Source of the DNA: Podarcis gaigeae
Lineage: Eukaryota
Strand: one strand, 5' to 3'
Length of the DNA stretch: 64,000 nucleotides
Assembly: GCA_964106915.2 (NCBI GenBank)
Contig: OZ066930.1
The number at the start of each line of letters is the position of its first letter. Within the stretch, counting starts at the first letter, position 1. Made by a program: the position numbers and the translations under genes. Below, one piece after another: positions 1-64,000 of the stretch. The notes under the pieces were generated by a model that ran no database searches, was not told the origin of the DNA, and saw nothing but the letters and a program-made list of their open reading frames with translations.

Positions 1-1191
1 CTCCCAGAAGTGCAAGCTGGATTTAGAAGAGGCAGAGGAACCAGAGACCAAATTGCAAACATGCGCTGGATTATGGAGAAAGCTAGAGAGTTCCAGAAAG
101 ACATCTACTTCTGCTTCATTGACTATGCAAAAGCCTTTGACTGTGTCGACCACGGCAAACTATGGCAAGTTCTTAAAGAAATGGGAGTGCCAGATCACCT
201 CATCTGTCTCCTGAGAAATCTCTATGTGGGACAAGAAGCTACAGTTAGAACTGGATATGGAACAACTGATTGGTTCAAAATTGGGAAAGGAGTACGACAA
301 GGCTGTATTTTGTCTCCCTGCTTATTTAACTTATATGCAGAATTCATCATGAGAAAGGCTGGGCTGGATGAATCCCTAGCCGGAATTAAGATTGCCGGAA
401 GAAATATCAACAACCTCAGATATGCAGATGACACAACCTTGATGGCAGAAAGTGAGGAGGAATTAAAGAACCTTTTAATGAGGGTGAAAGAGGAGAGCGC
501 AAAATATGGTCTGAAGCTCAACATCAAAAAAACGAAGATCATGGCCACTGGTCCCATCATCTCCTGGCAAATAGAAGGGGAAGAAATGGAGGTAGTGAGA
601 GATTTTACTTTCTTGGGCTCAATGATCACTGCAGATGGTGACAGCAGCCATGAAATTAAAAGACGCCTGCTTCTTGGGAGAAGGGCAATGACAGGCCTAG
701 ATAGCATCTTGAGAAGTAGAGACATCACCTTGCCAACAAAGGTTCGTATAGTTAAAGCTATGGTTTTCCCAGTAGTGATGTATGGAAGTGAGAGCTGGAC
801 CATAAAGAAGGCTGATCGCCGAAGAATTGATGCTTTTGAATTATGGTGCTGGAGGAGACTCTTGAGAGTCCCATGGACTGCAAGAAGATCAAACCTCTCC
901 ATACTGAAGGAAATCAACCCTGAGTGCTCACTGGAAGGACAGATTGTGAAGCTGAGGCTCCAGTACTTTGGCCACCTCATGAGAAGAGAAGACTCCCTGG
1001 AGAAGACCCTGATGTTGGGAAAGATGGAGGGCACAAGGAGAAGGGGACGGCAGAGGACGAGATGGTTGGATAGTGTTTTCGAGGTTACCAGCATGAGTTT
1101 GACCAAACTGCGGAAGGCAGTGGAGGACAGAGGTGCCTGGCGTTCTCTGGTCCATGGGGTCACGAAGAGTCGGACACGACTAAACGACTAA
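1..1191 (+). CDS. BovB (RTE-clade LINE) ORF, 5'-partial: reverse transcriptase domain and C-terminus
   Basis: Frame is open from base 1 (LPEVQAGFRRGRGTRDQI). RT motifs FIDYAKAFD, GVRQGCILSP and LRYADDTTL are present, with the typical BovB ending HGVTKSRTRLND*. No stops or frameshifts. Confidence 0.95.
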   Translation, partial: LPEVQAGFRRGRGTRDQIANMRWIMEKAREFQKDIYFCFIDYAKAFDCVDHGKLWQVLKEMGVPDHLICLLRNLYVGQEATVRTGYGTTDWFKIGKGVRQGCILSPCLFNLYAEFIMRKAGLDESLAGIKIAGRNINNLRYADDTTLMAESEEELKNLLMRVKEESAKYGLKLNIKKTKIMATGPIISWQIEGEEMEVVRDFTFLGSMITADGDSSHEIKRRLLLGRRAMTGLDSILRSRDITLPTKVRIVKAMVFPVVMYGSESWTIKKADRRRIDAFELWCWRRLLRVPWTARRSNLSILKEINPECSLEGQIVKLRLQYFGHLMRREDSLEKTLMLGKMEGTRRRGRQRTRWLDSVFEVTSMSLTKLRKAVEDRGAWRSLVHGVTKSRTRLND

Positions 1192-1208
1192 ACAACAACA
1201 ACAACAAC
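1..1208 (+). mobile_element. BovB LINE, 3' portion, extends beyond the window start
   Basis: RT ORF followed by agtcggacacgact (3' stem-loop) and a (CAA)n tail at about 1191-1208. Confidence 0.95.
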
Positions 1209-1409
1209 ACAAAAGCTGAGGCTGCTGAAGAAGCCAGAGACCTGAAGAGGCCTTGGCTGTCTCAGGTCATCGAGCCTGCACTTCCACAATCGTCGTCCAC
1301 CATGAACCATCATTGGCAGGATTCCTAGCAACAGCATCAGATATGTTCTGTGCTTATGATAATATTTTATTCTCCTGTTAATTGTGCTGTTTTAAAGATG
1401 TTACATATC

Positions 1410-1610
1410 TTTAGGCACCAGGCCAAAACATTCCTGTTCTCCCAGGCCTTTGGCTAATTAAGCAATCATTGACCTTTTAAACTGGGTGGGTGAGTGTGGG
1501 TGTTATTGTTTGTTATTATTATGCATTTTGTGTTTTAATTGTAAACCACCCTGTGATCCTCGGATGAAGGGAGGTGTAGAAATTTAGTAAATAATAACAA
1601 TAATAACAAT
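1410..1610 (+). mobile_element. L2-like LINE 3' end fragment
   Basis: tttaggcaccaggccaaaacattcctgttctcccaggccttt (FRHQAKTFLFSQAF-like end), 3' stem-loop ccaccctg...gggaggt and an AAT-rich tail. Confidence 0.55.
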
Positions 1611-2281
1611 CCCCAAACTTCCTGCTCATATTGACAGCTTCACTAACAACTCTTCTCTCCTGTGCAGTGTTTGCCTTTTAGGTCTATTTCTGAATGTTTG
1701 ATTTGGAATGAAGGGGAGGGGCAATTTTTCTGTATTTTTTTGGGGGGGGGTTATTTGGTTATTTCTGTTTTTTATTTTGATTATGTTTTCTGTGTTTTTA
1801 TATTGTAATTTTATCCTGTGAACTGCCTTGAGACCTGCGGATATAGGGCAGTATATAAATGTAACAGTTAATAATAAATAATAAACAATGCATTTTGGGA
1901 GCACATGGGTCCCACAGAGTGCACACAGTTCATACCCATGGCTCAAAACAATGAACAAATCTTTGGATATGTGTACTGGTGTTGGCAGGGAGAAAGCACA
2001 GGCTGTTTCCTTTTTGGCTCTTTTGGGTTCTTGGCTGTAGCTGGAGCGAGGATCTGCAGGGCTCAAGTCATTATAAGAGATTTTCCTGCCATTTAGGTTT
2101 CAACTTTCTTCCATTCTACTATCTCCAGAACACCCTTAAGCTGCAGAACTCTTCCCAGGTTACAATTTTGCATGGCAGCTGAAAAACACTGGCCGTATTT
2201 GCTGGAAGCCCACGTAACAAGAAACCACTGGCACATAACCACTACTTTAAGTTGTAATGCACACCTCATTCTCTTCTGAAG

Positions 2282-2584
2282 CATAAGAATAGCTGCCATA
2301 TATGGAGTCAGACCATTGGTCCATCTAACTCAGTAGTGTCTACACCAGGGATAGTCAATGTGGTGCCCTCAGGCTGTTGTTGGACTACAAATCCCAGCAG
2401 CCCCAGCCAGGTATCGCCAATGGTCAGGGATGTGGCTACCCCTGGTCTACACTGACTGGCAACAATCACTCAGAGTTTAAGGCGGGCATTCTTTCCCAGC
2501 CCTAACTGGAGATGCTGGGGATCAAACCTGGGATCTTCTGTGTGCAAAGCAGATGCCTCTACCACTGAGCTACAGCCCTTCCCC
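2282..2584 (-). mobile_element. tRNA(Ala)-like-headed SINE (abundant squamate family, possibly Squam2), interrupted by a MITE
   Basis: Minus strand reads GGGCTGTAGCTCAGTGGTAGAG (A box) ... CCCAGGTTTGATCCCCAGCATCTCCA (B box). The body matches many other copies in the window. Confidence 0.8.
2346..2444. mobile_element. hAT-type MITE inserted in the SINE
   Basis: CAGGGATAG...CTACCCCTG termini with a perfect 8-bp TSD gtctacac (2338-2345 and 2445-2452). Confidence 0.85.
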
Positions 2585-3099
2585 ACACTATCTCTGCACA
2601 CAAAGAGAGTTCTGTAACCTGAGAGCTCACAGTCCACAATAGCTCATCAGCCTTGGTTTCTATTTCAGGACTACTGCCACCCAAGAGACTCATCGATTTA
2701 CTACTGTTCTTGTTCACCCAAGGATTTTAGATGCTTTCAATTAGTGCTGGGTTTGGTCTACTCTGCTGCTGTTTGCTGCTTCTCTCGGTTGATGATTTGA
2801 CAAATTTGTTTACTGTTTTATTTAATTGCTTGTTTATATAATTTATCTTATGTTGTAGCCTGCACAGGTATGGGTACTGATGAAGGGTGGCCTATAAACT
2901 TCTTAAGAAAACAAGAAATCATCAGCAAAGATTCTCCCTGCTCCTGGGTGGTCCTGAGGAAATAGTCATTCAGCAAAGAATGAAAAGGGCCATGCCACAT
3001 GCTACCAATAAAGACTCCAGTTTGACAACCACTAGAAATACAGTTGTGGCTCTCCCAACATGCTCTTGCCAACATGGCACCCTTCAGATGAAACTACAA

Positions 3100-3412
3100 C
3101 TGAGCTGAAGTCCAACAATGTTCTTGCTGCAGCCATTGTGGCTCATCAGGTCCCTGAGGTTTGGCTGGCCTTTACCAGGGGCCAAGCCTTTAGCGTGGCA
3201 GGCCGCGCCCTATGGAACTACCTGCCAGTGGAAGCTTGGCAGTTACTTTCTTTTAGATGTCTCCTAAAGACAGTGTTATTCAAACAGGCTTCCACAATGT
3301 GAATTTTCACCAATCAGTACCTACTGCTGTTTATATTGTCATTTTGTATGGTGTACACCACCTTGATGCATTTTTAAAAATGAAAGTGTGGTTTATAAAT
3401 ATTTCAATAAAT
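3100..3412 (+). mobile_element. L2 LINE 3' fragment (degenerate)
   Basis: Translates as AFSVAGRALWNYLP...SFRCLLKTVLFKQA, the typical L2 ORF2 C-terminus, followed by an AT-rich tail. Confidence 0.75.
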
Positions 3413-4815
3413 AACTTTCTCCCTGGTTGCTGCTCCTCCCAATCCAGCAGAAAGGAGAGCAGAAATAAACTACTCGCCATATGCTCTAGAGGGGCAAAAC
3501 AAAAATATAGCGTATCAGCTCTGCAAAAATAATCTCTGTCACTGAGCTACAAAAGAAAAAGAAGAAAAACAGAAATAAAGAGGCCACTCCTGATCTCTTG
3601 CTCGTACATGGCATCTCTCAACTTACATCCTTTTGAAAGAAATGTTTTGTTTTGTTGCCTTCCAAAGCAGTCCTGCAATCTGTCAACCAATTACGAGTGA
3701 CGCTTCAGCAACAAAAGTGTGGTGGATCCATTTACTTTCATACTGAAATAATGCAAATGAATCTGACTTTTGGCTCCAGTCCCGCTGCTTTCAAAGCTGG
3801 GACTCCGTGCATTTCCAATTCCTGCCCTTTCCTCTCCTCCCCCCCTCTGCGTTCCCCCTTCTGCTACAAAATGTCACCAATTTATTTTAGCCCGGGGGCC
3901 CATTTCGAGTTTTACCGCTAATATATGAGAAATGCATTTTTCAAGCTGTTACCACTTAACTGAACTGATATCAGCCACTCAGGGGACACAATATTGTTTA
4001 CACATCCTGCTCTATGGAATAAGTGCGGATGCCAAAATCTCTGCCTGGGCTCTGGAAGGAGACGTTTACTCTCTGTTTTATGAGATTTTCTCGATTTGTG
4101 GCTGTCTCAATGGTCGTAAAAACAGCTGTAAATCAAAAGAGCACAACAAAATTGCAATAACAACTGTCGAACCCAGCTCTAAAGAGCATAACTCCCAGCA
4201 ACAGAAGGTGGAAGACTTTCTGCTGATTTAATACCAGGTGTGAGGGAGTCCTCACAGGCCCCTGTACAGCACAGTGTATTGAATAACACCAAGCCTTATT
4301 TGCATGCCAAGAGACAATATCCTACACCACCACATGGCTCTCATATTGCCTCTCCTCATTTCCACGCTTGGGGCCGCCTCTTCGCCTCTTCTCCACTCAA
4401 TTTTCCATCACATAGGGCTTTCAAATACAGCGGAGAGTGCTTAAACAAATAACTGCTAAACACATAATGCTGTTTAAAGCATTAACAGGGTGAGGAGAGA
4501 AGCCAACCTAAAGTCCTCATAAAAAAAAAAACCTGGGACCTCTTGCTGTGCACCACGGTCAATAGTTTTAACAGATCGCTTCAGCCATTCATAGGAACAC
4601 GGCTTTTTCCCCTCAGAGGATATTTCTCTTCACGTCATCCTTGGGCACCCCTGTTCCTGCCATTCCCTCAGCCAGAGCCCTAAAACTCCTTTTGCCCCAC
4701 GACACACACATAATCATTAATCAAATCAGTCTCTTTGAAATCCCTTTTCAGTCTCTGGTGACCAGTCAGACACAAGCCTGCGCAAGCAAACATCCAACAA
4801 GGAATCAATGTGCGC

Positions 4816-5285
4816 TGTTACGTCCCAACCCTGTATCCAGGGGGATGCCCCCACAAGGACCACAATTCCTTCCCTCACTGAGAAAACTTAAGACAGGGTG
4901 TCTGGAGTCACCGCTCCTTCAGTCACCCTCCCCCTTTTCCTGATTGCTAACATTTAGGAGTCCTTCAGCAGTTTGGTGTACAGACAGGGCGGACCTAAAC
5001 AACAACACCGGCCAATCCAGCTGCAGGGTTTTCCAATCCAGCGGTTCACACCAGCTCCCCTAACCAATCCAGTTGCAGAATTTTGGAGGCGCTGGAGCAG
5101 AGCCAAGGACTAGAAAGTATATTAGTATATTAGTCATAGCAGTGTGAGTCTCCTTATTAAATTACTTTTTATAATAGAACCTTCCTTCCTTTTTTCCTCC
5201 CTCCCTCCTTTCCTTCCTTTTCACACCCCTATTCTCTGGCCACCTTCTTTCCCCTGGAAGTGCCTTTTCTTGAACCCGTGCAACA
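4816..5285 (+). mobile_element. Probable solo LTR (470 bp)
   Basis: Termini TGTTAC...GCAACA. GC box at 4987-4992, three CCAATCCAG boxes (5012, 5033, 5064), TATA-like run 5116-5134 and ATTAAA at 5156-5161. Flanks tgcgc/cacac are compatible with a CpG-decayed CGCGC TSD. Confidence 0.6.
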
Positions 5286-5356
5286 CACACACTCTCTCTC
5301 TCCTTCTCCTTCTCCTTCCTTCTTTTCCCTTACTGTCACTGGTTAGTCACTGACTA

Positions 5357-5582
5357 CAGTGGTACCTCGAGTTACATACGCTTCAGCTTACGTACGCTTC
5401 AGGTTACAAACTCCGCTAACCCAGAAATAGTACTTCAGGTTAAGAACTTTGCTTCAGGATGAGAACAGAAATCGTGCTCCGGTGGCACGGCGACAGCAGG
5501 AGGCCCCATTAGCTAAAGTGGTGCTTCAGGTTAAGAACAGTTTCAGGTTAAGAACGGACCTCCAGAACCCAAAGTACCACTG
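5357..5582. mobile_element. Tc1/mariner (Tigger/pogo-like) MITE
   Basis: TIR CAGTGGTAC...GTACCACTG with TA on both sides; internal TTCAGGTTA repeats; sister copy at 23026-23256. Confidence 0.9.
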
Positions 5583-5667
5583 TATTAGCTTCCCTTCTGC
5601 ACTCTCTCCAGAATTACCTTAGAAAGAGCCACCTGTTCTATATTTTTCCTCTTCCTCCCTCCCAAAT

Positions 5668-5900
5668 ACATGGGGAAGGGAACCTTAGGCCAGAGGGCTA
5701 AATGCGGCCCTCCAAGCCTTTCTGTCTGGCCCTTGAGACTCTCACTAGGCCACACTCCTCACCTGCTCACCTCCTCAGCCTCCTTTAGTGTTTCTACCTT
5801 GCTGGAATGTGTCCTTTCTCTGATAATGCTTCTTTGCTTGTCTAGACAGAGGACAGAGGTACAGTATTAAGAGTATGTGTAGAAACTAGTCTTCTGTACT
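5668..5900. mobile_element. hAT-like MITE fragment (family shared with 25099-25443 and 39100-39390)
   Basis: gggaaccttaggccagagggctaaatgcggccctcc...ggcccttgagactc...ggaatgtgtcc matches the reverse complement of the 25099-25443 copy. Confidence 0.55.
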
Positions 5901-6069
5901 CTCCCATTCCTCTCCTTGGGTGTACAGCAGTCCTAGCTTGTGGTTTTATTGTGCTTTAACTACCTTGTCCAAGTTAACCTCCAATTTTTATTTTTATTTG
6001 AGTGAGAGAAACAATCTAAGAGTCAAACTACATATTCAGGAAAGTCAAGTGATAATAAAATTGTTATTG

Positions 6070-6265
6070 ATCACCCTCCCTTCAGATGCCAAGGAGATAA
6101 AGAACTACATAACTTTTAGAAGGCTGCCCTGTATTGGGAAATTTTCAGTGTTTGATGTTTTACTATGTTTTATATACGCTGTAATCTGCACAGAGTGGTT
6201 GGGAAAACCCAGCCAGATGGGCAGGGTATAAATTAAATTAAATTAAAATAAAATAAAATTATTAT
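6070..6265 (+). mobile_element. L2 LINE 3' end
   Basis: LPSDAKEIKNYITFRR C-terminus; 3' end gagtggttgggaaaacccagccagatgggcagggtataaa is shared with 42700-42760, 36130-36180 (minus) and 47350-47400. Confidence 0.75.
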
Positions 6266-7562
6266 TGATACAACCGTACAAGAAATGTACAACTTCCAGC
6301 CTGCGGATGGATGATCTCTGAATGCTCCTTTCCAACACATGGTAAGGAGAGGTTAGCTCAGAGTCATTATCTTCTTCTTGTGATAACATTAAACAGTATA
6401 TGCAGGACTATATGTTCAATTGTGTTCAATATGCTCAATTGTGAGATTTCCCCACCTGCATTCTAAAAGACATATAGTCATATGATGGCTGTCCTGTGGG
6501 AAATTTCTGACAGTATAATCCCATCCATCAAAGCACAGGCAAAAAGAATCCAGAAAAACTGACTCCAGAACAACAGGGCTTCTTGTCCTCTCTTACCATT
6601 TTTATATTTCCAAAAAATTTAACCCCTTATTCCCCATCTTCAAAGAACTATTTTAAACATATTACTTCCAACCTTATTTCATTTTCTTTATAGAAAATTC
6701 TGCCAGGCTTGTTTTGCACTGTTGTCGTCACTGTTTACTCTTTTCTTGCTTGTTTTTCAACCTCATTGCTTGTAAATGAGCAATGTTTAATTGATTTAAT
6801 TACATTAAATCTATTGTAATGGACAGATGCAAACACACACACCAATAGCAATACAAATCTACATATGTAAATAGCCAGTGGATGGAAGGTCGTGTTGGCC
6901 CTATTCTTTTTTTTTTTAATAACTTTTCTCTATATAGCCAGACTAACAGTCCCCTTAATAAATCCTCATCTCCAGATGCTCTGCTGACACCATACTAGAA
7001 AAATAACTGAACAGAGAGGTGAGCCTCGTCTCCTTCACAGTCCCCCAAACCCAGGCTCAATCTCTCATCCAATATCCCCTTTCATCATTCATTTCATCCT
7101 ATTTCCCTTGCAGCTGTCATGATACCTAAAATGGGCAAACATTGCCTTTTCAGGCATGTGAACATAACACCTATAAGACAAGAGAAGGAAAACAATGGAA
7201 ACCATAATAAATAATTATAATTATTATAAAGCACTCTCAAGATACAACTATATTTGTAGCTGCTATTTATATATTCCCAGTGCTCACCCCATGCTACCAC
7301 ATGCAGCTAGCAACTCCCTCTGGGCAGGAATATCATCTTATGGAGATAATAAAGCTGTGTGCATGTTTATGGTGCAGCATCACAGCTTTTACAATTTTTG
7401 CCCTTTGATGCAGAGTTATCAAGTAAGGGTGACAGAAAGAAGGTGGAACTACTCAATACTTACTTTGCCTCTGTCTTCACCAAAAAGGAAAGCAGTGCCC
7501 AGCCTGGTGATAATAGAATAAATGATGCAAGGAGGGAGCTGCAGCCCATTACAGGAAAAGAA

Positions 7563-8155
7563 GTCGAAATAAACTAAAAAATTGTCTAGTAGCACCTTAG
7601 AGACGAACTAAGTTTGTTCTGGGCATAAGATTTGTGTGCATGCACAGATCTGAAGAAGTGTGCATGCACACAAAAGCTTATACCCAGAACAAACTTAGTT
7701 CGTCTCTAAGGTGCTAAAAAGGTAAAGGTAAAAGGACCCCTGACCATTAGGTCCAGTGGTGGATGACTCTGGGGTTGCGGCGCTCATCTCGCTTTACTGG
7801 CCAAGGGTGCCGGGGTACAGCTTCCGAGTCATGTGGCCAGCATGACTAAGCCGCTTCTGGTGAACCAGAGCAGCGCACGGAAACACTGTTTACCTTCCCA
7901 CCGGAGTGGTACCTATTTATCTACTTGCACTTTGTGCTTTCGAACTGCTAGGTTGGCAGGAGCAAGGACCGAGCAATAGGAGCTCACCCCGTCACGGGAA
8001 TTTGAACCGCCAACCTTCTGATTGGCAAGCCCTAGGCTCTGTAGTTTAACCCACGGCGCCACCCGCGTCCCTTCTCTAAGGTGCTACTGGACAATTATTT
8101 TATTTATTTATTTATTTTGACTGCGTCAGACCAACACAGCTACCTACCTGAATCT
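7563..8155. mobile_element. Penelope-like element remnant in inverted (fold-back) arrangement, containing a Sauria SINE
   Basis: 7563-7646 is the reverse complement of about 7659-7716 plus 8087-8121. The right arm matches 56876-57001. A 10-bp direct repeat flanks the insert. Confidence 0.8.
7717..8072 (-). mobile_element. Sauria SINE (Squam1), full length
   Basis: Minus strand starts GGGACGCGGGTGGCGCCGTGGG, has B box GGTTCAAATTCC and an (ACCTTT)n tail; 14-bp TSD tctctaaggtgcta at 7703-7716 and 8073-8086. Confidence 0.93.
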
Positions 8156-8506
8156 AGGAAAAGAACACTTAGCTACCTTAAACAAATTCAAATCTCCAGG
8201 GCCTGATGAGCTGCACTCTGGGACATTGCAGATGTAATCTCAGAGCCTCTGTCTATAATATTTGAGAATTCTTGGAGAATGGCAAATTTTTGTCTCCATC
8301 TTCAAAAAGGGGGAAACAGAAGACCCAAGGAGAAGACCAAGGTAACTATCAACCCAACAGCTTGACATCAATACCAGAAAAGGTCCTAGAACAGATAATT
8401 CAACAGTCGGTCTGTGTACACTTAGAAAAGGATGCTTCATTACTAAAAGACAGCATGGGTTTCTCAAAAACAAGTCATACCAGACGAATCTATTATTATT
8501 ATTATT

Positions 8507-8537
<31 letters not shown>

Positions 8538-9286
8538 GTGTGTTAGTTACAAGCTTGGTGTCCCAACAGGCAAAGTGACAACAAAGGCATAAATGGTGAC
8601 AGATTGCAGGATCAGGGAGGGCACTGACTTGGTGAGGGCTGTACAGCACTGGCAACAGAAGCCAGTTAAAATATGCCCTCCGATAAGATTCACTTCCACT
8701 GTTACTGCATTGACATTACAGTACTATCAAGCAAAGCTTCAACGCAACTGTAAATGCAATTCCAGTAGCCCACCCTGGCTAAATTAATGATGTTTGTGTG
8801 CTAAACAATACCACAGGTGGTGCCTGAGAGACCCAGTAATTACAGAGGTATCTTAGTAGCAGCAATTGCTTCAAAAAGTCTAAATTCTCCATTGCTGGTC
8901 TTTCGCTCTTGGGGACAACATTTTGTGGATAGGTGGCAGTCATATAACTATAAATACATGACTAACTTCAATAGCAACACTGACGGAGAAAAAATGCCAA
9001 TTGCCAACAGCGAAGTGTCTAGAAACATGTCTACAATATTTGCCCAGGAACCCTATTAAATGTAGTTTGCATGCTTTTGACCCTTTACTTCTCTCTTTTT
9101 ATACTGACATCATTTCAGAGTCCAGCAAGCTCTTGTGAGTCAGCAGCTAATAATTTTCCAGTTTTCAGCCTTACTTGAATTGTGTCCAGAGTACACAGAG
9201 AAGTGTGGCTTTGTCAAATGCTGGGTCAGATTTGAATCAAAATAATTTTAGTCTGAAGCAACATGTATTTGCTATTCGAGTCAATC

Positions 9287-9506
9287 GCTGTTGCTGTTGG
9301 CATCTATCCTGAGAGACAATGGAGTGTGCCTCTGGGGGTGAAGTCAAAGCACTGAGTTAGCAGCACTGAAGTGACCTACCCAGGGCACAAGCTTGGGCAG
9401 TGTGTATGGAGATCCTGGATTGTCCAGATGACACAACACCCTTCTCAGCCAGAAGGAGGCGTACAAGGTGCCATCCGACCATCTTAGGGACTCCACTCCA
9501 GATTTG
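9287..9506 (-). mobile_element. Probable RTE-derived non-autonomous retroposon fragment
   Basis: Minus strand ends TCCATTGTCTCTCAGGATAGATGCCAACAGCAACAG, which resembles RTE 3' ends with a CAA/CAG tail. Assignment is from recall only. Confidence 0.4.
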
Positions 9507-12265
9507 CTGGCTCCTGGAAAAATTGCGTGAGACCACTTGCAGCTATGTCTTTGAAGGTAATTCGGGAAGTAAGAAGTAAATTGTTTTTAACAAGGGACAC
9601 CTACAGATGTTGGAGAATGATCTTGAAGATGAACTAGAAATCTTTCAAAGTTCTACCCCAGAACTAATTTAATTCCCATTCAGTTCACCTGAAAATTATA
9701 GGAACTTCTTCCAGTTGCAACTCAGAGATCTATTAACTAATATGGGGAACTTGGGTTAAATCAAACAAGCTCATTCCAAGCACTGGGGTTTACAGATAAA
9801 CATGGATAAATACTTCAACGGTGGAGTAGATTTCACAACCCCTGGTCATTCTTTTACACATTTTTTTTCTTTTTAGATACTTTGCGCCTTCAAGCTTAAT
9901 TGTTGGTTGGGAAAGCAAAATCTAACCATTCACATTTCACAGTGTATGTGCTGATGTTCCCTTAGTCTTCTTAAGTATATTTTACCCTTCAGCACAGAAG
10001 CTTGTAACATTCTGAATGCTGACATTTTTTTTACCAGTGATAATTTGGACAAACACGAACTGTGAACTGAACAGCAACAGAATTAATTTGTTTTTAAATG
10101 CAATGAATGTGAACTGGAATCAGTTCCTTTAAAAAATAAATTTCCCATGCTCTGATAAAACCTTAAAATAGCATGGGAAGTTGGGGAGTATTGCCAGTTG
10201 TATCCTTGACCTGATGGTGCAAGAAGAATATAGCCTTCTTATTCTACCTGCAGTCAGGGGATGGGAAGCTTGCTGACAAGCTGAATGTATGTTGTGACCC
10301 TATTAACACACGTCAAGCATCTCAATTCCAAGGCTGCTCTGTGAGCATCATACAAAACAGCCATCACATAAAATATATTAATGTCTAAAATGTCCATTAG
10401 ACAAAGTTAATGGGCCAGAGATTCCTCATCATCACCAGTTTATTCTGAAACTGTGATCCCACACCAAAGCTTTACTGCATAAAGATAAAATTCAATAACG
10501 GTAAGGGTAAAAGGAATGTAAATAAGAGTTTCACGTGCATTGCCTTTTGGACTCCCAATATTAACCATTATGATTTGTTGAAATACATATCTTGTTGACT
10601 GAGCTACAGCATTGTCATTTTAAAGTTGCCCCTAAAAAGAATCAAATGAAACCTGTGAAGCGGTTGCACAAACCTACTCTCATTATAAATAACCATCTCT
10701 ATTGCGTATTTTACATGCAAGCTGTTTTACAATGCATTTCTCAACCACCCTCACCACTGACATTACAGCTCTGATTTTAATGTCATAAAACAGGTGCTGA
10801 AACATTGTGGTCTGTCATGAGGTCATCCAGGGAGGCTGTGGCTAAATTCAGAATTGGATTGAGAGCTTTCAAGCCTATGACTCAGGACTGAATCAATATT
10901 TGGCGGGGCCTTCTGCAAACTGCACCCTGGTGAGTCTCTTCCTACATCAGTGGGGACCCTGAGGCCATGGTGATGGCACTCTGAAAGAGACACCCTTTAA
11001 ATTTCCCAGAGTGCCCGATGCTCCGGGGCATTGTGAGAAAATTGAAAAGGCAGTTTTCCCGGACTTAAGATACCTGCTGCTCAGATTGGAGCAAAGATAA
11101 AATAGGGTCCCAGAGAAAGTGTCAGCTAGGGCCTGTTCAAGAATGCTACAAGTTGACATCAGACCTGCCAGTACTGGGTCTCAATAATACATACTGGAAG
11201 AGTATTTGTACTCTTATGTCTAACTTTGTTTTCCCTCTACGTACACTGAATCAAAGAGACACAATTTGCAGAGACTCTAACACAATCACAATATCTCTGC
11301 GGTTAACAATTGCAAAGACAAGGATACAAAACGGCGAATAATGGCTCTATATAGTAAAGGAAAGCTGGTTTCCCAAGCTAACGACCTCCATCGCTCAACG
11401 CTCCCCCTGGAATCCTAGTCATCATCAACTGAAAGTCAAAATTGATCGCTGGTCTTTTAAAAATAATGCCAGCTATACCTTGATGGATCTGGCACCCCGT
11501 AGTCAACCCATCTGTTCTACGGTGCTGGGGCAGAGTGCGGAAAATAGGATTCTCCTTTTCACATTGGCCTGTACGCTCATCATTTCTCTTCTCCAAAGTC
11601 ACTAGCTTGCTAGGTTACTATCATTGCTCCTCTGCCTCCCTCACTGATTGCTTCTTAAGCACTCCAGCAGCTACAACAAGCTCATCTCAGCATCTTCAGA
11701 GCAGCTGAAGTAGGAACAGGAACGATTTTCTACCCAGTGAGCCAAAGCCAGATTTCTACTCAAGTCAAAGCTATTTTCCACGCATCTTAAAACACACATT
11801 TGGGCGAAAACGGATGTAGGAGTAAGAAGGAGGAAAACTCAAGCTCACAAATATTATTTTCAAAGAGGTGCCTGACTTGCACTCATCTTCTGCAATGACC
11901 ATGCACTACATCCAATTTGTGCCTCTGATTAATTTTTCCCCCATGCAAAATTCTGTAACACAGCTACCCACAAGCTGATGCCCTCCAAATATTTTGGACT
12001 ACAATTCCCAGCAGCCCCAGCCAGCATGGCCATTGGCATGAAAACTACTGCAATGCATTGTGGGAAACATGTGAGATTTATGTGCTCTTTAACATTTGTT
12101 TGTTTGTTTTGATGTATTTTCCGCCCTCTTCTACCCAAGGCACTCAGTGTAGCTTTTAGACATTACAACAGTGACACTGGAGTTACTTTACTATGAGCAA
12201 TATTTGAAAGCCCATTGCCAAGCTAGCAGGGTTAGTCATGTGCGTTGGAGAGACACACTCCAGAT

Positions 12266-12401
12266 GGAATGGGCAACCTCTGGCCCTCCAGATGTTTCTG
12301 GACTCCAACTACTATCAGCTGCAACCAGCATGGCCAATGGTCAAGGGTAATGGGAGTTGGAGTCCAGAAACATCTGAAGGGCCACAAGAACCCCATCCCT
12401 G
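12266..12401. mobile_element. hAT-type palindromic MITE (ACTACAnnTCCC family)
   Basis: gggcaacctctggccctccagatgtt...gatgg-like arm...aacatctgaagggccac...atccctg; internal inverted repeat shared with the 47882-48018 copy. Confidence 0.7.
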
Positions 12402-12590
12402 GACCATTTTCTCAGTGGTAGAGCACATACTTTGCTTGCAGAATGTCCCAGGTTCATTTTCTGGCACATCCAGTTAAAAGCAGAAGGTAGCAGGTGACAT
12501 CAAAGCCACCCTGCTGCTTGTCAGAGTAAATAATAGTAGGCAGGATATGTAAATAGACTGACCTGGTATAAGGCCACTTTCTATGTTCTC
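12402..12590 (+). mobile_element. tRNA-derived SINE
   Basis: CTCAGTGGTAGAGC A box, CCCAGGTTCATTT B-box remnant, tail ctttctatgttc. Confidence 0.7.
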
Positions 12591-12745
12591 TGTCCTGAGC
12601 ACACAAGGTTGGCCTCCCGTTTTACTGCAATCTCTAGTGCAGAGGGATGGGTGGACTTCAGTCTTGAGAGGCCCACATTTTTGCTTACTTCATGCCACAT
12701 TGAATGTTTAGATCATGATTTACCTTTCTGTCCACCACTGCCATG

Positions 12746-12890
12746 GAGCAACCTTCCCTTAACCTGGTGCCCTTGAGATGTTGCTAAACTACAACTCCCA
12801 TCATCCCTGACCATTGGCTATGCTGGTTGAAGCTGATGGGAGCTGTAATCCAAAACATTTCAAGGAAACCAGGTTGGGTAAAGCTATCCT
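12746..12890. mobile_element. hAT-type palindromic MITE (ACTACAACTCCC family)
   Basis: aacctggtgccct...actacaactcccatc...gatgggagctgtaat...accaggtt inverted structure. Confidence 0.7.
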
Positions 12891-15065
12891 AGAAGGCATG
12901 TCCTTTTTAATTATTCCAGTAGTAGAAGCCTGCATCGGACCTTAAGATTCTCCACCGTCCTATTTTATTTCAACCTCAAGCTTGAATTTTGACTGAATCC
13001 GTCAGGACCAAGTCCAACACCAAGAACACACAGAGGCTGAAACAGAGGAAAACAGGCGCTTCGCCCCCTCTCTCACCAAAGAAAACCAGCACTGACTTCA
13101 CTGTTCAATGCGCATACTATGCTAAGTGCGTGAAATGGCTTGCTTTTTACCGAGCAGGCATCCTTTAGTTGGTTTACATTCCCTTTTATCTCTATAAATA
13201 TTTATATATATTATTCCATATGCAACAGCCGCCACACATTAAGAGGGTTGCAATTCCCCCTCCCCTTTTTTTGCACAGTCAATCCAACAGAAGGCCAGAT
13301 GGTTTTGTTTCAGAAAGTAGAATGTTTTGAAGTTATTTATTTGTTCCTTACGCTGATGTTTATTCCCTCGAGGGAACCTAGCGTCTCCTTTGATAGCACA
13401 GTGTCACTTTAATAAACTCAAACTGAAGCAAAGTCGCAGAGACAACTGGTGCAGCAGTGTCTGGAACGTTGCATGAGGTGCAATTCAAACCCCTACTCAG
13501 TTGTGAAACTCACAGAGCAGCCCTGCCACCCCCAAGAATCCCAAGAACCTTTGTTTGTTAAGAGCACTGGGAACTATAGTTCTGTGATTGAATAAACAAC
13601 ATTTCCCAGGATTCTTTGGAGCATGCCATGCGCTTAAAATGAGCTTTAGAGGGTCAATGACTGTTGAACTAAAAAAACCAACGACCCCATATAGTTTATT
13701 TGACAGTAACCCCATCAGACCTACAAAGTCTAATATCTGCATGACCCACAAATGATTGTGAAATTTACCCTAAACCACGGCTGAAAATGAAGCAGGACAG
13801 AATTTATTCCAGTTTGGTTAATCCAGAAGACTTTTTGTCTTTGGCTCTGCCCACTGTCAGCTCTGACCTCACTCACTCTCAGCACACTGGGGCCCTGAGG
13901 AGCTCACACCAGAGGGAATTTATCCATCAACAGAAAAATTCATTGCCACCTTCACTATACACCGTCCTGACCTCAAGTGAATGAAAGCTGAGTTAAAATA
14001 ATAATAAAAGATAAGGCTCCTTGCTTTCACTTCCCACAAAGATGATTGATGATTGTGTGATTAACACATACATTACACATATGTGCAGCTTTCTCTCCTG
14101 TATATATTTACTTACATATATATGCGTATACATAGTAAAAATCTATGAGGTATTGGGGCATGTGGGGTGGGGAGAGACATTCCTCAGAGAAGCAGGGGGC
14201 AACAGACTGTTCTCAATAGTTCACCCACCAAAGCTTTCTTTCCAAAAAAATGAAAGGATTTTAAGACTCTGCCATGACCCTTACAGGTTACATCTCTGCT
14301 CAACAAGCCTGTTTGCCAAAAAGGAGAGAAAAGCAGAATCCCACTACAGACTAGAAAGGCCACAAAGACTACACTCCCACCAGCTATGGTGTTATATTGA
14401 TTTGGTGTTTGCTACTTAATCTGAATGAATGTCACTAAGGCAATGGAACACAAAAGGAAATCTTGCGGTATCAGTTTTATACAATCCTAGTTACGCAGGC
14501 AATTAAACCAGATATTTAGCTCAATTAAGTGCTTCCTTTGTGTTAAAAAAAAGAGGAGGGGGGAATATATCTGGCCTAATCAATCAGTGCTGGAAGGAAA
14601 GGAAAGAATTGCTTTATAGTTTTATTCTCTAAAGCAGCGGTAGTCAATGTCTTGCCTTCAAGATATTGTTGGAATGTAACTCTGCCCCTGCCAGCATGTC
14701 CAGTGGTGATGGAGGGTGGGAGTTGTAGTCCAACAACATGTGGAGAACACCATGTTATAACTGGCCAAAATGCCTCTTTTTTTGGAGCCATGCCCAGCAG
14801 ATGATGTCTGAGGAGAGAGAGTCCTACTTAATTCCCCCTTGGTGACCGGTCTAAAGAGGCATGATGGTATCATGCTCTATGACTAGTTGATCATTTAAGC
14901 AGTAAAATGCAACAGTGGTTTGTGCACATTGTTCTCTACTTCATGTGACCTTGCCTTGTCACTTGGGATTGGAAGACAAAAGGGACCAAGCTGATCCTCA
15001 GAAATGTGTGGAACTGGAAAACAACAGGAGGAACCAGGGATATGGACTTGAAAAGTTTTTGTTGT

Positions 15066-15671
15066 TTAGTCGTTTAGTCGTGTCCGACTCTTCGTGACCC
15101 CATGGACCAGAGCACGCCAGGCACTCCTGTCTTCCACTGCCTCCCGCAGTTTGGTCAGACTCATGTTTGTGGCTTCGAGAACACTGTCCAACCATCTCGC
15201 CCTCTGTCGTCCCCTTCTCCTTGTGCCTTCCATCTTTCCCAACATCAGGGTCTTTTCCAGGGAGTCTTCTCTTCTCATGAGGTGGCCAAAGTATTGGAGC
15301 CTCAGCTTCACAATCTGTCCTTCCAGTGAGCACTCAGGGCTGATTTCCTGAAGAATGGATGCGTTTGATCTTCTTGCAGTCCATGGGACTCTCAAGAGTC
15401 TCCTCCAGCACCATAATTCAAAAGCATCAATTCTTCGGCGATCAGCCTTCTTTATGGTCCAGCTCTCACTTTCAAACATCACTACTGGGAAAACCATGGC
15501 TTTAACTATACGGACCTTTATTGGCAAGGTGATGTCTCTGCTTTTTAAGATGCTGTCTAGCTTTGCCATCGCCTTTCTCCCAAGGAGCAGGTGTCTTTTA
15601 ATTTCGTGACTGCTGCCACCATCTGCAGTGATCATGGAGCCCAAGAAAGTAAAATCTCTCACTGCCTCCAT
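15066..15671 (-). pseudogene. BovB ORF C-terminal remnant (201 aa, lacks endonuclease and RT catalytic core)
   Basis: Near-identical to the last about 200 aa of ORF 1-1191; YADD and all upstream motifs are deleted. Confidence 0.9.
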
Positions 15672-15795
15672 TTCTTACACCTTCCGACCTGAGGGGCTCA
15701 TCTTCCAGCATCATAACTTTCATATGCCTGTTGTCTTTGTCCATGGAGTTTTCTTGGCAGGGATACTGGAGTGGCTTGCCGGTTCCTGCTCCAGG

Positions 15796-15924
15796 TGCAT
15801 CACGTTTGGTCAAAACTCTCCACTATGACCTGTCCATCTTGGGTGGCCCTGCACGGCATAGCTCATAGCTTCTCTGAGTTATTCAAGCCCCTTCGCCACG
15901 GCAAGGCAGTGATCCATGAAGGGG
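15796..15924 (-). ncRNA. Predicted HDV-like self-cleaving ribozyme at the BovB 5' end
   Basis: Manual fold: P1 CCCCUUC/GAAGGGG, P2 UGGAUCAC/GUGAUGCA (7 of 8 pairs), P3 GCC/GGC, L3 UUGCCGU, P4 AACUC/GAGUU plus CUAUGA/UCAUAG, J4/2 CCAA. Activity untested. Confidence 0.55.
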
Positions 15925-16264
15925 ACTTGAAAAGTAGCAGTTCACTAAAACATACCACTGGACTTTCCATCACACTATCTTCTGTACTCTGGCTGGCAGC
16001 AGCTCCCCAGGGCCTCCAGCAAAGAAAGGTCTTCCTTATTACATGCTAACTGTTCCTTTAGTTTGATTTGATGCTGGGGACCAAATCGAAGACCTTCTGC
16101 AGGCAAAGCATAACCTTGTCTACTGAGCTAGAAGGATGACTCAAGACAATTTCCCTAGTGGTTCACCAACAAGGGCTTAACTGTGCACGTGCACATGTGT
16201 GTGTGTAATCAGAAAACACTTGTGTACCCACAGATAAACTCTACACTGCAGGAATGGATAAAAT

Positions 16265-16530
16265 GATGGCTGGTGCCCATTAAGATTGGCAGGGCAGGAA
16301 GGCAGAAAGGTTAAGCAGTAGATGGAGCCAGAGGAGTCAACAAATTCTAGTTTTGTCCCCATCCTCCTCCCAGTTGAGTTCTACAAGGGCATGCAGAAGG
16401 AAGCTGATAAGACACAACTCCCCCCCTGGACTGCTTGTAAGGAAGAAGGCAGGCAAGTGAGGGCTGGTTGAGGGCAGATTGAAGTTTCTGGGGCAGTGCC
16501 CCATTTGCCCTGCTGGACCAAGTCCCACTG
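16265..16530. mobile_element. Old DNA-transposon-like repeat (shared with 37777-38032)
   Basis: Shared blocks ggctggtgccca, ctacaagggca, ctggactgcttgtaagg and tgccccatttgccct occur in the same order in both copies. Confidence 0.6.
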
Positions 16531-17459
16531 CCAGTGGCTCTCCAGATAATCTACATGCCATCAGCTGCCAACCAGCATGGCCAATGGTCAGAGAAGACAG
16601 GAGGAGTAATCCAATGGCATCCTAAAAACCACAGGCTAACCACCCCTGCTATACTAAGTTAATCCTAGTTCTGGAGACTACCTTCTAAAGTGGGGACAAA
16701 GAACTTGAGGTCTTCCAGTTGCTGTTGGACTACAACTCCCATCAGCCCTGTCCATTACTCATGTTGGCTGGGGCTGATGGGAGTTGGCATCCTACAGCAC
16801 AAGAAGGACCATGGGCCCCCCATCACTAACATATTCAGAACCACAGACTGGACCTACACACTGGCTACTCTCTTGGTGGCTCAGTGAATGTTCAGAAGGA
16901 GCATGACACAATCCAACCAATTAAGCCCTGTAAACTGTCTGCATAGAAGATTGCCGCAGAGCCCCATGTTAACTATTCTGAGCTCTTCAAATGAAGATCA
17001 AAGCATGTGTGTAATAAATAAAGTGGATAAGAAGGTCGAGGTCCCAAATGCAATGCCTCCAGCAGAGATAACCCCTACCCACAACCCCACTCTCAGCGAG
17101 GTTCTGTGGCGAAGGCCAACAAAATGAAAACAGACCTTGCTGATTACGCAGCTGCACTGCAGCCTTCTTAAAAAGTACTGTGACTCAGGTCAGCATTTCT
17201 ATTAACTTTCTGCAACCCCTTCCCACTGCTTCTGCGACCTAACAGTCCGTAATCTGGGAAACACGATGGTCATCCCACAGAACCAGGCAGCCGTGCTGCC
17301 TCATTGTACTGTCCACATCAGGTACAGGTAGTGGATAAGGAAAGGCAGGGGAAAGACAGTTGTTTGTGAATTCCAGAACCAGCTTATCAAAAATCCAACA
17401 CACAAAGTCCAAGTACATTATGGGAAATTAGAAATTAGACAAGCACCTCCACTCCCTTA

Positions 17460-17462
<3 letters not shown>

Positions 17463-17506
<44 letters not shown>

Positions 17507-17532
17507 GTTTTATGTATGTATGTATGTATGTA
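17463..17532. repeat. (AAT)n followed by (ATGT)n microsatellite
   Basis: Read directly from the sequence. Confidence 0.95.
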
Positions 17533-17716
17533 TTTTCCTGTTGCTCTTCGCAAAGGTGCCTACAATTCATAAGGCACTCACAACCATAAGCAAATAGGGG
17601 GCAGAAAGCACAGCAAATGTCTGCAATGCCATGTGTTCCACTTTCCACCAATAAGACCTATTTGCCGTGCAATGTGAAAGACTAGAAAACCCCAAGTGTA
17701 ATGTGCCTCTGTAGAC

Positions 17717-17987
17717 CAGGGGTCGGCAAGGTTTACCTCGCCTGGGCTGGTTCACTCCAGTGGAGATCCCTCTGTGGGCCGGATTGCGCACGATTTCCGG
17801 CATCTGCGTCTGCGCAGATGCGATTTCTGGCACCGCGGAAGTGAGTCTGCATGACACGCTGTACCAGTTTAGTGCAGTGCGCTGGGACTTGTCGAGCAGG
17901 TGGCTCAGTTCGGGGGCAGCTTGTGGGCCAGTTAAACGACCTCCGTGGGCCGCTTGTGGCCCATGGGCCTTAGGTTACCTACCCCTG
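17717..17987. mobile_element. hAT MITE
   Basis: CAGGGGTCGGCAA...TTACCTACCCCTG termini; 8-bp TSD ctgtagac at 17709-17716 and 17988-17995; second copy at 44065-44690. Confidence 0.92.
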
Positions 17988-18624
17988 CTGTAGACAAAGC
18001 AAAACGGCAAAGCGAAAAGTGACTATGCTCCAATGCCTTGCTGCCAGGTGCTTCTAAGTACACCAAGCACCAACCAAGGAAAGCCGGTAAAGCACAAGTC
18101 CAAGCTGCTCAAGTGCATTGCCGCATGCTTTCCGATAGGCACAGCCTCTCCATGATAACATGGCGCTCCTGGAAATGCTGCTGCGAAGAAGAGGGCAGCG
18201 GGGAAAAGAAATGAAGCAGAGGTTGGAGGATCATTACTCGCAGACCCCATGGGATATCTCCACGAGAACAGGCTGGGTTGGGGACAAGGTCTAAAAGCAT
18301 GCAGGGAGCCCCCACAATTACGGAGTCTCTGCTTTCCACTTTTGATAGCTAGTCTGTTCCCACCCCACTCCAACTTGTCTAATTAACCTATAATATGGGT
18401 TGTATGATCAGGGCTAAGTTGCCACTGTATTTTAAAACAGATTTGTGTATCCGGGCATCTTTCCATTCCATGCAGCTCTGAATGACAAGTGCACAAGCAG
18501 CAAGATGTGTCAAAAAAAAACATGCTGCATGAAAGTTTTTCTCCTTCTTCGCAAAGCCACCCCTGTGGTCTGGATGACATCCATATTGTAGATCAAAGAA
18601 TGTCGGGAACTTGTAGTTTACACC

Positions 18625-19004
18625 CAGGGCCGTCTCAAGCATATTCGGCGCCGTGGTGCAAAGCTCCCTCCAGTGGCACCCCACCCCCTATTTCCCAGAG
18701 TTTTTTAGGGTGGACGGCACTGCCAGCAGGGCTGGAGGAGGCGGGCAGTGGCTGGAGGGTGGCTCCTCTGGCGGGGAAGAGGCGGAGGCTGGCCGTGGCG
18801 CTTCCTGGCTCAGCTGGCCGCTTTGTGCCATGGTGGCCACGGCAGACGGAGGCGTTGCTTCGGCATGGCATGGCGGAGGTAGGTGAGGGTGGTGAGCTGA
18901 TGCCGGGAGGCGCTGCGTCCAGCCTCCGCCTCTTCCCTGGCACCCTCCAGAACTTGACACCCTGGCGCACCACGCCACTAGCCTCTATGGGTAAGATGCC
19001 CCTG
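18625..19004. mobile_element. GC-rich hAT MITE
   Basis: CAGGGCCGTCT...AGATGCCCCTG termini; 8-bp TSD tttacacc at 18617-18624 and 19005-19012. Inserted into an older gggaacttgtagtt...ctacagttcccaggattc repeat. Confidence 0.9.
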
Positions 19005-20434
19005 TTTACACCTGACAGAGAAACAATTCCTGTAGCCTTGGTGAGCTACAGTTCCCAGGATTCTTTTAGAGAAGCCATGCACTTCAAATGTGCTTGAAAC
19101 GTGCAGCATGGATGTGACCCAAATTGAAACACAATGAAATTTACTCCACTTGGAACCTCTATGGCACATCAGCTTCTGAAACCCTACCCTCTGCTTAGGA
19201 TGGAAGCAGATGACAGCAATCCAAGAAACATTAAAAAATGTAAAAATGTCTAAAAATATACAAGCACAAGCCAACTGACAACTGAAATAACCTTAGACCC
19301 AATCCAACTGCCAACTGCCATCTTAAATGAAAATGTTCCTCTGGAAAACACCCATGGCTCTGGTTTTGACAGCTTTCCAAGGGAAGTAAGTTCTACAGTT
19401 GGGGAACAAGACCCCTCTTTACAAGCTTTCACTGCTCATCATCACCATTCATTTATTTGCAGGGCACTTTCCCACAATACTGTGCCAAAAGCCACAACAA
19501 ATCAAATGCAATAAATATAACAAATCCGGAACAATCACAAATAACCATAGCGTTAAGTAAGGTAATACACATGAAAGTAGCAATCCACAGGATATTGTAC
19601 AGAGCAATACAAACAAGCTGACCATATCCAGCAACTTAAAAACAAAACAAAACAAATTTAAAAAAAAAAAACCTTCTCCAACCTTGTGCCCCAAATCACA
19701 CCATTATCGAAGAAGTGTGCAAGTTAAAAACAACTGGATGTGAATGAGACAGAACATACACATTGTTGATGTATTTGGAAACTGCATGGTGCAAGGAACA
19801 ACTTGTGTGCCATTCAACTGCAAGGCTTAAATTTTTAATTTGTTGTTTTTTCATACTGGGGGAGATTAAAATGAAAGGCAGGCAGCCATGAGGGAAGGAC
19901 TATTGCTCTTTGAATGTGTTATCTGTAGTCGTTCAGGCTTCCAGGAGGTTTGGCTGAAGGTGGATGGAACTCTTTTTTTTGGGGGGGGGGGTAAAGGAAA
20001 GCTCTGTCGTTTATTTCAACCCAACAGGGGGAGGGTGTTTTGGAGGAGAGGGGGAGTTGCTGTGGCAGAACTATATTATGTTGCTCCCTAGGAGGTGAAG
20101 CAAAACAATAAAGAACACTTAATCTCTTCTCTAATTCTGCTCTGCGGGGCAGCTCCTTCAGCCAGCAGTACCAGGCTCTGTCTACCTGGGAAGGGGTCAT
20201 TTTCCTTCAGCTTTCCTCCATCCCAGGGAGTGCTGTGTACCCCTGCTGCATCTTTCAATGGCTTTATCAGAGCTTGCACCAAGTCAAGCGTGAAAAGCAG
20301 CTCTGGGCTCAGCAGGCAAGAGGTGGTGTGCGTCTGTGAGTGTGTATATGTGTGTGTTGTATGGGTTTGTGGGGTGGGGGAGAGAGGGAGAGACCGCAGG
20401 AGGAAATGTTATTCTGTCCTTTGTCTTTTCAACA

Positions 20435-20438
<4 letters not shown>

Positions 20439-20486
<48 letters not shown>
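20439..20486. repeat. (CT)n microsatellite
   Basis: Read directly from the sequence. Confidence 0.95.
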
Positions 20487-21336
20487 TTTTTTAATGCAAC
20501 TTGCAGGGAAACGTATAATTAGGGGTCTTGCCGAGCAGGCTTAAACTCAGGAGTAACCCTTCTAAGGACCTCAGCAATGGATAATCAGGTGCGCGGCTGT
20601 GGGGCTCAGCACGCCTCCCCACCCGCAGAGCATCTCGGCCTCGTAATTAGAAGCCTCCACACTCCGCTGCATAAAGGCAGATTGCGAGGACAGCGTGAAG
20701 TCCTTGTTTGAAGCTTGGGGGCACTAGGATTTCTGCTGCCTGTGATGGAGAGAAACAAAGAGACTCCAGCACAAATGGAAAGCTTTCAGCAGCCTCAGAA
20801 ATACTTGGCAGTGAGGATGTCAAATTTTTTTAAGGGGTGCTCTTTGGAGGACCAAAGATCCCGCACGTTTGCTTCCTTCCGTTCTAAATTCCTTCACAGC
20901 CTGTTAAAAAAGGGGATGCCACTCTTCAAATCCCCCCCCCCTTTTTTAACCAGGGCAAAAAATCATCCCCCCACCTCCACACTGTTACAACCAGATATCA
21001 TATCCATCTCTTAATTCCTAGAGAATGAGGAAAGCATCCACACATTTCTGCCAAAGCCTAGAGAAACTCTCTTTTGCTCACCAAAAGATTTAAGGACCGA
21101 AAAATCTCTGGGAAACTGCTTTGAGGCTTTCAGCCATATTTTTTTTAAGCAAGTGAGAAAACCTGCCAATCCATGAACTTCAGGGAAATTCTGGGAGCCC
21201 AGCTAGAAGAGATATTTTGTTGGCCTGCACTGATGCTACAAATATGCATGTTTTAGACAATTTCCTGGCTCACTCCTTACACATGATTCCACTATGCAAG
21301 TAAGGGTGCCAAACACTGGAAGCACCTCTGATAAAC

Positions 21337-21527
21337 GGGAAGGTCCATAGTTAAAAGGTACAGTATCTGCCTGGTGTGCGCAAGAGCCTGGGTTCAATCC
21401 CCAGCATCTCCAGGTTGGCTGGGAATGTCCTCATTCTGAAACCCGGGACAGCTCCTACCAGCCAGTGCAGACAACACTGAACTAGATGGAACAATGGTCA
21501 GTACAAAGCGCCTTTCTATGTTCCTAA
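21337..21527 (+). mobile_element. tRNA-derived SINE
   Basis: B box GGGTTCAATCCC, shared body ctgaaacccggga...actagatgga and tail tttctatgttccta. Confidence 0.8.
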
Positions 21528-21778
21528 ATACTTCCTGTAGAATGTTCCCTGTTCATGATTCCCAACACTCCATTCCATTTCTGCCCCAGCCCTACAACCA
21601 GTCAGGATTCCATATCTACTGAGCATGCTCAGTCTTCATAGTGCTGCTCCAATGCTGCCCACCCCAAGGGCTTTTCGCCTTTCAATCTCTCTGCCCATCA
21701 CAAGCCTTGGTGCCCCCCCCCCCCGAGTCTGCTGATACCTCTCCATCTTGGGTATGCATGGTGTGGCTTTGCCTACAA

Positions 21779-22031
21779 CATGGGTAGGCAAAATAAGGCC
21801 CGGGGGCCGAATCCGGCCCAATCGCCTTCTAAATCTGGCCTGTGAACGGTCCGGGAATAAGCTGTTTTTACATGAGTAGAATGTGTCCTTTTATTTAAAA
21901 TGCATCTTTGGGTTATTTGTGTGGCATAGGAATTCATTCATTCCACACACACCCCAAAAAAATATAGTCTGGGCCCCAAGGTCTGAGGGACAGTGGACTG
22001 GCCCCTTGCTGAAAAAGTTTGCTGACCCCTG
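21779..22031. mobile_element. hAT MITE
   Basis: CATGGGTAGGCAAA...TTTGCTGACCCCTG termini; 8-bp TSD gcctacaa/gcctataa with one mismatch. Confidence 0.85.
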
Positions 22032-22044
22032 GCCTATAAGAAGG

Positions 22045-23013
22045 CTAGCATTCAGGACAGACCAAAGGGAAACCAAGTTTCTTCACACAGTGCATAGTTA
22101 AAACTATGGGATTCACTCCCACAAGACGAAGTGTTGGGCACCAAGAGGGATGGCTTTAAAAGAGGATTAGACACATTCATGGAGCTAAAGGCTGGCAACG
22201 GCTACTAGCTATGAGTATCAGTTGATGGGATATTCACTGTGAGAACAGAATGTTGACCTATGACAGGTTTTCGGCAGCGTTCAAAATCTCACAGGCGCCA
22301 GGTGCGTTTTGCAACTGGCGCAGGTCCAACTGCAACCACATGGAGATCTCTGGATGCCATCTTTGGATGGCAACTAACATCTCCACCTGGCTGGCCTCTC
22401 CAGCTTTTTTAGGCAGGTAAGCAGAAGAGCTTATTTACTGCATTAATATCCCACCTTTTTCTCCAAGGAGTACATGCTTCACCCCCCCTCCACAGTTAAT
22501 CCTTACAACAACCCTTTGAGGTAGGTTAAGAGGCTGTGACAGACTCCAAGGTCACCCAGTGAGCTTCATGACTGAGTGGGGATTTGAACCCTGATCTCCC
22601 AGGTCCTACTCTAACCACTGCACCACACTGGCTGCCTACAGTACTTCTGCTATGGGGCAGCTATATAAATTAAGTAGGTAAATAAATGTGGGGAAAGGAA
22701 AATGTCACTTAGAGACGGATCTGAAATATTTTCCTTGAAACTAGAATTTGTCTTATTCTGGATTGTTTTATTTGATGTATTAAAGCATTGTAAACTGCTC
22801 TGAGTTGTTTTTTCTTCAAAATACAAAGTGGTGTTGAAATGAAATGAAAGAAAACAACAACAACAACTTTAATTGTAAAAAATGGCACCTAAACATTCTG
22901 TTGTGGCTACCATGACCTAGGTTTAAGGTGCCATTTGGTGGTTATCTTATATATCTGAGTTTCTAACAATGGACTCTTTGGCCAGATCCAGCAAGGCTCT
23001 TCTCAGGTTCCTA
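22045..23013 (+). mobile_element. CR1-type LINE 3' end split by a DNA transposon (about 22275-22971) that itself contains a Squam3-like SINE
   Basis: FFTQ..V..WDSLP..DGFKRGLDTFME remnant at 22075-22190. The 3' UTR resumes at about 22969 (atggactctttggccagatccagcaaggctcttc). The insert ends cttatatatctgagtttctaaca, as does 40169-40465. Confidence 0.7.
22431..22634 (-). mobile_element. Squam3-like tRNA SINE
   Basis: Minus strand AGCCAGTGTGGTGCAGTGGTTAGAG...GGGTTCAAATCCCCAC...CTGGGTGACCTTGG; matches 36379-36606. Confidence 0.8.
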
Positions 23014-23025
23014 AAACTTCAATTA

Positions 23026-23256
23026 CAGTGGTACCTCGGGTTACATACGCTTCAGATTACATATGCTTCAGGTTACAGACTCCGCTAACCGAGAAATATT
23101 ACCTCGGTTTAAGAACTTTGCTTCAGGATGAGAACAGAAATTGTGCTCCAGCTGCAGGAGGCCTCGTTAGCTAAAGTGGTGCTTCAGGTTAAAAACAGTT
23201 TCAGGTTAAGAATGGACCTCCGGAACGAATTAAGTACTTAACCCGAGGTACCACTG
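23026..23256. mobile_element. Tc1/mariner (Tigger/pogo-like) MITE
   Basis: Perfect 18-bp TIR CAGTGGTACCTCGGGTTA with TA TSD. Confidence 0.93.
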
Positions 23257-24604
23257 TACTGAGATCACTACTAGCATATAGAATAATGTTTTCATTCTGC
23301 AGCCAAATCCTCAGCCCAAGGCCCCATCTAAGGCTGCTCAAAGGCCTTCAGCCCAGTATGTTTAAAAAAAGAAAAAGTCTTTGGCTCACTTGGGATTCAT
23401 TTCAGACAGAGCGACGAGTATAAGCCGGCAGGCAAAGCTAGTGGAAACCCCAAAGGACAAACAATGAAAGAAATATGGGAAGGGCCACAAGAGGCACGGC
23501 TGGGTCTTTCCAGGGGGTGAAAGCAGCCTCTCAGAAACATGAGGAAAGCTTGCCATTCTGAAGTGTTGTGTGCTTTTCTCACTTGGCATGAAATTGCTGG
23601 GTTATTTCCTTGGTATGTGAAAAGGAAATTGGAGGTAGAGCCTGGGTGGCTTTGCCGGGGACATCTGCAATGTGTCTGGCCAATTCCCAAATTCAAGCTC
23701 TTGTGAATACCCATTTGTAGATATTTAAAGCCTAGGAAGATCATTAAGCAAGCTAATAGAGCCACTAGCAAGGGAGTGCTAACTTGGACTCGCTAATGTG
23801 TCTCATTCCTGAATAATGAAAGGGCAAAAGTATCCACAGACGCCTATCTGGCTACCACTGAAATTGCTATCACAGGGGAAAGTGCAATTTGAGTCTTCCC
23901 CCCAGCCTCCCTCTTTCCTCTTGACTACCACAAGGCTACAATACAAGAGAGCTATTCTCAACACTATTTCTTATTCTGCCTTCACTGCACATATTCTCTC
24001 TCTCTCTCTCTTGCTGACATTTTGCATTCATAGCTTGACTCCTGCAATCAAACACATCAGACCAAGTGGTTCATCTAGCCCAGTATTGTATTTTCCACAG
24101 TGCTCAGCCAGATGCCTCTGCAAAGCCCACAGAGCATGAAGGCAGGACCACCAGCCCCCTGCTGGCTGCTAAAGCTGACCACATGATCAAGCTATATTCC
24201 ATGAGTTTGTCTAATCTCCTTTTAGAGCGTTCCAAACTAATGGTTAAAGCCATATCTTGCAAAGGGATATGGATGCATGACAATATGAAAAGGGAGCCAT
24301 CCCATCTGCACCCTTAAAATTCCAAATCAATGGCAGGAATCACTCTATCTGGCCCCTGGGGCTCTTTATCTGGTGATATCCCAAGGTCATATCAATCCCT
24401 CTCCCTAGTTAGCATCCCTCTCCAGCACATACTCCTTGAGAGCATTTATTCATTCAATTCCATTCCTCATCAAACAAGATCCCAGATAGGTGCATATGGT
24501 AAAACAGAGTTAATAATAAATAATTGTTAACATACAAAACTCTTCCATACGAAATCATGATCCTAACACTGTTTATAGTTTTCTGTGGCTTTCACCCGGG
24601 GAAA

Positions 24605-24640
<36 letters not shown>

Positions 24641-25098
24641 AAACAAACACACTGCAGATATCTTACCCATTAGACCACTGGTTTTCAACTGGTGCATCGT
24701 AACACAAGCATTACCACCAAGCAAACACATGATAAAAGATTAAGAAATGGGTCCTCAAATGCCCGTTTGGGTTAAAAGTGGGTCCTGTGTCTGAAAAAAT
24801 TGAAGATACTTTCATTAGAAGCAGCTTACTCTAGCACCGAGGCCAGATTTTCCCTGGCTGGAATGTGTGCTTGAACTGCAAAACAATGACTCCCATTTGC
24901 CTGGATGGAGGAGTGTGCATGCGTAAACACACCTACACCTGTGCAGAATTTTGCATTACTGTACCAAAGGTTAAGAGTCACATTAGTTGTGTTGTCCATT
25001 TCAGCCTCTGGTCCTGCCTACCACTAGCATTTTTTCCTGGAAGGTATCCCATGGGGGAAATATAGGCCAGGAGTAGAATAAAATATGCAATTCCATTC

Positions 25099-25443
25099 CA
25101 GGAGTGAGGAACATTTTTGCAGCCCAAGGGCCACAATCTCTCCTGGGTAACCTTCTGGGAGCTCTTTGGCAGCAGTGGGCATGACCAGAAATAAAAACAT
25201 GCGTGGAGTAACAGGTGCATCTCTTCACTTCTGCTACAGTAGACTGCATCCAGCGGTTTCGAAACACAACTTTTCACCATCCAAGCAAGCATTATCACAG
25301 TGTGAGGACACATTTCAGCCAGGCAGGCACTCAAGGAGGAGGTGGAGCAGGACCTATGAGGGGTGAGGCATGGGAAGAGTCCCAAGGGCCAGACAAAAAT
25401 GACTTGGGGGCCGCATTTGGCCTCTAGGCCTGAGGTTCTCCAA
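25099..25443. mobile_element. hAT-like MITE
   Basis: CAGGAGTGAGGAAC start and ...GGCCGCATTTGGCC...GGTTCTCCA end; homologous to 5668-5900. Confidence 0.6.
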
Positions 25444-25818
25444 CTTTGTTCTGCTCTATGGAGACTCATTGATCCTCAACCCACACACACTGGTTTCAAT
25501 TTACTTGGACAGATATCTTTTCTCTACCCACACTCCCGCTTTTCAGCATTGCTTCTGTATCGATAAAGGCAAGCAATGCCAAATTAAAAACCACAATACG
25601 GAACTTTGTGAACCTCTCCACATGAATTGGAGCCGGGAAGCATCCCAGAAGACTTATAAAGATGCAAGTTCAAGCTTTCTCCTGTGCTGTCTTCTCCTTC
25701 AGTTAAGTGTGTGTCACTTGTAAAAAAAAGACTTAATAATGAATTATTTTTTTTTATTACATAATAGCTCTGCAGAGCTCATATTCTCCCCCATTCCCAT
25801 CTCTGTTTCCTCCCCCCT

Positions 25819-25860
25819 CTATAGAATTCTGGCTATAATCTATAGAATTCTGGCTATAAT
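25819..25860. repeat. Perfect 21-bp tandem duplication
   Basis: ctatagaattctggctataat occurs twice in tandem. Confidence 0.95.
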
Positions 25861-26852
25861 TCGCAGCATTAAAGAAATATATTCATTAGAATAGTTTCCC
25901 AAGAATTTCCATATAAGGTCTGACCATGGTAGTGACATCAGGGCAGGAGTTTGGGGCAGGGAGCCAAGGCGACACTCAGCAAGAGGGTCCCCAAACACAG
26001 CAGGGTGAGCTTACCATAAGTGAAGTAATAATATGCATTACCACACATTGCACTGGCCCATAAGACCACTGTCCAGAATCTAAAATTACATAATTGCACC
26101 ACTAATTCACCTCAGCTATGATGCTGCATCCCCTTAGCTGCTTAGAGGAGCTTATGAGACCAGATAAATTACAAATATTGTCAGCCAGCATAAGGGTTCC
26201 TGCATTAGTGGATAGATGAGTTTGTTGTGCAGCAGAGGAATCCAGTACATCAATTGCACTAGTGGAAATGCATTGTGCAACTAAGTTAGCAGCAATCTGT
26301 GTATACATTTTCTTTCACAACAACGTTCTGCTGGTGCAAAAGGTTTATCCAGCAGAACACTAAATGACTAACTTAGCACAACATTGGAGGCAACCTCTTC
26401 CATTAACATGCTTCTTTGAATGGTCACAGGCTATCTAGAGATCAAATTGCCATCTTGGAAAGTGTCAACTAATGGTCTTAAGAGATTTTGCCTCATTTGA
26501 CACTGACAAGAAGTGTTTTTTTTCCCTGTGGTTTCATTTAAACGGAGCTTTCCTATTACCATCAGGGGAAAGTGTGCTTATTATAGGATGGAGACTTGTG
26601 GAACCACCATGTTGTTCCATTGGCCTTGCTAAAATGTCCCCCACCTGCTCTCACTGCTTTTGTTCATTGAAGTCAACGCCAGAAAATGGGTACGCAACCT
26701 GGTCCGCTCTGGATGTTGATGGACCGCAACTCCCACCAACTGCTGCCAGCATGGCTATGCTGGCTTGGGCTATGTGAATTGTAGCCCAACAACATGCATC
26801 TGGATGGTACCAGGTTGCCTGCTCTTGCCCCAAAGCCTTCTGCTGTTGAAAA

Positions 26853-27040
26853 AGGGCTGAAGATCAGTGGTACAGCACCTGCTTTTCACACAGGAGGTCC
26901 CTGTTTCAATCCGAGAAATCTCCAGGTAAGGCTGTATCCTGTCTGAAACTCCTAAGAGCCACTCTAATCAGTGTGGACAATGCTGAGTTATATGGACCAA
27001 TGGTCTGACTCAGTATAAGGCAGCTTTCTATATTTCTAAC
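26853..27040 (+). mobile_element. tRNA-derived SINE
   Basis: GATCAGTGG A-box remnant, GTTTCAATCC B-box remnant and 3' end atggaccaatggtctgactcagtataaggcagc. Confidence 0.8.
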
Positions 27041-28293
27041 ATCCTGATCAGAGTTGAAATTATTATTAATTTAATCTAGAGTATGATCCCCCCTCCTTCC
27101 TGGTGATCACCAGGGTTCCGTTCTACGTTTAAGGGCAAATTTTGACTGATGACAGCCTCTCCTTGAGAACTGGGGTTGGGGGCGTTCTGTGCCCTTTTGC
27201 CAGTCACTGCACTTGCAGGGATGATGCACTTAAAAAACAAAGCACCACTCCTTTCTCGATGGGGAAATAAAGCCTGCCTCCCATTCATCATTCAAATGAT
27301 GGCGATTAAGAGAGGCTCATAATTTCAAGGGAGGGCAGACTTTTAGATGACAACAAAAGCCAAGCACAAGACATTAGAGAAGGCAATGTTCCACATTTCA
27401 GAACACAGCATGCCATTTTCCTCTAGCAAATCTCTCATGGTCGTATCCCTGCAATTTTTTGTTTTAATATATTTCAAACTGCTGAGAGCTGCATGCCTGC
27501 TGCTGATGTCTGATGCAGCGTAAGAAAACGAGATGGGAAAACGAGAGGGATAGAAGTCCTTAGTGAGGAAACGTTCAAAACAAAACAAAACAAGAAGTGT
27601 CTTATCAACAATCCCAAGGCCTATTCAGAAAGCCCACAGCTAAGTTGCTTGAGGGTGGGCGGCAGGACCAAGCAGTAACTTCCGACTCATCTGCTTTTCT
27701 GGACACCCTGGGGACCGCACCACAGCAGACTACAATTTCTAGTAAATATATCCCAGGGACATAATTAGTTTTTCAGCTGGGGGCATGATAAATTGGGCAT
27801 GCATAATTCAAGGCCAGAGCAGGTTGGAATATAAACTGTTCCATGACAGCTTCCAACTCCCCAACAGGAGAACGTAAACCGAACTCTCTGGCAAGCAAAG
27901 TTGATGGACGCAGCTAATACCGCGGGTTTCATTTTACAACTCAGCTTCTTCCTTTTGTCGGCCTAAGTGCACAATACATCTCCCTCTATACTACTCTCTC
28001 TTCACTTCCTCTACAAACGGAGCAAAGCCCTAATCCTCCCCACAATATAACCTCTCCCTCCTTCATATCTGCCTTTTACTTGTTTTTTTTAAGCTGAAGT
28101 CAAACCACAAGGCTTAAAAAAACACCTTACGGATTCATCTCCTCATCTGAAAAACTGCATTTGTGGCCCTGGACTCGGTTAATGTTTTCGTTTCAGGAAT
28201 CCTGGGGGAGGTTAAAGGACAAAACTTAATTTAGAATAAGAAGGTGCTACGACTGAACACTTCTGTATTGTCATTGTGACATTTCTGTACTTT

Positions 28294-28410
28294 GGGTTCT
28301 ATCTAATGTTAGTTCTACTCTGAGCACACCCATTGAAATTCATGGACATGGCTAACTTTAGATCCATTAATCTGAATAGTACTACTCTAGAACTTAGCTG
28401 GATGCAACCT
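28294..28410. mobile_element. Short palindromic MITE (GGGTTGTATCCAA-type TIR, Harbinger-like)
   Basis: The whole element is an imperfect palindrome; related copies at about 28546-28645 and 57186-57300. Confidence 0.65.
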
Positions 28411-28665
28411 TTTGGTTCCAGTCTTTGTGGGTATTCAATACACCATGAGTGCCTTCAAAAGTGAATTACACGAAGTAAAGCATCATGCAATTAGATGGAA
28501 AACATTGCTGGCCTTGTCCCCACTGTACATCAGGTAGCATCACTGTAGTATCAGCTAGTCCTACTCAGAGTAGACTCACTGAGGTTAATGGCCATGACTA
28601 ACTGATGTTCATTAATTTCAGTGGCTTTACTCTTGGATACAAGCCATGGGCACAGACTGCCTGTA

Positions 28666-28938
28666 CATTGGGACCTCTATTTACAGATGCCATCTGTTCC
28701 GGGGTGCCTTTTGCACCCCAAAAAGTCCATAAGTAGAGTGCCGCTTCTGCGCGTGTGCGTGATGCAATAGAGCGCTCCTGCGCATGCACAAAGTATGCAG
28801 AGCGCTCCTGCGCATGCGTGAAGCACACAGAACGCTTCTGCGCAGGCGGCGGAACCCAGAAGTATACACTTCCGGGTTTGCCATGTTTACAACCCAAAAA
28901 TCTGCAACCTGAACCTAACGCAACTAGAGGTATGACAG
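28666..28938. mobile_element. Tigger-like MITE with internal about 30-bp tandem units
   Basis: TA flanks; degenerate TIR cattgggacctcta / tagaggtatgacag; internal agagcgctcctgcgcatgc repeats. Confidence 0.7.
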
Positions 28939-29007
28939 TACAGGGGAAGCCTACACATCAGCAGCTGTTTACATGCAGGCTTTTCTTAAGCAGACAGTCC
29001 ACATTGT

Positions 29008-29345
29008 AAGAAAAGCCCTGCTGGAACATCCCCAGGGTCCATCTAGTCCAGCTTCCTCTTCTCACAGTGGCCGACCTGATGTCAATGGGAAGCCCACAAT
29101 CAGGACAGGTGCACAACAGCACGACTCCCACATACTCACTTATGCTCCCCAGAAACCAAAGGAAGATACTAAAAAATCATTATGACTAGTAGCCATTGAT
29201 AGCCCTTTCCTTCATGAATTTGTCTAATCCTCTTTTAAAGCCATCTGAGGTGGTGGCATCGCTACATCTTGCAGTAGTGAATGTCATATGCATCCTGTTA
29301 CTTCCCTTTTGTCTGGCCTGAATCTCCCAACATTCAGTTTCATTG
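29008..29345 (-). mobile_element. CR1-type LINE 3' fragment
   Basis: DGFKRGLDKFMKERAINGY* C-terminus and the same 3' UTR type as 22045-23013. Confidence 0.8.
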
Positions 29346-29607
29346 AAAGACCTTAGGTGAAAGTGTTGGACTACAATTCCCAGCATCCCTGACCATTGGC
29401 TAAACTGACAGTGGATGATGGAAGTTGTAGTCCAACAGTGCCTGGAGGCACAAGAATGAAGAACTCTTTCCTTGTGTATAAATATATTTGGTGGTGGTGG
29501 GGAATCCCTTATATAATTTGCTTCATTTATAAAGGCGGCTCCAAATATCAAAACCTAAGGTTCCAACAAAATCCCCAGCTCAACGTTTCAAAAGTAAATG
29601 GAGCAAG

Positions 29608-29795
29608 GTAAAAGCCATATAGCCCAGTAGATAATCTGATTTTCATGCAGAAGGTCCCAGCTTCAATCCCCAGCATCTCCAGGTAAGGCTGGGATAAATC
29701 TCCCCCTAAAACCCTGGAGAGCCGCTGCCACTCAGTGTAGATCACACCAAGCTAGATGAATCAATGGCCTCACTCAGTGTAAAGTAGATTCCAGT
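29608..29795 (+). mobile_element. tRNA-derived SINE
   Basis: TAGCCCAGT A box, GCTTCAATCCC B-box remnant and shared body. Confidence 0.8.
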
Positions 29796-30212
29796 GTTTG
29801 AACTCTTGATGCCTGGTTGATAGCGCATTGTTGAGCTGGCATGGAAAATTTATCACATTCCATGGGGATGCAGTTCAGAAGGAATGCTTTTATTCAAAAT
29901 GGAAAACCTTTGGCATTTCTAGGCATCAATATGGCAAGCGCAGTGCTAAAACAATTTTCTGAAAACAGTCAGATAACCGCCAATGGTTTGGAGCTGAGGA
30001 GGCTCACAGAGGGATATTGACTCCTGTCAAGTTCAGATATAGTTGTTGTCCACGAATTGTAATGTCAGGTTTTATTTGCTCAGTTACTCGTGTATTGCAT
30101 GGAGTGGACCTCACTGTCTTTCTCAAACCCTCTAGACGTGGCCTTTCACCTCTCTGGCATGATGACAGCCGAATGGCATAAACAGATGACACACAGGGTC
30201 CTTTCCAACTCT

Positions 30213-30251
<39 letters not shown>

Positions 30252-33154
30252 CTCTGTGTACACTGTCAAATCCAAGGCTGTTAAGGGAATTAGTCTCATG
30301 GGAAATGTGACTATATAAATCTACATTTCTACTTCATCCTTCTAGCAAATTTGCTCCATATGTGCTCGAAGTGGGAGATAGCTATTTTTTCTTTTCTCTC
30401 CTCCAAATAAGCTTAACACCAACAACAGCAGTGCTTTTTGAATTCACCTCATAAGCAGCAAGCATGCAGACTGCCGTCGGCATGGATCTGATCTGCTATG
30501 TTGGCCATCTGTTGCACTCCTGTTCTAAATTATTACTACTATATTGCAACTGCTATAGTAGTCCAGATACTCAGAGACGGGTGAAGCAACTACCTCTCTG
30601 TGGTCAAACACCATTTTGTGTGTTGCAAGGGCAGTGTCCAACCCTGACCCAAATCAGCTGTTTCCATTTGTGTGCAATGGCTTTCCACTACACTGCCTGC
30701 TTCCAATATAACAGCAGTAGTATGTGGCGCGTTGATGGGGTTTGAACAGAAGGACCAGCTCTCATCCTACGTAGGATCTCCTGAAGCTCCATCCCTGGGA
30801 GATCCAGGAAGCTGAGCCTTGCAGTCAGAGCTGAAGGGACATACTGTAGCCTTGTAGTCTCTAAACATATGGGAGGTTGAATCAGGGGGCAAAGCCTGGC
30901 TGTAAATGGCGGCTCAAGGATGCAGTCTGATGTTTAAGAATGTAGGGTCAACAACAAACTCTCTTAAGAGTTATCTACTAACCCCATCACCCTGACTCCT
31001 TAACCTAAGTTTTTACATCTTTCACTAGAGATCCAGAGGAGGAGTCTAAAACCTTGAGACTTCAGATCAAACCTCAAGGCATATCAGTCTTAAACCTAAA
31101 TGCTGATTTGCTGGCCCACAATGAAAAATGGGAGCCCTGTGCCAAGCTTCTCACCACACTGCAATGTGTACAACACACTGCACAGCTGGACATTACCATG
31201 CTATGTTTCTGATGTGTGTGTGGCTTTGCATCACTGGCTGCTACAGCCAATGGTGCAATGGTGTCAGGTCATGGGAAATGCTGTACTCTGGAAGTGGCTG
31301 TTCAACATGGAGCCGCTGTTTTCAGCTGCAACCTTCTATTTCTTGTAATGCTTATTTTAAGTTCCTCACGGGGCTTGACAAGACCTCCATGGATGCAAAA
31401 CTGCTCGATCTCTTTCAGCTGTTAATTCTAAGCCATCTTGCATATGCATTCAAAGGTACTCAGCTGCAACACAGAGCCGTTTATATCCTTTACTTAAACA
31501 AGCCATTCCCAGTGTACACAGCAACGGCTAGATGCAGTCGTACAGGCATTTACAAGACTAGAAAAATTAAAACGGCAGTTTTGCTGTCAAGATCATAAAA
31601 CAGATACATCCCAGCAAGCAAAAAACAAAACAAAAAAACCACCCCTTGCAGAGGCTCCAAGAGCAATTTCTTCTAGGGGTTTTCCTTGTAGATCATTAAA
31701 AGCATATTAAAACAGAAAACACCCACGTAGGTTAAAAGAAAAAACATGTTTAAAAATGGAAAGAAGCTTCCACTTCAGAACAGTAACAAAAAAAACCCTT
31801 TTAAAAATATACATTTATTAACACTAATCTCAGATCATTAGCCAATTTGGCAACGGACCAGAGCAGAGGGGAAAAAATTATCCTTGTCATGCTGCAACAT
31901 CAGCTTTCATCCAGAAATACTAATTTTGGTAAAATGAATACTGTGTGGGCTTTGCATTCTGCTCCGCTTTTGGCTCCATACAACCTTGTTAAAAGCCTGG
32001 GAGCCAGCCATATAGTTAAACTGCACAGATGTTCAACAATCTGTACTACTGTTAATTACCCTAATGTGAGCAGAAACTCAACAGATCCCTGCTAATGAAG
32101 GAGAAAGTTTTCCAGCGCAACTACCTTATGTTGCATTGTCACTATATTACTGGGCTCCCCCTCCCTCCTTCCCCAGCCCAGCCTCCTATTCTCTCTTGCG
32201 TCCCCATGCATTTACACATTGCCCGCCTAGCTCCGTGCGCATGAATTGGACCAACTAATGACTGCATACTTTCAATGTGGCAGGCGCCATTAGTCAGATC
32301 GGCAGCACGGCTCTTGCATGTTAACACAAGACAATTTTAAATGGGGGGAGGGGCAGAAGGAAGAAACAACAGATATGGCCAGAGCTGTGGTTTGCTCTGT
32401 CCCCACCCATCTGCCTGTGTGGCTCCTGTCCTTAGCAGAATTGCAGCCAAAAGCCAAAGTACTCGAACATGGTGCCCCCTCCAGATGTTGTGGACTACTT
32501 TCCCCATCAGTCCCAGCTAGCATGGCTGTTGTTCGAGAACCCTGGGAACTGTAGCCCACAATATCTGGGGGGTGCATTGTTGGGTAGCCCAGAATTAATG
32601 AGTTGCAAAAATAAAGGGGTGTGGATTGGAACGTGTGTGTACATGACAAATGCCCAGTAGGGACACGTACACAGCATCAACCTGGGGTTTCTGTGCCACT
32701 TCTTCTCCAGGGGAAGGATGGTAATGAAAACAACTATAGGTGTTGCAACCATCACCAACTGCCTAGCTAGTGACTTCTAAGTGTGAGAGTGTTAAAACGC
32801 CGATGGGAAGCCTGAACGCAACAAAGCAGAAGGTGCACTAAGCAAGGAGCTTTTCAGTTAAGGTGGAGCATTATTTATTGTGGCTGTTCTTCCTTCTTGG
32901 CAAGCAGCACTATTATGTCTTCAAATATATTGTATGCTTAGCCCACATAAAAAGGGTAGCGTTGCTGAACTTCATATTGTTTCTAAACCACAAGAGAGCC
33001 AAAGAAGCTGGCGGTGCAGCATAACTTTGCACGCATGCCCGTTGGGGGTGGAAGAGGGAGGCTCGATAAGCTTCATTCTGAAACCTGACCTGGAAGGTTC
33101 TGTGCTGGGGAAAAAACATCAGGCTCAGTGTGGCTACCTTACATGACCGATCTA

Positions 33155-33396
33155 CAGTAGTACCTTGGTTTGCATACGTCTTGGTTTGCATACGTTTTGG
33201 ATTACAAACACGTCAAACCCAGAAGTGCGTGTCCTGGTTTGCAACCTTTTTTTGGATTACAACCCATTTTTTTTTGGATTACAAACAAATTTTTTTTGGA
33301 GGCCCCATTGGCAAAAGAGCACCTTGGGTTACAACCTGTTTTGGTTTACAAACAGACCTCCAGAACGGATTAGGGTTGTAAACCAAGGTACCACTG
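33155..33396. mobile_element. Tc1/mariner (Tigger/pogo-like) MITE, related subfamily
   Basis: TIR CAGTAGTACCTTGGTTT / AAACCAAGGTACCACTG; TA TSD; internal TTTTGGATTACAA repeats. Confidence 0.9.
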
Positions 33397-36091
33397 TACT
33401 CCACTTAACGTATGTCTCCAAAGGGCAGCTTCTCACCCTTCTATCTTCTTCTGCCTTTGTCTCCTGCAGTGAAAACTCTTAGCGTCCTTAGCCTAGCACA
33501 TAGTAGGGAACCTCTGGCCCACAGGCCACCACAGGGTCCAAGCTGGCCTGCACCATCACTCCCTCCACTCCCATGCACAACTGAGGTCTACATTTAAAAA
33601 CAAAACCATAAATACACCATACCATTAAAAACCCATATAAAACACTTGCATTCTCATATACACTTGAATTCCCATGTACACACACAGAGAGACATCTTGA
33701 TTTGTTTGCAGGAAGATGGGACAATGTTGGTTATTTAATGAAGATTTTTATTTGTTTGAGGGGAGGTTGGATGCTGTTGCATCAAAGCAAATGTTCTCCC
33801 ACACTTTCAGTGAATTTTCCAGTCACCTTCCTTATCACAAAACGTCAGGTATTTGGGGGAAGTGGGCTTGTTGCACAGGACAACTCTAATTGTGCAATCT
33901 GGGTTTGCTGGCATATGATTGAATCTCAACCAAAAGGAGTGACAGTCTGGAGGCACCTACTCTTAACATAGCATGAAGTTAATTTTTCTGAGATTTGCCT
34001 GTTCCACAAGGGCTGCACAGAAATAACCAGCCAAGTGATTTTGCCCCCAAAGCATTTCCATTGTGTGTGTGGAATAGCTACTGAATGGCACTCATAGTCA
34101 ACCAGCAGTGAGCACAGGAAGGTATCTTATACGACTAGTCCAACAGCCATGTCCAACAGGTTGATTGCGATCGACCAGTCGGTTGTAGGGGTGTCCCAGG
34201 TCGATTGTGGCATGAAGTACAACCAAGAAAAGGAAAACAAAGAAGCGCAAGAACTTTGGCCAACCCTCCCCCCCAAAATGTTCCACAACTCCTGGCAATA
34301 ACAATGAGTAGATCACAGCTGGTCTTTTTATACTGTGAGTAGATTGCAGTCTCTTGGGAGTTGGACATGCCTGGTCTATCTAACTCAGCTAAGTGGTGCC
34401 AGCTCTAGGGTTTCGGACAGAGGAGTCTTTCCCAGCTCTGTTGGGGCCTCCTTTATGCAGAACATGCTCCCTACTCCTGAGCCTCCAACAGGCTCAGCTG
34501 TTACTCTTTGCTTGGCCATACACTAATACTTTCTTTGTACTGATTTTGAAGAAAGTTTTCACATGAAAGGTTAAATGACAGGGGAGGGCAGGAGGCACAG
34601 TTGGAGATCTGGGAGGGGGAAATGGAAACGATTTTAGAGCATGCCTTTGCAATCTTTATTTGCCTACATATTTATCACAAATGTTGGAAGCAGCACAGCT
34701 ACATAATGGCAACTTCAGACGCCTATGGGCCAGGCAGTCAACATTTCCAACACTTAAATAACATTGAGCAGATTCAAAATTACTGCACTTAATACTAACA
34801 AAAGATGTCTCAATTTAATCTTCAAACAACCCTCCAAGATCAAAACACAGCTGGGCTGAATAACAAGACAGGCCTGGGTCAGCGCAAGGAGAAGGACCAA
34901 TTTCCTCCAATAGCTCCATCCACTCCTAGCACAAGTGTGAAGGAACACAAGTGTGCAACATAACCCTAACCCCCTTCTGTTTATATGTCTGGGGGTGTAG
35001 GGAGGGGAAAGCACAGCAATTGATTCAGAGATGCAACATGTGAATGGAATTACCTGAAGTTTGGGAGTGGAAGAGAACTAATGCTAAGACCTTTTGTTTT
35101 CCTAATCCTTGGAGATGATTAAGAATGGATCAAGATTAAAGTTGCCCACGGACAATGGAAAGCACCTGCCACTATTGTCTTCTTTTTGGAGCTGGATAGA
35201 ATGAGATGGCTCATTAAGGGATGCCCTCAGAGCAAAGCTCTTGAAAGGAACTCACAAGCACTCAGCCTTGTTCTCCTCCCTGCTTTCCTGTTTCCCTATT
35301 CAGGTGCAAGAAGGAACATGCACTCTGGGCAAAAGACGTGACCCGTTGGTTTCTCAAACATTTCTAAGAAGCACGTAAAGAATGTTGCTAGGTTATGAAG
35401 CATTTATTTCTGGAATGGCTCTCTGTTCATTGGCTATTACAGCCAAGTCTTCCCACTGACCTAATTATTTTAAAGAATGTGACATTTTCGTTGAATTTTA
35501 TTACTTTTAAAGGTTTCTTCAATCTATACAACTACAAGATATGTTAATTAAGATTAGGCTTTGCAAGATACTGAAAATGCTGGATAGCAAGTAAAACTGG
35601 CTTAGAAAGATATACAATTTACTGTGGCTAAGTCTGTGACAAATAAAAAAAAAGTCTCTAAGGAATATATGTGTTTTGGAAAGTTGTTTGTCTGTTCGCT
35701 AGGCACCTGACAACTCTTAAGATATCCTAACCAAATTTTGCATGATGGTTCCTGAGATCAAGGAGCAGGTTTACATCTCTGTTTTGATACAATTGAATAT
35801 ACCATTTGAAATCAAGATGGTGAACTGAACCTTTCAAAACAGCAGATTTTAACCACTGATTTCAAAGCTGCACTGACTTTTGGTTTCATGCTCTTGTTTA
35901 AATTGATTTTTAAAAATAGGAGACCTCTATTCCCCTCCCAGAGCTACAGTTCCAGATTGGTTTAACGATCAAGCCTTCTTTCCAGGAAACTCTGCAAATT
36001 GTAGCACTATTGGGGGTGGGGGGAATAGGGGTCTCCTAACAACTGTCAGCACAGATAACAAGCTACAGTTCCCAGGATAACTGTTAAAAGT

Positions 36092-36092
<1 letters not shown>

Positions 36093-36132
<40 letters not shown>

Positions 36133-36230
36133 TGTACCCCACCCATCTGGCTGGGTTTCCCCAACCACTCTGGGCGGCTTCCAACAAAGATTAAAAATAC
36201 ATTAAAATGTCACATTAAAAACTTCCCTAA
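36093..36230 (-). mobile_element. L2 3' end with (TTA)n tail
   Basis: Reverse complement of the L2 3' UTR seen at 42660-42813. Confidence 0.8.
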
Positions 36231-36242
36231 ATAATAGTAGTA

Positions 36243-36284
<42 letters not shown>

Positions 36285-36378
36285 TAATGGTGCTTTAAAT
36301 GTATTGTGCAGATATGTCCTCAATGACAACCCCTTAATAGTCATCCTTGTTGCTTCTACATGCTGCCACGGAATGACA

Positions 36379-36606
36379 GAAAGCCATTGTGTTGTAGTGA
36401 TTAGAGGAGCAGACCAGGACCTGGGAGACCTGGGTTCAAATCCTACTCAGTCAATTAAGCTCACTGGGTGACCCTGGACCAATCACAGCCTCTCAGCCTG
36501 ACTTACCTCACAGGGTTATTTTAAGGATGAAATGAGGAGGGGGAGAAGCATGTATACCACCTTTAGCTTCTTGGAAAAAGGTGGGCTATAAATGAAACAA
36601 ACAAAC
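36379..36606 (+). mobile_element. Squam3-like tRNA SINE
   Basis: GAAAGCCATTGTGTTGTAGTGATTAGAG, B box GGGTTCAAATCC, core ctgggtgacc...tacctcacagggtt and tataaat tail. Confidence 0.85.
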
Positions 36607-39419
36607 ACACACACACACACACACACCCCCCTTTCCCTATGCCCCAATACCTTTCTAGAGAACACCACCAGGTATTCCTTTTCTTTAGCACAGTCTGTTT
36701 GAGCTTGTTTAGGCAAATCTTAAACTGCTCTTTAAAAGACACACCTTTATGTGGGATTTTCAAGTTTTGACTTAAAATGCTTGGATTATATTTTTACCGC
36801 AGTGGTTATGGGTTCTTTGTTTGTGTTAAGTAAAGCAATACAAAGAGTGCAGCCACCAGAACAATGGAGGGTATTAGCGTTTAAAAAAATAAAAATCCTC
36901 CTTTTCATGAACGTACACATCCAATTTCAGGCTGTTCTCCCACCCACCAGCCCGTCCCCATTACTCTGCTGCTTGAGAAAAGCAGCTCTTAAGTTTTCCA
37001 ACAGAGCAAACAAAAGTTTTGAATTTCATCCCATGCTAAAGAGAACCCACAATGTTACAGAAGAGAAAAAAGCAAGAACTGCCCCCCCGCCTCCTGCAAA
37101 CTCTGATGGCCACCCGTGTTTCCCCCTTCCTTCAAGTTTAATATAATTCGCTCCTCTCCACCAAAGCCTGATTGATTCCCAATTTCAGTGTACAGTAATA
37201 AGCTAGGAAATTCTACAAAGAGAGGAAGACATCTACCTTCTTTAACAGCAAAAAGTCCCTTGCGACCTCAGCTTCCCGCACTCACACCTGCTGCCTCCTC
37301 TCCAGTAACCTGATCCAATTCTAACCCTACCAAGACTCGTTCACTTCCACTTGTTTGCATGCAGTAGTTACTCCTCCCCTTAAATCATCTTTTCCGCCTT
37401 GAACAGAATGGAAACCCTGTACTTGCTTAGAGAACAGGGATGGGAGGCCCTCCAGATGTAAATTGTACTACAACTCCCATCATCCCTGACCACTGGTGTT
37501 GCTAACTAGCGCTGATGGGAGGTGCCGTCTAACAGAGCCACCCCTGCTTTAAACACACGTTGGCTTTAAATTAATATCTGGCCCCGGTCTCTGCCAATAT
37601 GGCAATCCTTTAATGAGATTACCCTAGCTGGGTGGGGGCCAGTTATCTGGCAGTGGCTTTTCCTGGCTGGGACACCATTTAAAGGACTCAAATATATGGG
37701 TGTGGGTCTTTTCCATTGAATGGACATATGCCGGTGGTGGGGTGGGGGTAGAATAGCACTGCTGGCTCCTTTAAATCAGTGGGGGCTGGTTCCCACTGAA
37801 ACTGGTGGGGTGGAAGGCAGGGAGGGCAACACTAGGTAGAGCTATTGCCACTGCCAGGCAGAGCCTCTTAATTATAGCCCCCCCCCCCAATTCTCCTCTC
37901 TGTTAAGATCTACAAAGGCAACATTGAGACTAAGGGAGAGAAAGCTGACAGCCAGGAGGACCACCCTCTGGACTGCTTGTAAGGCAAGCAGGTGGGGAAC
38001 TGCCCCATTTGCCCTAATGGGGCAGCCTCTGTGACTGCAAAGGTGTCACAAGCAAAGACCTTGAGGCCCTCTGAATGGATGAAGGGGCTTAAAGATAGTC
38101 ATTTCGGTGTGCCTGTATCTATGGAGGGGAGTGTGTTTACATACGCTCCCTCTCTCCTCCCACCCACCACTCTCTGCCATTGTTCAGCCAGAAGAAACCA
38201 GGATTATAAATACCATTTGTCTTTGCAGAGCAGTGGAGGATAGATGAAATATGCGCCTTAGGCTTATCAGCTCCAGCACTGCTAAAGGGAAAGCTGGCTT
38301 CTGAGGCCTTGGATGGCGGCTGTCCTTTTCAGAAAAGAATCAAAGGTCTCAGGAGAGGGGGGAACATAATGGAGTGACCTTCAGCTAATAAAGCCTACCC
38401 CAGAGTCCATGGAAGCTTGGGGAATATTGACAAAAGTTCATATTTACAACAGCCTGGATGCCTTCCAGAAACCATTACCAATTTAGAGAGCCAGAGGCTG
38501 GCAGGCATCTCTTTCTCCCTCTCTTTGAGGGGAAAGAATAAGCAAAAGAACAGAAAATATCTCCTCTTCCTTCCTTTTCCCCTTTCCCTCATGTGAGCTG
38601 CAAAAATGAGATGGAGCACAGTAATTCTTCATTAATGAGGCCCATATGCTTCCCTCCCTATAATGAAGCTAGGGTTGGTGTTTTGTTTTGCAGAGAAATA
38701 CAATGAAAATCTGCTGGCACACCAACAACAATGCAGAACCCTTGGACCTTAAAAAGAGGGTATCTTGCAGTCTTTATGACAGATCTCTCAGGCATTAAAG
38801 TGACCAGAAAATGAAGGAAGGAGAAATCCACCACTGGTAGGACTGGGGCAAGAGTTTCAAAGAGGACCCAGGGTCATATATGGCGATGCCCCGCATTACA
38901 TAAAAACAGAGATCTCTCTTTTAGGAACAGCAAAATTATTTTCATGATGCAAGGAAAGGGAAGCTTGGCACCAGATCACACATGAATCCGTACATCAAAT
39001 GAACCCTGAAAGATACACTTGTGCAAACTGGTTGTGTGAATATTCCATAAGGGCGGTTCAATAACCAAACTTATGCCTCACCTTAAATCAGCATAACCAG
39101 GATAGGGAACCTCTGGCTTGTGGGCTGAATGCAGCCTCCCAGGCCTCCTCTCCCTGTTGCCCTCAAAACTCAACTTTCACCAGGTTGGAATGTATCCCTC
39201 AACTGTGATAGTGCCTCTTGCTTGTATGGATGGAAGAAAGATGTTGGCAGGAGGGATGTAAAAATCTCTGAATTTTGTTATCTCAAATGTAGCCTATTGT
39301 TAAAGAGTTACAGCCACTTCTCCACCCAGTCTTGCCTCTGGCATCACCCACTACAGGTACATGGCACCTGGAAGTTTGTCCATGGGGGAAGGTAGCGGAG
39401 AGTTGTTAGGAGACCGCTA

Positions 39420-39632
39420 TTATCTTCCCAGAGCTACAATTCCCAAAGTTCCCTGGGAAGAGGAATTGATTGTTAAACCACTCTAGGAATTATAGCTCTG
39501 TAAGGGGAATACAGATCTCCTAATAACTCTCAGCACCCTTAACAAACTACAGTTCCCAGTATGCTTTGCAGGATGCCATGACTGTTTAAACTGATGTGAT
39601 ATTATTTTAAATTATGTATAGTGTGGGTGTGG
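39420..39632. mobile_element. Non-autonomous repeat with multiple CTACAnTTCCCA motifs (related pieces at about 13500-13640, 18600-19100, 35925-36090, 56500-56585)
   Basis: cagagctacaattccc...aactacagttcccagtatgctttg...gccatgactgtttaaa is shared among the copies. Confidence 0.65.
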
Positions 39633-39889
39633 CAAGAGATGCACCCTACCTCCTCAGCCAGCAGCAGCGCCATTCACACTGGAGTCCACAGAACTATGGA
39701 GCAGTAGGAACTGAACACCTTTTTCATGTGAGACAAACATGATAATCACTATATTAGAGTGTGTAGACTGGCATCTACAGCAAATGGCAAGTGGGACTTA
39801 TTTTTTTAATATAAAAAATGGTCAATTCCACCAGTGAAGTGCCAGTGATAAATTGTTGTTGATGATAATAACAATAGTAAGAGTAATGA

Positions 39890-40700
39890 TATAAGTTAAT
39901 TTATATCCTGCCCTTCCTCCCAAAGGAGCCCAGGGTGGCAAAGACACTAATGAGAAACCATTAAAATGTCTTAAAACAATCCCGATACAGACACAGACTG
40001 AGAAAGGTATTTTTTGGCAGAAGTCTTCAGCCGGCACCAAAATGACAACATAGATGTCACTTGCCTAATTGTTAACAGAAGGGAATTCCAAAGGGTAGGT
40101 CCTTCATACTGAAGGCCCAATTCCTACAATATGTGAAACAGGCCTCCTAATAGGATGGTATCTACAAGCAGCACTCAAAATTTGCCAGGCACAGTTTGCA
40201 CTTGGCTATCGACCACTTGCAACCAAGTGAAGATGCCCGGGTGCCAGGATGGCACCTGACGTCTCCACCATCTGGAGGTGCATGTCTAGGGATCCTTGGA
40301 TCGTGCCTGTTTTCACCCACCAACAACACATCCTGTAGAATTCAATCCGTGGCTTTAAAGCCATCTGACCCCCAAATGGCAACTAGGCATTCCTTTTTGG
40401 CGACTATAACCCTGGTTTAAGGAACCATTTGGCACCTAGCTTATATATCTGAGTTTCTAACACTGCCTGCAAGAGGCCGCCACTTGCAGAGCACAGTGAC
40501 TGACTGAGAGGGGTGAAATGATCTTTCAAGGGTACCCTGATTCAAAACTGTATATACAGCAAAACCAGCACATTGAACTTAGTAATGGTACCATTTGTAG
40601 ACTGTCCCTCTTACAAGTATGAATGCCAGTTGTTACAGAACATCAATCACCAGGCGTGTCTCCCATTCCTCCAGTGGTGCAACATCTTTCCCACTACCTA
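39890..40700 (-). mobile_element. Degenerate L2 LINE interrupted by a hAT-like element
   Basis: L2-type 3' end at 39900-39940 and ggaattcca (LWNS) motif at about 40082. The sequence appears to resume after 40466. Confidence 0.55.
40169..40465. mobile_element. hAT-like non-autonomous transposon
   Basis: CAGCACTCAAAA...GAGTTTCTAACACTG termini; decayed 8-bp TSD tctacaag/cctgcaag; homologous to 22275-22971. Confidence 0.65.
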
Positions 40701-42415
40701 AGTGCGTCTGATTTCTGCAGGTCATGTGCACTCTCCCTATAGGAGTTAATTAAAACAAGGCAGGTGGTTTGTCAACAGTGTTAAAACAGCTGTCAGATAA
40801 CAGTGTGTGCAAAGCCTTTGATATCTCTTAAGAGAGGAACTGTGCAGTTGCCACTACCATTTGTAGCCTCTGTCGAAAATTTGACAACATCAACCCTGGA
40901 GGTTTCCCTTCCACTCTCTTTTCCAATTAGACCTAGTTCTCACTGAGATGGCAAAGCTGCGTCTGGAATGTACCACTGCAGACAGGAGGCCAACATGCCA
41001 GAGTCTCTTACACACAAAGAACAATCACAAACCCTGCATGGCGAGTGGGACAGTGGTCTTCCATTAGTGTTATATGGTTAACGCGCAACATTAAAAGGAG
41101 GAACTATAACTCAGCAGTAGTCTGGTAGAGCACATGGTCTTGAATGAATCCTTATTCATTCAATGAATGAATCCAAGGTTCAGTCTTCAACCAGCAAGTG
41201 TGGTGAGGCAGCAGAGCTAACATGACCTCCAGTCGGCCACATCACTGTTGTTTAATGTGAGGTAGAGAGGAATGGACGAGGTGGGCTCATTGCAAATGCA
41301 CCAACTGAGCTAATCCAGCACTCCCACTGTTGAGTTTGCACCATGCCTACTTTCTCTCTCCCCTCTCTATCCACCTCTTGGTAAGCAGCAGCAACACTAC
41401 AGACTGAGGTCAGGGGAGCACTACCCACCCCACCATGCTGGCCACTACTGTCCGTGACATCTCCATTTGAGAAAAAGATCAGGAAAGCAGATGATAGGCA
41501 AGACCCTGGAGAGTGGAACTTGGTCAGAGCAGACAACACTGAGCTTGAGGAACAGTCAACCTGATATAAGGCACCTTCCCTGTTCCTACTGAATGCTGAT
41601 ATACAGCACGTCAGCTGTCTCTCACAATAGCAAACCAGTAATGGTTGTGGTTCATTTATTCACTACATCCTCAGCCTCATGTTCAAACAAGCAAGCAGGG
41701 GGTTCAAACATGAGGGAGGATATATAGCTGTTTAAGACCAATGGATTTAATACCGGCTCAGTCCAAATGGGTGTGGCTGTTTAGTGCAGAGAGTTTGTCC
41801 TGCGTGACCAGAAGGCTTTTGCTTAAGGTTTCTTTTTCTTTTTCTTTTCCCTTCCTTGAGCAACTGCTTGGGTAAAATATAGCACACCCTACCCATAAAG
41901 TCCTTTGTTACAACATCCACACCATAAAGCTGCAAAACCTTGGCTCCCAAGTACATTAAATTCTTATAAACCTGCCTTCATTTTAAGCATGCAATATTTC
42001 AACACACAAAGCGCCTCTTCTGAAAAGATAGCACTTTAATGAGGAGACAGGTAAAACATATAAACCAAAGCTCATTATGGCATAATTTCTGGGAGATGAC
42101 CAAGCTGTTATAAAAGGAAGTTGTGGCAGTCACATTTCGCTGGAGCTTGAAGCTAAAAACATGAAGAAAAGGCCACAGTACGGTGCAGGACAGGTCTGCA
42201 AAACCTGTTTACTGCTGAAGGCAAATGGCTGCATCCTATTTATGCAAAGAAAGGCTCTTACAAGACTGTCACAGAACAGGCGACGAGTCAGAGAAGTTGT
42301 AAGCCACAATACTTGAAAGTGTACCAGTTTGGCTGTCTCAAGAGTTAGAATGGTAAAACTGAGAATTCTTGGGACCGTTGAGTATACACCCACCCCTAAG
42401 GTATAATAATCATCA

Positions 42416-42766
42416 TAACGATACCCAGTTCTACCTCTCTTTTAAATCAGAACCAGTGAGGGCAGTGAAGGTCTTATGTGAATGCCTGGAGGTGGTTGGA
42501 AGATGGATGGCGGCTAATGGATTGAGGTTTATTCCTGACAAGACAGAAGTACTGTTCTTGGGGGACAGGGGGCGGGCTGGTGTGGAGGACTCCGATCAGA
42601 TTTCAAGGAAATAAGCAACTATCCCACTTTTAAAAGACATCTGAAGGCAGCCCTGTTTAGGGAAGTTTATAATGTTTAATGCTGTATTGTGTATTTAATA
42701 TTTGATTGGGAGCCGCCCAGATTGGCTGGGGAAACCCAGCCAGATGGGCAGGGTATAAATAAATAA

Positions 42767-42813
<47 letters not shown>
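42416..42813 (+). mobile_element. L2 LINE fragment with internal deletion and (TTA)n tail
   Basis: NDTQFYLSF...CLEVVGRWMAANGLRFIPDKTEVL (post-YADD RT region) jumps at about 42593 to the ORF C-terminus and 3' UTR. Confidence 0.85.
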
Positions 42814-44064
42814 GCCTATGGTCATTGAAAGTAAAGGCACATACAAAGCAAGAATGCAAACACTCAAATCATCTCCATCAATGTACAATGTTTTGTTTTA
42901 TAGGAAATCTATTCCAAATTTGTGGGTTAATGGGCCACAATTAATGTGTCATGAAAAGCCCAGAACTCTCCTTGGCAGGCGCCAGGGATCTTTTTCACAT
43001 CCTCTTCTGGGCAACCTTCCCAGGGTCACACACCAGTAGTGGTTGGAGCAACAAATCTAAATTTTTCCTTCACACAGTAGGTTACATTCACATACATTCA
43101 GATACACTCCTCTGCATGCAGGCAAGCCAGAGGCAGTATCAGAGTTCAATGACATGTTCCAGCCAGGCAAAAACACTTGGGGTACAAAGCAGGACTGGAG
43201 AGGGGCATGACCAAGGACTGCCCTTGGTCCCCAGTGCTGAGGTTTCCCACCCCTGCTCTATAGGAAACCTTTTATCTTTGGATATGAGAATCACATGTGC
43301 TTCTGCTTACCGACAGAATGAAGTTCAACCCACAAATTTATCCACCCTCACATCTGTAGTTTCCGAGAATTCATCTCAGAATCTTACCACAGGCAAGATT
43401 CACATATATAGGATAACATCCACATACGATGCTTTGAGAGCAGGAAGGTGAAAACTGTACTAGCTGCTCATGCTAAGAACAAAGTGTCCTAAAACTATGA
43501 ACCCCACCCTTCTTGACTGTACATAGAATTCTCAGAGGGAGCAGACCTCAGGGCCTTTTTATACATTACATTTTGGGGGGTGTTGTACAGCATGCGTGCA
43601 CGCACACAAACACACGCCCAAAAGTTGTAAAGTTTGACGAGCAGGGGCTGGAAGACAGACTGGCAGACCTCAATGATCCTCGGTTTATCTTTCCCAGTAA
43701 ACCATCTCTAGATTGCAGGTTGGCCACCTGTCAACCTCAGCCTAATTCCATGCACCCGACAATCAAAAAGCCCTCTGCAATAAATTGGTTTGGTCTCTCG
43801 GGTGACAGCAACCTGTCCCTCCCCTGCCAGCCCAATGGGTGGGAAGGAAAAAGGGAAGGGGTGAGAAGGGGTGTCAAAAAGAGAGGTCAGGGAGAGAGAA
43901 AACAGGATGCCCCTACCTCACTTTTACTCTGGCCCTGCCCACCCCTCCCTGCCATGTGACCTCCTCATAGATTACTCTCAAAGGAATTTGGCCCTTGGCT
44001 GAGAAAAGGTTGCCCATACCTTTACCTGATTATTCTTTTTCACTTTACCTTCCTAGCCACTAGA

Positions 44065-44363
44065 GGAGTCGACAGTGATCATCCTGGTCACTGTCTCTTC
44101 GAGCTCCTGCCGTCGGGACGGAGATACAGGACGATGATGACAAGAACGAGCCGTCTCAAGAACAGCTTCTTCTCCAGAGCGATCTCGGCCCTGAATGGGA
44201 AACCTGGACTTTGAAGTCATCTAATCTTCCTTGCTGTATTATATTATATTGTTTTAATTAGTGTTTTTATAGTTGTTCTGATTTTAAGTGCAGTGCCCTA
44301 TCTGGGTGGATGGAGCAGCCAAGTAATTTCGTTGTCCCTGAGAGGGGGCAATGACAATAAAGA

Positions 44364-44411
<48 letters not shown>

Positions 44412-44690
44412 GGTTTACCTTGCCTGGGCTGGTTCACTCCAGTGGAGATCACTCCGTGGGCTGGATCGTGCACCCGCAATTTCCAGCATCTGTGCAGAAA
44501 CAATTTCTGACGTCTGCGCAGATGCGATTTCCGGCGCCACAGAAGCTAGTCCCTGCACCATGCTGTGCTGGTTTAGCGCAGCATGTGGGGACTCGCCAGC
44601 GGGCAGCTCAGTTTGGGGGCAGCTTGTGGGCTGGTTAAATGACTCCCGTGGGCCGCTTGTGGCCCATGGGCCTTAGGTTGCCGACCCCTG
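44065..44690. mobile_element. hAT MITE (same family as 17717-17987) with Rex1 inserted in its left TIR
   Basis: cactaga+ggagtcgaca at 44058-44074; body resumes aggtttacct at 44411 and ends ccgacccctg+cactagac. Confidence 0.8.
44075..44410 (+). mobile_element. Rex1/Babar LINE 3' end
   Basis: HPGHCLFELLPSGRRYRTMMTRTSRLKNSFFSRAISALN, then aatgacaataaa and a (TTA)n tail. Confidence 0.88.
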
Positions 44691-46127
44691 CACTAGACTA
44701 AGATAAGACCATATTCTGACCTGCCTGTATCCCATGTTCTATGGGGTCCTGTTATGGGCAAAAAAGCACAGAGAGAGGTCAATGGAGGGTATACACAGCG
44801 TAAAGGCAAGGCTAAGTGCAGCAACTAACCTGCAAAGGAATTGCTCAGGCCAGGGGGTATCAACCTTTATAGGCCCACAGGCACACATCTGGGTAGTTGA
44901 GGGAGGGAGTGCTTTGGGTTTTGCGGGCATCAGCATTAGACACTAAGGGCACCTTGGCACTCATAGGCACCATGCTGGCAACTACTAGTTCAGAGCCACT
45001 TGCAACAGGATGGATTACATAGGAAGGTGTGTGCAATGTGCCTGTTTTGCTGCATGTGCAAGAAGCATATGTGCACTGGGAAGCCAAAACCTAGAACAGC
45101 TTAATGCCATGTGTAAACCCAGCAAAATGGATTTATGCAGGATGACCACATGCAATGCACATATGGCGTGCATGCTTTTTAAATGTGCCCATGCTCTTCC
45201 TCCTTGAAGGAAATCCAGTTGGTCGCCATGAACGAGATGTAGCAGGTTTGTTAGGCAGAACCGCGAATCAGGCGTTTGCCACAAGTCACCTGGGCATGAT
45301 TCAGCACCGGGTATAACAACTCCACCACCTGGGCAGAGTTTAGTGTTGTGGTTCTGCCTTAGGCCCCAATGCCTGTTTGCCCAGAATGAGGTTTGAAGCC
45401 AACACAGATGCCGGCGAGAGACTTGCCCTAGTCTGAATGGGTAAGCCTGCATTAATAAGCAGCTGGGGGGGGTATGCTCCTTCCAGCCCAGAATTCCATT
45501 TATCATGAGCTTACAGCAAAGAGATAAAGGGAAATAATTATCTTAACGTAGTTCCAGTCATCAGTAACAGTGTCAAGGTTTTGCCCTGCTGCTGACCCGG
45601 AACATGTGACTGTAACACAAGAGAGAGGGCTGCTGTCAGCCGAAATGGTGACCCTCCTACATTATTGTCAAAAAAGCAGAACAAAAGATCCTTTTGTTTT
45701 ATTGTTTTTGCTGGGTTTAATTTTCTTGCAACGGCTGGGCAATCAGGAGGTCCTTCTTCTCCAATAACAGATGTACCTCCAGCTTTGAATCAAAGACACA
45801 GGCAAGTGAATTCTCCAGCTGAGATTGTGTTTTTGTGTGCGTGTTGTTTTTTTTCTTCCATCTAAACTAGCTTCCTCTTTTGCTCCTTTTACACTCATCT
45901 TTTCACATCCCCTCTCCTTCCTTGACTACAGTAAATAGCTAATCATTGTTAAGCATTCATTTTGGCAGTCTCCGTTGGCAAAGGGGAATGCACAAATTAT
46001 AATCAATGACAGCGTCTTGATTAAATTAAAACGGGGGTGAGGAGAGTTCCTTAAACTCACAAAGTGTGAAGCAAGTCTTGCATGGTTATGTTGTGAACCG
46101 ACCTGAGATCTATGAGCAGTATACAAA

Positions 46128-46160
<33 letters not shown>

Positions 46161-46667
46161 AAAAAGATCGGGCTTAGTTTGCATTATTCCTTTGATTTCC
46201 AATGTTTGGAGGTGAGTGCTGTTGGTTATGAACAGCAGAGGCTCTCCAGGTGGGGAAAGAGCCATTACACTAGGCTTCCCAGCAGGCGGGTCACTGTTGC
46301 TTACCAGGAGGCAGGTCAGGCAGCAGAGAGGTTGCTGTGGTGCAAACATACTGGCAGGGGTGTCCCACTGGCTCAATTAGTGTGTTTGCACCACACCAAC
46401 CCCCCTGCTACATGGGCATAGCAGCTCTGCCTCACCCAGCGAGCAGCTTCTGGATATGAAACTAAAACAGCTCTACCCATGCACAAGAAAGAGTCTTCAG
46501 CAGGCTTCAAGGGTTACAGAAGGATAAAAGATCTTTTTTGGGGGGACCCCTAAACATCAGAATGAGCATGCTCAGTGATCACAGAATGTTGATTGATTGT
46601 TGCGGGGAGATATGGGAAATTGAGTAGCAACAGGAATGGAATGGGGTGTCTGGACTTTGGGAAGGAC

Positions 46668-46840
46668 AGGGAAAGCGCTCTGTGGTACAGCATCTATTTT
46701 GCATGCAGAAATCCCAGGTTTAGTCCCCAGCGCCTCCATGTAGGGCTGGGAGAAACTCCCTGCCTAAAACCCTGAAGAGATGCTGCCAGTCCGTGGAGGC
46801 AATACGGAGCTGAATGGCCAGCTATCTTCCTATGTTCCTG
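46668..46840 (+). mobile_element. tRNA-derived SINE
   Basis: tttgcatgcagaaatcccaggtttagtcccc head, shared body and cttcctatgttcct tail. Confidence 0.75.
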
Positions 46841-47881
46841 TGACTCCTGAACAGGGACACTCTACACTGCAGCATTTTGTTGCAGGTCTCATCCACCAAG
46901 GCCAGGGCTACAGTCTGAAAGCACACAAAGCAATGAACATGCTAAAACTAAGTAGTTCTTAGTCTATAGTAACTGCCTGAATGGAAGACCTCTTGTGAAT
47001 CTTCTATATGCCGCCTTGAATTCCACGATGGAAGTATGGTGGGATACGAAATTTAAAATAAAAAAATAACTTCTAGTTTTTGTTTTTCTTTTAAATCTAA
47101 TTGCCGTTTAAATTTGGTTCATATTTATACCTTGTCTCATACAAAAACCCAGAACATTTTTTCAAGGCAGCCTATAACTACAGAATGAAAATAAGAACAC
47201 AAAACCAGAACTAATGTAAAGCAAAAAGCAGCACAGCAGCGAATAAAAACAGATTCTATGGTTTTAATTTCACTTGCATTGGAAACCTGCAATGTGCAGA
47301 ATCCACACAACCCCTGCCTACACTTTAATGTATTTTTAATCTTTTGTTGGAAGCCTCCTAGAGTGGCTGGGGAAACCTAGCCAGACGAGGTATAAATAAA
47401 TAAATGATGGTGATGATGAGGTTAATAACTCTGGATTTTGCCATCCTCAGTTTGCCTTGAAAATATTATTTCTTGAAACCCTACAGTGAAACTATGACAG
47501 ACTGTCTGATCCTCAAGCATTGTAGAACATACTTCAGCATGTAACATTTCCACAGGCAAATAGTATGGTTTGGATAGGCCTGAATAAGCCCATCAGTAAT
47601 AACAACAAAGTGATCCCCAACCACATGCACACACAAAGCCTAGCCATGGAAGTCTATAAAGCACAATTCAATATTAATTTGTTTTCTTCTTCTAATTGTA
47701 CAATTAAGTTGGAAAATGAAATTTTATAACACGTGTGCACTTTTTGGATCCAAAACAATGGAATTTGGAAGCTTGGCAGCATAGCTGGGGGAAGTGGGGG
47801 GAGGAGGAGCTGCACAATTGCAGGGATGGGGACATACAAAAGAGCACATGCCTATTAACAGAAATAAAGGAAGCGCCAGAG

Positions 47882-48018
47882 CAGGGTTGGGGGAACCTGT
47901 GGCCTGCTAGGTTTGTTGGACTACAACTCCCATCATTCCTAACAATTCTCCATGCTGGCTGGGGCTGATGGAATTTGCAGTCGAACGATACTTGGTGGGC
48001 CTTGGCTGCCCAACTTTG
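47882..48018. mobile_element. hAT-type palindromic MITE (ACTACAACTCCC family)
   Basis: CAGGGTTGGG...CCCAACTTTG termini; decayed 8-bp TSD cgccagag/cactagag. Confidence 0.75.
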
Positions 48019-48087
48019 CACTAGAGAAAGAAAACGAAAGACAAAAGCAGAAGAAGAGACTGCAACTCAGTTCAGGCATCCCAAAGC

Positions 48088-48090
<3 letters not shown>

Positions 48091-48137
<47 letters not shown>
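48091..48137. repeat. (CA)n microsatellite
   Basis: Read directly. Others at 30220-30249, 55778-55817 and 61102-61134. Confidence 0.95.
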
Positions 48138-48138
<1 letters not shown>

Positions 48139-50394
48139 CCCCAGATGCCCATTTGGAGAGACTTGATCTCATACCTTGCTTGCTACCAAACCACTCCTGA
48201 TACGAGGCAGCTCCAGGTCCGCTGAGTTCTACAGACAAAACAAAAAGTTCTGTTCACAATCAAACACTTTTAACAGAAATCTCTTTTTCACCTTGGCAAA
48301 AGGGGGTCATTTCATGGATCTGAGTCCGCCTCTGCCCCTTCATTTCTTGAAAGAGGTAGGGGTTTAACTAATAAAATGGGAAGCAAATTTGGCTAGCGAG
48401 TGGTCCCTATCATTAACATTTATTACATTTCTATCCTGCCTTTCTTCCACAGAGGTCAAATAAGTATACACAGGATTTCCAGGCGTTCTCTTATTTAAGC
48501 ACTGACCAGACATACATCAGCTGGATTCAGCATAGTTGCTGTGCCTTCAATACTACAAAAGGTCAAACACAGGGTTTGAAAAGGCTTCCAAGATGTATTA
48601 AGTCAGTGCAATGACTTCTGTGAAGATACCACAAAGGAAGTCAACTGGACTAACCAATGGTCTGTGGATTCTCTTGAGTAGGAAAAGGGCTGGCCAGTGT
48701 GGTGCCCCCAGCTGTTGTTGGACTCTGACACCCATCAGCCCCAGCCAGCACAGCCAATGATCATGGACATGGGAATTGTAGTCCAACAGCATCTGGAGGG
48801 CACCACCATGGCTACAACTTGAGTTGGTGGTAGGGCCCTGGTCCCATTTGCTGGCACAGTGAGGTTTCCTTTAGGAACACAGATCATTGGTTCATCTAGC
48901 TCTGTACTGTCCAAACATAATGATAGTTGACTTTTTGCGCAGAGAAGTGGCTTTTGGCAATCCCTGCATGAGGCTGTTCTCCACTGCTCATTGTATAGTA
49001 GCTAGAATGGGGGTGGGGGGACTTTGAGAGGCTCCACAACTGCAACAGCAATATCTATACCTACAGCAATGTTCTTCAATCTTGGGCCCCCAGATATTGT
49101 TGAACTACAACTCCCACCATCCCCAGCCAACTTAGCCAATGGTCAGGGATGATGAACACTGGCCTAGAGAGTGGACATTTTCTATTGCCCCCTGCTCAGG
49201 CCTTCAGCAGTCATCCCGGTCACCAGGAAGAACCAAGAGGCGTGGTTTGTCTAGTTGCCTTTCCATTCATTTTAATATTTCATTTTAATATTAATTAAAG
49301 CAAGGGAAAGAGTTTGTTGTTGTTTTTAAAAAAGGGGGGCATGTTGCAATCTGCCAAAGAAATTTGCTGTTGTAAGTTTATGTTGTAGTTTATCTGGGCT
49401 GAATTAACTTCTGTTGACATTATCTTCCTACTGCTAAAATGTGTTTCGTGATGGTCTGACAACTAGATAAAAACAAATGAATCGGCTCTGCTTAAACGGC
49501 CTTAAAAGAGTCACTGTTTCAAGGTGAATCTGCAAGTATTTGCTTTAAAAGTACAGGCATGGAGAGAAGTGCCTCTTTATGCATAAAGACTTTTAATGAA
49601 AAGTTTGACAGCTTTGCCTTAACTTGACTCTGCTCTAACACAGGGCATATTAGAAGCCAATGCCAGTGATAAAAGTGGCCCAACACAATATTCAGTACAC
49701 CAGTTAAGTAAAATAGGAATCACAGATGACAAAGAAAGAAATTACAATGCAACTCAATGGATGTGAATATTTTTCCATTATCTCAGCGCACTCTGAATGA
49801 ATCCCAAGAAACTGTCAGGTTGATAAGTCAATATTACAATGGCTTTAGAAAGGGTAAAGGGTTGAAAAGAGGTGCTATTGGGTGATGCAGAGTCAGATCA
49901 AAGAAGATGAGGGATGAGAAAAACCCAAAAAATGGTGTGTTTAAGTGAAATGAGCTGTCTAAGCATATATTTCCCTATTGCAGAAGCAGGTACATTGTAC
50001 CTTAGAGGGTGCAAAAATGATTATTTAGCTAGTGATAAAAGATAGTGAGATAAGGTTAGCACATTTGAAGATGCCTTATACAGAGTCCATTTAGCTCAGT
50101 ATTATTATATGAACTGCTTTCCACAAATTCAAACCAGTGTATTTCCCAGTCCTACCTAAAACGGCTGGGGATTGTACCTGTGGCTTTTAACAAGCAAAGC
50201 ATATTATTATTAGGTTTGTTACCCGCCCTTCCATGGGGAGGTTACAATAATATAAAATACTGCATTAAAAACAGTTTAAGGCAAATTAAAGCCACTGCCA
50301 TAGCCGGCCCACTTGATTGAATAATACAGTAGCCACATATCTGTGATTAGATAAATATTGCTGAAGCCCCAGCTGGTCTATTCTTTTTAAATTA

Positions 50395-50884
50395 CCGTTT
50401 TTCGCTCTATAGGACGCACCCGACCTTAGGACGCACCTTGTTTTAGAGGGGGAGAACAAAAAAAAAAAATCTCCCCCTCTCTGGTCAGCGCCCCTTCAGC
50501 GAAGTGGCAGGAGAAACGGAGCCCCTTCTATTTCTCCTCCCGCTTTGCTGAAGGGGCGCTGTGCAGCTCTCCCTCTCTGCTGAAGCCAGGAGAGTCTTGC
50601 TCTCCTGGCTTCAGCAAAAGGAACCCGAAGCCTCCGGAGCGCAGCGAGAACTCACGCTGCGCTCCGAAGGCTTCAGGCGGCTATCCCTGAAACCTTGCTC
50701 TCCAGGCTTCAGCGAAAGCAACGCGAGGCCTCCGGAGCGCGAGGGAGCGCTCCCTCTGCACTTCGGAGGCTTCGCATTGCTATCGCTGAAGCCAAGGAGC
50801 CTGCATTCGCTCCACAGGACGCACACACATTTACCCTTAATTTTTGGAGGGGGAAAAGTGCGTGCTATAGAGCGAAAAATACGG
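50395..50884. mobile_element. Tc1/mariner-superfamily MITE (CCGT termini) with four internal hairpins
   Basis: TIR CCGTTTTTCGCTCTATAGGACGCAC / GTGCGTGCTATAGAGCGAAAAATACGG with TA TSD. Confidence 0.9.
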
Positions 50885-50935
50885 TATACTTTAAAAATAT
50901 TTTTTAAATTGGTGTTTTTTATTTTTCACTTATTT

Positions 50936-50937
<2 letters not shown>

Positions 50938-50989
<52 letters not shown>
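50938..50989. repeat. (AAT)n microsatellite
   Basis: Read directly from the sequence. Confidence 0.95.
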
Positions 50990-50990
<1 letters not shown>

Positions 50991-52705
50991 TTCTATCCTT
51001 ACAAGTGGTGCTTTGGTTTTGATTTGCTTATATAAAATTATGATTTTGCAGATTCAATTTTGTTTTTATGCTGAACAGTGGTTATGAACATAGGACAGAG
51101 ATCACCAAGGAAGAAGACTAAGGGCAAAAGGCATCTGGGTTCTCTCGATATGTCCTGAGTTATAATTGTCTATACTGCTGACATTTCGTCAGCATACACT
51201 GCTGTTGCTCTGAAACAAACTACTCCACATTGTTTCGCTTTAAATTTTCATTTGAGCCTATGTAATGTTCATTTATGTATGAAGCTGTTTATGTCAGCTT
51301 GTAAGAGTTAACTTTGGGGTCCTCCTTTTCGTCACACATCCCCTAAGCCTCTCCTTGCAAATGCCTTCCTAGGTTCTTCCTCTGCCTTCGCCCAGCAAAC
51401 AGCTGCCAATGGCTCCTGGCAGGAAGCAAGCCCAATTGAATTTTAAAAGATTTTCCATTCTACTGCACTATTTAGCGAGCACAGAAAGGAGGTTGGGGTG
51501 GGGGATGGAACTCTGTGTTGCTTCACCATTTATGTTGTGTAAATCTGAGATAACAGATCTTCTGCCTAATCCTAATGAGGCCTCCCCATTAAAATCTTTA
51601 TTAGCTTCCAGCACAGTGGATTGCCAAAAAGCTTGTCAGTCCCGTCCCGTCCCCTCCCCCCCATCCCACTATCTCTCTGTACCAAGATCTGCTTTAACTT
51701 TTACAAATAGCTCTAAGATATTTCCCCTGCTTATCAGCATTGCCAAGCAGCTTGCCTTATCACTGCTATTGCAGATAAAATAAATGAGCTACGAATGATA
51801 TGAATAATGGCATTTTCTGTAGGCTGGTTTCCCATTACATTCTCAACAGATTGTAGATTTAAACTTCAGCACAAAAGAGGCAAGGAGGAGAAAGAGAAGG
51901 CCCCCCCCCCATCGCCAAATTACCTTCCTTTTGCTCAACAGCCTCAGATTCCTGGATGTATTTTAAGCCTACCTGAACTGAGGAGGCAATTAATTTTGAA
52001 AGGGACAAGAAGAAAGACAAGGTTCGGCTTCTCAGAAAATCCCCAGGACTAGCTGTTCTGTGACTTTTAGAGGGTTGCTGCATTCGGCGGTGGGGGGGGG
52101 GGGGCTTTAAGGCTACACAGGGCCTAATAAAGCTGTCTTCATTAGACATCCTCCCCCCCCCAACCCCCTAGCTGTGTACAAGCCTGGAATCAGAAGAGGA
52201 CAATGGACTCATGGAAAAGGAAGCAAAGACTGGATGCAGAATAATACATCTCTTTCTACCAATGCACACCTGATCAGATTTTGCCAGATGTGGTACATTA
52301 GCAGTGTAGGGAGGGCCACAGAAAAAGGGTGATAACAGTAAGGAAGGGATGGGTAACCTGTTTCATGCCAGCGGTGGGTCGGACCAAAAGTCAGTGGGGT
52401 AATTAGTGGAAATTTTACCTTTGCAAAGAAGTAGGCTAGTTTCTAATCTGGTCAGAGTTCAAGGACACACTCCTGCCAGGCAAAAACTGTGGAGGTTTGT
52501 GCAAAGCAGGGCCAGTGAGGTGTGTGGCCGGGGGAAAGAGGGTGTGGCCTGGCGAGTTTTTCCAGCGCCAGAGGTCTGGAATGGTCTGAGGTTCCCCACG
52601 TCTGCAGTGAGAGATCAGAAAGTCCTACTGGTACAACAGGTAAATGGATGGACTTGGATGAGGAAGCCAGAGCTGGCAAACTTTGCCCTGCAATATACAA
52701 CTAAG

Positions 52706-52888
52706 GGGAAGGCCTTTAACTCAGTGACAGAGTGTCTGCTTTGCAAAGCAGAAAGTCCTAGGTTCAATACCTGGCATGCTGGAAGTGTGCCCTGCCTGAA
52801 ACCCTAGAGAGCTGCTGCCAGTCAGTGTAGACAATATTAAACTAGATGGATCAGTGGTTTGACTGAGTGTAAGGCATCTTCCTATATT
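52706..52888 (+). mobile_element. tRNA(Ala)-like SINE
   Basis: TAACTCAGTGA A box, CTTTGCAA anticodon-loop remnant, GGTTCAATACC B box and shared body. Confidence 0.8.
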
Positions 52889-53519
52889 CAACTTGGGCAT
52901 GTCCTGCATAACTACTTTTGTACTGAGACCAAATGAAGTCCATGAGGGAAACTGCTACAGAAATGATAAAATATCTTCTACAGGGGAAGATGATTCTTTG
53001 CCGCAGTAGAGATGATATCCTCAGGGCTATGATGTAAATAAGTGGTGGTGGTGGTGGGGTTGTCAGCATGCTCTGGCTTACAACAGTGGTTTCTAACAGC
53101 AGTTGCCATATTCATTTTCCGCTGTCATAATACTATTATTTTAAATTGCTAATGCACCACTCCCATGATGGAACTCAAAGCAGTGTACATGAAGGTTCCC
53201 TGGTAGTGTCCTACTCAAGCATTGGCCAGGTTCAGACCTGCTTAGCTTCAGTTTGCTGCATCATATATCTTCAGGCTATACCCTGGGATGACTCACACTT
53301 ATCCCTCTCTGCTTGTGGATTATATTAAGATGCTTCTGTACACTGGAGTGTATGAAAAGCTCTGCAGTGTGATGATAACACGCACACATAATCCAGGAGC
53401 TGAGAAGCAATGCCTATTATCATGGAGGTTTAGACAGCGGAAGGTGGTCGGTTAGGACACATGCAGCACTGCCCCACCAATCTCAACCTGTCCCCACCGG
53501 CCTGCTTTCCTACTTACAA

Positions 53520-54430
53520 TTTTATTTATTGCATTTATATCCCACCTTTTCTCCAAAGAGCTCAAAGTGGCACACATGCTTCCTCATTTAGGTCACCCAG
53601 CAAGCTTCATGGGTGAGCAGGAATTCATAGAATCATAGAGTTGGAAGAGACCACAAGGGCCATCGAGTCCAACCCCCTGCCAACAGGAAACACCATCAGA
53701 GCACTCCTGACATATGGTTGTCAAGCCTCTGCTTAAAGACCTCCAAAGAAGGAGACTCCACCACACTCCTTGGCAGCAAATTCCACTGTCGAACAGCTCT
53801 TACTGTCAGGAAGTTCTTCCTAATGTTTAGGTGGAATTTTCTTTCTTGTAGTTTGGATCCATTGCTCCGTGTCCGCTTCTCTGGAGCAGCAGAAAACAAC
53901 CTTTCTCCCTCCTCTATGTGACATCCTTTTATATATTTAAACATGGCTATCATATCACCCCTTAACCTCCTCTTCTCCAGGCTAAACATGCCCAGCTCCC
54001 TTAGCCGTTCCTCATAAGGCATCGTTTTCAGGCCTTTGACCATTTTGGTTGCCCTCCTCTGGACACGTTCCAGTTTGTCAGTGTCCTTCTTGAACTGTGG
54101 TGCCCAGAACTGGACACAGTACTCCAGGTGAGGTCTGACCAGAGCAGAATACAGTGGCACTATTACTTTCCCTTGATCTAGATGCTATACTCCTATTGAT
54201 GCAGCCCAGAATTGCATTGGCTTTTTTAGCTGCTGCGTCACACTGTTGGCTCATGTCAAGTTTGTGGGCAACCAAGACTCCTAGATCCTTTTCACATGTA
54301 CTGCTCTCAAGCCAGGTGTCACCCATCTTGTATTTGTGCCTCTCATTTTTTTTGCCCACGTGCAAAGTTCAAACCCTTGTCTCCCAGACCATAGTCCAAT
54401 ACTCTAGCCATTACACTACCACTGGCTCTC
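53520..54430 (-). mobile_element. Squam3-like SINE split by the CR1 insertion (parts 53520-53625 and 54368-54430)
   Basis: ggtcacccagcaagcttcatgggtgagcaggaattc|aaacccttgtctcc...cactaccactggctctc is contiguous SINE sequence once the CR1 is removed. Confidence 0.75.
53626..54367 (-). mobile_element. Relatively young 5'-truncated CR1 LINE
   Basis: EKDLGVLV...KKANAILGCINR and [20 protein letters not shown]...RLRGDMI...WNLLP; one frameshift near 54165; (ATTCTATG) tail. Confidence 0.95.
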
Positions 54431-54973
54431 AAAACGAACTCAACTTACAGCCAACCCTATCAGCTCCTTCATCTTTAGCTCCTCTTTGCTCAACAAGGAA
54501 GGAGACAAAATTGGAACTAGTTGGCTCTGTCTATCATTCATGGTCTGTGGTTGTGCTTATCATTGTCTCTGGCTCCAGCTACTGTTGACCTCCCTGCCTT
54601 CCACTCTAAAAGACCCAATGGTCACCAGCCACCACTGGATTTAGATTTTGAGTCATATCAACCATCACTATTTCCATGCTGATCCTGCTAATATCAGTAC
54701 ACAAGACAGCTGGGTGTTCAGCTGCGCCAATAGCTGCCAACCACAAAAGCACCACAGTCACTATCCAGAAACATCCTTAAACTCTTCCACTGAACTGAAC
54801 AGACCCAGGGAGATGACAGCAACTGATTAAAATTTAATAGTAATTTAATTCACTGACAGAGAGCAAAGTGTGTAAAGAGAAATACTCAGACACGGTAAGA
54901 AAGGGTGCAGAAGGTAATCAATATCCAAGTCTTCCCCACCAACAGCCTTCTCCATCTCCCATCTCTGTCTTAG

Positions 54974-55221
54974 GGGCTGGATCCAACATTCTGTGGTGCT
55001 AGAAGGCAGGTGAGTTTTAATGATGTGCAGCAGAGGAATCCAATAGAACAGCTGTGCTAGGTGAAACTTGTTGTGCAACTGATTGCACAACCTATTGTGC
55101 AACAAAGCTCCAGAAACCTGCTTATGCATTCCCCAGTGCAACCATGTTCTGTTGGTGCAAAATATTTCACCAGTAGAACAGATAAAGTTACTCTTACTTT
55201 GCACTATATTGGATACAACCC
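54974..55221. mobile_element. PIF/Harbinger-like MITE
   Basis: TIR GGGCTGGATCCAA / TTGGATACAACCC; 3-bp direct repeat TAG; homologous degenerate copy at about 26175-26395. Confidence 0.65.
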
Positions 55222-55777
55222 TAGAGTTTGGGGCATGAACCCCACTGAAACCAACAGGACTTGTTTTGGTTGGATGGACCAAAAAAACCCTGGCCAGACA
55301 GGGGGATGGAAATGTAAAACTCAGCAACACCTGTCTTGTATTTTCTGGACACTCAAATCTACCGGATACATGTAGGGATGAGTAACACACCATTTGCTGA
55401 CTGCCATACTATGAACTCCTTGGTTCCATCATGTTACAAAAGTGTATCTACAACATTTGACAGAGTCAAGCGAAAATGGTCTTCTCTCACTAACCTTTTT
55501 TTTTTTTTTGGCCTTCTGCTACCAGCACAGCAGGGTTAAATGATTTTCCATTCCCCCACAATCCTAGCCCTGTCACTGTATCAAGGTTATCTATTATTGG
55601 CAGTGACAGGTGAAAATTAATCTCCTAATTATTTCTTGCTGCGTAATCTCCACTGAAGAAGTAACATAAAAGGATTACAGTGCAGCCTTCGTGCAAGGCT
55701 TTTCGGGAGCCAATCATACGGTTCTAAGGGAGGCATGTGTTGGAGAGGTATTTATGGAGGATTTCTAATCATCTGAA

Positions 55778-55818
<41 letters not shown>

Positions 55819-56873
55819 CTGCTTTAGGACCAACACACTCTGGACTAAGGAGCCACTTGGAGGTCTCTTAGTGGCACAAAAGAAACAATCTTTCACTCTC
55901 TTGCCAACAACTCAAGGGAGAATAGCAGGTTAAACACACAACATGTTTCCGCTTTCGCTTGCCGTTTGTTTTGTCAAGTGTTCAAAACATGCCTCCAACA
56001 GCACCAGAAGGAAATTAATTTTTCCCTGCAGACAGATTTTTTTTAAAAAAACACACATGCACACACACACAACAATGTTAGACTGGCATTCTGTTATTTA
56101 TTGCTTAGCCCAGCCTTCCAGCTGAGTGCAATTCAAAGAAACAAATCAGACTGGCAAAAAGATGTCCCAGCATGGAATGTTCCCGTTCAGGATTCCAGCC
56201 AGCCACTTTCTTTTCCTGGGATATTCCATTCCGTCTTCTGATCACAATGAGCCTGCTCAATCCTCACTGGACTACTTTGGGTTCTCAACACCAGCCCAAA
56301 GAATTTTTCAAAGTATTTTTTCTACTTCTGCAAACCTTTGGGCTTCCCTGCGAGGCCGATACCACCTACTTGTGCATGGATGTTGCCATTTTGGATACAT
56401 AAGGAGCCTCACCTGGGTCACATCCACACTATATATGTGAAGTACTCTTAAAGCAATTTAACGGTGACAGCTCCCCCACCCAAGAAAGAATCCGGAGAAC
56501 TGTAGGGTGCTGGGAATTAGGGATTCTTTGTGGGGAAACCAGAACTGTTAAAGTGTTAAAAATATGCTTTAAATGTATGGTGTGTATGTGAGAATGGAAA
56601 ATGAGTTTGCTATTAGTATACAGAAGGTTGTGGAAGGAGAACAAGCTCCACTCTCTGTTATGCACACAGGACCTATTCCTGTATTGCGTTTCCTGTGAGG
56701 ACACCAGACTGTTTCCTCTTAATGGAAACTACAAAGAAGAAGACCTCCCCCCAACAACACTCAGAATGAAGACAAGTTTTTAAGCTGAGGCTGGATGCCG
56801 TAGCAGACATCTTGCATTGGAAGGGGGTTGGACCAAATGATATTTTGGGTCCTTTCCAATGGCAAAGTTCCCA

Positions 56874-56911
56874 TATCTGAAGAAGTGTGCATGCACACGA
56901 AAGCTCATACC
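56874..56911 (+). ncRNA. Predicted minimal type I hammerhead ribozyme motif (Penelope-type)
   Basis: CUGAAGA-A, stem II GUGUGC-AU-GCACAC, GAAA, palindromic AGCU stem III, UC cleavage site; stem I has only 3 bp in this copy. Confidence 0.65.
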
Positions 56912-57001
56912 AAGAACTGACTTAGTTGGTCTTTAAGGTGCTACTGGAAGGAATTTTTTTTGTTTTGACTATGACAGACCAACACGGCTACCTATCTGTA
57001 A
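56876..57001 (+). mobile_element. Short Penelope-like element
   Basis: Matches the right arm at 7649-8155; flanked by the 12-bp direct repeat aaagttcccata (56864-56875 and 57002-57013). Confidence 0.82.
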
Positions 57002-58643
57002 AAAGTTCCCATAGTTTGGTCACTCAGCCTAACCCCTGTAACTGGCACTGGTTCTCCAAGGTCTCAGATCAAGGGAGGTCCTTCTCAGACCCTCAACCTA
57101 AGATGAGACCAGGGATTGAACCCAGGAACTTTTGTATGAAAAGCTTAAGGTTATAACTGAGCTGTGGTCCCTGAACTACAATACATTGTATCAAATGTTA
57201 GTCCTGCTCAGAGTGGACCCAATGGAATTAATGGACCCAAGTCAGTTATGTCTGTTAATTTCAATAGTTCTACTCTGAGTAGGGCAAGCACTGGCTACAG
57301 TTCTAACAGCCATAGGTTTGCGGTCCCTTTTCTAGATGACCAACCCTGTTAAACCACAAAACCTGGATTTAAACCAGCTGGATCCTCTCAGTTCAGCATC
57401 TTAAGTGCAAGTAAATTGAATTAAATGAGTTTACAGCAGGCTGCAGGAGAATATCCATTTCTATAGAAATACTGTTTTGCTGTTTTAAGGCAGAAAGCAA
57501 AAGGAGTCCGGCTTAAATTCGAAGAAAAAAACTTACAGAATTTGAAGGGAAAATAATATAAAACTGCTTGAACAACACAATGTACACCACACAAAGAAAG
57601 ATCTGGGTAATGAAATAGTCCTACCACAGCTCCAATTACTCTGCCTACGAACAGATCTGTTTTTATCAGGTTCTTTCTGCTCTTCACTAAGGGTGAAGGC
57701 AGACAGACATTCTAAAGTGCTGTGGAAAGTGGTCTGAACATAAATGTTCTTGCCCTGAAAGCCAGTTTGCTTTTAAAATGTGCTGTCTGGAATTGTGCTG
57801 TATTGGTGAATATTGCATCATGATAGCCCCAGTAGCTGCAACGAGACTTCAAAATATGCAGGCAGCTGCGTGGATCCATTATCGCCACACAGATGCAGAG
57901 ATACATAGATCAAAGAGCAGCAGAACATATAATACCCAGGGACTGCAATCCTATCTATAGTATCCTGCAAGTAAGCTCCAACTTCTGACTATATAGGCTT
58001 AAGCTTGCAAAACAGCCTTAAGCTTTAAACAAAAGGTTCTTGGAAGCTGAACTGCAACCCTTAGCTTTTTAATTCAGAATGGAAACAATCTTCCACAGGT
58101 GTGTTGTCATTTAAACTGCTAGCCCAAAGAAGGAATCCTGCCAAAGAAAAGAAATATCCAACCTCCTCTTATTCTCATTCTCTGACCTCTATACTCACAA
58201 ACCTGAAAGTTTCATTATCACTTTATTCATTTGTCACAGCAAAGAAATTCCCACAATCACTTGGACCGTCTGGCAGATGATGTCATCACTCCTGCTCTGA
58301 AAAAAATGTCTTGGATCTGCACTCCTCTGTTCATTATGGCACCACTGCTCAGTCTTGGACTTGAAAAGTCTATGCCTTCGTGATTTCTCCGATACAAATA
58401 TGGCTTGAAGTTTTGGGTCTTCTATCACCGCTCCTATTTCTCATTTATTGAGCCTAACTAGGAGCACAGCATGGGTATTCAAAAGACGAGCTGGTAAAAC
58501 TGGGTCTCAAAGGCCATCAAATTAGACACCATAGGATTAATGTTTATAGTCTACAAAAACCTGTCTGCTGCTCTTAAACAGGAACTCTTTATGTCTGGCT
58601 GTTAATCAGAAACTTGGTGGTTTGAGCGGACGGATGTGGGAAG

Positions 58644-58716
58644 AATTCCTGCATTGCAGGGGGTTGGAATAGATGATCCTTGGGGTCCCTTCCACCTCTA
58701 CAATTCTACGATTCTG
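58644..58716 (+). mobile_element. CR1 extreme 3' end fragment
   Basis: ttcctgcattgcagggggttggaatagatgatccttggggtcccttccacctctacaattctacgattct; similar piece at 56810-56859. Confidence 0.75.
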
Positions 58717-61097
58717 TGGAGGTAATCAATACAGCCATGACCCTGACCAATTCCAGCCTGAAGACACAAGAAGCCCATGATTCAATATTGCATCAGGAAC
58801 TCTGTGTCACCTAGGCAATTCATGAAAAGAAAAAACACATCACATGCCTGCCTTCTGATAATCAGAAAACCATATATACTTGTGATACTGTCATGTACTT
58901 AAGTAACCACAAGATGGCATACAAATTATTGCAAAAATAAATATTTTTAAAAATGTGATTTGATGAGGAAATTTAAGTAAGTCAACAGCAAGTATTGTAT
59001 ATCAAAAGGAGCACAGCTATGGAGGTCATCATTACCAAAACCACCACCAGAGGTCACTGTGCTACTTGTGTGCCCCTAAAAAGGAATGAAAGGTGATGGT
59101 ATTTTTAAATAAAATTATTTCTAGGGTGGTGGATGAAGAAACACAAACACCCATTTACTCCTCTTTTGACAACAAGCTTTATCGATGCTCCTGGAATGAG
59201 AGGAATTTGTGAGTATTAAATTAGCATTCAGATGGAAGTATTTTCTCATCTGCCTGAAAATTTTTTGCAGCTCCTATTCATCTGCTGGTCTGAATATATT
59301 TAAATCCACTTTTAACAGCAAATGCTGTACTTTAATAGCCTGGATTTTCAGCTTCCATTAAAGAGGTTAAGAGGCCCTGCTAGAGGGCAACACAGAAGTG
59401 CCATCAGTGGGCTGAGGAAATAAGGGGTGGAAGACTTAAGTCTTATTAATGCAAACATTGTTGAATATCTACAAAAATAGGCAGACATATCAAATATCAT
59501 ATTGTTTTCCATGCAAAATTTGACGCACCCTTTACTGGGTGACTCTGCAGATTAGGTGTAAGGCAGCAGCGTTTAGATTAGATGATTCATTAAACCCAAC
59601 AAGTTACATAAACAGTACTTGGGGGCTTAAATATATAGTTAACAAGGGGGGAAAGACTATAAATACAATAAATACAAATGCAAAAAAGCAAGTTTTGCCC
59701 CTGTAAGGACACAACTGGCCGAGTTTTATTGCCGGGTAATACAGGGATTTTCTTTCCATTTGACTGTAGCTGCAGTAGATAAACTGAAATAACTAAACGA
59801 AAGCTGAGACAGAAGCATAAGCCTTTAATGTTTTGTATCTTCAGCATTAAGCCTGTCACACAGAATTAAGATTTTTGTCATTCTGCCATCTTGGGAGATT
59901 TGTGTGTATGTGTGTGCATACACAAAATAAAATGATTACCAAACCTCTGACAAAACACACATCATTGCACATTAACAGAGTTCTCCCTAATGGCTCCAAA
60001 CCTCCACCTCCAGCATCCCCTCCCTAGCCCCCCCCCCCCACTGCATATGGACACTATTGATATAAATTTGTGTGCATAGACATTTCAAGACAATGCTTCT
60101 CCTTATATGACACAGAAATTCTGAGGTATTAGGTAAGGTATACAGCGGTATTAGGCAAGGACAATTCCTCTCTCGCTTATTACATCCTCTGACTCATCAA
60201 GCTAGGAAATGGTTTCTGGATAGATCCATTTGCTTGATATTAGGGTCCCATCCAAACAGTGAAATACTCTTAAGAAGCAATGATCTGTCCAACTTGGGAG
60301 TCCCTTGATCTATTGGCAGTTTTAAATAAGCAATGTGATATGCACAATGAACGTAGCCTTGTGCGCTTGGTACACTGCCAGTCTGTATTTCTATAGCCAG
60401 TCATCGAATTTCACTGCTTTGCACTATCTTTTTAAACAGGTGACCAAGGGGACAACACATACAATGGTGCTTCTGCAGGCTGCATCCTTGACATGCAAGC
60501 GGACTGTGCTGCCTTCCTAGACATGCTGACATGTAGGAAGCCACCATGTGAATACTGATGCCACAAGCAGATTCTGCGCTTGACTTCTTGGGAGGTGAGG
60601 CAGGAAGCATATAACTGAGCTGCAAAATAAGTAGATGCCAGATACAATGGTTCAGTTCTGGATATCACTAGGTGTACAGATCCTGCACAGCAGGGTTACA
60701 GAAGAGCTCTCTTCTGGAGGGACCGCTGCCAGCATAAGTAGACACCAGTAAGCAAGATGGAGCAACAGTGTGTGTTGGACCAGTACAACCAGTATGGGGG
60801 TTGTGGCTTTAAGTGCTTGTTGGACTAGGGTCTGGGGGGAAAAAGATTTAACACTGTTTGGCTATAAACCTCATCTTGGGCCAGTCATTGTCTCTCAGAC
60901 TAACGTATCTCACAGTAAGGATAAGTGATTAAGTTTCCTTAATAATGGTTTGGTGCAATGCCTGATAAGAACCATTGTGACTTGAACCATAGTCTGGTCC
61001 CAGCTTATTCACTGGCACAATGCAGCATCAAGCAGCCATAGGCTTGATTCGCACAACACGCCAAATTTTAGGTCTGTTACATTTTCTATTTGCAAAT

Positions 61098-61135
<38 letters not shown>

Positions 61136-61617
61136 TGTTTTATTCTGTCTGGAGATGCTCCATGAAGAGCATTATATACATAACTCTCCTTGGAAAGCTC
61201 ATGAAAAAGCATTTAATTCTGCGGATGCAGAAAGGTGATCTATGTTAACATTTGCATGCAGTGAGTGGTATGATGGAAGACAACACAGGATGGCTTAAAA
61301 AGACATAGCTCCCAAGTACTGTACTGGTTAAAAAAAGAAGACCTGCATTTCTAGCTCAAACAAAAAAATCTATGTTAAGGAAGACTGGCTATTTTTGTGT
61401 AATATTTTGACACCACAAGCTAATGAAGACCAATCACCACTACCATCACACCCACAAAGGAAAAACTCATTTGCAATGCAAACATGGTGATGGCAAGGAT
61501 GAGGTAAGGTGCTGCTCTCACACACCTGTCTCAAAGGGTAACAATGAGAGGACAGCTAAAAAAAAACCAGATGCAAATGCAATTTACAGCAGGGAAAAAA
61601 TGTGCTTGGGGAGTGTT

Positions 61618-61620
<3 letters not shown>

Positions 61621-61676
<56 letters not shown>
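61621..61676. repeat. Compound (CA)n(GA)n microsatellite
   Basis: Read directly from the sequence. Confidence 0.95.
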
Positions 61677-62880
61677 CTGCAAAGGCTTTTATAGAGGTTC
61701 ATAATATTCATGGATGGCTAAGAGTCAAGAATATTTATTTCACGGCAGAAGCAAGGTTTGAACTAGGAACCCCAGGCTCTCATGTCTTCTCCAGCAAAAC
61801 TCCTTCAACAATATTCTGATAAAAATCAATATAATACCCCTCTGAGGTTGTTTTGTTTGCAAAGGTAACCAAATATGTCTATTCTCTGCCAAATTTTATT
61901 TTCTCATTTCACATTCAGCAGCCTTCATGCAAAATAACTTATCGCTCTCATGTAGAGTGGCCAGATACAGACCATAGAATTGCATATACTTAGGGAAGGT
62001 AGGTTTACATTTATGCATGTGAATTTTAAGAAAAACAGCTCCAAAAGTTTCTGGTATTCCTTGCTGCACACAAACTGCCTTTACCATCAAATCTGTGTCA
62101 GGCCTAAACACAAATCCATATAAAAGACTTACTTTATCCAGTGACATTAAAATGCCTAGTTTCCCCTCTCCCCAAAGAAAGGTGAACAGAACAGGTTTGA
62201 GATCCTACGGTGGCTGATCTTACTGTGTTTAGAAAGCCAAGCGGATATGGTGTGGAGAGCATAGCATTTTTAAGACATTAATGTACCAAGGTCCTAACAA
62301 AGCTTTTCTGCCACCTAAGTCTGTATGCGGAGAAAATCGGATTTAATGCATAAACATAAACCCCTGGAGTAAAATTCTGAGCAGGGATGACCAGAGGTTT
62401 AACTTCTTAGGAATGAGAGCCGGCAGGTTCGGCTAGCATATAATACCTTAACAATCTTTTCCAGCTAAGATAGACATTCTTCCAAGAGTAGATAATACAG
62501 TAAATAATTCCTGCTCCCATTGTAGAGAAAACAGTGCTTCAGGATTTGTATAATAGGCAGCTTTCATGACCCCTCCAGCAATCAATGGGAACAACAAATG
62601 TTTTTCCCTTTATCTCTCTGTAAACATCCCCACTGAAACTGTTTTTCACCCCCCCCCCCAAAAAAAAGTAAAATAGGATTTTGGCACCATTTATGCACAG
62701 AGGAATGAAATATACATTTCAGAGGCACACACATACAGCTTCTGCAGTACTTGGTCATTCCTTTTAAATGTTTCATTCCTGCGAGGTGGCCAATTTTTAC
62801 TTTTTACTTAAAATCCTTTTCTCCCTCCCCCCCCCAAATCCTACCAAGGTTTCTGCTTTTCTTGCAGCCACAAAAACCAA

Positions 62881-63062
62881 AGGAACATAGAAAGCTGCTT
62901 TATACAGAATAGGACCATTGGCCCATCTAGCTTAATATTGTCAACACAGACTGGCAGCAGATCCATTGGATTTCAGGCAGAAGCATCTCCCAACCCTACC
63001 TGAAGATGCAGGGGATGGGACCTGCATGCAGAACATATGCTCTGCTTCTGAGCTATGGCCCT
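62881..63062 (-). mobile_element. tRNA-derived SINE
   Basis: Reverse complement of the family: aggaacatagaaagctgc tail to ctgagctatggccc head. Confidence 0.8.
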
Positions 63063-64000
63063 GTTTGCTCAGTGATGGGGAAAAGCTCATTTGACACTAC
63101 AAAATTTGCACTTTTAAAAGAGCTGCTTTTAAATGTCTAATAGTTCCAAATGCAAACGCAGGAGATGAAACCATGGCTTTCCTTGCAAGCCTGGAATGCA
63201 TATTTTATTACTTTATTTTATCATTTGCGAAAACATTTGTTGACCTTCTTTCATATAAAATAAAAGGCAGCTGACAGAATAAAGTCAGTGCAAAAAACAA
63301 TTAAATACACACAAATACTACAGATATCCAGAATTTCTAATAAAACCAGCATTATTTATGTATTAATATGCTAATGTGATTCACCTAGCTTTGGAATGCT
63401 TTTGAGATCCCACTGACACCATGTTATACTGGAAAGGTCCCTGGAGATCATTTTTAACTTGTTAATCTGGTGTGAGCTGATTTTTTTCCCCCTATGCTGA
63501 AACCCCCACCTTGGGACAAGGAAAGTAAAAACAACTGCACATGGTGTGGTAATTAATTACTATCTTGTTTTACTTAAAGTTCTTACTCTCAACTTTTATG
63601 TTTCAGTTAATACTAATCTTTTACAAATTCAAGCCTCTTTCACCTTTGTGCTTTATGTTACCGACCTGTGTGGATGAGTAAACATGAAACGTATGAGTAC
63701 AATGCCACATCTGCCAAAGAAATTGCCCAAGAGATCTGCAACTTAGATATAGAAACTGCAACGTGTGTACGCCCGCATGGAAAAGGGTAAGAGACAAAAG
63801 GCAGAAAAATGAAAAAGCGTTTCACGAGCATGGAATATTAAAACATCCACTGCCTCATTTCACACATCCAGTGCCTCTCATGTATGTCAGTTCCTTCAGT
63901 TTATCTTAACAAGAATTTAATTCATTAGTTTAGGACTCCACACTATCAGCCCTCAGGTTATCATCTTCCCTTTGAGAAGGTGAAGCACACCTTTGTGAAT

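What the first reader, a model, noticed from the sequence alone, without database searches (positions are those of the whole stretch)
15796..15924. HDV-like self-cleaving ribozyme fold that starts exactly at the BovB 5' boundary
Seen (minus strand): P1 CCCCUUC (15924-15918) pairs with GAAGGGG (15894-15888). P3 GCC (15907-15905) pairs with GGC (15897-15895) and closes the 7-nt loop UUGCCGU. P2 UGGAUCAC (15916-15909) pairs with GUGAUGCA (15803-15796) with one mismatch, extended by U15908-A15805 with C15804 bulged. A long P4 is formed by AACUC/GAGUU and CUAUGA/UCAUAG. J4/2 is C-C-A-A with the candidate catalytic C at 15809. The strand order P1-P2-P3-L3-P3'-P1'-P4-J4/2-P2' is the HDV topology. The first P1 base lies at the TSD edge (2-nt overlap), where cleavage would define the transcript 5' end. 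Established: HDV-like ribozymes process the 5' ends of R2, some RTE and L1Tc elements, and as I recall the L1Tc Pr77 ribozyme also begins with C. I do not know of one described for BovB, but could not check the literature. Inference: BovB may excise itself from host transcripts without needing its own promoter, which could aid its horizontal transfer. Caveat: P1.1 is weak (at best U-G) and this copy has a P2 mismatch.
Basis: partly seen in the sequence, partly recalled or inferred. Interest (0 to 1): 0.85.

Follow-up and report, generated by a model that had tools for sequence, protein, structure and literature searches.

The report
Self-cutting RNA fronting lizard BovB
The first 129 bases of this lizard copy of BovB, a jumping gene known for crossing between species, can fold into a self-cutting RNA of a known type that probably frees the element's RNA from host transcripts, and cattle-type BovB has deleted the cutting core.

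Summary
Window 15924-15057(-) is a TSD-flanked, internally deleted BovB/RTE copy from a lacertid lizard, and its 5' end has the HDV topology as described. Two corrections: P1.1 is a G15902-C15887 Watson-Crick pair, not a weak U-G, and the P2 mismatch is private to this copy. Family 5' ends pile up at 15924/15925. In four full-length relatives from two RTE families the TSD ends exactly at P1's first base. A rotifer-type sister family carries a canonical HDV fold at the same place, with 6 of 11 core pairs swapped on both sides. Twelve ruminant-type BovB loci lack the 18-nt L3/P3'/P1' core, and the longer ones carry a new leader; a mite relative has a twister-like ribozyme instead. Cleavage is inferred, not shown: Rfam misses the BovB fold, the lowest-energy fold differs, and this copy's flank can block P1.1. 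HDV-like ribozymes are already reported for RTE-clade LINEs (Ruminski 2011, via PMC5786205); I found no BovB report. The scan noted the same on other copies in this genome (s1-692056, s1-697990). New member of a known kind.

The parts
15057..15924 (-). Internally deleted (bipartite) BovB/RTE copy: ~248 nt of 5' end joined to ~620 nt of 3' end
   Evidence: blastn to full-length Zootoca copy L044: 96% (5' part) and 95% (3' part); TSD
15925..15935 (-). 5' copy of the target-site duplication (next two C, 15924-15923, may be target or element)
15044..15056 (-). 3' copy of the target-site duplication
15918..15924 (-). P1 5' strand; predicted cut between U15925 and C15924
   Evidence: family 5' ends at 15924/15925; TSD edges in relatives
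15908..15916 (-). P2 5' strand (U15908 pairs A15805 only if C15804 is bulged)
15895..15907 (-). P3 (3 bp) and 7-nt L3 with U at position 1 and G at position 6; G15902 is the P1.1 partner
15888..15894 (-). P1 3' strand
15887..15887 (-). C that pairs with G15902 (single-pair P1.1)
   Evidence: same register as the U-A pair in rotifer-type RTE
15811..15886 (-). Long P4 domain (~77 nt, -21 kcal/mol alone)
   Evidence: A-U to G-C swap in Komodo copy
15804..15810 (-). J4/2 with candidate catalytic C15809 (C-N-R-A in lizard and ruminant copies)
   Evidence: catalysis inferred
15796..15803 (-). P2 3' strand; G15798 is a copy-specific mismatch
15926..15931 (-). Flank hexamer complementary to 15887-15882; can extend P1 by 6 bp and block P1.1 in this copy
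15882..15899 (-). 18-nt segment (end of L3, P3', P1', P1.1 partner) absent from ruminant-type BovB
15676..15677 (-). Internal deletion junction (~2350 nt missing; GAAGG similarity on both sides)
15066..15671 (-). Open C-terminal 201 codons of the BovB reverse-transcriptase ORF
   Evidence: 94% to P0156
1..1202 (+). Second BovB copy (3' part, cut by the window edge), used as protein query

Best explanation
The 5' end of lizard BovB is an HDV-like (nested double-pseudoknot) self-cleaving ribozyme. When a copy is transcribed from upstream, the RNA folds P1/P1.1/P2/P3/P4 and C15809 with Mg2+ cuts the bond just 5' of C15924. That releases an element RNA starting exactly at P1, which is reverse transcribed at a new site, so full-length insertions begin at P1's first base. 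Shown: fold compatibility, position at the family boundary, conservation and pair swaps in relatives. Inferred: chemistry, activity, use in cells. This copy is a decayed bipartite derivative and is probably weaker than the family's master elements (P2 mismatch, flank pairing over the P1.1 partner).
For: Helices verified. In a DNA-type run, depth falls from ~1e6 to ~80 at the edge, with loose ends at 15924 (60 contigs) and 15925 (39) and unlike flanks. TSD ends exactly at P1 base 1 in L044, L036, L037, L045, 2 nt before it in L034, and 0-2 nt into it here. Rotifer-type RTEs (about 60% protein identity) have a canonical fold scoring 31-37 bits on Rfam HDV-F-prausnitzii (E 0.002-0.04, below gathering), 100% paired with 3 double swaps. 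Against BovB, 4 of 7 P1 pairs plus one P3 pair and the P1.1 pair are swapped on both sides while L3 keeps U....GU and base 1 stays C (positions matched by structure, not by sequence alignment). Insect-like L035 (74% protein identity) has the same layout with different P2/P3/P4 sequence. P2 U-A to C-G in ruminants; P4 A-U to G-C in Komodo. RTE-clade LINEs are reported to carry 5' ribozymes (PMC5786205). L1Tc/ingi ribozymes cleave with C at +1 and a single-pair P1.1 (PMC3185411; PMC4035085).
Against: No Rfam HDV model matches the BovB copy even at E 10. A model from the rotifer-type fold does not find BovB. The lowest-energy nested fold pairs P3/L3 with the P4 insert, z 0.31. Covariation among BovB copies alone is weak (35/500 shuffles). 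L3 position 3 is G and P2 needs a bulged C, both off the usual consensus. No sharp RNA-end pile-up, and some RNA reads run through the site. Some well-folded trypanosome elements were inactive in vitro (PMC4035085).
Confidence: 0.8

Rival explanations
1. The fold is a catalytically dead or marginal relic in BovB. The 5' end is set by an internal Pol II promoter starting at +1, and the structure is kept for RNA stability, translation or protein binding.
For: P2 and P4 persist, with a compensatory swap, in ruminant BovB that lacks the core, so part of the structure may have a non-cleaving role. Non-consensus L3 and J4/2-P2 junction. L1Tc Pr77 is also a promoter.
Against: P1, P3, L3 U/G and P1.1 are intact in Zootoca and Komodo copies and largely so in an old mammalian copy. 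The boundary equals the predicted cut in two families, and in the twister-bearing mite element the TSD ends at the twister cut site instead (cut site from my own knowledge of twister), so the boundary appears to follow the ribozyme.
Confidence: 0.14
2. The pairings are chance complementarities in a conserved 5' UTR whose real fold is the alternative helix joining P3/L3 to the P4 insert.
For: The alternative is the MFE in window, Zootoca and Komodo copies; no Rfam hit.
Against: The pseudoknot estimate (P2+P3+P4 plus P1) is about 5-11 kcal/mol lower than the nested MFE in those three copies, ignoring loop costs. Descriptor chance is low. The same topology recurs at base 1 of divergent relatives with different sequence.
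Confidence: 0.06

Closest known systems
[quoted passage not shown] 2011, cited in PMC5786205 and PMC6765202; original not held)
   Same: Same LINE clade, same position, same topology, same proposed role of releasing the element from a co-transcript.
   Different: I found no report for BovB or a vertebrate RTE in the searchable library, but could not read Ruminski 2011 or its supplement. The BovB version has a G-C P1.1, a ~77-nt P4 and a bulged C at the P2 end.
L1TcRz / Pr77 of trypanosome L1Tc, NARTc, ingi, SIDER (PMC3185411, PMC4035085)
   Same: Starts with C at +1, single-pair P1.1, sensitive to upstream bases that extend P1, kept in internally deleted derivatives.
   Different: 77 nt with short P4; Ingi clade; shown active and shown to double as a promoter. 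Neither is tested for BovB.
R2 element ribozymes (PMC3774820)
   Same: HDV topology defining the transcript 5' end; variable P4.
   Different: Site-specific rDNA element, P1 often partly made of 28S rRNA; BovB inserts widely and encodes both P1 strands.
Twister variants of Schistosoma Perere-3 RTE (PMC8501958)
   Same: RTE element whose TSD abuts the ribozyme cut; the mite relative L046 found here is of this kind.
   Different: Different ribozyme class.
Bipartite non-autonomous RTE derivatives such as Bov-A (PMC5786205, PMC4494074)
   Same: 5' end joined to 3' end by internal deletion.
   Different: This junction was not shown to be shared by other copies; most laid reads and contigs leave the reference at it, so it may be a single event.

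Membership tests
HDV-like ribozyme | Strand order P1-P2-P3-L3-P3'-P1'-P4-J4/2-P2' | tested here: met
HDV-like ribozyme | 7-bp P1 beginning at the cleavage site | tested here: met
   7 WC pairs; base 1 is C-G, not the G.U of HDV, as in L1Tc/ingi
HDV-like ribozyme | 3-bp P3 and 7-8 nt L3 with U and G of the reverse wobble | tested here: met
   U15904 and G15899; kept in lizard, rotifer-type and insect-like elements
HDV-like ribozyme | P1.1 of 1-2 pairs | tested here: met
   One pair, G15902-C15887 (inverted relative to HDV's C-G); U-A plus C-G in rotifer-type. Second position is U.U.
HDV-like ribozyme | J4/2 C-N-R-A with catalytic C correctly spaced from P2 | tested here: inconclusive
   C-N-R-A present and C conserved in most copies, but the spacing needs a bulged C15804
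HDV-like ribozyme | Match to a curated HDV covariance model | tested here: not met
   No Rfam HDV hit for the BovB copy; sub-threshold hits for rotifer-type relatives. Rfam models are sequence-narrow and lack pseudoknots.
HDV-like ribozyme | Covariation of P1/P2/P3 | tested here: inconclusive
   Swaps across families and single swaps in P2 and P4 within BovB; too few sequences for significance
HDV-like ribozyme | Mg2+-dependent self-cleavage leaving 5'-OH at +1 | not testable with these tools
   Needs a bench assay; RNA reads give only a gradual one-strand decline
BovB / RTE-clade LINE | APE + RT single ORF grouping with ruminant BovB | tested here: met
   94-95% to P0156 (Podarcis cluster; EN and RT Pfam domains), about 80% to ruminant proteins; tree groups lacertid, Komodo and Bos rows (94/92)
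BovB / RTE-clade LINE | TSD and short 3' repeat tail | tested here: met
   11-13 bp TSD; CAA-type tail
Bipartite non-autonomous RTE family | Same internal junction in many copies | tested here: inconclusive
   Most reads and contigs leave the reference at 15676-15680; shared copies not shown

The most novel reading that the evidence does not exclude
The BovB lineage treats its 5' processing module as exchangeable: an HDV-like ribozyme in lizards and invertebrate relatives, a twister in a mite relative, and in ruminants a deletion of the catalytic core with gain of a long leader while P2/P4 are kept for a second, non-catalytic job. Promoter-independent release by the ribozyme would be one reason RTE/BovB establishes in unrelated hosts, with host-adapted lineages later trading it for a promoter.
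Probability: 0.3. Interest if true: 0.72.

Novelty: new member of a known kind. Interest (0 to 1): 0.52.

Why it matters
BovB is the main case of horizontally transferred LINEs in vertebrates (12% of the cow genome, PMC6036668), and how its RNA gets a 5' end is not described in the papers I could search. A ribozyme gives a direct, cheap test of one explanation for why RTE elements cross hosts. It also implies many potential intronic cleavage sites in squamate transcripts. RTE-1_MD UTRs are already used for RNA-only gene insertion (PMC13708176), where 5' ribozyme folds are known to matter for R2. The ruminant deletion is a natural knockout for comparison.

Tried and rejected
Rfam at gathering and E-value thresholds: no HDV hit on the window copy. 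Covariance model from three rotifer-type sequences: no cross-detection of BovB, model too narrow. Pattern scan of viral contigs: four hits with no BovB/RT context, treated as chance; protein scan of viral contigs empty. L001 and L047 (more distant RTEs): no HDV core found by my descriptor, L047's contig may stop short. L035: no TSD found, so its boundary and P1 length (6 or 7 bp) are unresolved. Two ENA loci gave no DNA. Ruminski 2011, Webb 2009 and Walsh 2013 are not held. One search used a structure mis-set by 3 columns in P4 and is superseded. The bacterial promoter scan is not relevant to a lizard. U-G P1.1 register rejected: the homologous register gives G-C. C15808 as catalytic base rejected for the family: it is usually A in other copies.

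Full report
Setting. The window is from a lacertid lizard: the BovB fragment at 1-1202 is 95% identical in protein to P0156, whose named cluster members are Podarcis muralis entries. The finding lies at the 5' end of a second copy, 15924-15057 on the minus strand. It matches a full-length Zootoca element (L044) at 96% over its first 248 nt and 95% over its last 630 nt, with about 2350 nt missing at 15677/15676. An 11-13 bp TSD flanks it; the two C at 15924-15923 can be read as target or element.

Observation. P1.1 was misread: L3 position 3 (G15902) pairs with C15887, the first base after P1', which is the register where rotifer-type relatives have U-A. The P2 mismatch at G15798 is private; the laid reads and contigs carry the pairing base in practically all cases. 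A descriptor for the topology hits 0.8 times per 64 kb of random sequence and 0 of 3000 randomised segments; the chance of a hit starting at the element edge is about 3e-5. The descriptor was written knowing this sequence, so this is an upper bound on significance.

Is P1 the family's first base? In contigs of a run that holds 81% of the stretch's words (probably DNA of a related lizard), depth falls from about 1e6 to about 80 beyond the edge, and loose ends pile up at 15924 (60 contigs) and 15925 (39) with unlike flanks. In TSD-flanked full-length relatives the duplication ends exactly before P1's first C in Zootoca L044 and in three rotifer-type elements (L036, L037, L045), and 2 nt before it in Komodo L034. 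An old mammalian copy (L022) also starts its match at that point.

Relatives. The rotifer-type family (about 60% protein identity) has a compact canonical fold with 2-bp P1.1 and G-C-Y-A-A J4/2. It scores 31-37 bits on Rfam's HDV-F-prausnitzii model, below the gathering score of 44, and is fully paired with three double swaps among three sequences. An insect-like element (L035, 74%) has the BovB layout, with long P4 and P2' just before the conserved downstream box, but different helix sequences. Within BovB, Komodo has an A-U to G-C swap in P4 and ruminants a U-A to C-G swap in P2; this alone is not significant. A mite RTE (L046) instead starts with a type-P1 twister match (61.8 bits, E 9e-12, gathering 67.2), and its TSD ends at the U/AAC step, which from my own knowledge is the twister cut site. 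The element boundary thus appears to follow the ribozyme.

Ruminants. All 12 ruminant-type loci with a readable 5' region lack 18 nt equivalent to 15899-15882, that is the end of L3, P3', P1' and the P1.1 partner. Those long enough to tell share a different leader of 250-350 nt or more upstream. P2, P4 and J4/2 remain recognisable. The protein tree places ruminants beside Komodo inside the ribozyme-bearing group (support 90/90 and 94/92), so loss is the likelier direction. The ruminant label rests on 77-81% identity groups that include Bos entries. That the leader is a promoter, or LTR-derived (RTE-BovB/BTLTR1 chimeras are described in PMC12075945), was not tested.

Against. Rfam finds nothing on the BovB copy, and a model of the rotifer-type fold does not find it. 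The nested MFE pairs P3/L3 with the P4 insert, though a rough pseudoknot sum that ignores loop costs is 5-11 kcal/mol lower in the three lizard copies. The J4/2-P2 junction needs a bulged C. In this copy the flank 15931-15926 pairs with 15887-15882, extending P1 and hiding the P1.1 partner, a known brake in L1Tc and R2 (PMC3185411). RNA reads show no sharp end pile-up. On one strand, sense to the element if the libraries are dUTP-type, depth falls to 0.20-0.25 at the edge while the other strand stays at 0.87-1.08. This fits RNA 5' ends near +1 but cannot tell cleavage from initiation, and the library convention and species are not known to me.

Mechanism. Most likely (0.8 for the family) an HDV-like ribozyme cuts upstream-initiated RNA just before C15924 using C15809 and Mg2+, giving the 5' end seen in insertions. 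Position, fold and conservation are shown; chemistry and use in cells are inferred from HDV, R2 and L1Tc. I put activity of this particular copy at about 0.35.

Known versus new. Six LINE clades including RTE are reported to carry 5' ribozymes, and bipartite RTE derivatives usually keep the 5' end (PMC5786205; PMC6765202). Searches for BovB or Bov-B with ribozyme gave no paper whose title or the passages I read describe one; Ruminski 2011 could not be read. The scan's notes list the same fold on other BovB copies in this genome, and one follow-up also reports the cattle deletion; I had found the deletion before seeing that follow-up. Verdict: real feature, new member of a known kind, with a testable evolutionary contrast.

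Noticed in passing
L046:931-1002: Mite (Dinothrombium) RTE begins with a type-P1 twister match (61.8 bits, below gathering); TSD ends at the U/AAC step.
   Followed up: partly
L036:1298-1375, L037:148-225, L045:1287-1364: Rotifer-type RTE family with a compact canonical HDV-like fold at base 1; best candidates for a first cleavage assay.
   Followed up: partly
L002-L004, L006-L010, L013, L015, L021, L026: Ruminant-type BovB lacks the 18-nt catalytic core but mostly keeps P2 (with a compensatory swap) and P4; longer loci share a GC-rich leader with internal repeats.
   Followed up: partly
L036:1191-1261: A tRNA gene lies 36 nt upstream of the rotifer RTE insertion; not seen in L037 or L045.
   Followed up: no
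window 56876-56903 and 7590-7716: Minimal hammerhead-like core (CUGAAGA, short stem, GAAA) in a small insert; related copies form a ~127-bp palindrome at 7590-7716 with altered cores. No Rfam hammerhead hit at E 1.
   Followed up: partly
window 2507-2579 and 52710-52782: tRNA-like matches (31-32 bits) within a repeated sequence, probably SINE heads.
   Followed up: no
window 53696-54160: ORF that looks like the C-terminal end of a CR1-type LINE protein (from memory; not searched).
   Followed up: no
L042, L043: BovB sequences about 75-79% identical to P0156 sit in two bacterial genome assemblies as short contigs, most likely animal DNA contamination.
   Followed up: no
L033:269-408: An old mammalian RTE copy has its own ~19-nt deletion just after P1', distinct from the ruminant-type deletion.
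   Followed up: no
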